From the NCBI GenBank assembly GCA_000320545.1, contig ADNK01000517.1, positions 1,556 through 65,555 on the forward strand: 64,000 bases of DNA. Reading direction: 5' to 3'. The notes beneath the pieces were generated by a model. The model was not told the DNA's origin, searched no databases, and saw only the letters and a list, made by a program, of their open reading frames with translations. The translations under genes and the position numbers were made by a program. Positions 1-64,000 of the stretch are shown here, in pieces. Each line of letters starts with the position of its first letter. Within the stretch, counting starts at the first letter, position 1. Origin of the DNA: Bigelowiella natans CCMP2755. Taxonomy: Eukaryota > Protista > Cercozoa.

Positions 1-233
1 ACAGACGTGTTCTGTGACCTTAAGTTCGCTGATGAGAAGCAGATGCGGAAAGATGAGGATGATGTCGTCGAGGCCGCCGGATTCCTTCTCAGGCGCGTGG
101 TTCCACATTTCGCCGCGCAATGCAACAAGCTGCAGCAGTCTCCTCTCGATGGCGCCCATCTCGTTCGACTGATGCACAAGAGCGGTTTCTGCTTCTAACA
201 TGCACCTCTCCTTCCCCCCTCGTGAAACTAACT

Positions 234-268
<35 letters not shown>

Positions 269-2794
269 CGTATGTATGGATGCATGTCCAATGATGATAA
301 TGATGACAGTCTCGATTAGTTTACTGTCATTCCTGATGAGAGACTTGATGTAAATATATAAATGGCTGGTAGTGAATCACAAGCATCATCGTTGTGTCAA
401 TTTACCACCGAGGCATGTTATGCTGCATACTACCAATCCTCTCCTCTCTCCTTCACAACCTTTTGACACTTCTTGCTCCCCCCCCTCTGGTTCTCTTCCC
501 TCCGTCTTCTTTCTTCTTCTTTCTTCTTCTTCTCCTTCTCTTTCTTCCTTAAAATAAAGGCATCAACGTGCGTTACCTGGGTCAGATGGCTGCGCTGGCG
601 GTGAAGCTAAACATGCCTCACATCGCGCAGCTCTGCACCTCGGAGATGATCGTGAGGGCGGCAAAGCACCTTCTGAACGGCATGTTGCGAGGGGTGAAAC
701 CCGAGTTGGGCGAGAAGCAAGAATCATGGTTCCTGGGCCCATGCATCGCTCGCTTCCTCAACTCCTTCCTCGGAGCTCACTGCTGCGGGATAGGGCTGAG
801 CGAAGACCAGCTTGCATCCGCCGGCAAGGTGCTTGACCGCCTGGAGAAGGAGCATGGGGGCAAGGACATAATGGCGAGTCGCTATTTCAAGAAGACGCTT
901 CCGAGGGGCCGGAAGGGCAAGCACGGGGGGTCGCGGAAGAAGAACAGCAACAACGGTGAGGCGCCCATCAAGCTCGCCAACGGCAAGCGAGCGCCTACGG
1001 ACCCCCTCTCCCCCGCGAACCTGTGGGTGTCAATCCTGAGACTGGTGCAGAAGAAGTACAACTGCAAGCTGCCCCCCTTCCAGAAGGCCGTCTCGAGCAG
1101 ACGGAAGCTGTGCATGCTCAGAGGGCTCTGCAAGAAGGTCGGAATACAGCTTGCCTGCAGGAACTACCGATTCTCCTCCTCAGCCGCCGCCCCCTCGTTC
1201 AAGGTTGAGGACGTGTTGGACCTTGTGCCGGTGGTCAAGACCATAGAGCTGGAGTCGAAGGATGCCGCCGAGTGCCTCAAGCAAGCCAAGATGTTTCTCA
1301 GCATCAACCACCTCCACCACGCCTACGCCAAGCTCTCCGACGCCCAGGTGGTATACCTCGTCGGGCGATTAGTGACCATGTTTCCAAAACTCAAAATTCT
1401 GTAGTATTATCATTCATCATCCTGAGCATAATCATTATCATCGTTCTTATAATTATCATTATTACGTCTACTGCTGCTGCTACTGCTACTACTACTACTA
1501 CTACTACTACTACAACTACTACAACACTGTTATTGCCCGAGTATCAAAACTATCTTACGCCTAATTTCGTACATTCTGAATTAATACAGAACATTCTGCA
1601 CCAAACGTATGGTCCAATGCACTCCCAGACGGGCCATTGCTATGCGCTGTTGGCGCTTGTCTGTTACAGGGCACAAGATGTGAGTAGCAGCATTTGCAGC
1701 AGTAGTAGGAAGAGAAAGGGGGAGGAGGAGGAGGAGGAGGAAAAGGAGTAGTAGTAGTGGTAGTAGGAAGTAATATATATATGTACTTACACATATGTAT
1801 TCATAAATGTATAACATCCATATACAATCTCTATCATTTCCCCAACAACAGATACCGCAAGCCGTCGAGATGCAGCAGAAGGCCCTCTTGGTGTTTGAGC
1901 GCACGCTCGGCCTTGACCATAGCGAGACGGCCTACGCGCACAGCACGATGGCGCTGTTCCTGCACTCCATGGGGCAGCCTCAGGTGGCGCTGCGCCACAT
2001 CAAGCGCTCCCTATTCCTCCTCGAGCTCATCTGTGGTCCCTACCACCCCGACGTCGCGGCCGCGCACATCAACATCGCCATGATCTACCAGGACTCCAAG
2101 CAGGTTGGCCGCGGGCTGAAGCACCTCCGGAGGGCCAAGGAGGTATTCACGACTGTGTTTGGCGACAAGCACTTCCAGATCGGCCTCTGCGACCACACGA
2201 TTGCCGTTGCTCACAGCTTGATGGGGAACTTCAGAGAGGTAGGAGGGGGAAGAGGGGGAGGGGGAGGGGGAGGAGGAGGAGGAGGAGGAGGAGGAGGAGG
2301 AGGAGGCTTGGGGGGCAGTGATAGTAGAAATAGTAGTCGTAGTAGTAGTAGTAGTAGTAGTAATAATAGGGGTTAATGCTGAAACTGATCAAAGGGCTCC
2401 TATTAATAATCAGATATTGGGTGACTACTAGTCGCTGTCAATATCATTTTCGAACTCCTCCACGGCCTAATCCCCATTCCCCCCCCCCCCCCCCCCCATG
2501 CCTACATAATCACTAAATGCTGCTGCTGCTGCTGCTACTCCTGCAGGCAATTAAGTTCGAGAAGAGTGCAAAGTCCATCTATAGCGACAACGGCCGTTAC
2601 GAAAAGCAGGCACAGGAATCAAAGTTGTGGCTCAGCTGGTTCACTAAGCAAGCCGTTGAGGTAGCAGCAGCAGCAGCAGCATAAGTAGTAGTAGGAGTAG
2701 CAGTAGTAGGAGTAGTAGTAATAGTAGTAGTAAAAATCCCATCGAAGAAAGGATTCTAACTTTAGCTTGTGAGTGAATCACCAGTTCCCTCTAC

Positions 2795-2837
<43 letters not shown>

Positions 2838-3558
2838 TCATCATCATAATCATCGCTAATCAAATGTATCTTGTCTCTCCTCCACGACAACAACAACATC
2901 AACAACAATCAGGTGGAGAAGGGGCTGAGCAAGAAGGGAGGACTTATCCCTGTGCATCCTAACCTTTCGCCTTTCGTCTGGGTGTCTTTGCAGAAGATCG
3001 TGCCGTCTCGCATCGTCTCCCCGGCTGAAACGGTCTGTAGGATGATGCAGGATTCATCGCCGTCACGCCTTTCCCTCTCCAAAATAACAATGATGATATG
3101 ATACCCTATTCACCCTAAAGAGCATATTGATTTATGTCTGTGCGTCTCTGTGTGTGAGGGAGGGTGGGGGTGGCTCTGTGTGCGCGTGTGGATGCGAGCG
3201 TTCATCCAAAACTTATTCTTGCTTCTGCTCTCTCTGAAATACCATTAATACAATCCAATAGATTCAGCTATATCGTCGTAGTGTCGCAATGAGGCAGCAG
3301 CAGCAGCAACAACAACAAAATGCTGCAGCAGCAGCAGCAGCAGCAATATCTTCATCAACTAGGGTAAATGGCGGCGGTGGTAGCAGCACAGGAGGAGGAG
3401 GAGGAGGAGGCAACCAAACATCAACGGCACAAACAGAGCCCTTGTCCAAATCCCAGAAGAGGAAGCTGAAACGCAAGCTGCAGAAACAACGCCAGAAAGC
3501 TGAGAAAGAAGCAGCTGCAAAGAGGTCCCAACAGCAGCAGCAGCAGCAACAGCAGTAG
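1..3558 (+). CDS. CLU1: Clustered mitochondria protein (CLU/TIF31/Clueless), 5' end outside window, multi-exon
   Basis: Exon 1 spliced to exon 2 (GT at 185, AG at 558-559) gives SPLDGAHLVRLMHKSGINVRYLG...EMIVRAAKH, then LRGLCKKVGIQL and DVLDLVPVVK. TPR region follows (YGPMHSQTGHCY, QQKALLVFERTLGLDHSET, GPYHPDVAAAHINIAMIYQ). Poly-Q/A/G tail ends TAG at 3558. Confidence 0.9.
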
Positions 3559-4163
3559 GGGAGCAGCAACGTTAAAAGAGACTAAACCCCGACATGATGA
3601 TACATGAAGCGGACAGCCGACGATGACACAACAAACCATACGTACTGAAGAGGCTGCATCACAGAGTATACGTGTGTACTGACGTGGACAATTATCATCA
3701 CTATCTATATCACCACCATCATTGTCGTCTATCCCGGGTTGTATCGTATCCGATCCGACAGCAACGAATACCAAGCCACGCACTATTGCCTACTACACGC
3801 TTACTGCAGTGGACAACCGAGCGCGTTCTCTTCACGCTGGACCAAGTTTACAATGTACATGCTTTACATATATTTATGCAATGTATACTGTGTCTACGAT
3901 CATGACGAAGGCGAAATAAATCAATCTATATATTAACTGCACCAATGCATACATGTAGAAGTGCGAATGCACTAATAACAAGCCTATCTAACATACCTGT
4001 GTTATGTTGTGAATCGCAACCCTTAATCTGTTTAAGCACTTATTGTGACATGTTATTCATCATGGTTATTAGAATAATGTCAATCTAGCAATCTTGCATG
4101 CGTAGCAGATCGAGCGCATATACGCATCGTATATATCGTAAAGATCAAACAAGTACAATTTAA

Positions 4164-4410
4164 GCGCTGTAGCCGCGGCTTACACAGCTAAATTACAGAT
4201 TAGGACGACAAGTGAATAAGCTTAACTCATTCATTATTACACCCGTCTCATAGATCATATAGCTTTCTTGTAGCTAGAAGGATTCGAAGCGCCTGTCGTA
4301 GCACGTGCTGCTCGCATGCTAGTAGCATGCATGGCCATGGCGTACAATAAGTGAGACGGATAGATGCGTAATAATGAAATGATTGCATTTTTCAATTGTC
4401 ATCCTATAGC
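4164..4410. mobile_element. Degenerate foldback/MITE-like element with ~55-bp imperfect inverted arms
   Basis: Left arm TAGGACGACAAGTGAA...TTCATTATTACACCCGTCTCA (4201-4250). Right arm 4351-4406 reverse-complements to TAGGATGACAATTGAAAAATGCAATCATTTCATTATTACGCATCTATCCGTCTCAC. Homologous copies occur at 44090-44440. Confidence 0.65.
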
Positions 4411-4986
4411 ATGTACGACAATAGCAGAAGTCATGAAGAGCGGTGGCCATAGCTCTTATCTAGCTTATGTGCTGTTCATTCATTTCTGCAGTGGCATGCT
4501 GCATCTAGCTAGCATGCATCATCATAGTACGTATCGTAGCGTAGCACGCGGGGTTGACATATGGCTCATTTGTATCTTACTGTGTTCGCGTGTGTGTGCG
4601 TGTACATATGTGTTGTTTAGACATCTTTATGCGGCGCGATGAAATATACATATGTGGCCATGAACGACATATGCGATGCGTATTGTAGCTATGCATGCTG
4701 CATATTAGCGATGGTGGTACTGCCGCGTGAATAACAAGAATATAGTTCTACATGTTCGATTTCTGAAATGATAATGAGCTATAAAAGTGACGGATGGTAA
4801 TGCAGCGTGAAATTTTTATAAATTTGGTCCTGTAATAGCGATAGCCTAGAATCTTTGCCTCGGTGAAATCAAATTTCATGTTTGAGTTTTGAAACGCCTA
4901 CATTAAAGGCGGTTGATCGCAGTCTAATTGGGTCGATTGCACCTCGTTAAAGTAATACTTTAGACATCACTTTGACAGATCCATCC

Positions 4987-6267
4987 TTACATTTTTTTGT
5001 TTCCAATAAGCGCTTCTTGCTCGTCATCTTCCTCCCCATCCAAAAGTCGTTCTTTTTCAGTGGCTCTTTCAACGTCGACGACGGAAAGCTTTGCCTTCTC
5101 GGCGAGTTGCTCCTTCATGGTAAAGTAGGAGTTACCAGAGAAGGCAATCATAGCAATGATAATTCCGGCAATGCTGAGAGGAGAGGCTTTCTGAGGGAAA
5201 ATGAAGAAACTTGTGAGAATGGCAAGAGCACATCGTAGTCCTCCAGTCACGCCGTAGTACACCGAGGAAGTCATCTTGATGAAAATAGTGGTGAAGAGAT
5301 TATAAGTGAAAGCGAAGGTACCGCCAGCGATGATCAATCCTGCAATCACTCCAAAACCTTCTCTTTCGATCGACTGGCCAATAACAGCGAACTCTCCCAT
5401 TCCGTAAGACCAAGGAAGCAGCACCACAATAGATGGAAGTGTTGCGTAGAGGAGAACATCGAAGACATGGAGTCTCACGGAAGCATCACCCATCATCAAG
5501 GCAGTCATCACAATACCAAGAGCTTGCCCAAGGACCGAACCTCCGCAAATAAGAAATCCGAGGAAATCAAAATCGGGAGAAGTTGCTACACCCATTACAA
5601 CTCCTCCAACCAGAGCAGAAAGAGTGAGAAGCTTTGGCAAGCTTTGCGTCCTGCCTTCGATAAGGTATGCGGTCACGCCGATAGCCACTGGAGAGAAAGA
5701 TCGGATGAGCTGGTTGAGTGCCAGGGTCGTGAACTGCAGGGAGAGATTGTTCATCCCAATGTTCATTACTGAACAAGAAGAATCAAATAAGAAGTAGGAA
5801 TTAGTAGGAATGTGGCATTACACAAAATGAATCAACAGGAGCCAAAGCAAACAATAGATTTAGGTAGTCTCTAGTTCAGGAAACAGACCGAACGCAAGAG
5901 GGATCAGCATAATCTTGGTCACGGTCGCTCCGCTTGTGATTGGAGTTCTTGTGTAGAAGCTTGGTGGAGAAACCTGCCACAGCATGAATGCCCCAAGGAA
6001 ACAGAAGATCTGATGGGTTGCCGTGACGAAAATAGGAGCCTTCAATGGTCCCGAGAAAACGTACTTGTTGAATACGGAAAATCCCACTGTTGAAACAAGG
6101 ATATAGTGAGATTGAGGCAAAATTCAAATGAATATACGTGAAAAACTCTACGCACCAGACTCTCCACAGCAAATCAATAAGAGAGTGAAGACCAGTACAG
6201 CGTATAGGAAACCGGACATCTCCTTCCGCGCTACTGCGCCTTGAGAGTTTTTATTTTGACTCGGCAT
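4987..6267 (-). CDS. Triose-phosphate/nucleotide-sugar transporter family (DMT superfamily), about 3 exons
   Basis: FSVFNKYVF, PIFVTATHQIFCF, NIGMNNLSLQFTTLALNQLIRSFSP, FAFTYNL, MTSSVYYGVTG; about 10 hydrophobic segments; ATG at 6267. Confidence 0.85.
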
Positions 6268-7152
6268 GGTGGGAGTAGGTGAGGGGTGAGGTGCACGGGG
6301 TGATCAGGGATGGTAAAGGTAATGTTCGCGACTTGGTCATCAAGTCGTAACACTGTCGAATGACATGAAAAGGTCTGCATTTTCTAAATAAGACATTTTA
6401 ACTCTCTCAGACTTTGGGGCTCGTCGTTTACGCAGCAGAACAGAAATTACTATCCAAATGCCACCCTATTTTTTTTAATATGAGGCACATTATGATGTCG
6501 TATATAATATTTTAAGAAAAACAACGACGGAGAGAATTATTTTTTGATCCAAAAATAGAACTACGTCGCGATCAAAAACCAACATCTAGGTCTACGTCTG
6601 ACGTTACGTTTTGCGTATTCGTTGGCTGCAGGAATATTTATTAATGGAGGAAGTTTAGGCATATTCACCTTAAATATTCCGATTTTCATGTGATTTTATC
6701 AAACTGTCGCTACTGTCGGAACAATGTACAAATTCGAGGGAGTTGGCCACAAAATTCATCGTTATTAAGGGAGAAACCTGAATAATGCAGTGCGTCAATA
6801 CGACAATGTCAATTCCCCAGCAGAAAGTCTAGATAACCGGGATCCCACTCGAATGCCGGGGGATATTGCGATTCGGTCATCAGAAGGGCTAGCACCCGAT
6901 GGCGAACGTCGTTGGTGTTGGCAAGGATGCAATAGCACAATCAGCATGCACCTGGCAGGGTTTAGAACAAAATATAGTGAAGAAGATATCGTTTTAGTTG
7001 TTCTGATTTTCTTGGCCTTCTGTTCTCTCCTACCGATCCAACAGGTGAATATTGTTCGCCATTTTTCGTACCCGCTGCAGCTGCTGTAGTGGGAATGGCA
7101 GCTCTCTCGACTCTCTACCTAATACCGATAACTACAAGCCTACTTCCGGTTC

Positions 7153-8130
7153 ATGTTTTCATCAACTTCCGTTTATCGTGTTAAATTTAAATCTGTTGGT
7201 GCATTGTCTAAAACTTCTGCAGGAGATCTTCGTCAACTTTATCATAACCCCACTTTTTGGGAAAACAAAGCTTCTCTCTGGTTCGATCTTTCGCTTACCC
7301 GATTTATCACCTCTTATGGCTCACTAACGTTTGCTTTATCAGTCATATTCTGGGCAGCATGGTCCGCACATTTTGCGGAATCTATCTATGCTCTGTAAGA
7401 AATACACGGTATATTTGCGTTGAACTAAGTGTACCTCCTCAACAGGATTATGCTACATAGAGCTGGGATCGGGACAATAGCTCACAGAATATCATGGTGG
7501 CTAGCTACATTTATACTCGGGTAATGAAGTTAAATAACACAGACACTAGAATCTGGCTGATAGCATCCTCCTTAACACTTGAACACATCGAACGTGATTT
7601 CACATTAGATATCCAAGCCTCGGGAAACTAATTTATTGCCTGAAACAAAGAGACAAAAATCTGAGCAGAAAATATAAGTAGTATTATAGCAGAGCGCAAG
7701 TTACACATCGAGAGCATCATTTCGCATCTGCACTTCAGACAAGGTTAAATGAATAAGGAGCTTCGCGATTAGAACATTTTGGATAGGATGCATACTGCAT
7801 AAGAGTTATGATATTCTGAAATCAATTTGAAACATAGCAAAAATAGCTTCTTTCTGGGACTCCATGGCATTGGGAGACGTAAAAAAATATTTACACGTAC
7901 TGCATTGACATGATTCATGTTCCTCTTAATAGATACAGCATGCAGCAGGGATTGTTTGTCCAGCTACACATTGAGTATGTTTATATATTCATGTATATGT
8001 GCATAAAACATATACCATGTATGTGCTCATACTCCGCTAGCGGCATTGGGCATTTTGGTTTCAACACTGTCTTTGGAGAATTCGTCTATCAGCTTGTTTA
8101 GACAACAACGTACGAAATAGAAGATGTCTG
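7153..8130 (+). CDS. Possible TMEM254/DUF4499-like small membrane protein (fragmentary or pseudogene)
   Basis: VIFWAAWSAHFAESIYAL resembles the TMEM254 AWxxHxxESxYA motif. GT donor at 7395 can splice in frame to YSMQQGL (~7933). The rest does not assemble cleanly. Confidence 0.3.
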
Positions 8131-8224
8131 ACCTGGAGTTCGTTCCGTTGCATTGCATTGCATCAAACTCATGGACACACATGCCATGCACATGTCATGA
8201 CATGTGTGTGTATGTGTGTGTGTA

Positions 8225-8280
<56 letters not shown>

Positions 8281-8779
8281 CGCATAGCTAGATAGCAAAC
8301 TACGTACACATTTGCGCACAAATGTTTGCCAGCACAAGGCTGTCATGCGTGCAAAGTGCACCTTGCTAGCTTGCTCTATAGAGCTCACTGGCGCAACATT
8401 TTTTTAGAGGCTTTTGACCACTACGATTTGTGCCAAAAAGCGCATGAAACTCCTAAATTAAGGAAGCGATGCACATGCACCTGCGTGCACGAAAGTCTGG
8501 TCCATCAATCTGCCAGTCATGCTGCTACTTGTCTTGCAATGCAACGTTTTGTAGCATGTGAGGAGATACTATGTCAGATGGCTTGTACATGGTCTTGATG
8601 AAAGCAAAATTGCTTGAAAAGCAACAAGCTTTCAGAAAGCTCTGTGTGCTACACTGGACAATGTGCAAGGATCGAGGCAAACATTGCATGCACATGCTGC
8701 AATGCAACATGCCTTATACACACATTCATGGTACCTACGCGTGTTTGTAGATAGACCAGCAGGTTTCTCTTGCACATGT

Positions 8780-11710
8780 CTAACTTATTAGATTGGATTG
8801 TTTTCCTACTTTTGGTACACTCTTCTTCCACATTTCCAGGTTTTCATCAGCATGTCTTGGACTGGAATTACCCTTGGCTCTATTCGTGTGCGATATCGGT
8901 GTCAATGGCCTCATATTCGGGTACTTTGTCTGATTTCCTTTACTATCAATTGCCTCATTTGATCTTATTCTTTCATAATCCTACGACACATATTTGTAAC
9001 AATAAGTATATGTAATTCTACTGTTCTGATTGTATTTACTTCTTCTGCCTGGGGATTTGTATCGAATTCTTTAATTAGAACAGTAACGATTTTGTGCTGG
9101 GACTTCAGATCACGAAGAATTGACTGCATTAAAAGTAGAGGAAGTTGGGGAGAATATGATACTGCTTCATGCTTCAGGTTGTATCTCCCCTTTAAGTTAA
9201 GAAAAATAGATATACTCGAATCTAGGTGAGAAAAGAAATATAATACATTTGGGGTTTCGTCCGTGCTTCGAAGGATATTCGGGGCAAAAACGATGGCAAG
9301 ATTTTTTTCGGTCCTACAAACCAAACCAAGATTACAAACTTCATCAAATTATCGAAAGAACTTACATTTTATTCAGCTCGGAGCTGCTCGCAATTTCTTT
9401 TAAAAGAGCAAACAAAAGTCGAAAAGTTCTCCAATGAAGCTGAAAAACATAAATTAGTAATACCCTATTTTAAATGCAATAAAATACGCACCTCAGGCAG
9501 ATGTGAGATTACGTACTCGAAGATCTTTTCCGTGGAGTTCGTCCTCTCCAGCAATATAAGTTTGTTATACCTTTATGGGCAATAGGCACACATCGTTTCA
9601 CATTTATTATATATTTTTGCGACGGCAAACGAAAATGTTGACATCTTTGAGGGAATCAATGGATCAGAGAGATTTCGCAAAAATTTCTTCAAGATGCCTA
9701 AATTTTAATTGACTGTGAGATGTCACGATTTTTGCATCTGTTAAGATACACACCTGCGACGACATGAATATCCACAGAATCCCAGTTTATTTCCTTGTTA
9801 GAATCGATTTGCCTTGCTATTCTGATAATATCATTTTGAAATAAAAAACTTAGGAAGAAAATGTAGTTTTTACTCTCGTAGTTCTTCAGCATTTCCACTT
9901 TTTCGAAATATTCCTTCAACTTGAATTCCCCTACGCCTATCCGAAGCTATAGTTATGAACAATAATGATTTGTTGAGATTTTGCTTGATCTATACCATAA
10001 TGTATCAAGTGTCTGGATGACAATTCGAGGGACTCCTACGCTCGAGCTTCCATCTAAAGGAAAATGCATACTCATATATTATTTAACATCAGGAAGAATA
10101 TCCGAGCTACCTTCCTGCCTAATAAGATCTTCTAACCCCCGCCGGAACACAACAGAAGATTTTCGACGTACACCTTGTGTCCATTCCGGGCTGTCAGGAT
10201 GTGAATATTAGACGAATGTTAACGAGGTTTAACTTTCTCTCGAAATATGGGACTTGAAACGGAACTTTTCATTATTTTTTAAAACGTTTAAAGAAGAGAC
10301 TATGACCTTTCCTTTAAACTTGTCTGTCTTCTGTCTTTTCTTTTCCTTTTAGAAAAGAATCATATGAATTGTATATCATTGAATTTTGGACATTGTATTA
10401 ACTTACTTTCGGAAAAATCGTATCGCCCAAGTGATGAATTTTCTGACATTCTTTATCGGTGAAAATTTTTTCATCTTGATTCTTACAAGTGATTTATTCT
10501 TCGTTCGATTCCTGTTGGATAGTTTCTTCCTCGGCACAGCCATACTCTGGGTGACATTCACCATCGATATTCTCGGAGATTGTGTACGAGAAGCTGGAGC
10601 ACTTGCAGCAAGTCTCAGAGTAGGGGGTTCATGAACTTTAACTTCCATATTGGCAGACTTCATTCTACTTTGTAGAGCACTCTTATACGATTTTAATCTA
10701 GTCATGAGGGAATCAACCTATGATGGTAATATTGTATCTCCGTGCAAGGTTGCTTGACCAAATTATAGCACGTTCACTCGTTCACTGACCTTTCTGATGT
10801 ATGTTTCCGTAATGTTAAGTTCATTGGAGAGCCATTCTCGTTCTAGATTCTAAATTTGTATTTCCAAGGAAAACAATAAATAGGAATGTACCAAAGGTAA
10901 TTAATTATACTCATAAATATATTTGCTTGGGAGTATACCGTGGAGGATGTTACTTTGTCAGATTTAGACTGGAGTTTACGAATCCAGCTGTCATTTGGGC
11001 TATTTCAAGCATCAAGCATAAATTAATTAGGGAATGCACGGCTCATGGAAGTCGAGAGAAACCTCCATTCTGTTGAAACGTCTGTGTTATCGGCATTTAC
11101 TCTCTGAAAGGAAGATTTATGTAAATCAAATCAGTATGTAATGATCAAGTATTACCTTTTTCTTTTCTCTGTAGTCGCTGAACATTATCCCTTCTCGCCC
11201 TCGCCCAAGAGTCAGTGTGACGACAGATATTGTATTTTCACTTGACCTACCGTGTTCCGAAGGCACTTGAACATCTGTTTCAACGCAGAGGCTGTCACGG
11301 GGCTGTAGTTTTCTTATGTCTTGACTCCTCGATTTGTTCCTCCTCGGTATTGGTGGCCTCTTTGCTTGTTTCAATGATGAGGAGGTCATTTTCAACTTAG
11401 ATGATGGAGATCTTGGAGGTGGGGGTGGAGGAACATGCTTTCCATCACTATCAACCGATTCAATCTTGCGGCTATGTTTGAAGTCACGTGGTAAAGTTTT
11501 ACTTATATATGGTGTGTTGAATTTTGCAGAGGGTTGCGAGTAAGATAAAGTCGATGGCGGGGTCTTTGCTCTATCTTTTTTTGGCAATAATTTTGTCTGG
11601 TTCTTTCTTCGAGGTGGGGGTGGGGGAATGTGATCAGATGAATGACTTGTAGATTCTTCTCGCTCTTGTGGCATTTCTCTTGGTTTTGGATCAGCAGGAT
11701 CCACCGCCAT
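8780..11710 (-). CDS. RhoGAP-domain protein with Pro-rich N-terminus, multi-exon (true start probably further upstream)
   Basis: GVPRIVIQTL, INWDSVDIHVVAG..ILKKFLRNLSDPLIP, ELNKM..TEKNLAIVFAPNILR are RhoGAP hallmarks. Last exon ends TAG at 8780. Confidence 0.85.
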
Positions 11711-12951
11711 CTTTGGTGCTACCTATGTTGCTATATGTCACCGATATTCTTTTTCGCTAAAATTTACGGTACATGGGCAACTATGGTGAAATGAGAGACA
11801 AGGTAGTTAGTGAGCTGGTTTCATTCTATTCATGATAAATCGACTTTTCGAGTGAGGCTTTCTACCATCGGTGCAACCAAATGTTCCCCCCTCTTATCTT
11901 TCCCGCGTTTCTAACTTGTTATTTTGATCTAACCATGCGGATTCCCTCTTGTTCGCTACTTGATCGTGACTAGCACCACTAATTTTCAAATTAACATCTC
12001 TGTTTCGAGAAAAACTGTAAGCTAATCTTTACCTAAAACAAATGTGAGATGCTGTCGTACGTAAAAATTGATGTGCATCTAGGCAACTGCGCAAACAACT
12101 ACAGCTCGTGCGACTTTGAAATTTCCATAGATTTTGTCGTTTGTGCTATTCTTCACCCACCATCTTCAGCAAATGAATCAAATGAATGGAAATTCATCTA
12201 AGCGACACGGGTAAAAATTGAAATACGTTTCTTGAGTCCGTTGGCACGTTGGCACAATACCGGTATTCCGCCATGGTCACTTCGAAAGATCTGAGCTGTT
12301 TCCAAGCTACGTCATGCATTCACTTGCTGTCTAGAAAATTGCATTTTTTTTCCTCTGATGTCATCAAAGAAGAGCAAGAATTCAAGGAGTTTGTCTGTCA
12401 TTGTTTGCTGGCGTATCATCTGTCATTTTTGACTTGCTGCTTTGTCAAACAAGACACACAGAAGGATGCTCTGCCATCAAGTTCATGTGAACAATGTTTC
12501 CATTCTCCTCATTTCATCTGATGAATTGACTTTGCAATCAATTTTAGCCTTGTTTCATCAGCCACTTCGTGAAGAGGAAACTCGAATTACGTCTTAAGAA
12601 AAAGACGAGCTCGACGAACATCAAGCCACTCATCAAAAAAGTTCCCGCGCTCGTCGCATGAAAAGTATTTTGCAAGCGCGAACAAATGTCACAAGATGTG
12701 CGCCGTGAGCGCAAAATTGGAGGAAAAGGGCTCCTTATCAGCTTACTCGGCTCCTGGGAACACCTAGAAGTCCCGCAAGTGTCGTTCCAAATGAGAGTAA
12801 TTGAGGAGAGCTGAATGCAAAGACATCAGCAAGATCAAGACGTATGACAGGTTAGAGCAATAACGAGGGTCTGAAAAGGACTATAGTGCTCGCTGGAAGA
12901 GGCGTCAATATCCAGCAAGCCACCAATATCCAGCAAGCCACCATTGTCACT

Positions 12952-14386
12952 ATGATGTTCGACCGCAAATATTTCAGTGTAGATTGTGAATCCCGTGAAT
13001 GCTCATCCCCAGGATCAGACCCAGCACACCTTAAAATGTTTGAACAGCCTGAGACATCCAGGATGTTCAAAGAAGGACTACTAACGGGCAACTTTGAGCA
13101 ATCCTATTTACCACATCACAACCGTTTTGGAAACCTGACGAATGAAGTACATAAAGGGTACCATAGTTGTCAGATTCAGCAGCAACAGCTCCTAGAAGCA
13201 AGACGGAAGAGGCATACGTTTGATTTTGTTTCAAGTTCTAGTGCTTGTGGAAGTCAACAATCGAGGATTATTTCTAAAGCAAATCGTATGAATCAATTAA
13301 GAATGAAGAAGTTTCAGGTGCAAATCCCTACAGTATATAGTCGGTTGGGCAGTCAGGAAGAACAGAAAAATTGGGAAGTAGCAGACCTTCTGCATCCCAG
13401 CCATAAGCTTCAAAATGTTTCAATTAGACACTGGCCACAAAAGCTCAATTCCGAGTCCCATAACTTTCCAGCTGTCATATATGGAGCGGTTGACACAGTG
13501 CCTGTACTGGGAAAAAGTAGTTTGAGGCACACTATCATTGATCAACAGTATAATTTCGATCCAAGCACACAAATGAGAACCAATTATAACGGATCCGCTT
13601 ATAGAAAACCAGTGAACACTTTAGGCCTGAGAGTAATTGAGGGTACCATCAGGGCTGAAAATGTTAATCATAATTTCAAACGGCGAAAAAATTCATCTCA
13701 CCCCAAGCGTTTCTCACCTCTTGAACGAAATGGAGGTGTAAATATCGAAATAGTCAGACACCTTGATACCACCCCTGACACAAAAAATTTGGGTTTCTGG
13801 CAACGCCAGTCGGTATCAGAATTTCAAACGGCTTCTCCTGAGGAACAAAAAGGCTACATAAATTCCTCAGAAAACGTTCTTAAACGTACATCATTGCGTC
13901 GTCAACGTTCCTCGCCTGCAAAACTGTCGAAGTCTCCTCATGAAGGATCGAAAAGAAGAAGATTATTTCACAAACATTCTTCAAGCCTTCTTGTTTCATC
14001 TCTACATTCACATGTCTCTGTTTCGACAGTCCCAAAAAGAGAGACCACAAAAAAAAGGTTTCCATGTCCGGAATGCGGAAAACTATTTGCTAGACGATAT
14101 TACGTGAACCAACACATGAGAATTCACAGAAATTATTATCCATTTCAATGCAGCTACTGTGTGCGCAAATTCAAGCACCAGTCAAATCTCATCGCGCATG
14201 AACAGGTGAATTAAATTGACGACAAAACCATCCAATCATCGATCATTAAATGTGGGAATCTATCTACTTGCATGATCTCAGGGACACACGAAACTGTACA
14301 GATTCAAGTGCTCACATTGTCCCTCTGGTTATCCACGACGAGACAGGCTGGTTCGTCATTTGAAAAACAAACATGGTTGCAAATGA
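12952..14386 (+). CDS. C2H2 zinc-finger protein (3 C-terminal fingers), 2 exons
   Basis: CPECGKLFARRYYVNQHMRIH and CSYCVRKFKHQSNLIAHEQ, then intron ~14206-14281, then GHTKLYRFKCSHCPSGYPRRDRLVRHLKNKH. TGA at 14384-14386. Confidence 0.85.
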
Positions 14387-15795
14387 CCACTTGCTCTGTC
14401 TTCGTTTCTTCGACAATGCAGCATCCGTCCAATGCACATGCACGCATGCACAATGCAAATGCAGGGCTGGATGTTTTTGAAGAACATCATGCGCTAGTTT
14501 TGCGCGATTTTTTTTTCCACCTGCAGCAAATGCGCACAGACGTGCGTCAGCGCTAGCAGCGGCGGCTACAATGTCTAGATGTGCAAAAATGCGCAAGCTC
14601 AGCGCATTCTTTTAGCCATGATGTTGTTGGGGACGTTCATGATCGTGCATGCAAAAGAGTTCGTGTGCTGGAGCTACGCTCACACAAAAGCTCGTTGCAA
14701 AATCGAAACGGGCCTGTCACATGACAATTGATGTCAATTGTGGACAACGCGTGATGCACGTGCATGCCAATGCACGTCGCCGTCACTGCTAGACTTGGAC
14801 TGACGCAATGCAATGTGGCTAGGTGGGTTGATGGCGAGCCAACAGGTGACGCACTCGGTTCAAAAAGCGATTTCTGATTCATGTTGTCAATGTTGTCAAA
14901 CGTGTTAGTCAAGACCAGACCAGCAGTGCACGCAGTGAACCACACACACCTCTGGACCTGTCCAGTCTCTAGAGTCTGTCTAGCTGTGCTAGCTGTGTGC
15001 GAGGGTTGCGATGCGGGCTGACTAGCTAGCTAGCTGACCTTCACTTGCACACGCACAACCTCGCGCAGTCTAGCAGTGCCAGAGTGTGCCAGAGTGGTCT
15101 CAGGCATGCGCACCACGCACGCTGCATGCTAGGCTGGTGAATGCACACCTGGCACGTCTAGACGTGCATTGAGCTGTGCTAGCTGTGGTTGACGTGCCAC
15201 GTGCACGTGTGTCGTGTCGTGCACTGCGCTAGCTGCGCGCGCCACGTTGAGACTTGTTGTGTCTTGTGGAAACAACGCACTGACCTCGAACAATGAACAA
15301 TGAACAAAGCATTGATGCAAAAGCACTGCGTGAGCAACAACCACATGGGAGACGTGCACAAACGTGTGGCAGTGCCTCAACAAAAATCACAGCGAGGACA
15401 ACTTGTCAGCACCCTGTTGGTGAAACAATGAATCAATGATGATGAACCACGTTTCCAAAGTGTTGCAAGACACTTGCAGTGTGCGAAACGGAGTGCCTCG
15501 AACCAGCTTCAGTGGGGTCCAACCGGAGAAACCGGGAGGAATTTGAGATTGGTGGTCTGGCCACAGAGGAGCAAAGGGACTAGCAGCAATGTGGCGACAC
15601 GTGCGTGGCGACGACGTGGAGCATCCACTCTGAGAAGGATGATGAACAAGAAATGCAGTGCCTCGAACTGGCTTCAGTGAGGACTGACTAGCAAACTAGC
15701 GGGGTTCATGCAAATTGGCACGAACTGAACATTGAATGCATCACAACTAGCAGCCAATGACGACGACGCAAAGCATCCATCCTGAGCAGGAACTT
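14387..15795. other. TpA-depleted, CTAG-retaining intergenic island (strongest example)
   Basis: Manual count: 24 TA dinucleotides in ~1.4 kb, of which 20 are CTAG, 2 CTAC and 2 TTAG. TG, CA, TGCA and CATG are abundant and CpG is retained. Confidence 0.9.
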
Positions 15796-16026
15796 CCTAA
15801 CAGCCACGTCCACACGGAGATCAACGACGTTTGTTTCTAGCCAATGTCCTGTGACTACGAGTAGGAAAGCTAAGGCCTCAATGTCGCAGGATGAAGTTGC
15901 AATCAATTTCTACAATGTCGTCGTCAAATCTCGAATTCATTGCAAACGAACATGTCGCACGGAGAAAATGGCAATGATTCTTTGAAATCTGGGAAACAAA
16001 TTTTTGAATTTGATTTAGATGCCACC

Positions 16027-16767
16027 ATGAGGCTCCGCCTACCCCTCGCGGTACTCTGTGCGCTCCTTACGAGTCGGCTAGCCTGCTGTACGGAAATCAA
16101 CAGCACAGTCATATCTACGGTCTTCCATTCATTACGAAATATAATGTGGCCTAAATTTGAAATGCAAAGTGCAAGCTTGGAGACATCACACATCCTGACA
16201 TGTTTCAATTTACAATCTAAGGACTACGAGCCCTTGCAGAGAAGTCTAGACCAACAGGCTGTGCGACTGAAGTCATACAGCAACCAAATAGGTAATAATT
16301 TATCGTTATAGGTAGGAAACCTGTAATCATTGAGAATTGCTTGTAGCTGCTCACCAGGAAGCTGTCGGAAGAGAGTTACAGCAAGCCACTCTAGTTGACA
16401 CGAGGAACTGGGAAATCATAAAATCACATCAGGTCTCTGCTACCCGTTTCAGATAATTTGCTACTTTGTGTAATTATTAACATTGTTAGGCATACCTTGC
16501 ATCTCTCAAAAATCAGTATGATGCAGTGAAGTCGGATGCTCTGACAGCGGTAGAAAATGTGGCAAATGTGATAAAAATTGTATTTTGAGTGAATATATGC
16601 CTCAGCTTCAACAAGGAATGGCTGACGTCCATATTCCTCCTGCTCCTCCTGCAACACCAATGGCCTCTGGAGCCGCTGTTTTCCCTCAAATATATTCTGG
16701 CTACCAGACACAAATTTATTCAAATTCTGTGCAAGCTCCTTTTCCGATTACTCCTCCAGTTGTTTAA
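16027..16767 (+). CDS. Possible small secreted protein (hypothetical, probably spliced)
   Basis: GCCACCATG start with signal-peptide-like MRLRLPLAVLCALLTSRLACC. Pro-rich terminal ORF at 16585-16767. Exon linkage not established. Confidence 0.3.
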
Positions 16768-16862
16768 TACTTGGCGTATTATCCCAGAGGCACGTATTTT
16801 CCCACTAAAATATTATCATCGCGGCGGTAGTCCTAAAAGTTGCTACAATCATGACATGCACA

Positions 16863-16904
<42 letters not shown>

Positions 16905-17484
16905 CCACCACCGATAAGTTGGACGTATGCATTATCGATCTTCCACGTGGCTTCATTTTCACCGGCAATCGAAGTACACGACGGGCAATGCATACACATG
17001 CATGTATAGTATAGATTTACTAAAATGCATTTGTCACATGCGCACCTAATTGCTCAAAAAGCAAAAAGTCATAAGGAGAGATAGATCTGAGATATAGCCA
17101 TGCCCGGCGATGCGGCAATACTTGAGTCATCCCTTCGATCTAGCATGTCTAGCTAGCTAGATACATGTGCATGGCGTGGCGTACAGCCTCCATAATTACT
17201 CTCAGCATGTGCCGCGTGCGTCATCTCCTGCTATGACAATAAGAAATATTTCATATATTCACACTGACACACACAGCAACATCTGTAACTCACACGTAGC
17301 AAACGGAAGTAGCAGTCGTACTGATATCACATGCTTTCTCTGCCGATCGCATAATCATGCGGGCATGGTCTGTGTTATTATTAACTATTATTGCTTAGCC
17401 CCCGTAATGCATTAATTGAAGGCATTATCATACTACATACAAATGTATGACTTTCTTTTCGAACGAATATATTCATAATCGCTC

Positions 17485-18554
17485 TTAGAGCCAGGGGTAT
17501 AACTCTGCACGCTTCTCCTCGAATTGCTTTATCTTTCCCTCTTTCTGTAAAGTGAGTCCAATGTCATCAAGACCGTTTAGAAGACAGTATCGGCGAAACT
17601 CTTCCACAGAGAAGCTTATCTTATCCCCATTCGACCTGCAGAGCACAAACAACACCAAAATCACATGTGTATCCAAGTTACAAGAGCCATCAACCCCATG
17701 GTTTTCTATCGACGAATTTAGTTCTTCACTGCGAAAGTTGCCAACCATTAACAACTGGTTGGTATTTTTCTTGGCTACTGTGTCGAAGTCAGTCAGGCTC
17801 TAGATTATTATCTCGGAAGCAGCCCTTACGTTCCATGCAGGTAGCACTTGAACTGCTACTACTCCTCACAACGATACTCGCAAATACCTTGTGATGGTCT
17901 GAGACTCGAGATCGACAGTGACTGGCTTCGTGGCCTTCGCGTCCTCTAGCAGCGTATCACGCTGTGGGAGGGAGAATATCTTCAGTTAGGAGGCATCAAT
18001 TCCAACAGTTTGGTTCTGTAAGGAGGAAGAGAGGAGGAGGAGGAGGAGGAGGAGGAGGAGGAGGAGGAGGAGAGACCGACTAACCACTTCTTCCGGCACT
18101 TTAAGTGGCAGCATGCCGTTCTTGAAGCAGTTGTTGAAGAAAATGTCAGCGAAGCTCGTCGAGATAATGCACTTGAACCCCATATCGTTCAGAGCCCACG
18201 GTGCGTGCTCCCTGAAGATGATGATGACGTTTTATAAACTTTACTTAGAAGGGGGGGAGAACCGGTCATGTTCCAGAGTTATGCACTTCAGTATCATCAT
18301 CCGTAGCAGACGACGATGCAATAGCGCAATAATTGACAGATAGAATGCTTCAAAACTACCTGGACGATCCGCATCCGAAGTTTTCCCCTGCAATAAGGAT
18401 TGGGGCGCCTTTGTACACAGGCTAATAGTTGCGGATAGTAGTGGAGGGGGGTTGGTTAGATGATCGCGATCAATCATGAGTGCGAAGGGTGCGAAGGTAT
18501 TGATTATCATAATGAGCAGCACCTAACACAAGCTTCTACAAACACGCACACTCA

Positions 18555-18588
<34 letters not shown>

Positions 18589-19489
18589 AAGAATAGCAGA
18601 ACGCCAATAATTCATATTCATATGCTGGCGTGCCTGGTTCAGGATGAAGTCCTCCCTCTCCTTGCCGTCATCATCATATCGCATCTCGTCGAATGCGTGC
18701 ACGCCGAGTCCTGAGCGCTTGATGGTCTTGAGGAATTGTTTGGGAATGATCATATCCGTATCGACGTTCCTCATGTCCAGTGGGGCTGCTGTGCCCGAGA
18801 CGCTGGTGAAGGCCTCAAACATAGTAACGCTGCGACCGGTTCTAAACCCCCGTCTCTGCTGGTTGAAGTTGCCCTGCTGTACGCGCCTCGTCGTCGAGAA
18901 CGAGCGCTGGCCCCCTCCCAATTTTCGGACGTCCGAGAGGCGCCCAGTAACAGCGGCAGCAGCTGTACAGTAGAAAGGAGGCATACTTTGTGGGTGGGTG
19001 GGTGGGTGCGATTCTAGTGAAAGGTGGTGTAAAATTTGCGACTTCGATAAACCTAATCTACGTCGCCCTCTCCCTCCTCCCTCCTCCACCTCCTCTTCTC
19101 AGATCATCCTCCAAACTCTTTAGGTTCTCGTCGGAATGATGACGATGAAGATGATGATGGTGGTCGTGGTGGTGGTGATGCGCAGTATCCTCTTTACTGC
19201 TACTACTTACTAACGTACGGGCCATGCAGGGCTGACGAGATGTGTGCGACTCCTTTCCTGTCGGCCCTCAAAATTGCGGTTTGACGTCGAAGCGCAGCGT
19301 TCCCCTGGTTCCAGGCGATCAGCATTCATGGCAAGACACATGGAGCATCCAGGCTCACGCCACTCGAAGCCTGCCTCGAGGAAGATCTGGTCGAGGCCTT
19401 CTTCTTCAGCTTGCTTCTTTACAAGCCCAGATCCAGGCACGATCATTGCAGTCTTTATGTTGCCCGCAACCTGTTGTTGTCGTACTCAT

Positions 19490-19527
<38 letters not shown>

Positions 19528-20462
19528 CTCTCACCCTCAGGCCATCACCCATCATCAATATAAATCCTATGTAAGCTCTTCCTCCCCCTGGCACTACTAC
19601 TACTACTACTTCTTCTTCTTCTTCTACTACTACTGCTACTACTACCACTACTACTGCTGCTGCTACTATTACTACTACCTTGAGCCCCTTGGCAACGTCT
19701 GCAGCCGCCCTAAGGTCCTCGATTCTCCCATTGGTGCAAGACCCGATGAACACCTGGTGGTGGGCGATTTTGTGATCACATCGCATAAATCATCAACGAA
19801 TGAATGGAGGCTAGATAGTGGCAAATTAGCAATGATCATGATCATGATGATGATGATGATGATGATGATGGGGAACCAGCGAGATGAAGCCCCAATCCCA
19901 CCCCCACACACAACACGGAACATAATGCTCGTTGTTCTTTTCTATCGATCCTTTGGGCAGCAGCAGCGGCAGGAGGAGGAGAAGGAGCAGAAGCAGCAGC
20001 ATCAAGCAACTCTGCCTAGATACCTACCTTGTCAACTTCAATGTCTTCAACCTTCGTGCCAGGCTCCAAGCCCATGTAGTCAAGTGCACGTTCAATCGCC
20101 TTCGCTTTGGCGGGGTCCGACTCGCTCTTGGGGTCGGGAACAGCGTCTGGAAAAGACCCCCAGATTAAGGGGGAAAGAAGGGAAAGAAGCAGATGAGGAA
20201 AAAGCTGGGGAAATCAACAACGATTTCACAGTATCTGTGATGCTTGTTCCTCCTGCTTTCAAAGGAGAAAGAAGCAGCTATTATTACCATCGACACGAAG
20301 TACGTCTTCTGGTGAAGTTCCCCACGTGACCATAGGCGCAATGTCCTTAGCATCAAGCACCACTTCTGTGTCGTATGTGGCCCCTGGGTCTGAAGGCAGA
20401 GTCTTCCAGTACGACACCTAATGATTTGGAAAATAAAGAAAGCGAGAAAGGAGGAGGAGAGT

Positions 20463-20508
<46 letters not shown>

Positions 20509-21066
20509 GTAAATCAACGAGACATGAGACAGATTTTGGTTGTTATATGGACGCAAATGAGAAGTAAGATTCGCATCCACCTCTTAAAGATGGTAAGGAA
20601 CATTGGAATCATCATCATCAACATCAACAATAACAACAAAGACGACGACGAAAACAAGGGAGAGGCGGCTCGCATCCTATACCGCTCGCCACCAACGCCG
20701 AAACATGCATTAATAACATGATGTGATTGGCAAGCAACAAGCCACAGACGACCGCTTTCTCCCAGTTCTCTCCCTGTGGAGCCATAGGCTTGCCCTTGAG
20801 ATAGTCGAATGTTATCTGTATTACGAATCATTGCACGACAGAAGAAGAAGAAGAAGAAGAAGAAGAAGAAGGAGTGAGACCTCAGGTCATCTTGGAATCA
20901 TAGCGGTGTTGGCAAACGTTATGAAGATGATGACGTAACGAAGATAAGACACCCCACAGCTGCTCGATCGACCGCATATTCAGTACTTACTCCCCAATTA
21001 AGTAAAGTAAACGAAGAACACACAGCTTAAACTTCCTAGAGCCATAGTAAATCAATCCATTTATTC

Positions 21067-21112
<46 letters not shown>

Positions 21113-21113
21113 C

Positions 21114-21153
<40 letters not shown>

Positions 21154-22901
21154 GGTCAGGGGCAATCATGCCTGCACGGGCGCCGCCTTCAATGGACATA
21201 TTGCAGATGGTCATTCTGGCTTCCATCGACAGCTTACCCATCACATCGCCTGCATACTCGATCACATGGCCGGTGCCTCCCGCTGTTCCAATTACGCCGA
21301 TAATAGCCAGAACAACGTCCTGGGAAATCCAGATGATGTGAATCAAGAAGAAGAAGAAGAAGAAGAAGAAGAAGAAGAAGAAGCGGCAGTCATGGTTATG
21401 AAGATGAAGAGGAATGGAAAATGGAAAGCGGTTTTTACAGAAATGCATTATATATGTTAGAATACTTATGACGGGTAGGGGGGCGGGGAGGGAGGGGCAC
21501 CACCTTAGATGTAACTCCTGGAAGCAACTCGCCCTCAACGGTAATACGCATGTTCTTGGCGGGCTTTTGCAACAGCGTTTGTGTGGCCAAAACGTGCTCA
21601 ACCTCCGATGTACCAATACCGAATGCAAGAGCACCGAAAGCTCCATGTGTGGACGTGTGACTGTCCCCGCACACGATCGTCATTCCAGGCTGTGTGAAGC
21701 CTGTGCCGTCATCATCATCGTATCATCGACAACACCACCAACCAGCAGAGAGAAGCTTTGCCCCCCCCCCCCCCCCCCTCTCTCTCTTTTTCTCTCTCTT
21801 TGCTCTGTGTGCATGCTTGTGAAGTGCAAATGCACACCTTGCTCGGGTCCGATGATGTGAACAATGCCCTGGCGTTGGTCCTCCATGCCGAAGTACTCCA
21901 AACCGAACTCACCACAGTTTGCTGTCAACGTCTCGACCTTTGTTTTTGTGCAGTAGCAGGTAAATCAACACAAAGATTCGGCTTCAGCGCAGCGTTGGAT
22001 CGATTTTAAAGTGGTTTTGCTTGTTCCTGCAAGCTACACCTTACGTTCTTCAAACACACCCCTCAAGCAACCCCTTAGCGTATGCAACTACAACACAACG
22101 TTGAACCTGGAGCTTGGACTCCGGGTTGTCAATCCCCTTCCTACGATCTGTCGTTGGAACGTTGTGGTCCGCAGTTGCTAAGGTGCAATCCAAACGACGG
22201 ACCTGCCGTCCAGCCGTACGGAGTCCCTCGAAGGCTGATGATTCGATTTATTATATGCAAATATTCCAATATTACGAATGATTCGATCCAGTGCTAATGT
22301 ACTAGCCTAAAAATTTTGTCGGGGTGCATAATGGTGCTAATGGTGACGTGGAGGCTGCAAAAGATACGTTTGGTGTTTGGCTTCCACCATGAAAACCATC
22401 TCACAAGCTTCTATCAGAAATGAGGACACATGGTCTACAAAAACCTTGAGGGCTCGTGACTTCATGGACAAGGTGACGGTCGATGTAGATGAGGCAGGTG
22501 CCATCATCCTGCGAAAAAGGTAGAGGAAAATAAAGTTTAGCATAAAAGACCCACCCACCTGTGTCTTATCTGTTCTAAAAGGGGAAAATACGATTTACTA
22601 GCATCTCCACCAGGCTGATAGTGCGGCTCCATATTCATTCGAAAGAATGCGTGTGGTAATCACCAACCTGCTTATCTACGACATGACTTTCCCAGATCTT
22701 GTCAAAAAGGGTTTTGGGTGCCGAGGACATCCATCGAAGGCTATTGGTGCCCGTGCGTGCCGCCACGCGACGGTGGGGTCTGAGAAACCAATTAGATGAA
22801 TTTAGAATCGCGCTTGACGATGGTGTTTTTGTAGCCGGATTTCTCGACAAAATTTGTCTTAGTTCTCGATGATCCTCCCCCCTTGATCTACTTAGATACA
22901 T
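17485..22901 (-). CDS. LEU1: 3-isopropylmalate dehydratase, fused LeuC+LeuD, with mitochondrial-type presequence; many exons
   Basis: [110 protein letters not shown]. Start codon uncertain. Confidence 0.95.
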
Positions 22902-24283
22902 GTGTTTTCGAAAAAGTAGTCTCCGAAATTGGGAAAATGGGGATACGAAAAATAACACATGCTAGGACCCTCTGCGATTGTGACAACTATGAGCTTCTTC
23001 ATGTGACTAAGCATGCAGGAGTAGCTTCTCTGGTAGTTCTAACGTTCTAAGAGGTTAACCGAGTGAGTAAGCAACGCCACATTGTTGAGCAACGTTCTCT
23101 CGTTCGGGGAAGGGGGGTTCCAAAGGTTACGTTCCCGTGTTTTTGCGCCACGTCGGATTACGTCTAGGCTGAAATTCGACATAAATGCACTCCCTTTTAT
23201 AGACTGCGACATCACGGAAATAGCTTGATGTTTTCATCAGCATTTTTCCCAAATAAAATGTTGTCGTTCGAACCAATCGCCGATCCTTTTCTGCACAATT
23301 GGCATTCCTCCCGTAGATCTACTCGCCCTGTCGATCGGCTTGTCAACAGCCTGCAGCCCATCGGAATGTCGAATTGACACGAATCTTGAGCAGAGTGATC
23401 CTTGAGCTCATTCAGTAATGCAGGTTCTGTTCAGCATTCTTCTTCTTCCTTCAGCCGCAGATCAGCCACTCGTTCAATCTGACATTCGGCTGCACGTCGA
23501 CATGCACCATTCTGGCATTGGAATTGCTTCGTGCATCGTTGGCGCTTGGAACCACCATCCATCATTGCATTGATCAATCAATTCGTCGTTCATTCAAGTG
23601 GTGAGCCAGCACACTAATCGTCGGTTGCACTGACGAGCGCTGTCACGAAGGAAGAGTTGGAAGGAGAGTGGAAGAGTGTGAGGAAGAAGAAGAAGATGCA
23701 AAGAAGAAGAAGAAGAATGAGAAGACGAAGCAGCACGTGGATTAGAGGAAGTCCAGAAATCATAGAAGTGTGTGTGCGTCTATACATCACCCTCAAAAAC
23801 TGCACACCACTAGACCAGGTTCTCCCATTCTGATCAAGCCTGGTGTCTGACGAAGTCACGGGGCTCACGTTCATCGATCGTGCTGAGGTGCGCACAGCGG
23901 AAGCACCTCATCATGGACTGTGTGAGTGCGTGCATGTGATGTGTGTCCTTGTTGATCGAGCACAATTTGATCACAAGAAGGTGCAGTGATCACAACTCTT
24001 ATACTCTACCTTACTAGCTAGACTGAAGGAGACACAACGATGCCATCCAGCCAGCGCCACAAACTCACTCATTTTTCAACATCAGCACTAGACATAGCAG
24101 GCAGGGAGCGGACAAAGCTCCGCAACAAACTGCTCTGCACGACCAAACGCGGACTGGCGTCAAGAATTTTGGGCCGCTGTGCTCTGTGCTTCATAGAGCT
24201 TATGCATTGCTACATCACATTGCCAGAAATTCAGGATTTCATGTGTGCAAACTTGCATCCATCCAGACAAACAAGTGAAGGCT

Positions 24284-24525
24284 CTGCCCGCTCATTAGTT
24301 GCACATTGATTTTGTTCATTGCTGACAGTGATTGCATGCATTGTGTTCTGTGTTGCAAATGTCTGCTCGCTCATCAGCTGCACACTGCTAGCATTGGTTT
24401 TGTTCATTGCTGACAGAATTTGCATGCATCGTGTTCTGTGTCACAAACATCTGCTCGCTCATCAGTTGCACATTGGTTTCATTTATTGCTGACAGAACAT
24501 GCATCGTGTTCCATGTTACAAACAT
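24284..24525. repeat. Three-copy ~80-bp degenerate tandem repeat
   Basis: Units start at 24284, 24363 and 24451 (CTGCYCGCTCAT...TTGCTGACAG...GCATYGTGTTC...CAAA). Most differences are TA/TG/CA swaps. Confidence 0.9.
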
Positions 24526-24875
24526 TTTGCAATATGTCGAACTTCACTACATGCTTTTTTTGTACCATGCATGCATCTCTAGCTACGCTAGTACGACGGT
24601 GACACTTTTGTTTAATATTAGTCTTCTTGCGCATCTTAATTGCACTAAGCACGCCCGACCAGGTCACTTCAATCTCACGCGGTTTCTACACTTATTTTTT
24701 CCGCCTTAATCTAAACGAATATGCCAGGATCCTAATTTCCTGTATGCAGTGACTACACTGCATCGCATCAAAAGTCTGCTTCTTACATTTCTAGCTAGTA
24801 ACAATAACTGCGTTTTTCGGTTAGGAGACTTGATAATTCTTCATGTATATACAAAATTTTCAAAATTAATTTCTT

Positions 24876-25781
24876 TTAGGAGTACTTCTTCCTTTTGCGG
24901 TAACGTTTGTCTCCTGTCCTCCATTTATATATTGCCCTCTCCGCATCGTGCTTCGTATTCAGAACTGATATTTTATAATTAGAAATTATGGAAATGAATT
25001 TACGTTGTTTACGTCACAATAATAAATCTTTTCGGTAATTATTGATTCGTAGGGAATAGATGTTAGAATAAAAACTTACTTTCTTCTTCGAGCAACGCTA
25101 GCTTTGACACGAAAGGCGCATGCGTGTTCGCACGCCAGACGGTAGATCTGACAATTATTTCTCGGAATCTGGCCCCCAGGCCCTTTAATAGCATCCCAGT
25201 TATGGACGGGTCCTGAAACCTAAAGGTAGGAGAACTTATTGATGACTTATTCCTCAAGATCTTTTGGAAAGCTGATGTGGTTCTTACAGTTCAGATAGTC
25301 TTTGGCCGAGCTCGTAGAAATGTGGAGGACAACGCTCCCTTAAATCCATTGCTTCTGGCTCAGCTAAAAAATTCTTTTCGAAGGCCTTCCCTAAGTAGTC
25401 TGGAATGTTTATATCTACGACGTTCCGTTTTTTGAGTGATTCGGCGAGCCAAAAGGGCACCTGGACTTTCGCATCTTCTTTCACCTGTCGACAGTATTTG
25501 CGCTATTCACCCTCAGGATCTACCATCAATCATTTATTATTTACGTCATCTGAGATCCCATTCGGGTCAAGGTATCCAAGATCTGTTGCGTCGATTCTGA
25601 AACTCACGGTTACGGGCTGATGGGATAGGAGACAGACAAGTCAGAAATTTTATGTTATATGCGAGTTGGATTGCAAAATTTGTACTGCGTGAGTGAATGC
25701 GTGTACCTCTGACTCTATAAGAATATCATCAATGTCGTAGTAAGAGCTTCTATTCGGTCTGCTCTTTCCAGAGGAGGACAT
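24876..25781 (-). CDS. PSF3: GINS complex subunit Psf3
   Basis: YYDIDDILIE, LGYLDP, KVQVPFWLAESL, DLRERCPPHFYELG, RFREII, FVSKLALLEEE. The last exon has an apparent 1-nt indel near 24935. Confidence 0.85.
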
Positions 25782-26473
25782 GGGGATGCGGGACAAGAAG
25801 GATGGTGGCTGTTGGAAGAGTGCCTACTTTGCGTGCTATTGGGCTTTCGGTGGTCGTCGCATTGAGAGAATGTGCTGCATTCATCAACCTGCCAAACACG
25901 CGGGAACTAGTTTGGATTTTGGATCAATCCTGATCATCAAGGAAATTGCCTTGTGTTTTCGATTTGCGACTGCATGCCGACCTTTGAACGATAATTATTT
26001 ACCGGGAGAAGAAGTAGATCTATCTTGCTACATAGATCTAGATCTACATGTAGATCTACCAGGATTATTTTTATCAGTTGATTTTCTTGCAGGGACGGAA
26101 CTTGTTTTCGGCTTACTATTTGGATCAAATTTTAAGCCGAAAACATCTTATTTCCATGACAGATTATCATGAAAATATTTTTATGAAAACTAGGCACACT
26201 TCTCCCAACGCAAGGTCTCCATTGTGGTGTTGTGTAGCGAGCCATTCAGCCGGGGTTGGACAGGACACGCTTCTGCTCTAAGTTGCCGTATCCTTTCCCT
26301 CACTGTCCTGAAATTTTTTAATGTGTTATTGCACGCGGTGCATAGAAATAGCAACGAAATTTTGTTCACCGCTGCGTGTAATTATCTCCGATGTAGAAGA
26401 CGTAGTTGGTGCATGCAGGTCTTGCTGAAGAAAGAATCAAAATGTATGTACTAATTGATAGGCTTTCATAAGT

Positions 26474-27284
26474 ATGCCAAAGCAAAAAAAGCGGAAAGGC
26501 GGAAATGGCGACAAGAAGAAAAAGGACTTCCCAAAAAATGTCACTTCCGCTCCGAATCAGTCAACATCGCAAAAGAAAACACCAGCAGAAGGAACGGACT
26601 TCGTCGCTGTTGCTTCCGTTGATAAAATGGGCAACATTGATGGCCCTTGGATTAAGGAGATTCGAGAAATAGAGCAGGACACCAAGCACAAATTTGGAGA
26701 AAGAGGAACAGCCATCGCTGCCACCAACCCCCCTTTCGCAAATAACGCGGACAAACTGGTAATCGTAATATGTATCCATCGTTCTTCGAACTTAGAATTT
26801 GGAATATTGATTGCTACGATTTCTATCCATTTTGATTCTCCATTCAATAGGCTCATCAGCATCCACCCAACGCCGCTGTGAGCAACATAAAACTGATGGA
26901 CAGGAAACTTGTTAAGCCGGCACCAAGAAGTAGTTATACCAGGGTTTTGGGTAGTGGGCAGTCGTTGATTGGAAATATTAGAAGTGGAGTTGATAGTTTA
27001 TGTGCTGCTGAGGTGATGGCTATGGCGCAGTGATGGAATATGCCTATTTTTATTAACGGTGGTTCTTGTACATTGACGCCTCCTCCTTTGGACATACATA
27101 TTGTCTGGGAAACATTAGGAAGACCTCGTAAGCTTACGATAAGCGATCAATTTGTAGGGGCTTCGTTAGGAGGTAGAGTAAATTTATTCAGCTAACAAAA
27201 TGGACAATTATCACATTGGTCATTTGGTGTATATACCTGTTCACAATATGCTTAATCCCAACCCCAACAACCCCCCTCTTCTTT

Positions 27285-27322
<38 letters not shown>

Positions 27323-27335
27323 GAGAGACATTACA

Positions 27336-27385
<50 letters not shown>

Positions 27386-28710
27386 CAATGTATATGTTGT
27401 TAACTTACAACAAGGTAACTTGCGTCGGTTGATACATCTGCGACGCAAAGTCGCGATTGATTGCACCAACCGAAAATGGGGCTGGACCGCGCTTATGGCT
27501 GCGTCGGGAAATGGCCACCTCAACTGCGTGCGGTAGTAGTTTCACCATTAGTAAAAGTAGTAGCATGGCAGCTGTGATTATATAAGCATTCGTGCAAAAG
27601 CTGAAAGTGAGCACTTAACTAAACAGACACACACAATTAATGGTTGCGGGCTGTCGCCGCGATTTTTTGTATTTTACATATGCGCCTAATCAACCCACTC
27701 ATCACCATCATCACCATTGTAATCATTACTATCATCATCACAGGTATCTATTGACGTGTACAGCCTGCATAAATATACAGGAAAAGGTGGTTTGATTGAT
27801 TCGAATTCAATACCTTATTCTGTGCTACTTCATACTGATGTGAGGAAAATGCCATCTTTGTCCCTCTTCTTTTTCTTCATTTTTGTCGTCATTCTCATTT
27901 TACGGTTACACCCGCAGAGAAGCGGGTGGACGGCATTGATGCTGGCGGCACGTTCAATGAATTTGGACATTGTCGAGTATTTAATACGGCACGGAGCTGA
28001 TATAAAGGCCCGTAGCAGCAACCATCAAACAGTGTACGGGCTCGGAGATAGAGTGCTTGTTGGCAAAGCCATCCAAAGAGGGCTAGAGGCCAGAAGCAAG
28101 ATGAACAAAAGAATAAAAAAGGAAGAGGAGCAACATCATGCGAGGGGAGAAGAACAAGGGGAGGGAAAGGGCCAGGCCACCAATAGCAGGAAACCACTTC
28201 TTCAATGGTAGTACGATATGCAACTAAATATCCACTTCAATGTCACTCAGAGTACTGTGCGTCCGAACCCTAAAATTGAATTATGAGAACAGAATACAAT
28301 GGCAGATTTGCGCTTTTGAAATGACAACATATACATATGAAGTACTGTGAATGCTGTGAAATCTTTATAATCTTTTTTCCCTTTCCTTCATTGCCTTACG
28401 TGTAGGAACGAAGACGACGTAAGACTGTGGCTCAAAGCCGTAGGTTGTTCAAAGGTGGAAAAGGCTTTTGAAGAGAACATGGTTGATGGTGAGTGGCTTC
28501 TAGACATGAACGAGCAGGTAATGGAATGGGAAGACAATAAGGATTATATGAGAACTAGCTTTGAAAAACTTTTAGCTTTATGTAGCACTGGTGCAGCACT
28601 AATGCCTTACCAAAAAATGATAGGCATTAGACGAGCTCGGGATAGGCGATGAAAAGGTTCGCTCGAAGCTAAAACTTGAGATTAGTCGCTTGATATTAGG
28701 GCCAGACTAA
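26474..28710 (+). CDS. Ankyrin-repeat plus SAM-domain protein, multi-exon
   Basis: GWTALMAASGNGHLNCVRYLL and GWTALMLAARSMNLDIVEYLIRHGADI (ankyrin). W-NEDDVRLWLKAVG...FEENMVDGEWLLDM..ALDELGI (SAM). TAA at 28708-28710. Confidence 0.85.
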
Positions 28711-29501
28711 GTCGATCATATCTTTTCAATTTCACAAGGCAACGCTCTATACATTTATACTGATGATTACCCAATGTATTAAAGCGGAACTCAATGTAAA
28801 TAGAAATAGCAAGAAGGAAGATGCGCTTCTCTAATGCAAGTGGCTAGCGCTCGCGTGCGGTGTTGTGCTATTATTGGTCACGATCTGCATCGGATCAATC
28901 GCTGTGCGTTACGTGGCTGTCTCATATCCAAGGCAGAGCCCAGCTATGTCATCTGTGAGTCAGCATATAATGCATGTGATTTGTGGCACACTCCTATGTG
29001 ACTGCTCTGCACTCATCTATACGTCACTGAACTGTGCAAGCTTACATGCATCCACGATCATCACCTTGCCTCTCATCAAGCACACTCTAGATCTCATTTT
29101 TTTGGGGATCATTGCCGTGGCAGCTCAATGTGGACATTTAACTGCAGCACTGCAGCACATTAGCACATCGCATTCATCACTCGCCCATTGAACAAAAGTG
29201 TAAATAATGTTATAAATTCTGAAATATGATGAACGACGCGTTTATACGTTGGCGATGTCGACATGTCGACGCGCTCCTCGATGGCACAAGTACCCGGATC
29301 GAAGTTAGATATAAAGCAAGCAAACTTTAGCGCATATGCGATGCCATACATCAGCTAGATTAAATGACGTAGTGTTACAGGCCATACGAAAATAAGACAA
29401 TCCTGATACTACGATGTACCTCTTATCAACATGTACAGCATCCATCTCATCGATGCTAGGCAGACACTATATATTTCCTCAATAAGAATTACTTTCTTTC
29501 A

Positions 29502-31224
29502 TTATTCGAATTTTCCATAGAGGAAGTATACGCCGAAAGTGAGGAAGCCGACCATCAAAGAGAAGGCGCTCGCATAGTATGGGTATGCAACTAGAAGGAA
29601 TCTGTCGTATTCATCATGGCGATAAGGCTTGACCGAAACAGAATCCATCACTTCTATTGCCGAGAAACCCGGTCGTCTGTACGAAATCTTGATTTTGTAG
29701 CATCCATAAACATCTGGAGCTTTGAGGGTAGATTTGTAGTTTCCCTTTCCGTCCGTTTCCATCGTAGCTCGCACATATGGGTCCATCATTACTAGCTCTA
29801 TCTGCACATCATCATGGGTGAAAGGTTCCCAGCTGTTTGATTCTGCCATGAATTCTTGAATAACCAGCTTCACAACCTAATGAAGGCGGGGGGTGGGGGG
29901 TTAAAACCATTTATTTCAGAAAAGATACTTTATTTGTAGCAGTGAAAGTAACGGTTAAAAAAATTACCAAATCCTCCGATACACGATAAGTTGCAGGGTT
30001 AATCGCGCCTCCATCGAGTTTCTGGTGGGTGAAATTGACAGCCCGCAGGACACCTTTCTCCCTGAAGTTCCATTTGCTCAATGCAGACGCAAATGCCTGA
30101 TTACCAGCTTTCTTGGCTGGTGATTTAGCATCTTGGGATGGGGTTGCAAGTGATGCAAATGCAGATTCTTTCACAGGAGCGTTGAAGTATTTGTTGCTAA
30201 ACATTTCCCTCGATCCGACGAATGTTATGCGCGAATTGCTCCTGGACTGGACAGCGCTTACTAAAACAGTGTCGGACCCTGCACTCTCAGGATATTCTTT
30301 TACAACCTTTCCTGGGACGTAAGAGTAGCCAGTAGGAGAGGCCGTAAGAACCTTGAAAATCAACGAGCTATCGTCGTTGATTGCGTGCCCGATTCCATTG
30401 TAAACAATTGGAGTGTCAACGGAGATATCCCCAACGATGTTTTTCGAATCTTCGGTTAATTTCCCAATAACTTTAGTGTGCATGCCTTGCTCGTCACCCT
30501 CGATGTCGTGGTGAACATGGTCGATAACCATCGTGTTCTGGGAGTCAAAGTCGATTCCGCACTCATTTGCCAATTCACGATTGGTTTCGGTAGGGTCGGA
30601 ATCGACAATCACCATGGCATTTCTTCCGGAATCCAGGAATTCGGTCATATGGGTAACATCAAAGTCCCCTCCAAAATCTGTCGAAAAATCAACCAATTAG
30701 GAACGTGAATTATTTACTTTTCAAGAAAATGATAGCAGGTGCGGTTACCTTCAGTACTTGGCGAGAAGAGAATTACATTGTCGTATTCGAATTCTCCATA
30801 TTTTCCCGCTTTAAGAGTTCGGTCTTTTGCACTGAAGAATGAAAGCTTATGCCCCCGATCTGAGCATTAGTTTAGCAGATATGATTGGCTGAATTTACTA
30901 TCAATCTCTTTATTGCCTTCCCCTACGTTCTCTCCCTCTCTCTTCCCTCCAAAATATGATTTTACTGTGGATTTACATAGATGTAAACATTATTTTCCCC
31001 CTCTCGCTTCCTAAAACTCTGTGTTTCTCATTGGCATCACTCTTCAGGTCCTTGAAGAAGATCGAATGCGTGTGAGGAATTTTGGGGTCGTCAAGGATCA
31101 CGAGCGTCTTGGCCTCAAACCCTATGGCGTGCAGTGTTTGCACATTTAGGAAGAGGAAGAATAGGGACAGGATACGAATGAAGAGGTGTCGCGGGGCATT
31201 CGCAGTTGCCAGCGTGTCACGCAT
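29502..31224 (-). CDS. WBP1: Oligosaccharyltransferase 48-kDa subunit (OST48/DDOST/Wbp1)
   Basis: Signal peptide, THSIFFKDLK, LVSAVQSRSNSRITFVGS, DDVQIELVMMDPYVR, PDVYG, PYRHDEYDRFLLVAYPYYASAFS and a C-terminal TM helix. Confidence 0.95.
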
Positions 31225-31634
31225 GGTTCCAGAATGGAGGTCGTCCGCTGATTATTGCAATCGGTACCCAAGCTCGGTAGCCAGATTTTTGCCCGGGATT
31301 TCGATATTCCCCGATATTTTTAAGTTGCGTAAATCTCTAGGAGTTTGTTCTCTGTGACATCCCCGAACGATTGTCTCAAACAAAGAATTTCCTTTTGGGT
31401 TGTCCGCGGTCTTTCTCGGTTCTCCGGAGGTTCTTACGTCACGATGTTTCAGGAAAGTATCAGCGAACGACATCCTTTGTTATATGTCGTCGCGTCGCTG
31501 CGGTCATAAATTCCGACTGGTGAAGGAAAGAGTATGTATTTTGGAAGAATATTGTAATTTCGTCTTGACGCATCTAGTAAATCAAGGACAAACTAAGAAA
31601 TCTCAAAATAGTGCTCGAAACCTGATAGCTTGCC

Positions 31635-33668
31635 ATGAAGGCAGCTCGAGGGTCTTGTTTACCCAGCCCTCTCGCGCTCCTTCCCACCTCACTCACCCTT
31701 CTTTTTCTCTTTTTGAGTTCTTTATATTCTCATGCCAAACCTGTGGATACAAATGAACCCACCTGCAACTTTGTCAAAGAAATCTGCAACAGTGTCGAGA
31801 ACAAAGTACAGTCCAATTCTTGATCCATAATTGATACTGAAACGACCAGAGTGTAAAGATTCTCTTTTTAGATCCCTCTGGCTACTGGATCTCTGATATC
31901 TGCGCAAACAATTGAGGAAAATCTTTCTAATGACGATAAACGGAGCTTCGAGCACCTCCTTGGTCACGCCCTTCGAAATACATCAGCAGTCCATTTCATT
32001 TCACAGACTTTTGTGGACGTCATCAGCCAGGTTCATAATCTAGCAACAAGACTACATATATTTATCGAGCGAATGTGATTTCTCTCTTGCCATTGTCTTG
32101 CTTTAGAATAATGTGGAATTTGGGGAGTTAGTTATTATTTGCTATCTTCATAATAGGTGATGCAGAAAGCTGCAGCGGTTACAAATGGCACACAACCCGA
32201 CCAGTCACTCCTAAAAGCATATGGAACTGGCTCTCGAGGCAACACGGTATTTAGGAGCGAAAACCATTGATGCTGATTTTGAGCCACTCATGAATAAGTT
32301 TTATCGCAGGGCTACTCAGGGCCGTCCCTGGAGGCCATCAAATATGCATTATCTGCCAACGGTTGGAATTTATTTTAAGTCAAATGGATTTCTAAAGGAG
32401 AATATTAATTTTACAGTCCATTACTAACTTGTTCTCCCCTTCGTTATGAAAGGCAATATTCGGGAGAAGTGGGCTCTCATTTACATTCTAACCAAGAACC
32501 GTTATTTCGATGACGTGATGACCCCGCTAGCTGCACAGGCTAACAAAACTGGCGATATGTCTGTGCTGGAGAGCTTGGGGGTCAATGGCTCGGCTGTGGT
32601 ACAGAGATATCTCGATGTGTACGCAACGAAGAACGTTCTGGATCCTTCCGAGAAGTAAGAAATGCAACATAGACGCAGGAAAATCTGATTGATCGAGGAT
32701 GCGGACAGCAGTGTACGAATGAGACGAAATTGATTTATTTCTCTAGGTATAGCAATGGCATCATTGACTTTGCATTTGAACCGTTTAATTCCTGGGTTCG
32801 CTTCGACTTTGATGGCCCAGAGAACACCTGGTACCCAGATAAACAGTCGCGCTGATATCGCACATGCATCAAAGCATCTGAGATCCAATTTGCTCCTCTA
32901 TCATAGGAAAGGCGTACGTAACTCGAAGGCTGGCGGATGTGGCACAACAGACCTTTTCTCGAATGATCCTAGCATTTTCCCGCCACTGTCAAGGTACGAG
33001 CTAGAATACCAGTGCAACTCCACGCACACAGCCTGTAAGCTGATATGGGAGCCAGGGCTGCTCTGCTACGACATCGTCAACACCCCATTCGCCGCTGCCT
33101 CCGCTTCATCATCTTCAGCGAGGGAAATCCCTGGATATTTGGCCAGAGCAGATTCGCTGGGATATCGACACGTCGCAGGGCCCTCGGGTACCACTGCTAA
33201 CGTGCTCCAGCTGGCAGTCTTGCTTGGAATGGGCGGGGAGGAAGCTCTGGCACTTTTGAGATTGGCGATGGCCGCCTGGATGATTCCTACCGATGATCAC
33301 AGTTTTTTTGAGATCATGCTTGGAGCTGATTCCTTCCTTCCGCCAAAGTTTCGCCTTGCCATGGGTATGTTGCTGAATGTATTCGTTCTCCCTGCCTGCT
33401 AACCCCAATTACATTCCTCCCCCTAATTATATTCCTCCGTCTGTTTCGACATATTCTTCACTTAATATTCCTTGAACCATCAGGAATGGAGGACCTGGGA
33501 CAACTTATGCCCGAGAATCTCCATATAGGTAATAAGGTCTTCCTGAAGACTGACGTTTGGGGTTCAGTAGGTCAGTGGCTCCAGAGAACAGATGGGAAAC
33601 GGTTATGCAGCGTTATGACTCCGGAAGCACGTAGCTACCTATCGAAACTAACAGGTATCACATGCTGA
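31635..33668 (+). CDS. Secreted protein with MCF1-SHE-like domain (GPSGTT ... HSxxE), 8 exons
   Basis: Hydrophobic signal (LALLPTSLTLLFLFLSSLYSHA). Seven GT-AG introns give an open frame containing GNIREKWAL, VAGPSGTTANVL and AWMIPTDDHSFFEIM. TGA at 33668. Family assigned from motif recall only. Confidence 0.7.
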
Positions 33669-34251
33669 AAATCAGGTGCAGCGGTACAAAGTTCATTAGA
33701 AGAATAAGCGAACTTCACATTGATGAGAAAACTAGTAGTCTTTGGTAGAGATTACCCTCCTGATACATTCCGATATCTGCAGCGTTCGTCTGCAATATTT
33801 ATCTTGCAGGGCTCCCTAAATGCATGAATCTTTAGAAATTTTATGGTTACACTATACTGTGAAATCAAATTTAACTATTATTATTTAATTGTGTACACGG
33901 CATGTTTGTAACAAGCACACAAAAATAGACAGCAAAGCAATGCATGTGGTATCGTCTGAATCGTATTATAGTCATGCGATGATGATGTGAATGAAAGCAG
34001 GTGAGGAAAAAATGTAGCGCATGTCTAGCTAGCTAGATGTCTACAAATGCACCTGATCTTGTCTAGTTGTTGGCACATTGCATTAGCGTGTGTTCGTGTG
34101 GCACTCATGCCACGAGCGAGCGTGTTGACTGGCCACAACATGTGTGACTCTAGGACTGCATGTGCTAGTGTGGCTACACCATGACACGGCTAGATCGACG
34201 GCCGCTATGGGACGCGCTCTTTGATGATGTGCACGTGCGCCAACATCTCTA

Positions 34252-34577
34252 TGTTGCGCGTAAGGTGTTCACAGGCCGAGGCGCTACGTGCACAAGTAGG
34301 CAGGGGGGGGGAAAGGCACGTTTGCTTCCTTTTGAAGAGTTGTGTTTATTTTTATTAAAGATTATATTTTTATTAAATCGTGCACTGCGTAATCATTCGC
34401 GAAGCTTTCGCGAATGCCGCCGCACGTGGGGCAGCACACTTCCGGTGTGCTGCCATGAGTCCCGCCGGAACCCACGTGCCTATGCTGTATTAATATCTAC
34501 GTTATCTATATTCTATATCCGCGACAACCCCTTTGTTGTCGCACGTGACTTGTGCCCGCGTAGTGGTACGCGCTACA
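34252..34577 (-). repeat. 3' LTR (326 bp)
   Basis: Identical by eye to 39642-39967. 11-bp imperfect terminal inverted repeat TGTTGCGCGTA/TACGCGCTACA. AATAAA motifs on the element strand. Confidence 0.97.
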
Positions 34578-34585
34578 CCTCCCCC
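34578..34585 (-). other. Polypurine tract
   Basis: GGGGGAGG abuts the 3' LTR on the minus strand. A further purine run GGGAATAAGGAAGGAAGGAAGGAG lies just upstream. Confidence 0.85.
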
Positions 34586-34628
34586 AAGTCACGTTGCTCC
34601 TTCCTTCCTTCCTTATTCCCTTAGACCT

Positions 34629-37600
34629 TCATCGCTTTCGGAACTTCACCAACCACCAGGTAATAGATTCCTCTCTAACCTTATCTCCTTTGTCGCTTAC
34701 CCAGAACTCACCTTCGTCCTTAGGTTCGTGTCCATACCAGCCCTCTGCATCAAGGTCCCCCAGGACCTTATACCAGTGCTCAAAGGGTAAGTCGGGAACA
34801 GCTAGGTAGAGTAGCTGATATTTTCCGTCCTTTATTTTCATAGCTACCCTCTCCATATTTCGTAATCCAGGGTAGCCTAGATAGACAATCTTCATGCGCC
34901 AATCGTCGTTCACCCTGACCTTATTGTTTCCATATTCCACATCGAACTTAGGTCGGGGTCCTAAACAAGGCATTGCTCGCTCCCACACAGTAGGGTTTAC
35001 TTTAACATCCTCTAGGAGCTTCTCACCGATATCATAATTCTTTAGGTGACTGATGTGGCGCAAGGTGACCCTGTTCCCATCATAGATGTAGTACTGCTTC
35101 CTCCCCTTCCTCTCGGTAACCTTTGCAACGCCACCCCAGAAGGGGTCTTGTTTATTTCTCGATCTCAGATTTACCTTGGCCCTAACATACTGTCCTTCCT
35201 TTAGAACTCGGCCATCGTACGGGACCTTCTCGTCTTCGCTCTCGGTATCGTCGTCGTTGTCGTCGCCTTCTTCCCTCTCCTTATCCTTGATACCTCCCCC
35301 AGACGTGAAGGTGTCGTTTACTAACCCTTGTATCTTGTCTGGTGTGGTGCTATTTATCCTGCTTAGGTTGGCCAAGGTGCGGTGGAGTCGCTCTACCTTG
35401 GAGTTGGACTGGGCATAGTATACAGGTGAGGCATCAATATTAGGGTGTGGTAGCTGTAGAAGAGAGGTCTCATTATCCACATGTAACTTCTTTGGTATCT
35501 TGTTTATGCTAACTTCATCAGGGATAGCCTGGAGCTCAGACTCCCAGGTACGGTAGCAGTTAGTAAGCCTCTGCTTATATAAGCCTTTGTTCTTCTTAGC
35601 AACGTTGACCTTGATAATCTTTTTAACCCAGCACTTTCCAGTGGCCACATCAACGAAGGTAAGGTAGTGATAGCCATCGTACTTATAAACATCAATTTGC
35701 ACGATATCTAAGAAGTTCCTTGCTTTGATTTTCTTAGATGCACGGCTCTTGCTGGACTCCTTGGTGGCGACGCCTGCCGCCTTCAAGCTGGAGCACCTGC
35801 AGCCACGCAGGTATGTCCTTATCTCTTTTAGCTTGTAGGGCCAGTAGTAATGGTAGAGTAGAGCAGTGATATGGTTTTCTCCTACGTGTGCAGGTCCATG
35901 GGCGGTAAAGAGAAGGGCTCCCCTGGTCCGCCGTGGCACGTAGGTACGCCTAACATTATTAGTGTATACATATATCCTATCACTAAGTACCTCATGCTTG
36001 TGTTTGTATTTATCCAGGTGTTCTTGAAGGTGCTGGAGCTCCTCTGGCTCAGGCAGGAAGTCGCCGTCCTCGAAGGTAATCGCGTTAACCATAGGGGTGA
36101 CCTGGGTAGGGACTTTCTTTTCGAACAGCCTGCTGAAATAGTCAGCAAGCTGCTTGTCTCCTGGTGCGTAGACCACTGTCCTCTTGTCCCTAAACTCTTC
36201 CGTGTCCGCCCTCATAGCTGCATACTCATCGTTAGGCGCTTCGAGCTTGCGGTCGATGCCTAGGAGGGGCTTGTGGTCAGTCATTAAGGTGAAGCTGGGC
36301 ACCGACAGCAGGTAGTATCTTAGTTTCCTCTGCGCCTCAGTCATGGCTTTATACTCTCCTTTTGTAGGGCTGTACTTGGCCTCAGCTGCTGTGCAGGCCC
36401 TGCCCCACACCCGTATGATCTGCTGGTCTTGGGTAAGTACAGCAGCCATACCTAGCTTAGACCAGTCTGTCCATAGGGTAGCTGGTCTAGTAGTGTCTAG
36501 CTTAGCATTCAATAGGGTGTTGCTGCATAACTTTATTAGGTTATCGAAGTGGGCATCAAGGCCAGCCTTGGCCCACACCTTAGCGAAGCTGAGGCCTACA
36601 GAGTTCTCCTTCCGGTAAGCAGTAGTAAAAGCAGCTGCAGTCCTAGCGTAGGTAGGGGAGAACCTACGTAGTATCCAAGCTGCAGTCTGCAAGAATGACT
36701 TTAACTCCTTTGCATTCTTAGGTTTAGGGGCTTGCTGTAGTGCTGCTACTTTCTCGGGGTTTGGGGTGATGCGGCCTTGCTCCAGGTAATATCCACACCA
36801 CTTGATTCTTGTAGCTAGGAATGTACACTTCTGCAGTCTAATAGTAAAACCGAAGTGTGCAAACCTAATAAATATATTTTCCAGGAGGAAGATCTGAGCG
36901 ACGACTGTGTTGGTACATATTATGTCATCATCCACATACACAAACACAAACACCCACAACACAGACGCCATCCCATCATGTGTGTATGCCCTGTAGTTCT
37001 GACTACTGAACGCATCCCCTGATATGCTTAGGCCGTAAGGGAATACGACGAAGTGCCACTTCCTGTGCCTGCTGGAGAACGCGGTAATGGGGCGGGAGGT
37101 TTTGTGGATGGGTGTCTGCATGTATGATTCATTTTTATCTAGGGAAGAGTAGTATTTGTATCCTATGACGTGTTCAATAACGTCATCTATCCTTGGTGTA
37201 GGTGTCTGGATCCTCTTTATTACTCGGTTGTGGCGGATGAAGTTGTGCGCCAGGCGGAAGAAAGGGTAAGTAGGTTTCTTAGCTAGCACATGTCTCACGT
37301 TCCATGGTGAGTTGCTTGGCTCTATCTTCCCTTCCTTTGCCCATTCATTGATCTGCCACTCTATCTTTTCCCAGTCCGCTTCCGGTCGCCTATGTTCTGG
37401 GTCATTGATGATGCACTCTTCGTATCCCTTCTTTAGCTCGATCTTTACTGGGGTAAGCTTGCTGGAGGGCTTCGTCGTCGGCTTGGTGATGTCAGAGTAC
37501 TTCTCGTTTAATATTTTATTAATGTACTTTTTGCCTTTGTCGATATCCCAATCATCAGCTGGGGGGGTCTTGTCCAGTAGCTCCGTTATCTGTCGGATGG

Positions 37601-39602
37601 TCTTGCCGGGGTTCTTCTTCCGTAGCTCGGTAGGTGTAGGTAGCTTGTTGTCCGCTAGGTCCATAAACTCTAACGCATTAACGCTTGACTCAGAGGTCCA
37701 CTCGTCAAGCCGTATCATGTTCTGGCTGATGGTCCTGCCTGACTTCTTTGGCAACTTAGCAAAGTATATCTTGTGATTGTAGAATGATATGATCCCCCCT
37801 AATTTTTCTAGGGCATCCTGTCCGAGGAGTAGTTCCATGGATAAAGTCATGGCTACTCGGGTCTTGATTTGGGTCTCCGCGTCGCTGCCAGGTATCTGTA
37901 GCTTTAGCATTAGCTCACCGACGGTCTTCATGGAAGAGCTTCCGTCTGCTTGAGCATATTTACGTTCTTTCTTAGTCACTTGATCCAATAGTCCTAACCT
38001 TCTTACTGTGCTTAGGCTTATGAAGGACTTCGGCATGCTGCCACTATCCCAAAGGGCAGGTAGTTTCTTGTAGTCTCCGTAGCTGTCTTTAACTTTAACC
38101 TTGGTCATAGCAACTTTGATAGTCCTGTTAGCGTCTTCGTCATTAATGTTGCATACTCCTAAGTTCTTTATGTCGTCTAGGGTCATGGGCTTGTCTTGGT
38201 CCTGCGTTGCTGGTACTGCTGTCTTCGTCGGCGCCTGCTTAAGGTGATCTAATATTCCGTTTATCTGCTGCTGTATAGCATTGATACTGTTCTGCTTTTT
38301 GTTCTTATATTTATTGTTCTTCCCGTTGTTGCTGCCTTGCCATTTGCTGTTGTTATATCCTTGTCCTCTGCCTTTCTTTCTCTTTAACTTCTCGTAGTGT
38401 TCGTTGAGCTGCCTGATCGTCATCCTGGGTCGTCCTTCTTTCCTGTCTCTGCAGTCTTTAGCGGTGTGTTTCCCTTTACGTGAGCAGTATCCGCAACGTC
38501 GGTTACCTTCCCTGTCCTTGTACCAGTCTCGCTGCGGCTTAATAGCGTTAATGTTTCCTATGCCAGGTACCTTAGGGCTGGTAAACTTGCGGTCCTGCTC
38601 CTGCTCGCGTAGGGATATAGCCTGCACTGCTGCCTCCATCGTGGTGTAGCCTTTCTCCGTAACGTAAGTGGATTCCTTTATCTTTAACTTGAACTCTTCA
38701 AACCTTGCCTGATCATCACCTGTGTTGTAATTAAAATCATGTAGTTCGTCGATCATATCCTGGAAGCGCGTGGCAAAGTCTCTAACAGGTTCTCTCTCAT
38801 GCTGCATCATTGCTCTGTATTTTCTAATAGCCTGGGGTAGGGAGTTAGCATCCTGTTCATTTACAAAAGCCTTCATTATCGCCTCAACGTCTCGTAGCCC
38901 ACTAACTGTAGTGTGTATTTTCTCTAGCTGCCTGATCCGGGTCCTGCCTGTCTCGTAAAGGTCCATGGCTTGCTTTATTATAGCTAGCCATTTGAGCTTG
39001 TCGTTTTCGGTGGGGTTAGGGGTAAAGTCGCAGAGTATACTCCTAGCGTTCTTCCACCACCTCCTTGCCTCACCTCTTTTCCCGTTGTATTTCGTTATCA
39101 TAACCGGTGCTGTTTTAACAGACATGAACTGGGTGTTCCGCTGTACCGGCTGCTGCTGCTTGACGGTGCTCTGGGTCGTCCCCCGCGAGGCGCCCAGACC
39201 CCCGTCGTTCCTAAACAAAGCTGCCCACTCTGGAGGTAAGTCTGCTTCGTAATCCATGATGTCCTGCATGATAGCTGCCCAAACATCATGTGTCTGATAC
39301 TTGTATTCTATCGATACTTTCAGTTTGGCGTAGTTGCTCGCCCTGGGTCGCAAGGCTCGTAATGCCATTACGACCTTCTTGCTTTCGGCGGCCACGTCCT
39401 CGTCGTCCGCCTCGTAGAAGTTCTCCAGTGCCTCTGCTGCTGCATCTGCTTTCTTAATCCCGGGTGCTGGTCCCGGCGGTGCCTGTGGAGGTGTTCCTCC
39501 TCCTTCCTTAGCGTCCGTATCGCCCTTCCTTTCCTGTTTCTGCTCGTGCCCTTGCACGGCCTGCGAGCCAAAGTCCTGCTGTTCTTCTAGCTGCTGTGAC
39601 AT
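34629..39602 (-). CDS. Gag-Pol polyprotein, 1657 aa, with extra C-terminal Dam/DIRS-methyltransferase-like domain
   Basis: Zinc knuckle CGYCSRKGKHTAKDC; protease ALWDSGS; RT FPYGL...YVDD; RNase H TDWS..E..TDHKPL..ADYFSR; integrase HHCC, VQID..VDNE..SNSKVER; GPY/F-like region; then 126 extra residues. Confidence 0.95.
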   Translation of the reverse strand: MSQQLEEQQDFGSQAVQGHEQKQERKGDTDAKEGGGTPPQAPPGPAPGIKKADAAAEALENFYEADDEDVAAESKKVVMALRALRPRASNYAKLKVSIEYKYQTHDVWAAIMQDIMDYEADLPPEWAALFRNDGGLGASRGTTQSTVKQQQPVQRNTQFMSVKTAPVMITKYNGKRGEARRWWKNARSILCDFTPNPTENDKLKWLAIIKQAMDLYETGRTRIRQLEKIHTTVSGLRDVEAIMKAFVNEQDANSLPQAIRKYRAMMQHEREPVRDFATRFQDMIDELHDFNYNTGDDQARFEEFKLKIKESTYVTEKGYTTMEAAVQAISLREQEQDRKFTSPKVPGIGNINAIKPQRDWYKDREGNRRCGYCSRKGKHTAKDCRDRKEGRPRMTIRQLNEHYEKLKRKKGRGQGYNNSKWQGSNNGKNNKYKNKKQNSINAIQQQINGILDHLKQAPTKTAVPATQDQDKPMTLDDIKNLGVCNINDEDANRTIKVAMTKVKVKDSYGDYKKLPALWDSGSMPKSFISLSTVRRLGLLDQVTKKERKYAQADGSSSMKTVGELMLKLQIPGSDAETQIKTRVAMTLSMELLLGQDALEKLGGIISFYNHKIYFAKLPKKSGRTISQNMIRLDEWTSESSVNALEFMDLADNKLPTPTELRKKNPGKTIRQITELLDKTPPADDWDIDKGKKYINKILNEKYSDITKPTTKPSSKLTPVKIELKKGYEECIINDPEHRRPEADWEKIEWQINEWAKEGKIEPSNSPWNVRHVLAKKPTYPFFRLAHNFIRHNRVIKRIQTPTPRIDDVIEHVIGYKYYSSLDKNESYMQTPIHKTSRPITAFSSRHRKWHFVVFPYGLSISGDAFSSQNYRAYTHDGMASVLWVFVFVYVDDDIICTNTVVAQIFLLENIFIRFAHFGFTIRLQKCTFLATRIKWCGYYLEQGRITPNPEKVAALQQAPKPKNAKELKSFLQTAAWILRRFSPTYARTAAAFTTAYRKENSVGLSFAKVWAKAGLDAHFDNLIKLCSNTLLNAKLDTTRPATLWTDWSKLGMAAVLTQDQQIIRVWGRACTAAEAKYSPTKGEYKAMTEAQRKLRYYLLSVPSFTLMTDHKPLLGIDRKLEAPNDEYAAMRADTEEFRDKRTVVYAPGDKQLADYFSRLFEKKVPTQVTPMVNAITFEDGDFLPEPEELQHLQEHLDKYKHKHEVLSDRIYVYTNNVRRTYVPRRTRGALLFTAHGPAHVGENHITALLYHYYWPYKLKEIRTYLRGCRCSSLKAAGVATKESSKSRASKKIKARNFLDIVQIDVYKYDGYHYLTFVDVATGKCWVKKIIKVNVAKKNKGLYKQRLTNCYRTWESELQAIPDEVSINKIPKKLHVDNETSLLQLPHPNIDASPVYYAQSNSKVERLHRTLANLSRINSTTPDKIQGLVNDTFTSGGGIKDKEREEGDDNDDDTESEDEKVPYDGRVLKEGQYVRAKVNLRSRNKQDPFWGGVAKVTERKGRKQYYIYDGNRVTLRHISHLKNYDIGEKLLEDVKVNPTVWERAMPCLGPRPKFDVEYGNNKVRVNDDWRMKIVYLGYPGLRNMERVAMKIKDGKYQLLYLAVPDLPFEHWYKVLGDLDAEGWYGHEPKDEGEFWVSDKGDKVREESITWWLVKFRKR

Positions 39603-39613
39603 TGTTAGTCAAA

Positions 39614-39636
39614 TCGTTTCCCGTGTGTGGAAGCCA
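39614..39636 (-). other. Primer-binding site (tRNA 3' end complement, Glu/Asp-like)
   Basis: TGGCTTCCACACACGGGAAACGA begins 5 nt inside the 5' LTR boundary. Its complement TCGTTTCCCGTGTGTGGAAGCCA resembles T-loop, acceptor strand, G discriminator and CCA. Confidence 0.7.
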
Positions 39637-39641
39637 AAGGT

Positions 39642-39967
39642 TGTTGCGCGTAAGGTGTTCACAGGCCGAGGCGCTACGTGCACAAGTAGGCAGGGGGGGG
39701 GAAAGGCACGTTTGCTTCCTTTTGAAGAGTTGTGTTTATTTTTATTAAAGATTATATTTTTATTAAATCGTGCACTGCGTAATCATTCGCGAAGCTTTCG
39801 CGAATGCCGCCGCACGTGGGGCAGCACACTTCCGGTGTGCTGCCATGAGTCCCGCCGGAACCCACGTGCCTATGCTGTATTAATATCTACGTTATCTATA
39901 TTCTATATCCGCGACAACCCCTTTGTTGTCGCACGTGACTTGTGCCCGCGTAGTGGTACGCGCTACA
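39642..39967 (-). repeat. 5' LTR (326 bp)
   Basis: Identical to the 3' LTR and followed by the TCTA target duplication. Confidence 0.97.
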
Positions 39968-40473
39968 TCTAGCTAGCTAGATCTCCGATTCAATGCGTGC
40001 GCCACACTGAACGATGTGCCAATTGCGATGTGCTGCAAGCTTGTTCTAGAATGTTGCACACACATGCATCTGCTACACACGCAGATGAGTCTGAACCATT
40101 CTTGACAGAAATTTGAACTGAAAACTTCCCATTTTCCCCCCCTTGTTCATCAGAGTCTTGTTATTAAGTAGCGACATAGACCAGCCTATCGCCAGACACA
40201 GTAACAGATGGGATTTTTCATCTCCGTGAGAAAAACGGGTAGTAACGGTATTTGGAGTGGACAAATACGGGTAGTGACGGGAGTAGTAATCCTTTCAATT
40301 TTTAACGTTCCACACATAATGATCGATCCCCCTCTCCTTGGACTACCACACCAGCTGCCTGATTAGGTGGCGGCAAGTCATCCTTCATCTCACTTCGTAG
40401 TCCACAGTCTGGATTAAAGCAAATATCTACCGAAGGATACCTCCAAGACCTTATTGGGACATTATAGCGAAAC

Positions 40474-40730
40474 ATGCAAACACTAGAGAGCCTCCTCTCC
40501 CTACCGGGTCGAAACTCACATCCTTCTATTATTTCAAGATCCAAATATGTGCCTACGTTCACAAAATTTACATCTTCATTGGGTTTTAAAATATATTTCA
40601 ACCTGATATCAGAGCCGAAGCAACTTGACCTTGACAAGGACTTCCATCAGAGAACACAAATCCAAACTGACATTAAAGTAACTAAGCCTGCCATGGAGCG
40701 TGCCATGGGTGGAGAGCGCGTGCATACACA

Positions 40731-40818
<88 letters not shown>

Positions 40819-43800
40819 CAATCCCTCACTGACTCACCGACGTATAAATACATACCATACAACAGAAACTGGTAGAACAGACTGAAGAGGATATCCACTC
40901 AACCAGCTACTTGTCCACGGAACGGGAACAACTACGCCGGCAAATAGCCGCTCAGAAGAATCGAAACCAAATTACAGAGGAAAAGTTGCAGGTATTAACC
41001 TTGCTGTATGGAATAATATGAAGAATTTATAGTATACTGACAACCTACGACATACGGAAAACACACACACACACACAATAGAGCCTCAGACGAAGGGACC
41101 AGGAAACAGGGCGGCAGCTGACTGCGTTCCAGGTCGCTGATGATGACCTGGAGAAGAAGATATCTACATTGAATCAAAAGATGGAGATAAGAAGAAATGA
41201 CTATAGAAAAATTGCAACGGAACTGCAGCAATATCAGAGAATATTTGATATATCACCTCGCTCATCGCTTTCATCACCACGATCGAAGCAACGTGATGGA
41301 AATAAGTTGGCGCATGACGGAAAGGAGTTGAGCGATACAAAGAACGGAGAACAAGAGGGTGATGGGGCAGAAGACAGGAGCTGGAACAGCATACAAACGT
41401 ATTTCAAAAGTGCTTGTGAGAAGGTTGAACTCCTGCACCATAAACAACAGTTGGCGAAACTTATGGCTTCTCGGCCCCTTTCTCTGTCCGAGAGGATGTT
41501 CCTCAAGGAGTTGTCTGTGTTCCAGAAGAAAACAGAGGTTGGTTGTTGGGGTTATTGTCGTAGTGGTGGTGGTGGTGGTGGAGCGGCGACGGTGTTGATA
41601 TTTTCCGAGTTCGCATAGTGGGGAAAGATATCGTCTCTCCTTTGAGTATCGTGTTTCTTGAGGAAGGTCGTATATGAAAGCAACTGTCACCACCTTTCTT
41701 ATCAAGCGTACTGGTTCTTATTATTACTTCATAGGTGGACCAGAAGGCTGTCATATGGAATCAGAGAAGGTGCGCTGCAGTAATGACGCGCCTTGCCAAG
41801 ATTCACGAAGAGAAGATAAATCAGCTCCAAGAGGTAGAGAGCAGTAAGGTGTTTGGCATCATCGATTGCATACGACAGAAGAAGATGCGTATGGGCCATT
41901 GGCCGACGACCAAGAAACCAAGCTGCGAGTCAGTTTCTTCCTCTTCTCCTTCCTCCCTGTCACCGTTCCTGGTGAATCTCTATTATAACTTCTTCGGTAA
42001 ATACTGGGAGGTTCGCACGAGGCTGTCGCAGAAGCAAGCACATGCGAGGATGTTCGTACGATGGCGATCTTTAACTTTCCGGCGGCGCAAACTAAGATCC
42101 ACATGTAGAGGGTGTGTTGCTCTGCGTGATAGGTTGTTGGCCTCCACGAGCCTACGAAAATGGCGAAGGAAGTCTTACGAGCACAAGAAGCGGAGGATGC
42201 ATGTCTTCAGCGAAGATATTCGGGCACAGATTCGAGAAACTCAGGTATGTGTTGTTTTTGACATCTGCTGCTGCGTTCAAAGTAGTAATAATGATATCAA
42301 TTTTGTTTTTTTGTAAGTTAAATATTCTAGTAGTCGTTGTTTCTCGATGCTGCGATCCGAACTGACTTTCAGGCTGTTTCTACGACAACGACAGACCCCT
42401 TCTCCCTTCATCCCTTGTAAACCTGTTACTTCTTCCTTTTGTGTTCAGGAGAAGACGGAACGTGTTAGACGAGGGAACAGCGCACTGGCTGAGACTCGAA
42501 GAAGGAAATTGAGGACCATCGGGCTACGAATATGCGCGGACTTTCTCCAAACCGTGCGTAGAAAGAAGCTTACCGTCGCCCTTCTCCAGTGGAAGCAACT
42601 CAAAAGCACTCAGCTCATGGAAGAAGTAGCCTGTGAAACAAGGCATTTTGCTGCCAGCTACCAGGCGGACATCTCCCTCGCGCAGAAGTTCGCAAGCCTG
42701 ACAATCACGACCATGCAACACTATTCTCTTCAACGAGCGGGGATCAAGGCTTACTACCGCTGGTTGGGCGCATATCGAACCATAGCAGCAGCCAGACAGT
42801 CTGCTTCACGAGCTAAGAGGCACCACCGCCGTGCGCTCCTCCAAAGCTCCATTACTTCCTGGAGGCGAGCGGCCGTGAAAATCGACACGCTGCGGCTACG
42901 CATGCAAGTGTGTCGCAAGATGAACGAGGAGAGGCTCCTACGCTGCACCTTCTCGAGCAATTGGAAAATCTTAACGGAGAGACGGAAGCGAGCCAGATAC
43001 CTCCTGCAGAAATACATGATATCAAGAAAGTCGCGTAGATTATGTAGAACTGCATTGTCAGTTTGGCAACGTTACGCAGATAGCTCACACATATCAACAA
43101 CAATGGCAAAATCTAACCAAAGACAAGACGGCCTCCGCCAACCTAGTAACCAGGAGGGTAAAACCACCCGAATACTACTAACATCTCGTATGGAAAGTCA
43201 TAGTGATAACCAAATATCCACCCCAGATCACGGGCGTGATCCTTCCTATTCCCCTCTTGCACCATCTGCCTCTAATAGCAGCATCAAAAATATTATGGAG
43301 GCGGAGACTACGAAGATTAGGGCAAAAATCAGTCAATTATCCTTCGGGATGGCCCAAATGAGGATTGCGGAAAGGAAGCGGTTTCTCGCGAAGAGAGTGC
43401 GCCTCTACTCGGAAAAGAGCCTATTACTCCACAGTTTTTCAGTATGGAGAGGACACCACACTAAGAGACGAACACTCCGTATCGTGATGTGTAAGCGGGT
43501 GGCGAGGATGAAACGAAATACGTTATTTCGCTGGGGCATTTGCTCCGCCTCCCGAGCATATGAAAAGGCCGAAGCTGAACGCAAGGCCTCCCTGCAAGCT
43601 CTTCAAAGGCGTCTGCGTGAAGCAAAGGAAAAGAGCAAACGGCTAGGAGAATGTTTGGCGATGATGAGGCACGAACCGCATGCCGAATGCCTAGAGCAAG
43701 AAGTTCTCCTCAATGCAGACCTCAAAGCCAAATCAGAACAAAACCTTGCTCTGGAGCAGAAGTTAAGGGTTCTGAAAGCTGAGAACATGAAGATGGCGAG

Positions 43801-43933
43801 TTCTTTGGAGAACACCAGGCGAGAAGGGCGGTTTTTGCAAAGGAAACTCGGCGTTTCAAAGCTGAGACGCTCTGGTGAAAAAATTACTTCAGTGTTCAGC
43901 TCAAAGATTAAGGATCTCATGTACCGCTCGTGA
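40474..43933 (+). CDS. Basic coiled-coil protein with Sfi1-like Trp repeats (putative centrin-binding), multi-exon
   Basis: Recurrent LL-x3-[FLI]-x2-W[RK] units: LLASTSLRKWRR, LLQSSITSWRR, LCRTALSVWQR, LLLHSFSVWRG. C-terminal coiled coil. Start uncertain. Confidence 0.55.
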
Positions 43934-44089
43934 TCTGAACGTGCAGGTCTTCAAGCAGATGCGCATCTTTTGCGGTGCGACACACTGCGCGTGCCGCACG
44001 ACATCGACAACAGGGCATGGATGCTTTTGAATGCATGAAACACACAATGGACATCGTAGCGGAGACCAACAGATTCAACATTAGTGCTG

Positions 44090-44440
44090 TGGCCGTTGCA
44101 TATTGCACAGCTACATGAGGATGACCATTGAACAAATTTGATTATTGATTCATCACATCCGTCTTACAAATGGGCGAGACATGTACAGATGCAACCGCGC
44201 TGCAGCCGCTGCTTGGCACAGCATTGCATGCATTGCATAGGATGACCATTGAAAAGATGCAATCACTTCATCACATGCATTGCACCCGTCTCATGCACAC
44301 ATACGTTCATGGTATCCGCTGCAACAACACGCACGCTGACATGTGAGACGGATGTCATGAATTGATCAAATCTTTCCAATTGTAATGGTCATCCCAATCC
44401 ATACCAATGTAGCTGTGCAAAGCTGCTGCGGCTACATGCA
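44090..44440. mobile_element. Degenerate foldback/MITE-like element: two direct arms plus one inverted arm
   Basis: GGATGACCATTGAA...TTCATCACA...CCGTCT at ~44119-44168 and ~44239-44294. Inverted arm GTGAGACGGATG...AATGGTCATCC...TGTAGCTGTGCAA at ~44343-44420. Same family as 4164-4410. Confidence 0.7.
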
Positions 44441-45155
44441 TGCTAGCATGCAGCGCTCATGTTGTGTCATGTGCATGAGGCTGCTAGCACGCTGCTGTAT
44501 ATAGCACGGGCAATGCGGCAACTTTGAAAATCGTGCTTCGCGCGCGGCGATCCATGCGCCCTCCGATCCCGGCCCTAGCTAGTTAGTAGACTGCTACACA
44601 ACGTCAGGCGGCAGCCATCACATGCTAGCATCATGGTCTACATAGATGAAATTGTTTTGTGCACTGCCTACGAATCCCGCTAGCATAATTAGCCAGCTAG
44701 CAGCAGCCCGCAGCGACTGGTGATGTGCATCACATATATCATGACGTAGTGCCACCACTGCCACCACACGCACGAGGCCTCCCACGTACTATCATTGCTT
44801 CCACCGCCAGATATTGAGTATGCTAAGCTAGAAATAAACCACGTTGGAATATTATTTGATGAATAACAATAATTCTCATTTAGCAGCAGAATTAAACAGG
44901 CCTCTTCGCTCCGGATTCGAAGAAAACATTATGTTATGGTGATTTATTGTGCTCGGATCCGCGTTAGGCGAGGTTGTTTGGAGGACAGAATATAAAATGA
45001 GGTATCCAATGTACTTTACACTAATTTCCTCAACACTCTCAAGAAGAACCCTCTTCGCCCTTTGTAGCACCTAAATTATATGCCCTTTGCATTAGGATTT
45101 TCCCCTGATTTTTCAGAAAACGCGTCGAGCAACAATTTGCCACATTCTAGCCATT

Positions 45156-46507
45156 CTATGACAAGCATGCTGGGGTGTTGCGAAATCTCTGCGAACGATT
45201 TCCTATCACTACTACGAACAGGTCTAGTACTGCTAGTCTTCTTTTGCTCCTACCTTCTCCTTCTCCTCCTGCTTTAGTTTTCTCGTCCACGTCATCTTTC
45301 TGCGCATCCTGCTCCCCAACTTCCTTCCCTTCTTCCTGCTTTGCCATTTGGTTCTCACCTTTCTTTTCCGCTTCTCCTCCCTTTGACGATTTCTTCTTGT
45401 CGCCATCACCGTCGTTGCTTTTATCGTTGTCACTATCTCTGCCTTCGTCCGAAGAGTCTCCCTTCTAAGGAATATAAGGAAGCACCATGCGCTTTATATC
45501 AAACAAGCTTGTTCATTGCCTATACACTCCTTCTCAATAACATTTTCTCTGTGGAACGGACGGACCTTGCTCTTTTCTTCCTTCTCCTTTTTCTTCTTAG
45601 ATGATTTTTTCTTGGATTTCTTCCTCTTTCTATCCCTGCTTGGTGATCGACTCGATGATGACCTAGCGCTCCGGCTGCTGCTTCGACTCCTGCTGCGGCT
45701 GGAGCTTCTGGAACGACTGCTTTGTTCGGAGGAAATAATAGAAACATCCGTTATCCCCATACATACACCACTCGATTTTAGGTTCTCCTTTCAAAACGGG
45801 GGGAGTGTGGAGAAGCAGTGTCACTAACCTATAGTTCCGCCTACTTCTTCCGGAATAGCGATCCCTGTGTTACAGAAAAAACAGCATATCAATATGTGCT
45901 CACCATTATCATCATCATCATCGTTCTCTCACCGGTAATACATAATATACGTAGAAATTGATAAACAATGAAGTTGGATGTGGTTTCCTATCAAGAAAAA
46001 CCTCCGGCTGCTTGTGTTATCTCGCCCGCCCCTAGAAAAACAGAGTCGAATGACCATCATCATCGTGTCAAATTTGGTGCGGCAGAATATTCTAATTGAG
46101 GAGGGAGGGGAATTGCTATGCGAACGTGTTGCTGCTTACACACCGGCGCCCTCTGTCTACTTTGGCCCATTCCACGGATATACGATTGCCATCCAGCTTC
46201 GTGCCATCCATCTCATCCTTCGCATACTCTGCGTCTTCGGAGCGATCGTATTCCTGCGCTCGTTTAAGAGCAGATTTCCAGATTAATGAGGACGAGGGAG
46301 ATGATGAAACTGGAGTGGTTCTACAAAAGAAGTTCCTCTCACATTCTCTCTCTCTAAACGCAGCAGAGCTTGACTTACAATAAACGCGAATCCATCCTTG
46401 ATCTGTAGGTCACAGATACGGCCAAACTCGCGAAACGTGTCCTCCAGGTCACGGGCAGAGGTGCGCCGATATAGGTTGCCGATGTAAAGTCGGTAGAGTC
46501 GAGGCAT
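45156..46507 (-). CDS. SR-type splicing factor (RRM plus RS/Lys-rich tail), multi-exon; 3' end uncertain (may extend to ~44876)
   Basis: RLYIGNLYRRTSARDLEDTFREFGRI..KDGFAFI, EDAEYAKDEMDGTKLDGNRISVEWAK, and SRSRSSSRSRSRS. Confidence 0.85.
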
Positions 46508-46900
46508 CCTTCGGATAGGAATGCGTCAGGAGTTCGTGTTCGCCGCTACTAGCTTCCTTGCTTCTTGCTCTTTGAGACTCCCGCGCGCTGGAGATCGATG
46601 GAGGAAAGGTGCGACTGCGCGGCGCTGAGGGATAAAATAAGTGCGTGAAAACCGACTGGGCCCAAACAATATTAGAAAATATTTCATGCGGAATATATCT
46701 TACACTGCCATCCTCCTATAATCATATCAGACTCGTGAAGCAGACATTGGATTGTTGAGGGAACTGTTGGATTTCGATAGGACATCTTAGGCCTAATAAT
46801 TTGCCATATGATCGGAAGCTGTGCGTGTTCTTTTAGTACAAATATCATCGATAGAACTTCCTAATACGCCATCTCACCTAGTTCCGGCCGACCGAACCCA

Positions 46901-47182
46901 ATGGAGCCCTCAGCTCTGGTCACGAAGGCTAAGCTCGCGGAGCTTGCCCATCGATACTCAGGTAGATCGCATTTTAAGAACGTAGGGAATGTACGTTAGA
47001 GAAGAAACTACATCGAATGAATGAACTTTATCCATGGCTTTCCCCTCTTCCACCCACAATCTTACGTTTCTGAAGATATGATGGACTTGATGATACGGGT
47101 TGCGGAGAAAAAGACGACAGAATTCAGCGTCGAGGTGAGCTGTTATACTTTGTTGATACTACAAGGCTTCTCTTGATCAGTG

Positions 47183-47222
<40 letters not shown>

Positions 47223-47459
47223 CATAATCAGGAGAGGAATCTCCTTGGCATTGCTTGCAAGAATGTGCTGTCAGCCCGAAGGTTTTGTGATTTTGGCACA
47301 TTTTCTTTCTTCCCCTCTCAGCGTCTCTAATACTTCAGGGTCTCGTGGCGCATTCTAATGCTTAAAGAGACGAATTTGCTATCGGTTATTGCCGCCTAAT
47401 TGCTTGTCTAACTCCACAACATTTAGTGGCAGGAGATATCAGATAAAACTAGTTGCGTA

Positions 47460-47498
<39 letters not shown>

Positions 47499-48381
47499 CG
47501 TTTTATTACTTGGTGACGAAATAGCAAAGCATGCACACTGCGAAGCCACCGCCGCAGAAGGCCGTTAGCTCAGCCCAGCAGAGGGATGGAAAGGATGTAA
47601 AGCATAGCGAGCAGCAAACGGATAGAAAGACACAAATAGACCAGCTCAAGAGCGTTGCTAGATGCTGCCGACAATACCGTTTGGAGGTGGAGAAAGAGAT
47701 CTCCCAAATCTCCGATCGAATCATCTCAATAATCACCGCACACCTTCTACCGAAGCTGCACCCCGGAATAGGCGAGCTTGTAAAGCTGGTAGTCGGCACA
47801 ACATCACCCACACACCACGCACATATGCACTCGCATACGTGCGCATAGGCTATCTCTGATAACATGGGCAGGTATAGATCAAAACTGTAATTCTCCTAAC
47901 CTATTATGTGTCTTCACGAAGTTTGAAGTAAATGCACGGAAACGGTACAAGAGCAGCGTAAAAGGTATACTACTACTACTACTACTACACTACTACTTCT
48001 GCAACGACCTATTTCTCCTTCTATTATTGCATGTTAGTCCTTGATTTTGCCGCCTGGTATTACTTTTACTGCGTGAGCAGATCTCGAGGACGAGCTCAAG
48101 AACCTCCTTCAAAACAAGGCGGTCAGCAGCCAAGATACTACACAATATGATAATGATGATGATGATGATGGCTAGTGTGATGATGAGGCGATTGCGGAGC
48201 TGCTGTAGATGTTTGTAGCGGAGCAATGACAACAACCTTTAGTTGCAATTAGTTGATGTGGAGGAAATAATTATTTTCTCCTTCCTCTCTCTTTAGGGAG
48301 GCGAGATAATACTTAGATTCCTCAACCCGGAGAGCATCACCTTCTTCTTCAAAATGATGGTCGAAGGCTTCATATATATAC

Positions 48382-48424
<43 letters not shown>

Positions 48425-48722
48425 TTTCACAAACCAATTCATCCAATTGATCATCGCAAGCTGTATGTTGCATGCTGTTCTTGCTTCCTCCTGGTCTCGG
48501 TCCTTCCTCATTATTATCATCATCATTTCACAGGGCGACATCTATAGATATCTAGCAGAAACAGCCTGCACCTTTCGCTCTAGAACGACATACAGCGAAG
48601 GTGCGTTTGTTCCCTGCCTCGTCAGCACCATCATCGTCAATGCATTATTCCATGCAGGAGAAGCTGTGGGTGGCAGTGTGGACTCTAGCTTGGCCCTTGC
48701 TTTTTACTACCTGGCGTCAGAG

Positions 48723-48753
<31 letters not shown>

Positions 48754-49025
48754 CAGTAGTAAAAGCAGCTGCTCTCTCACATCTTGATCTATTGTATTCG
48801 GACGATATTATGTGGAAGAAGAAGAAGAAGAAGTGGGTTGATGTTCTTCTTGAAGGGCAGGAGGTGCATTTATCCTCAGGGTAGTGTCGTACATTGCACG
48901 AATGAACATGTCTACGACATGGTTAGGTAGCTAAAGCGCACTTAGCGCCCAGCGATCCAATACGCCTTGGACTCGCACTCAATTTCTCAGTCTTCTATCA
49001 CCAGGTAGTCCCTGTTAATAATTAC

Positions 49026-49056
<31 letters not shown>

Positions 49057-49723
49057 GTGATGGAGGTTGCATGATGAGAATTATAAAATTTCTTCTTTTC
49101 GCAAACTTAACTACTGCTACCAGTATTAATTAAAAACCCGTTGTACATATATGCGGTTTGATGGGCGATTGACGATTACGTGGCCAGATAATGTCTTCTC
49201 CTACGCGAGCGTGCGAAGTAGCTAAGGTCACACAGCAGCTCCTGTTGGCTTTAATGTCCTCATTTTCATCCGCGACTCCCTCCTCCTCCTGCATCCCATC
49301 CGTCACTGTCTCCCTTACTTCCTCTTGCTTTCCCCCTCCCCATTCCGCGAAACAGAACGCCTTCGACGAGGCATTGTACGAGCTCCCGAAGAAAGGAACG
49401 AGAGCTTTCACGGACAGGTTGTTGTTGTTGCACAACAGTCTTCTTGCGCGTACAGTATGATCCAAAGACCTACTCATATGAGATGATCTCTCCTGCCCCT
49501 CTCCGCCTCCTACCCCTACCCACCATTGGCTACAATTTTCATCAGTTCTCTGATAATGGGGATCTTGCGTGACAACGTGACCAAATGGACGAAAAGCGAC
49601 GACGCGGACGAGCACTCACCGCATGACGAGGCGGACCATGATGTCGTTGATGATGATGATGATGAGGGCAAGCGTCGTACCGGGCCTGTGTATAGTGTCC
49701 CACCAGGAACTGCACCAAGATAG
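46901..49723 (+). CDS. Divergent 14-3-3 family protein, multi-exon
   Basis: [82 protein letters not shown]. Confidence 0.9.
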
Positions 49724-50123
49724 CATACGATAGTAGCCGATATAAGTCAATTGTCATTCTAATATTGTAGCTGTGCAGAGCATGTAGCTAAATAATGCAC
49801 CTACTAGTGCACGACACGATATGGACGCGCGCCTACATATGTATTATATACGCAATGTGTTGCTGCTATGGCCCTATCGGCTGCCTTGTGTGCATGGGCT
49901 TTCGGTGATGCCATGCTAGCATGGTTCATGTGTGCATGTGTGGCACATGTTGGTATATTGGTTCATGAGAGGCTGCAGTGCATGCTAGCACATGCTAGCA
50001 TGAGAGTGCACATGTATGGTTGGTACACGTGGAGTTATATGAATGGCCATGTGCACTCAAAAAAAACTTTCATTAGGTATGGCAAGATACCAAGTATGAT
50101 ACAAGCACATACGTGTCTCTTGC

Positions 50124-50710
50124 TCATTCTAATGGTTGAGGTTGATCACTCTCGTTGTAATCTTTGATCTCCATGCTGTCGCTGCTGTCCCACGTAGATC
50201 TGTTGTACGTCCGGCTGCAACTATTTCCCCTTTGCGCTTTCTGCCTTTTCCGCTTCCTCTGCATAACAGCGTTACCATCCTGGTGCCCCATGTCACTTAT
50301 GTCTTCTTCTTCATTCTCCGACCCTCCTTTGTGCTTTGGTTCATCGTCGATCGTTATCGTGATTCTAGCTGCTGCCACGTCTTGCTTCTGCTCCTTCGCT
50401 TTGGGATTGCTGTTTTCGCTAGTAGCCACGTCTTTTGGGTCACTATTGTGGTGGTTTTCGCCACCTCCGCCACTGACAACCGCGGGAGAAAAGGAAGGAG
50501 CAGGAGGAGGGGGAAGCTCTACTGACAGCTCTGGAGATGTGTCGTGAAAGCTAAGAAGAGAAATCGTGCACAAGGAGGAGGAAGGAAGCATTAATCGGGG
50601 AGATTGCACCAGTGATGAAGATGAAGAAGAAGATGATAATGATGATGGTGGTAGATGAATCTTAACGTGTTTCACCACAAAAGCGGCATGGAGAAGAGCG
50701 ACAGTGCAAG

Positions 50711-50750
<40 letters not shown>

Positions 50751-50753
50751 ACA

Positions 50754-50791
<38 letters not shown>

Positions 50792-51249
50792 ATCCTCCCA
50801 GACAACCCTAACACCGTGGTCACTCTGCAGCTTTGCGAGCAATGACTTCCATTGCGCACTGCTGCTACGATGTTTCCTGCGCAACCAGCGGGCGACGGCG
50901 ACGCACAACACAACAACAATAACAACAACAACAACGACAAGAGTAGCAGCGACAGTTTGATAACGTGGACAATGAATGATCAGGGTGAGGAGGCATCAAG
51001 CCATCGTGTGGAACGGTGAATGCATTTCCATTAATACTACTTTCTTTCTGCTGTCGCCTGCTTGCTACTTACTACCACTACTACCTGTGGATGTAGATGG
51101 CTTTGATATCCGACAGCTGCAGCCTATCAACGAATATCAATGCCTACAGTGATAATGCGTGAATCATACATACATCAGAGCCTTGTCGGCTAGGTATTGA
51201 AAGCACCGATCAGCCTCTATTTGCCGGAGGGCAAGGATCAAATCACGTT

Positions 51250-51316
<67 letters not shown>

Positions 51317-53469
51317 CGATATTATATGTAAATATATATATACGCTGGCCCTATCGTCATATTATGTACTACTATCATCAAACGACATTATTCTAGTATA
51401 TTGCATCCCCCCCCCCCTCTCATCCCTCCCCCCGCTCTGCTATCCTGAAATATGGTCTTCTTCTTCTTCTTCTTCCTCCTCCTCCTCATCCTCTCTTATC
51501 GGTCTTCTTACTTACAGTAGGAAATGCTGGGTATCCTAAGTAGGCACTAAACCATAGCCTCCCAGCTTCACATTATTCCGTGTATTAGCAGAAGTAGTAG
51601 CAGTGGTAGTAGCAGTACCGATAAAAGCACACACACACACACACAAACAAGGGGGGGGTGAAGATCGTTAATGCAGCGGGAGGAGAGATGTACTGAAATG
51701 CGAAACACAGCAGCAGCAGCAGCAGCAGCAGCAGACACACAGTAAACAGCACTTGCCATGCCCTGAGGCACACATAATACCTTTTGTGTCCCCTTGATCA
51801 TAGTAAGTCTGGGGAGGGAGGGTGGGGGGTGGGTGAATAATAATCACTGAGAAATGTTATACATATAAATATATTGCATACGGCGTCGTCGTTGACTATT
51901 TTACATGATCCTCTCCTTCCTCCCCCCCCCCCCCCTTTTAAAAAGGGGACCCTCCCCCCAACATACCCCTTTTTCGAAGGTCGCGAATCTGCTCTGAGTC
52001 CATACAGTTCTACCCAGGGGGGTGGGGAGGGGGAGGAATGACAAGGGGAAAAGGAAAAGGGGGGGGGGTAGCCAGCAGGGGAGAGGTAGGAGTGGGAAGC
52101 AATACGGAGGATCGTTCGATTAGGTGGGATGCAGCAGGCAAAAAAAACCAACAAGTATGAAACAGAGGAGGAGGAGGAGGAGGAGGAGGAGGAGGAGGAG
52201 GGACAACGATAGAAGCAAAGGCCATCAGCAGCAGCAGGAGGACTACTACTACTACTACTACTACTACCACTACTACTACTAGTCCTCCTCTATATGCATT
52301 CAATATTCTATAGCATGCCATATCCCACCGCAACGAATGGCTCGCAGTGCTTAAAGGTTGCGACCACATCCTCTCTCTCTTCACGTCGTCGTTGTCGTCG
52401 TTTGCCTTGCTTCTTATTGCTGCTGCTGCCTATATCATCATTGCCATAGCTGGAGTCGTTATCATCGGTAAGATTGATGGTGATGGAGGAGGAGGAGCCG
52501 TGTTTCTTTCGCAAACCGCTATTCCGTGTCAATACGCCTCTTGTGGCAGTAGCAGTAGTAGAAGTAGTAGTCGGAGCAAGAGAGGAGGACGATGACGATA
52601 AGGAAGCAGCGCCTCCCCCCCCCCCTCCCTTGGCATCATTGCTATCTCCGGAACTACCTCGGCATGCACGCCTTGCTACGATCACAATCCTGTTGTATAT
52701 ATATCGTATATTATATCATTGATTTGTCTTTCTATGCTACCGACCCTCACACACTCCTATTATTACTATTTATGCGTATTTGCTTTTATGTAAGATAGCG
52801 AGGCCTTTCAGCATCTATTGAGATACGCAAGATGCACACGCACACACGCACACACGCACACACGCACACACGCACACACACCTGGAACGAAGACTCGGTC
52901 TTTGCTTGAGTGTTAGATAGGAGAGTCCCTTCGAACGGCTGCACACCATCAGCATGATGAGAGCACGATCAGGGGGAGGAGGGGGAGGAGGGGCTCATGG
53001 TGATGAAGATCGCCAATGGCGCAGGTGATGATGATGAAGAAGGTAATAATAATGCGGCGACGGCGATAGTGACGATGGTGATGCTGATGACTGTGTCATC
53101 GTTAGCAGCAGCATTCACGCTGTAGAGCGCGAAACCCACAAATAGCACGCAACGGATATACACGCGCATAGTACGATGGGGAGAAGGATATGGGGGGGGG
53201 GGAGGCAACTGGCACTACTGCGCCAACAGCATGCATGACATGATGATACCTTTCTCTATCACCGTGCGGGTCTCCGCACACATTCAAACGGCCAAAGATA
53301 GGAGCAGGACTACAGGAGGAGGAAGAGCAGCAGAGGACGGGAGAAGAAAGGAGAAGAAAGGAGAGAGAAAGATAAAATGACACAGTTGCAAACACTATGT
53401 ATGGGCACACTGGACGATAGTAAACTGTCCTTCATCGTCATCATTTCCTACCCTGCACAACTCTCCGAA

Positions 53470-53512
<43 letters not shown>

Positions 53513-55689
53513 AATTTCTCCTCTTCCTCCTACAACCCTCTTTTCTTCTTCTTCTATGTTTTTTTTCCTCCTCTCTTAAATACAGCTGCTGCTGCTACTA
53601 TTACTACTACTACTACTACTACTACCTCGCCCTCACGACTTGGCGCATGTAAGGTTCGGACATCTCGATCGCCTCTATTCCTGGGAGAAGGCGACCGTTG
53701 CTGTCGTGAGGCAGAGCTGCGGACAGCGTTCCAGGCTGCTCGACCAAACTGCGGAGCAAGCCCTCCGACGAAAGATCTAGCTACGATAGACATAATATGG
53801 AGGGGGAGGAAGAAGAAGAAGAAGAAGAAGAAGAAGAAGAATATGCGAATAAGGAGGAGGAGGAGGAGAAAGGGTTAGACTAACTTCGAGGGCAATGATG
53901 AAAAAAACCACCAAAGGTGGCGCTGCTGTCGCTGCTTTGCTCTTCTACCTCGATATTCACATCGGTTTTCTCCCGAAGGAAGGTCATGATCAGCTCCCTG
54001 TCATTGGCGCTGTAGTGGCGAAACAGCAGCTCAAACGCATCATCAGAGTTTACACCGGAAGTCGTTGCTATCGATTCCACCATTTCCATGAGCATGCTGC
54101 TGCTAGTCGCTCTATTGCTGCTGCTGACGTCAGCGGAAGGAGGAGGAGGAAGTGTTTCGATATTTGTAGTCTTAGCAGTTGTCGTAGTAGTAGTAGTAGT
54201 AGTAGTAGTAGTAATGGTAGTTGCGGTGGGGGGAGATGTTGCTGCCGCTGCTACTGATAACGTTTTATCGGTACGATTGCGCTTGCTACGGCGGGTGCTG
54301 CGACGGTACTTTCGTGTCGTCGTGGATGATGGGTTGTCTGCAGGGGCAATAGCACTACCACCACTATTCGTCGTCGTCGTCGTCATCACCAGCATCTCTT
54401 CAAATTGCTGCTTTGGCTCTTCTTTCTGTGTCTCGTGCTGCTCTTCTTCTTCTTCTTCTTCTTCTTCTTCTTCTTCTTCTTCCAAGTTCATCTGGTTTCC
54501 CTCTTTGCTCTCCCCCTCTCCCTTCTCCTCCTCCTCCTCCTCCTCCTCCTCCTCCTCCATCTCTCCTTCGTTTTTCCAACAAGCACTGCTTTTAGGAATT
54601 TGCGTTGTTGTCGGAATAGAGACCGTGTTTATTGTCTTCGTCGCAGTCGATGCTTTGTTGCTACCGTTACTCTTTCTAATGCCGTCCCATACAGGCTCTA
54701 TTTCATTCGACTGCTGCTGCTGCTGCTGCTGGTGGTGCTGCTGGTGTCCTCCTTTTTCTTCCTTGCCTGTGCTATCATCGTCGTCGTTGTCGTTATCGAT
54801 TCGATCTGGTTTTCGGGTCTTTCGCGCTGATATGCCCTTGGTAGTCGTTGCACCCTCGCGTTTATTCATTTTCCCTGACGTGGACGAGCACCTAGTAATG
54901 ATTGCAATCTGGCTGCTGCTGCTGCTACTGTTGTTGTATTCTGGTACCGTCATCATCGTTGCTCTCTTTGTAGATGCCGGGATCTTCTTCTTCTGCTGCT
55001 GCTGCCATATGGCCAACGAAGAAAGGGATGAAGTTGGGTATGACGATAGTCTTTGAAGACTACTCTGGTGTAGTTTCTTGTTCCTTTCATTTTGCTTCTC
55101 CTTACCCATCGCTCGGTCACCATTATGCGCTGAATATTCTGCATCATTGGAGGATAAAGTCTCGCATGTTTTCTTCCCTTCTGTATCTTTTTCTTCTTCC
55201 TTTTTTTCTTCTTTGACACAGTTTGCTGCTTTGTCCTCATTATCTTGCATCGAATAAGAAGACAGGAGGTGGTCCTTCAAGCGGTCGTCCTTTCATCAGA
55301 GTGATATAATGCAGAGAGGAAGAGAGAGGAAGAGAGATAAATGGAGAACGATAAGTGTTCGCATATTCAAGTAATAAAAGGAAGATTGTTGCATTAAGGA
55401 TCATCACGCAGATTTGCCTCTCAAACATAATAAGGTCCCTCTCATCATATCTTCTTCTCGTGTCGACGACGGACTCGCCCTTGTCAAAACCACTCACCAT
55501 GTCTTCGCTATCCTCTTCGGATGTCACCGCTATTCCATCATCATCATCCCCAAGCATATCTGCCGCTTCATTTCGAGAGGAGGATTGCTGCTGCTGTAGC
55601 TGCTGCTGCCGTCGCTGGTGACGATTATGCTCATCGAGTGAGAGCTTGATCGCTCTCTCCAGTTCGGGATCATTTTCAGCGCCACTCAT
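50124..55689 (-). CDS. Large low-complexity hypothetical protein with N-terminal UIM, multi-exon
   Basis: ENDPELERAIKLSLDE is a UIM-like motif. A 466-codon acidic/Thr-rich exon lies at 53880-55280 and there are several small downstream exons. Full exon chain not resolved. Confidence 0.5.
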
Positions 55690-56099
55690 CCCGCCCCCCT
55701 CTTGCCTCTCCTCCTCCTCTATTATTTCCCTCTCGTCCTCTCCAAGTGCTCTCTCCCCTCGATCGTATCCTCGGAGATAGAGTCGACACGCTTTGGGAAA
55801 ATCATGTAATTTACAGGAATATTCCTTGTCGTATGCGATAAATCCCCTATATGCCCATCGCGCAAGGTGGGGACTTCTTTTTCCACAGGAAACATCCAGA
55901 AAGCAGCTGGAAATATGTACGGCAGTTGGGAGAAATTTCTTGTTGGTTAGTTACCTGTAGTTAGTTCGTTACCTCTCTAGTCGCATCCTTGACTTCACTC
56001 TTTCATGAGGGCTCCCTATTCTATCAAAATTGTATCATCCAGATATATTTGGCTAGTATTTATGTCTAAGTCATAACACGACGCAGAACACATAAACAA

Positions 56100-56590
56100 A
56101 TGGAGGACCGGCCCACCGTCGCAGCGGCGACGGGGGAAGGAAAGGAATCCGGAGGCACCGCCAAGAGCCTGGATAAAGCCAAGAATGCAACAGGGGAACG
56201 AACTTCTTCGAGAAAATCAGGTGATGTGCTCTGTGGTGTTTGCGGGGGGCGAGAAATAAGCGGGAACCAGGCCACTGTGCAAAGCAGCACAAAGAAGTAT
56301 TACCGCCGGGGGAGGGGATAGATGTCAAGGTTGCAAGACAGGTGGCAGCAAGTTGTTTTTCCGACACTAACATCGTGCAACTGGTTTTGCATTGTTCTGG
56401 GTACTACTACTTGTAAGCAGAAATAGTAGTAGGGCGTGAAGAGGGAGCAGGCTCCGACAGGGATGCCGAAGAGAAGGAGGAGGAGGAGCTCGTCATCGCA
56501 GCTTTATATAAGTTCTTCGACCTGAAAAGTATTTTAATGCTCCTAGATATCCTGCTGCTACTTCCTTTCGTTCCCCATCTGAGCCTATAT

Positions 56591-56630
<40 letters not shown>

Positions 56631-57241
56631 CACATATATATTCAGCGGGCCACATGTTAATTGTCGTTAATTGTCACTTTTATTTGGGTTGAGGAGTTAA
56701 TTTTCCACGTTGATCCCTCAGACTACAAAGAGCTTCGCAATCACCTTCTTGCACGTTGCGAGCTTAATGGCGTGACCGGTGTCCTGATAGTGGTAATAAT
56801 CAGGATCTCTCGTGTCGCGTCCTGTGTAATATGCACTTCGTCGCCCACGTCGTCGTCACCATCATTATCATCATTATCATCATCATCTTCACCATCATTA
56901 TCATTAGTAGCAGTAGTAGCAGTAGTAGCAGCAACATCGTTGTCCATCATCACCATGATGGTTTTCAATTGGCCAATAGTGAGAAACAACGATATTAAGG
57001 TAATTGAATGGTGTTGGCGCATAATAGGCTCCGGAGGGTATCAACGGCACGATCTGTGGCACACGGAAGGGCATCGATAAGGTCGTTACGTTCATCAAGA
57101 GCCTCGAGGTAGTAGTAGCTAGTAGAAGTGGAAGAAGTGGCACCCTGTGGAGCCGCTGCTATGAGTTGAATAACCTGGGAGGCGACGTTCGGGGTTGTTT
57201 TGAATTATTTTGAAATGTAAATAATACACACACACACACAC

Positions 57242-57284
<43 letters not shown>

Positions 57285-59090
57285 TCATAATCATACAAAT
57301 GATGTCAAAAGGGTGTCGGCGAGTTGTCTTATAAGGAATCAAAAATTCGGCTCAATGAGCGTCCAGAAGGGGCCTTTTTTAGGATGCGCGTTCGAATCAA
57401 GAAGGAGATTGGTAGTTTGTTTGCTCTTTCTCTTCTCTTGATCAATTCCATCATAATCGTCTTCTTCTCCTTCCTCTCGATTTCTCTGGCTCATCCTCAC
57501 TCACTACCTTCGTTTGGTTGTTCACGATAGTGACGATGGGGATGACCGGTCTTGACCCGGCAAAGACGGTGGGAACGTACATCGAGCCTAAGGTGTGGGT
57601 TCGTCTGCCTGCTGCTTGTCATTGCTCATCACCGCGACATAAGGATAAAATTCCATATGCATACATTCACCAACTACACACATATGATGCATAGATCGCC
57701 ATGCTATGTGCGACGCTTTTCACGTCGGAAACCCCGTAGTTTCTAGAGCTTGTTGTTACGGCCTCCTCCTCCTGCTACCACTAGCTCGTTTACTCAGGCC
57801 ACCACCACCCTCACCCCCCCCCCCCCCCCAATAACACCTATAGGATTGGAACGCTCTCATTGACCGGGAAGACGTTCGTCTCATAGACACACGCAACACG
57901 TACGAGACGCTCATCGGCACCTTCAAGGGCGCGGTGGACCCTAAAACAGAATCCTTCCGGCAATTCCCCGAGTAATTCTTGACTCGTGTGCGAGAGAATT
58001 AGTTGGGAGGGGGGGTGGGGGGGAGAGAAGAGGAGGAGGGACGATGCTATTCTGCTGGCGGTGAGTAGCTGACAGCACTGCGCAAAAAAAAATCCCAAAA
58101 AATATATATATATTATTGAATTTCATATTCTCAATAATATATATATATATACATTGATCATCTGTCATAAATGAAGATGGGTTGCGAAGAACCTCGATCC
58201 GAAGCGAGACAAGAGCGTCGCAATGTTCTGCACGGTACTACTATTACGTTAGACGTGCACATGCACAACGTTCCGAGCATCACCCAACGACATCTTAACA
58301 ATCCCATGTTACGTGGGGGGGGGTGGCCAATAGCAGTTACCACGAGATTTCTTTTGTAGAGTTAAGAATGCCACAGATAGAAGTGGAGGGGTGGGGGGGG
58401 AGGAATGCTTCACATAGCACCCGTAAGTTTGAATATCTGATACACATTACCATGGCTCTTCTGCGGCATTTGGCTGCTTGTTTTGGACTCAGCGACAGGG
58501 AAAGACGTCGTCTTCCCTCAATCAGTCAATCAATATATCGATCACTGAATCGTCGCTTAAGAATTTACACTTCACACACACACACACACACACACACACA
58601 GGGTGGGATTCGATGCGAGAAGGCGACCTCCTACTTGCTGCAGAAAGGTAATGACGTTTCGCAGCGTTTGCTTCCTATCGAGGAGATATGCGTGCATGAA
58701 TTTGTGTGTGTGTGTGTGTGTGTGTGTGTATGCAATACAACAATGTGCCCCTCCACGGCTGCTGCCAAAATACTACTACTTGCTACTATACGTCGTCGGT
58801 GTGTGCAGATTAGCTCTATCTTTACTACAACTACTACTACTACTACTGCTACTGCTATTCCTACTAACAACATTGCGTTCACTGCTGGAACTTAACTGCT
58901 CCTTACTTCGCTGGTACTACGATCTAAGGATTTGAAAACGTCTATCACCTGAAAGGAGGGATTCTCAACTATCTCAAGGTAGGGAGGGGAGAAGGGAAGG
59001 AGGAAGAGCTAAAAGAAAGAAGAAGAAGAAGAAGAAGAAGGACAAGGAAGGGTAGCAAGTAGATAGAAGAACCAGCTTTGAGGAGTATGA

Positions 59091-59126
<36 letters not shown>

Positions 59127-60582
59127 TATATCAATTTTTACAAATATATAGTATTTAAAAACAATATTTTTGTAGTTTTTATATATTTATTTTAACTAGT
59201 ATCATTGCGATTATTTGTTTCCCACCACCAGATCATGTGGTAGTATTTGTAGCAGTAGTAGTAGTAGAAGTGGTGGTGGTGCTATAAAATGATGATTATA
59301 AATAGGAGTAGATATTATATCTACTACTACTACTGCTACTACTACTACACCGCAACAGCCAACCCTGCTTCCTCCCCCCCTCCTAATCTCGCAGGAAGTT
59401 CCTGAGGAGAAGACGATGTGGAAGGGCGAGTGCTACGTTTTTGATGAGAGGGTGGGTAGAAGGAGTAAACAGAATGTGGTTTGTTTTGATTTCTAAGTAT
59501 ATCTTCCTCTTCTCCCCCCCCCCGTCCTCTTCTCTATGTTGCGAATGTTTGTCCAAGGTGTCTGTGAGTCATGGTCTGCGCGTTGGAACGTATGGGAAGT
59601 GCCGTGCTTGTCGAAGGCCCCTCTCGTAAGCAATGAAAGAAGAAGAAGAAGAAGAAGAAGAAGAAGAAGAAGAAGAGATGATCCTCATCATGCCTCAACC
59701 CCGCAATATCAAACCACCTTCAACTCTGCTACCACTACTACCACTACTACCGCTATTACTAGGATTTGCTGTTCTGCAAGAAGACGGTTGAGCAGCAGTC
59801 TTCTTGCACGGCAAAAAATCATCGGTGCTCTCTCCTCCTAGCCCCCCCCCGTCGCGAAACAACCAATTCAAGATTCCATACTATTCTCATTCTATATCGT
59901 CCTGTACTTGATTAGGGAAGAAGGGAAGAAGCACCAGCACTACGAGGTTGATGTGCCAATGCACACACATGATTAAGAGCGTTTGTTGATGATGAGTCTG
60001 GCTGTGAAAAGAAGAGCAGAGCGTGTTCTCAAATGTGAGAAGAGGGGCGGGGGGTTGCTGGAACACGTTGATGCTGGGGGGGATTATTAGCAATAAAGTC
60101 CATGGACAAATAATCAAAATTGCAGCAAGATTTACTCACGTAATACTTCCTAATCGCATAGGAGGGCGCGAGCTGTGAGCTGTGCTACTCAGAGTAAGAA
60201 CAATAAAACATTTGACCATTATATCATCATCCTAAATTTTTTTTTGGATTCACATCCTCTCCCTCCCGCGCGTGTATTGATTGATTGCTTCGACCATGCT
60301 CACCACCGTCACCGTATCGTTTATCAGGTACACGGAACAGCAAAGGCAGCGGTTTCGAACGCGCCACCGGGCAATCGGCCTTGCAAAGGTAGTTCGTGGT
60401 GATTGTGTTGGAGAGAATATGAAGATAATTCGTTATTGTTTCTTCTTTCACTGCTATCCTTTGTTGAGGCACGTGGTGTCCCCCATCTTGGCAGCGCTGC
60501 AAGATCTGCGAAGGAGACCAAAAAGAGGGCTCGTGCATGGGCGGAGCTTACCGAAGAGCCGTCCAGCACAGCAACTATATAA
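56100..60582 (+). CDS. UPF0176 rhodanese-domain protein (TrhO/YceA-like tRNA U34 hydroxylase homolog), multi-exon
   Basis: [113 protein letters not shown] at 60580-60582. Confidence 0.9.
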
Positions 60583-60997
60583 CTATATATAGCAGCGCCG
60601 CGATATGATAATGTCACGGATATAATGAAGTCATGAAAGCCATATAACATATCATCTGTGCTTATTGCAATATGCTTTAAAGCGTACATGTTCATATTGT
60701 AGCAGCATGCCGGTAGCTAGCAATCTCTTTGTCTTCTTCTTCATCTTGTAAGACATATTTGATATGTCCATGCACACGTACATGCAATCGTGCGGGGCAG
60801 TAAAATAGTTGAATACGTGCATACAAACATGTTGCGTACGTACGTGCATCTGCTAGGTCGCTGACGTATGTGCTTATTAAGAAGCATGCAATAAGCCGCT
60901 GCTCCGTGCTTGAATAATGAAAATTTTACACCTGTAGAGGCTATGCTACGCATGCGTCTAGACATAAGTTTGCACGACGCTATATGCATATTATATA

Positions 60998-61039
<42 letters not shown>

Positions 61040-61162
61040 ATATGTAATATTCACAGATGCAGAAATAGACGACGACTGTATTTGTAAGCGTGATGATCCA
61101 ATCCGTATTGGGGACTTGGGTACTCACTCAAAGAACAAATACATGCATCGATGATCGATCGA

Positions 61163-61550
61163 TCAATCAGCTGGTTTGGGACTCAATTCTTCTTCAAAGA
61201 GGTCCGTCATGCTCACTCCTGTTGGCAGGGGTGGGGGGAGGTCGTTTTCGTCATCGTCGTCGTTAGCCTGAGAGGGGGAGTCCTTTTGCTTCTTCTTTTC
61301 TTGATAATTGATGGGTGGTACAGGCGGTGGGCTGCTGCCGTTCTTCTTGCCCTCTTGCTGCTGCTGCTGCTGCGTCGTTGTTCTGACTACTTGTTGGGGT
61401 TGTATAGTACCATCGTTGTGGTCGTTGCCGCTCCTAGAGAGCGGACTACTTTGAGGAGTTAGAGCGTTAAGGCTCTCCTCCTCCTTCACCGTCTCCAGAT
61501 ACTGCGCTTGCTGCTTCTGCCCTCCTCCTCGTAGCATCATCATTCGTTTT

Positions 61551-61589
<39 letters not shown>

Positions 61590-62607
61590 ACTATTGACGA
61601 GGAGGAGGAGGATGAGGATGACTGGGAAGATGAAGAAGAAGAAGACCCGCTTGTCTTCTCTATCCTCTTACGCGCCGGTATCGGCGGGGGCACATCGTCA
61701 TCATCATCATCATCGTCGTCGTCTAGATCAACCTCCTCCTCCTCTTCCTCTCCCCCCCCCCCATCGCCATCTGCCGGCGGCTGCTCAGGCCCCATGGAGT
61801 GGATCTCTCCGAACATCTTGGACCGCGCCGCGAGAGATCTTGGAAGCACCTCAAAGATGTGCGTTGGGCGCTTGATGCCTTTGAGGCCGTGCCAACCTAG
61901 GTCTCTGAGCGCGAAGCTGCCCCCCCCCTCCGGGAAGATCTTGGCATCGAGCTGCTGCGCCTTTTTGATGTCTTCGAGCACGTCGGAGGTCACTAAGACT
62001 TGGCCCCTGTTCGTGTTGTTGTTGTTGTTGGTGTTGTTATTGCTGCTGCTGTTGTTATTATTATTATCACATGGTATTATTTGTTATCACTAGTAGGAGG
62101 AGGAGGAGTTGTATTTAGTAAATAGGCATCATCAGCAGCATCATCGTCAGCAGCAGCAGCAGCAGCGGAGAGAAGTGATGAGCCAAGTGATGATGACGAC
62201 AATCGTCGTCGTCGTCGTCAATTCTAACGCCATACACCATAATTTCCTCCTCCTCCTCCTCCTCCTCCTCTCGCGATATGAGTGATGACGAGTGATTGTG
62301 CGAACTCGTCTTTATCATCATGCAGCATAGTAGTATGGAGAAGACAGCCTTTGGACTACCATTACTACTACTGCTACTACTACTGCTACTACTACAACTA
62401 CTACTGGTGGTGGTGGTGCTGCAAGTACCCATTGGCGGAATGAGCTACACGGGCAGACTTGTTCACACTGGGGCCATAGTAATCCATCCGTCCAGTCGTC
62501 GGCGCCCTCTTGCCTTTCGGAAGGCCTACTTGCATCCCTTTTGGAGAGGGAGAGGGGGGGGGGGAGAGAGAGAAAGAGAGAGAGTTAATAGGAGATATAT
62601 TAGGAGG

Positions 62608-62643
<36 letters not shown>

Positions 62644-64000
62644 CGAGGAGGATGAGGAGGAGGAGGAGAGAAATAGAGACCCCACGGAGGACAGCAGTAC
62701 ATGCTAATTTGGGTCACCCACCACAATCGATCTTAAATCCATCTTGAGCTAGTGCTGCTGCTGCTACTACTATACAATTACTACTACTAGCACAACTACC
62801 CATATATAGCCGCATCCCGCAGAAGAGGGCGGACCCGTCATCAGCTATTTCCTAATGATTAGTTGATTATCATCATCAGATAAAGACTACTACTGCTACT
62901 ATGCAAGCACCGAACATCGGCCAATGTCGTCGTGTCTTGCACCACGAAGATGAGGCTGAACGTGCATAAGATGCTTGCGACGGGGTCACCATCATCATCA
63001 TCATCATCATCATTTTTATACATCTTTCGCGAGTTCTGACTGGACGAGCTCCGCAGGCCAATTCACCGTTACCTGATAAGAGTAGTAGTAGTATAAGTAG
63101 TAGTCATAGGGTCATCGCATGACCAACAACTCAAAAGTTCTCTCCTCCTCTTCATCCTCCTTCTTCTGTACAGCAGCTAACACTCGTAGTCATCACTCTC
63201 ATCATCATCAACTTCGTCGTTCTCCCCTTCTTCTTCTTCTTCTTGTTCTTCCTGTTATCATCATTGCTGCGACGACTACTACGTCTCCTACCAAAGCCTC
63301 CTGCACGGCCAAGCACCACGCCAGAGCTTCCCATGCGGTGAAGAACGCAACCATGAACGTTGTCCCCTCCGTCTTGACCTCATATCCTCGAAACTTCCTC
63401 AGCATCTCTCTCAGAAGTCGGTCGTGCAACTCGATAGCCACGCCTGATGGCAAAAGGAGACGAGGAAGAGGGAAGGGGGGGGGGGGGGAGGGGAGGCGAG
63501 GTATTAATATTTCTGGTGACGGTGATGATGATGATGATGATGGCGGAGGAGTTAGGGAAAAGGCGAAATTGGTTGGAGACCGCAGCCCTTTGGCTCTCTC
63601 TTTGGTTGAAAAAGGTTCTTTGGATTGAAGAGTGGGGAGGACGTGTTACTGCTACTTTCTTATTTGGCTGCTGCTACTGCTATTGCTCGCGACGGAGTTT
63701 GCATAATATACCCTCCCAACCACACGCACGCACCACTACATCGTACGTACTCCTCCTCCTCCTCTTCCTCCTCCACCACCATCAGGGGGGGGAGGTGGTG
63801 TTCGTAGTCATGGTGGTAGCTGTTGCTTACTATTACTGTCACCAAAAAAAAAAGGGTGCCAAACTTTATACAAAAACACGGATCCCTACTATACCTTTCC
63901 TGACCCCGTCGTAGAGGTTGATTTCAATGACTGGCTGCTGGGCGTGCTCAGCCTAGTCCAGCACCATCACGAGCATACCTCGCATGTAAGCTCAAGTGGT
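61163..64000 (-). CDS. Class III adenylate/guanylate cyclase domain protein, 5' end outside window
   Basis: HDRLLREMLRKFRGYEVKTEG..FMVAF, ALAWCLAVQEAL, GLRVRMG, PTTGRMDYYGPSVNKSARV, GQVLVT, LGWHGLKG. Confidence 0.85.

Follow-up and report, generated by a model that had tools for sequence, protein, structure and literature searches.

A CTAG-rich intergenic island of Bigelowiella natans probably reflects TpA hypermutation combined with CTAG insertion

Only one publication to date, a preprint from 2026 (Mettrop et al., doi 10.64898/2026.01.13.699255, bioRxiv), describes a heritable, region-targeted mutator that changes A:T to G:C specifically at TpA. In mutation accumulation experiments with Bigelowiella natans, its authors observed localized TpA-to-TpG/CpA changes. 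They placed 231 of 302 nuclear point mutations in a giant-virus insert (scaffold_10:336000-521500) and a virophage insert, where rates were about 1000 times the background. Nearly all of the changes there replaced A by G or T by C; all lay at TpA, on either strand. This TpA hypermutation was confined to some lines and targets silent or foreign regions. The preprint also describes 124 clusters of 1-kb windows that are depleted of TpA and enriched in CpA+TpG, and its authors proposed an ADAT2-like adenine deaminase as the candidate enzyme; Bn78255 and Bn77986 are among its candidate deaminases. CTAG, tetranucleotides, and flanking context are all unmentioned in its main text.

Other systems share parts of this behavior. 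Fungal RIP is likewise a source of heritable, region-limited, dinucleotide-specific transitions in repeated or foreign nuclear DNA. However, the RIP change is from C to T, chiefly at CpA, which generates TpA and reduces GC content, whereas the changes considered here are A:T to G:C, destroy TpA, and raise GC content. The dependence of RIP on duplication or a sexual phase is not part of the known B. natans picture. ADAR hyper-editing and the TadA/ADAT deaminases are alike in converting A to G with a strong 5' U/T preference. In tRNAs, the base before A34 is invariably U33, and the neighbors preferred by ADARs are U on the 5' side and G on the 3' side. Excision footprints of the Tc1/mariner type carry a fixed short duplication around a constant filler. 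In enterobacteria, CTAG is scarce as a result of very-short-patch repair, so that there, too, one tetranucleotide is made special by a context-specific mutation or repair bias.

We analyzed a 64-kb window of the B. natans genome and found an intergenic island of about 1.4 to 1.7 kb that is like the hypermutated viral DNA of this species. TpA is depleted, CpA+TpG is enriched, CpG is untouched, and parts of the DNA are untranscribed or repeat bearing. The inserts of the preprint measure 186 kb (giant virus) and 25 kb (virophage), whereas the island is a spacer between ordinary genes that is at or near saturation. The preprint lists only clusters of at least three 1-kb windows (doi 10.64898/2026.01.13.699255), and the island is smaller. 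The original prediction, made from the sequence alone, had proposed a region-targeted, flank-modulated conversion of TpA to TpG/CpA on both strands of silent or repeat DNA. Such a process has been measured by mutation accumulation in the same species. It knew of no named pathway with this signature; the preprint describes one.

We found 24 TA dinucleotides in positions 14387-15795, namely, 20 CTAG, 2 CTAC, and 2 TTAG, and from 14941 to 15795 all 15 TA are CTAG. These counts agree exactly with those first reported. The rest of the window contains 60 TA/kb, 4.3% of them in CTAG, so 84 TA would be expected in 14387-15795. With this baseline, the probability that at least 20 of 24 TA are CTAG is 3.7e-24. 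TA outside CTAG number 4 versus 81 expected (Poisson, 1e-29), and CTAG numbers 20 versus 3.6 expected (2e-9), a density 5.5 times that of the rest of the window. From 14330 to 16052 (1722 bp), every TA has a 5' C, a 3' G, or both; below, we call this stretch the TA-free zone. The runner-up stretch of this kind in the whole window is 367 bp long.

The composition of the island is shifted in the same direction. The observed/expected ratio (o/e) of TA is 0.30, versus 0.82 elsewhere in the window, while the ratios of TG and CA are 1.84 and 1.60, versus 1.11 and 1.15. CpG is unchanged (0.84 in the island and 0.82 outside), and the excess of TG/CA with plentiful CpG that had been noted before is therefore borne out. 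The TpA excess that marks RIP is absent; TpA is scarce and GC content is raised. The palindromes CTAG, CATG, and TGCA are all enriched. The preprint defines hypermutated windows by a Rho TpA of ≤0.43 together with a Rho CpA+TpG of ≥1.52 (doi 10.64898/2026.01.13.699255). Positions 14501-15500 lie within both thresholds, with TA at 0.31 to 0.37 and TG+CA at 1.70 to 1.86, and when the window is scanned at these cutoffs, 14001-15750 is flagged.

We compared the reference with contigs assembled from three independent Illumina data sets of genomic DNA (2021, 2025) and found 0 differences at 13000-15463 and 15801-16853. The check proposed against a base-calling artifact thus shows that the sequence is real over its non-repeated part. 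The three runs revealed no change within the island, where susceptible TA are nearly exhausted.

Upstream of the island, a C2H2 zinc-finger gene on the plus strand ends; its 3' portion occupies 12886-14386 (an open reading frame with a Pfam zf-C2H2 match, E = 3.6e-11). A long exon to 14205 is followed by a GT-AG intron at 14206-14281 and a last exon at 14282-14386 that ends with TGA at 14384-14386. The intron is supported both by RNA reads and by loose ends at 14206 and 14279. The TA-free zone begins at 14330 and covers the final 57 nt of this coding sequence. The 3' UTR of the gene (14387-14509, plus strand) is transcribed and TA depleted, and its sole TA is the CTAG at 14494. In one RNA run, depth was 21 to 29 through the last bin before 14510 and then dropped to zero; 14330-14509 was transcribed, and no reads fell over 14510-15415.

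The untranscribed spacer at 14510-15287 has TA only as 16 CTAG, 2 CTAC, and 2 TTAG. The words TGCA, CATG, ACGTG, and GCAC abound in it, as do short duplications of local sequence. Genome-wide, it has a single partial paralog (contig C760:3603-3837, the counterpart of 14916-15158) and is otherwise unique. We could recognize no foreign origin for 14510-15287, while 15288-15825 belongs to a dispersed repeat family of about 300 copies, which we named R1 and which is present here as an array of truncated copies on the minus strand. At the edge of the island, 5' of the next open reading frame (15826-16052), the 8 TA are, in order, CTAA, CTAG, CTAC, GTAG, CTAA, CTAC, TTAG, and CTAC. A putative first exon of a downstream gene follows at 16027-16292 on the plus strand, with an ATG start, a predicted hydrophobic N terminus, and, near 16293, a GT donor. 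Pfam gave no match to this exon, which was unexpressed in the RNA run examined, and normal TA content returns there. At E ≤ 1, no RNA family in Rfam matched 14000-16300.

The published mutations allowed the context dependence of the mutator to be measured. The capsid gene led us to the virus insert on contig C3187, and we placed the positions in Table S2 of the preprint by solving for their offset. One unique offset put 206 of 206 listed scaffold_10 TpA mutations on TA in this contig, which also establishes that the genome analyzed is the B. natans reference. CTAG makes up 223 of the 6169 TA, and 7.4 events would be expected in it; we found 0 of 206 (Fisher P = 0.0009). Events per TA were also low at CTAC (0.010), GTAG (0.012), TTAG (0.018), CTAA (0.020), and GTAC (0.024) and were highest at ATAA (0.062), ATAT (0.065), and CTAT (0.067). 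When the counts were fitted by a Poisson model, a 5' C reduced the rate to 0.48 times (P = 8e-4) and a 3' G to 0.37 times (P = 5e-7) that with A. A/T flanks were favored, and 3' G was the least favored base (0.37 to 0.44 times). The 5' T shared with ADARs is present, but the response to a 3' G is opposite to theirs. A further difference from ADAR editing is that here the strands are equal and the change is in DNA and inherited.

Multiplicative flank effects predict 2.2 events in CTAG, and the probability of observing none is then 0.11. An immunity of CTAG beyond these effects is thus unsupported by the 206 events. These data show that the rate at CTAG is strongly reduced but not necessarily that CTAG is fully immune.

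Contexts that are reverse complements of each other showed no difference between strands (χ2 = 5.4, df = 6, P = 0.5), and both strands of a site are thus equally affected. This indicates that susceptibility is a property of the duplex tetranucleotide. The original prediction had CTAG surviving because a flanking base blocks conversion on each strand. CTAG is indeed spared, but a lone flank does not block, since 20 of the 206 events fell in CTA/TAG contexts. CTAT/ATAG was even among the most mutable contexts despite its 5' C or 3' G. Together with the equality of the strands, this contradicts the idea that each strand is blocked by its own neighbor. The least affected contexts (CTAG, CTAC/GTAG, and CTAA/TTAG) are the survivors in the core and at the edge of the island. 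From 15796 to 16052, all 8 TA lie in the five least mutable contexts (P = 6e-5), as expected from weaker exposure to the mutator.

We then compared these rates with survival across 31 islands (33.5 kb) identified by the context-neutral thresholds of the preprint. The islands were drawn from 149 kb of genome sequence together with the 200-kb contig of the virus insert, a sample enriched for R1 loci. In the 31 islands, density relative to normal DNA was 0.01 for ATAT and 0.06 for ATAA and ranged from 0.06 to 0.12 for most classes. It was 0.14 for CTAC/GTAG and 0.16 for CTAA/TTAG (with GTAC also between 0.14 and 0.16) and 2.14 for CTAG. Survival was inversely correlated with the measured rate (Spearman −0.85, P = 0.0016), and the correlation remained at −0.80 without CTAG. 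The survey of NTAN words suggested by the original prediction thus shows, over 31 islands, that the survivors are the slowest contexts.

R1 offered a view of the direction of change. Its copies have one end in common, with a short tandem tail of the GAACAAT type, while the other end is variable, and R1 looks like a retroposon. Read depth over R1 was 14,000 to 42,000, versus 57 to 130 for single-copy DNA, which gives about 250 to 330 copies. R1 RNA comes from the minus strand; first mates lie on the minus strand, as they do for the minus-strand LeuD gene. The TA of the array in the island are all CTAG, at 15581, 15689, 15697, and 15748. At 27 of 27 other loci examined, R1 borders a TA-free, CTAG-bearing island of 0.5 to 2 kb, always on the same side.

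Among these 27 copies, site 144 of R1 reads TA in 6, TG in 14, and CA in 7, and several other sites have TG and CA only. At three CTAG sites, TA is kept in 13 to 18 of the 27 copies, and the changes comprise 31 transitions and 0 transversions. In the R1 majority consensus, TA occurs in CTAG and nowhere else, and the TA poverty of the copies may therefore be partly inherited from it. With that reservation, the proposed comparison of repeat copies supports a change from TA to TG/CA at shared sites. CpG sites of the consensus are not hypermutable, with 0.105 changes per site-copy versus about 0.10 at other sites. At a few R1 sites, CG occurs alongside TG and CA.

In a tandem repeat at 24283-24525, TG, CA, and TA likewise occupy one site across three units. 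We rejected the joint occurrence of TG and CA at one site as sufficient proof of a TA ancestor, because sites with an AT or a GC majority give similar double polymorphisms (AC/GT) and because a CG ancestor also yields TG and CA. The direction from TA to TG/CA is instead supported by retention rates and by the direction seen experimentally, and this polarity evidence concerns repeats in and around islands rather than an ancestor of the spacer at 14510-15287. A foldback/MITE pair in the window (4140-4430 and 44070-44460) was too diverged for a comparison of TA-retaining and TA-converted copies; about 40 other copies exist in the genome.

Slow mutation can retain CTAG but cannot create it, and the 2- to 5-fold enrichment of CTAG is therefore attributed to insertion. 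We found that no fewer than 10 of the island's 20 CTAGs lie in scars of the form X-CTAG-X, in which an insertion of 8 to 9 bp consists of CTAG plus a 4- to 5-bp target duplication. Flanking-repeat analysis places the scar cluster, with X a direct duplication of 4 or 5 nt, at 14548-15237. Intact scars occur at 14548-14561, 14571-14582, 14815-14826, 14964-14977, 14976-14987, 14984-14997, 15066-15077, 15154-15165, 15174-15187, and 15224-15237, and a (CTAG)3 run occurs at 15022-15033. Decayed scars are found at 14948-14959 (acctCTGGacct) and 15075-15086 (agtgCCAGagtg). Only 1.2% of other tetramers in the island stand between identical 4-mers. The earlier claim that CTAG survives by protection therefore holds insofar as CTAG is the slowest context, but its excess over the rest of the window comes from X-CTAG-X insertions.

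The same pattern was found in 149 kb, where 121 of 569 CTAGs were flanked by identical 4-mers, versus a baseline of 1%. Identical 5-mers flanked 14 more, and 3-mers and 6-mers were at baseline. Every scar lies in a distinct context. The target consensus is c|CNNG|g, where X is C-N-N-G, and is weakly palindromic. We also found X4-CCAG-X4 in 42 of 497 cases and X4-CTGG-X4 in 29 of 533, with the remaining one-letter neighbors of CTAG at baseline. By this measure, about a third of the recognizable scars have decayed by TA-to-CA/TG change, and CTAG is thus slow rather than untouchable. Scars are present in some copies of a sequence and absent from others, as seen for two R1 copies (L017 and L018) and for one of three tandem-repeat units. 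A paralogous form in the read contigs is without 36 nt that contain three scars.

In the virus insert, which is under active mutation, only 4 of 223 CTAGs are X flanked, and we therefore rejected the idea that scars are a by-product of ongoing hypermutation. The mutation accumulation lines yielded 21 de novo indels, none of them a CTAG-type insertion. Together, these observations indicate that scar formation is a separate process. The scars resemble Tc1/mariner-type footprints in their fixed duplication of 4, sometimes 5, bp and their constant filler. Unlike cut-and-paste footprints, they could be matched to no donor element, since X-CTAG...CTAG-X pairs numbered 123 versus 108 in a shifted control over 349 kb, and the 2 pairs with inverted termini were both of low complexity. 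Our literature search found no superfamily in which a CTAG filler goes together with a duplication of 4 bp, and we know of none. The enterobacterial case is also different, since CTAG is scarce there and enriched here, in a eukaryote and from a different cause.

We concluded that the island is very probably an intergenic spacer near saturation by the TpA-to-TpG/CpA hypermutation of B. natans, on which a separate process that inserts CTAG has acted. The spacer consists of the 3' UTR, some 0.8 kb of silent DNA with one partial paralog, and retroposon-like R1 fragments, and it may have been targeted as silent, repeat-bearing chromatin. Both flanks of TA set the rate of the mutator, which reads the duplex tetranucleotide, and the slowest contexts are the ones left in this island and in 30 others. 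The second process inserts CTAG and duplicates 4 to 5 bp of a target resembling c|CNNG|g, giving X-CTAG-X that is polymorphic between repeat copies. These scars persist because CTAG is the slowest target of the mutator. CTAG is thus both protected and re-created by insertion. The chemistry may be adenine deamination in DNA, for which an ADAT2/TadA-like enzyme is the candidate of the preprint, and the scars may be footprints of a cut-and-paste element, a transposase-like enzyme, or a nuclease. The preprint ties hypermutation to viral or foreign DNA; the 0.8 kb of silent DNA in the island is without recognizable foreign origin.

We weighed this interpretation against the possibility that the island was built up from 8-bp CTAG insertions, slippage, and TA-poor retroposons and never contained ordinary TA. 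Recognizable scars cover 157 bp, many short tandem duplications are present, and the R1 majority consensus has no TA outside CTAG. In addition, a CNNG target preference alone would raise CA, TG, and GC and lower CC/GG. We nevertheless regard this origin as improbable. The scars make up only about 9% of the island, and the TA-free zone runs through sequences as unrelated as the end of a coding exon, a 3' UTR, a spacer, and R1. Moreover, the survivors track experimentally measured context rates, TA, TG, and CA occur at the same sites among R1 copies, and the mutator has been directly demonstrated in B. natans. Selection could instead have purged TA from regulatory or terminator spacers (as TATA-like, poly(A)-like, or nuclease sites) and kept CTAG as a functional motif, a reading that would suit the enriched CTAG, CATG, and TGCA palindromes and the intergenic position of the islands, often directly past gene ends. 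However, R1 is the only sequence common to islands at different loci, CTAG enters as scars at arbitrary positions and then decays, and the same signature is seen in a silent giant-virus insert, where its mutational origin was measured directly. We therefore consider selection very unlikely.

Decay of methylated CpG, with an unrelated scarcity of TA, could in principle account for the excess of TG and CA and for the few R1 sites with CG beside TG and CA. It cannot remove TA, and we consider it exceedingly unlikely, given that CpG is as frequent in the island (0.84) as outside (0.82), that CpG sites of the R1 consensus change no faster than others (0.105 versus about 0.10), and that the de novo events measured are A:T to G:C at TpA. 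The original prediction had dismissed both RIP and 5mC decay, and had named a CG-to-TG/CA polarity as the alternative to be checked; the measured events and the CpG data uphold it on both counts. An artifact of sequencing or assembly in the reference deserves next to no credence and is refuted for 13000-15463 and 15801-16853 by the identity of the three Illumina runs.

It is possible, though doubtful, that a single CTAG-recognizing machinery in silent chromatin both spares and writes CTAG. For example, a domesticated transposase or nuclease may bind or mark CTAG and shield it from a mutator that reads the duplex. If this is true, a coupled write-and-erase system would shape thousands of host intergenic spacers and not just the inserts of viruses.

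Hypermutation with a separate CTAG-inserting process remains our preferred reading. The hypermutation itself is already known from the preprint. What is new here is the tetranucleotide re-analysis, the strand symmetry, the link between rates and survivors, and the finding that CTAG is not just protected but also made anew by insertion. The X-CTAG-X scars are undescribed in the preprint, the flank rule and the CTAG exemption are apparently absent from its main text as well, and we found neither the exemption nor the scars described in the literature. The island extends the process beyond giant-virus inserts, in that kilobase spacers beside ordinary genes are saturated.

The context rule (A/T flanks favored, CTAG essentially exempt, and strands equal) provides a specificity fingerprint for candidate enzymes and favors recognition of a duplex site over a single-strand neighbor preference. 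A family search of the genome found TadA/CMP-deaminase-type domains at 6 loci and an ADAT1/ADAR-type domain at 1 locus, with no obvious expansion. A thymine-modification route may be an alternative to adenine deamination; a Tet_JBP family search of the genome gave no match, but the controls likewise gave none.

One feature of the island was absent from the original prediction. CC and GG are depleted (o/e of 0.49 and 0.59), and GC is enriched (1.42). TA-to-TG/CA change does not produce this pattern, which would need the scar process or another cause.

We found that R1, the dispersed retroposon-like repeat that forms an array (15288-15825) in the TA-free, CTAG-bearing island downstream of the zinc-finger gene, occupies the same end of a TA-free island at 27 of the 27 other R1 loci fetched from the genome (L002 to L028), always in a single orientation. 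At these loci R1 is often present as several consecutive fragments, and its variable end directly adjoins normal DNA. This arrangement suggests that the islands are partly enlarged by serial R1 insertion or that R1 targets islands. At the zinc-finger gene itself, the last 57 nt of the coding sequence (14330-14386) are inside the TA-free zone, which covers the last finger. Previous work found that TpA-depleted coding sequences are enriched in a zinc-finger Pfam family (Mettrop et al., bioRxiv 2026, doi 10.64898/2026.01.13.699255).

A partial paralog of the island is located on another contig (C760:3603-3837). The reads of three DNA runs also assemble into a second, paralogous form with the depth of a single copy. 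This form has 31 other letters in place of 70 nt of the island (window 14962-15031) and is without the 36 nt bearing three CTAG scars, insertions in which CTAG is flanked by a 4- to 5-nt duplication. Elsewhere in the window, a tandem repeat of three 88-bp units (24283-24525) reads TG, CA and TA among its units at one site and TA versus CA at a second, and only one unit contains a 9-nt insertion (cactgCTAG).

The giant-virus insert in contig C3187 has an ordinary host-type island at and just beyond its right edge, at about 190 to 194 kb. This right-edge island contains three CTAG, five CCAG and one CTGG scars in about 500 bp, and the observed/expected ratio of TA in the 5-kb bin at 185-190 kb of the contig is 0.11. 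Within the window, a Ty3/Gypsy element (34021-40140) splits one CTAG-rich, TA-poor island, the parts of which are at 33967-34261 and 39957-40162. The copy of a foldback/MITE-like family at 4140-4430 is TA-rich, and about 40 other genomic copies match it at only 75 to 77% identity, which would fit TA conversion of most copies.

Among the de novo mutations listed for mutation-accumulation lines in Table S2 of the same preprint, four T-to-C events on C3187 (scaffold_10 of the preprint) are at non-TpA sites. All four are at ApT, three in ATG and one in ATT. Two of these events, scaffold_10:450383 and 450385, arose in one line and are separated by two bases, a hint that the action may be clustered or processive. 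The indel list of the table also includes many de novo insertions ending in ACA (GACA, CAACA, ACA, ACACA and longer ones). These represent a separate AC-rich insertion bias with no relation to the CTAG scars.

Follow-up and report, generated by a model that had tools for sequence, protein, structure and literature searches.

Young Ty3/gypsy retrotransposons of Bigelowiella natans lie mostly in islands stripped of the dinucleotide TpA (hereafter TA), and we hold with moderate confidence that the chromatin of domains already hit by the TpA mutator steers their integration there. A TA is called unprotected when it has neither a 5' C nor a 3' G. As the original prediction had proposed, the flanks of the family of the window element were compared with background, and they are clearly enriched in islands. 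At most one unprotected TA is present within ±100 bp at 43 of 52 family insertions, versus 99 of 1681 background windows of 200 bp (odds ratio 76, p = 6e-41). With thresholds close to those in the preprint of Mettrop et al. (10.64898/2026.01.13.699255), the counts are 30 of 52 insertions and 62 of 1681 windows. The background comprises 342,590 bases, i.e. 12 random stretches, 20 stretches taken at round coordinates in large contigs, and the window except for 32,001-42,000. The window is the whole stretch of 64,000 nucleotides that was analysed, and its features are as follows.

34252..39967, minus strand: young Ty3/gypsy LTR retrotransposon, 5716 bp; 37 of 56 paired copies are identical to it
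39642..39967, minus strand: 5' LTR, 326 bp, with TG...CA ends
34252..34577, minus strand: 3' LTR, 326 bp, with no difference from the 5' LTR
34248..34251, plus strand: left copy of the target-site duplication TCTA; a 4-bp duplication is present in 52 of 56 paired copies
39968..39981, no strand: right TCTA copy and 14-bp (CTAG)n palindrome, incidental to targeting
34629..39608, minus strand: gag-pol as one open frame of 1659 codons, first ATG at 39602, with protease (38054), reverse transcriptase (RT) motif YVDD (36938), RNase H, and integrase D, D and E (about 35693, 35477 and 35393)
34578..34586, minus strand: putative polypurine tract adjoining the 3' LTR, its function suggested by its sequence
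34632..35018, minus strand: C-terminal Dam-like N6-adenine methyltransferase fold from a predicted model and fold matches, likely inactive
34866..34877, minus strand: GYPG, in the probable register of the catalytic NPP-aromatic motif, judging from V-Y-x spacing
33969..34251, no strand: left portion of a TpA-stripped island, single-copy by DNA search
39968..40161, no strand: right portion of the TpA-stripped island
14329..16051, no strand: second, element-free island with a 177-bp repeat at 15650-15826

The LTRs of the window element are direct and have TG...CA ends, a short target-site duplication is present, and a domain scan gives protease, RT, RNase H, and integrase in the Ty3/gypsy order. 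Pfam scans detected no chromodomain at the integrase C-terminus, which is occupied by the Dam fold. The element had been described as young and as normal in TA content. Both descriptions hold, since the 326-bp LTRs are identical, the frame of 1659 codons is open, TCTA stands at both ends, and the 397 TA of this copy are unmutated. In the flanks, every TA is preceded by C or followed by G, as had been noted, both in 34021-34251 (12 TA) and in 39968-40140 (5 TA); 11 of these 17 are CTAG. Flanks this poor in unprotected TA are rare (the 99 background windows given above), so that the location of the element in an island is above chance. Read contigs from five DNA or RNA runs enter the LTR by 24-25 letters at both joints, short of the 31 letters required for bridging, and the window flanks in the same runs gave no new letter. 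No empty allele was seen in these five runs, which may be the source of the DNA itself. RNA run X15 covers the neighbouring gene only.

Searches with the LTR and the RT gave 685 and 350 candidates, respectively; the best 40 of the former and 107 of the latter were scored, all at 100%. We fetched 57 of the 107 scored RT loci, picked by full-length frame and not by flank. Paired LTRs were found in 56 of the 57 copies, with a perfect 4-bp duplication in 52, and the two LTRs are identical in 51 of the 56. Among these 56 elements of 397 TA each, TA-type changes amount to one private change plus one variant common to two copies; repeat homogenisation by the assembly is possible, but private changes are nevertheless present. 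The family represents a recent burst; a single old copy (G000:C2135) was found. With this copy as a query, no further old copy appeared among the best 40 of 685 candidates, and a degenerate pattern for decayed LTRs gave 0 matches. An 86% LTR match considered as an old copy was rejected as a rearranged young copy.

The TA depletion around the insertion point comes near background by about 800 bp. In an earlier LTR set, partly from other loci, 20 of 33 flank sides had no unprotected TA in 100 bp, compared with 12%. The nine of 52 sites that fail the threshold lie mostly at island edges, and three of them (L148, L160, and L168) are clearly outside. One young copy is located 313 bp from its own stripped relative, the old copy mentioned above.

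All insertion counts come from one assembly, and selection is therefore mixed into them. If insertion were near-random and purifying selection spared only the copies in dead DNA, a similar distribution would arise. The gene-dense region, with genes on either side of the islands, and the bias common to three gypsy families are in line with such an explanation. However, the excess persists even if merely 10% of the genome tolerated insertion (binomial test, p = 2e-4), and the family copies are near-identical and therefore very recent. A young LINE family of 4958 bp also argues against selection. None of its 11 young copies has both flanks meeting the island test (2 copies without a flank and 2 decayed copies were left out of the sample), which shows that 5-kb inserts of like age survive outside islands. 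The LINE is not a neutral control, since an island adjoins one side of 3 of the 11 copies and the family prefers TA-rich targets. Selection as the main cause is thus considered unlikely.

The depletion is centred on the insertion point, as would be expected if insertion itself stripped TA from its own flanks while shielding its own DNA. This is highly improbable, because element-free islands exist, the flanks are often repeats that are equally stripped elsewhere, the left and right extents of the islands at insertions are uncorrelated (rho 0.04), and old copies are unprotected. The islands are older than the young insertions. The young copies being untouched, the earlier statement that the element postdates the mutagenesis stands.

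The nature of the islands should be noted. Their median length at insertions is 927 bp under a loose wall rule. Every copy of the 177-bp repeat lies within islands, and its copies show the same exchange of TA versus TG/CA, although the pairs are not independent. Where the flanks of an old copy are ordinary, the copy alone forms the island, whose borders lie no more than a few hundred bases from the element; at 21 of 53 sites, the flanks match repeats present in other retrieved loci. We therefore infer that many islands are scars on earlier mobile DNA, either transposon or viral. Not every island is a recognisable relic, since the left flank of the window element has no paralog and matches no other place in a DNA search.

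In four retroelement families, TA in the older copies has given way to TG and CA in similar proportions. The change came after insertion, is patchy, and reaches CTAG last. In the old copy of the window family, the 158 aligned TA have become CA (74), TG (70), or other (7), and 7 are kept; the excess of TG/CA anticipated for aged copies is evident (144 of 158). Four of 7 CTAG sites are kept, versus 3 of 151 others. In a second family, where some loci are the two ends of one element, loci with less than 1% non-TA divergence retain TA, and 15 loci at 6-14% retain almost none. Between the two LTRs of an old element, 45 transitions were counted in one case and 66 in another, with one transversion each, and many of the differences are paired TG/CA swaps. 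Mutation therefore follows insertion, and the paired swaps indicate that the TAs of the two LTRs were resolved separately, once the element had integrated, and that the two strands were affected to about the same degree. One LINE copy has lost 68 of 198 TA at 0.07% other divergence. The loss in this copy is patchy: near the 3' end 49 of 65 TA are gone, but in the middle 0 of 84.

The context of TA affects its loss. In three partly decayed copies, 125 of 478 unprotected, 27 of 237 half-protected, and 0 of 25 CTAG sites are changed. Per adenine (two copies share reference sites), the change is 10/287 with C two bases upstream versus 76/468 with A, and 17/287 with a 3' G versus 61/468 with T. CTAG is slowed, not immune, since 7 of 41 are kept in old copies. 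Secondary A to G changes at ApT are also found in old copies. The old and intermediate copies thus show what is typical of B. natans TpA targets, i.e. both-strand changes of TA to TG/CA in integrated DNA. The original prediction that the element lands in islands and is later mutated there is supported as regards post-insertion decay. The island as the cause is not, since old copies with non-island flanks are stripped as well. The most decayed young LINE lies within an island, and three others at island edges have 0-2 changes.

Recognition of CTAG or the palindrome by the integrase, which had been suggested from the window site, is refuted. The sequence TCTAGCTAGCTAGA does occur at 17148, 34024, and 39968, and (CTAG)3 at 15022, as reported. 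However, the 14-mer is a (CTAG)n microsatellite, and 353,623 bases contain CTAGCTAGCTAG 24 times. The 14-mer at 17148 lies outside any island, with 12 unprotected TA in 17001-17250. At the window site, the duplicated TCTA lies off the axis of the palindrome, at its end, and 3 of 7 pairs are symmetric. CTAG overlaps the joint at 4 of 52 sites, which is no excess over the 7% expected, and the 14-mer is within 20 bp of the joint at 0 of 52 other sites. Symmetry about the duplication (1.71 of 7) is no higher than in controls (1.76), 45 different end tetramers are observed in 56 sites, and no motif is shared at the joint among the family sites, the duplication being 4 bp. CTAG is 2.9-fold enriched across the insertion flanks, but this is because CTAG survives and forms short repeats.

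Alternatively, no epigenetic mark need be involved, and the integration complex may sense the lack of TA and the wealth of CA/TG in the sequence, e.g. by way of nucleosome positioning. The island signal is itself defined by sequence, and one family copy interrupts a young LINE (L334) in its TA-free 3' part, the LINE being unmutated otherwise. This insertion fits a sequence read-out equally well, but it is a single case, and no motif is found at the joint. In addition, many TA-poor background stretches are G+C-rich without CA/TG excess, whereas insertion flanks have the excess (rho 1.63 versus 1.16). We regard a pure sequence read-out as rather improbable.

The C-terminal tail of gag-pol was considered as the targeting part. 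A profile search with the tail of 129 residues gave 45 protein clusters, many of them C-termini of gypsy polyproteins. A single-sequence model was unusable (pLDDT 33.5); the model from a 29-row alignment has a pLDDT of 96.7. The latter resembles phage DNA N6-adenine methyltransferases (E 1e-5 to 1e-4, TM 0.63-0.68) and, with a middling Z of 7.0, PCIF1 (rmsd 3.4, 112 aligned). Foldseek against the PDB gave nothing at E ≤ 0.001, the top rows being methyltransferases. The predicted fold is thus that of Dam-type adenine methyltransferases. At the pocket motif, the tail reads V-Y-L-G-Y-P-G, and NPP is present in 0 of 29 rows (register inferred, no superposition). Since NPP is replaced by GYP, the tail is likely to be catalytically inactive, yet it is conserved.

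Proteins that are 99-100% identical over the tail bear the source label Bigna1, which corresponds to Bigelowiella natans. Otherwise, sequence searches with the tail detect little. One relative matches Pfam Dam at E 0.032, but the Pfam Dam model has no match in the genome, the GYP clade scoring below the model. The tail alone has no meaningful match among PDB sequences, no match in the Atlas, no PHROG family of note, and no match in phages by tblastn; PDB profile matches reach only the upstream SH3-like part. A search for MT-A70 (host AMT1) matched nothing anywhere, controls included.

According to the original prediction, islands may contain modified adenine, which the tail would read to place the family. 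The match of the fold to N6-adenine methyltransferases, the conservation of the tail across the 45 clusters, and the secondary changes at ApT are consistent with this. On the other hand, TA-free flanks border 6 of 8 insertions in one tail-less gypsy family and 3 of 3 in another, as judged from 200 bp per flank and often a single flank. Their rate (9 of 11) does not differ from that of the window family (43 of 52, p = 1), which indicates that the tail is not needed for the preference. The C-terminal 90 residues of both tail-less families match no Pfam family. In the family represented by three copies, all of them show partial decay. Moreover, the available part of the preprint by Fernandez-Moreno et al. 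(10.64898/2026.05.21.726589) associates DAM-LTRs of other species with 6mA in chromatin that is permissive rather than silent. The adenine-methyltransferase fold of the tail is therefore upheld but the need for it is not, and placement by an adenine mark appears doubtful. A bolder version is that the dead methyltransferase tail reads the mark that guides the TpA mutator (6mA, inosine, or a bound host factor), so that the footprint of defence serves as a homing beacon, related families using other tails. We mention it as conceivable, though a long way from probable.

Steering by the chromatin of mutator-hit domains, the reading that we favour, would work as follows. The host TpA mutator strips TA from integrated DNA, the islands left behind would retain a silent chromatin state, and the integration complex would read this state. 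Islands would thereby offer Ty3/gypsy elements gene-free, safe landing sites; with age, the copies lose TA to TG/CA. The preference does not require the Dam-fold tail, which probably serves as a binding module without catalysis and may contribute.

Should gypsy integration read the domains on which the TpA mutator acts, then hundreds of insertions would already chart these domains, and integrase tails could serve as probes for the mark. The age series widens the targets of the mutator from viruses to host retroelements and shows that, once DNA is integrated, the mutator attacks both of its strands in a patchy manner. The context rule, in which 5' C and 3' G slow the mutator, provides a yardstick for candidate deaminases. 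The GYPG clade is a methyltransferase-fold family that surveys based on Pfam would overlook.

In the available part of their preprint, Mettrop et al. (10.64898/2026.01.13.699255) describe a TpA mutator in B. natans that hits integrated viral DNA and is active in the host, propose adenine deamination by an ADAT2-like deaminase, and find TpA-poor genes enriched in RT and DDE domains. Our observations agree with theirs in the change of TA to TG and CA and in the clustered TpA-poor, CpA/TpG-rich windows in the same species. The main text, as far as available, mentions neither CTAG, LTR, retrotransposon, gypsy, nor insertion site; the transposon age series, the LTR-pair evidence, and the link to new insertion sites go beyond it.

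The element resembles the DAM-LTR retrotransposons of Fernandez-Moreno et al. (10.64898/2026.05.21.726589) in that it is Ty3/gypsy-like with a Dam-type adenine methyltransferase domain, by the criterion of fold. Theirs, in the available text, have a pocket of Val, aromatic, x, Asn-Pro-Pro, aromatic and retain NPP, whereas GYP is found here, below the Pfam Dam model. That text connects the domain with 6mA on the element and not with the selection of insertion sites, and it leaves Bigelowiella, chlorarachniophytes, and Rhizaria unmentioned. By its catalytic motif, the window element falls outside the DAM-LTRs.

Ty5 is known for integration targeted to heterochromatin. Heterochromatin-targeted LTR integration is also described for chromoviruses (10.64898/2026.05.21.726589), and plant LTR elements nest into older copies (PMC6911290), according to the available parts of these sources. 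The elements studied here are similar in that Ty3/gypsy copies prefer DNA that is repeat-derived or probably silent, including older relatives from within the family. Unlike chromoviruses, the window element has no chromodomain by Pfam and is not a chromovirus; the target here is defined by the scars of an adenine-directed mutator, with no palindrome preference.

Fungal repeat-induced point mutation (RIP) introduces dinucleotide-specific C to T transitions on both strands and destroys integrated transposons. The B. natans mutator likewise ruins integrated transposons by dinucleotide-specific transitions on both strands. Unlike RIP, it changes A to G at TpA, raises G+C, and is seen in vegetative lines and on single-copy viral DNA. 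In an incomplete collection of literature, we found no report of a retrotransposon homing to TpA-stripped islands. The TpA mutator and DAM-bearing LTR elements were known; the homing of a retrotransposon to TpA scars and the clade with a degenerate Dam tail are new. By analogy, the system would work like the heterochromatin homing of gypsy elements coupled to a RIP-like defence.

Two gypsy families without the Dam-fold tail of the window element carry other C-termini, which should be noted. Both end in an acidic stretch and an IS..NI...R.R motif at the following positions.
L170:7870-8139, C-terminus of the second family
L341:7314-7583, C-terminus of the third family
This combination is reminiscent of histone H2A-H2B binding peptides, and no Pfam match is found in the C-terminal 90 aa of either family. 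The acidic stretch with the motif is a candidate second targeting tail.

The second family (L169-L171, L265-L294; 1813 aa, CCCH fingers, LTR of 611 bp) gives a full age series, with LTR identity ranging from near-identical to approximately 71%. Several young copies are nested in stripped relatives of the same family. The third family (L341-L343; 1873 aa) is represented by copies at a mid-decay stage, and TA is already scarce even in those of its LTRs that have mutated least, suggesting that still-active copies may propagate stripped sequence.

TpA-stripped, CA/TG-rich islands also occur in the window, as does a putative primer-binding site of the young element.
Window 15650-15826, 177-bp repeat inside island 14329-16051
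Window 23197-24483, another island poor in TA and rich in CA/TG that contains no young element
Window 39615-39641, putative primer-binding site adjoining the 5' LTR and ending in a tRNA-like GCCA complement
All 20 inspected loci of the 177-bp repeat lie within islands (the island query gave 754 candidates). With a C2H2 zinc-finger frame (12856-14214) on one side and, on the other, an ATG near 16028, island 14329-16051 fills the gap between them, and islands can therefore abut probable gene starts.

In L007 (G000:C557), two young copies of the window's family are separated by ~125 bp and contain short internal duplications and replacements with the appearance of template switches. The Dam-fold domain of this family is also observed, with the motif WLGYPG, in a 429-codon frame at L201:7095-8384 on the reverse strand (G000:C767). 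This frame has no Pfam match and no close copy among 150 scored matches, and is possibly a domesticated gene or a relic.

A young LINE family was also found.
L327:1439-6396, copy of the young LINE
The 3' 600 bp of all its copies contain no TA lacking both a 5' C and a 3' G, and in L334 a copy of the window's gypsy family is inserted within this 3' part.

Old copies L278-L294 retain no case of TG/CA to TA change and exhibit secondary A to G changes at ApT (AAT 0.23, CAT 0.19, and GAT 0.12). The preprint on TpA hypermutation in Bigelowiella natans (10.64898/2026.01.13.699255) describes changes at TpA only.
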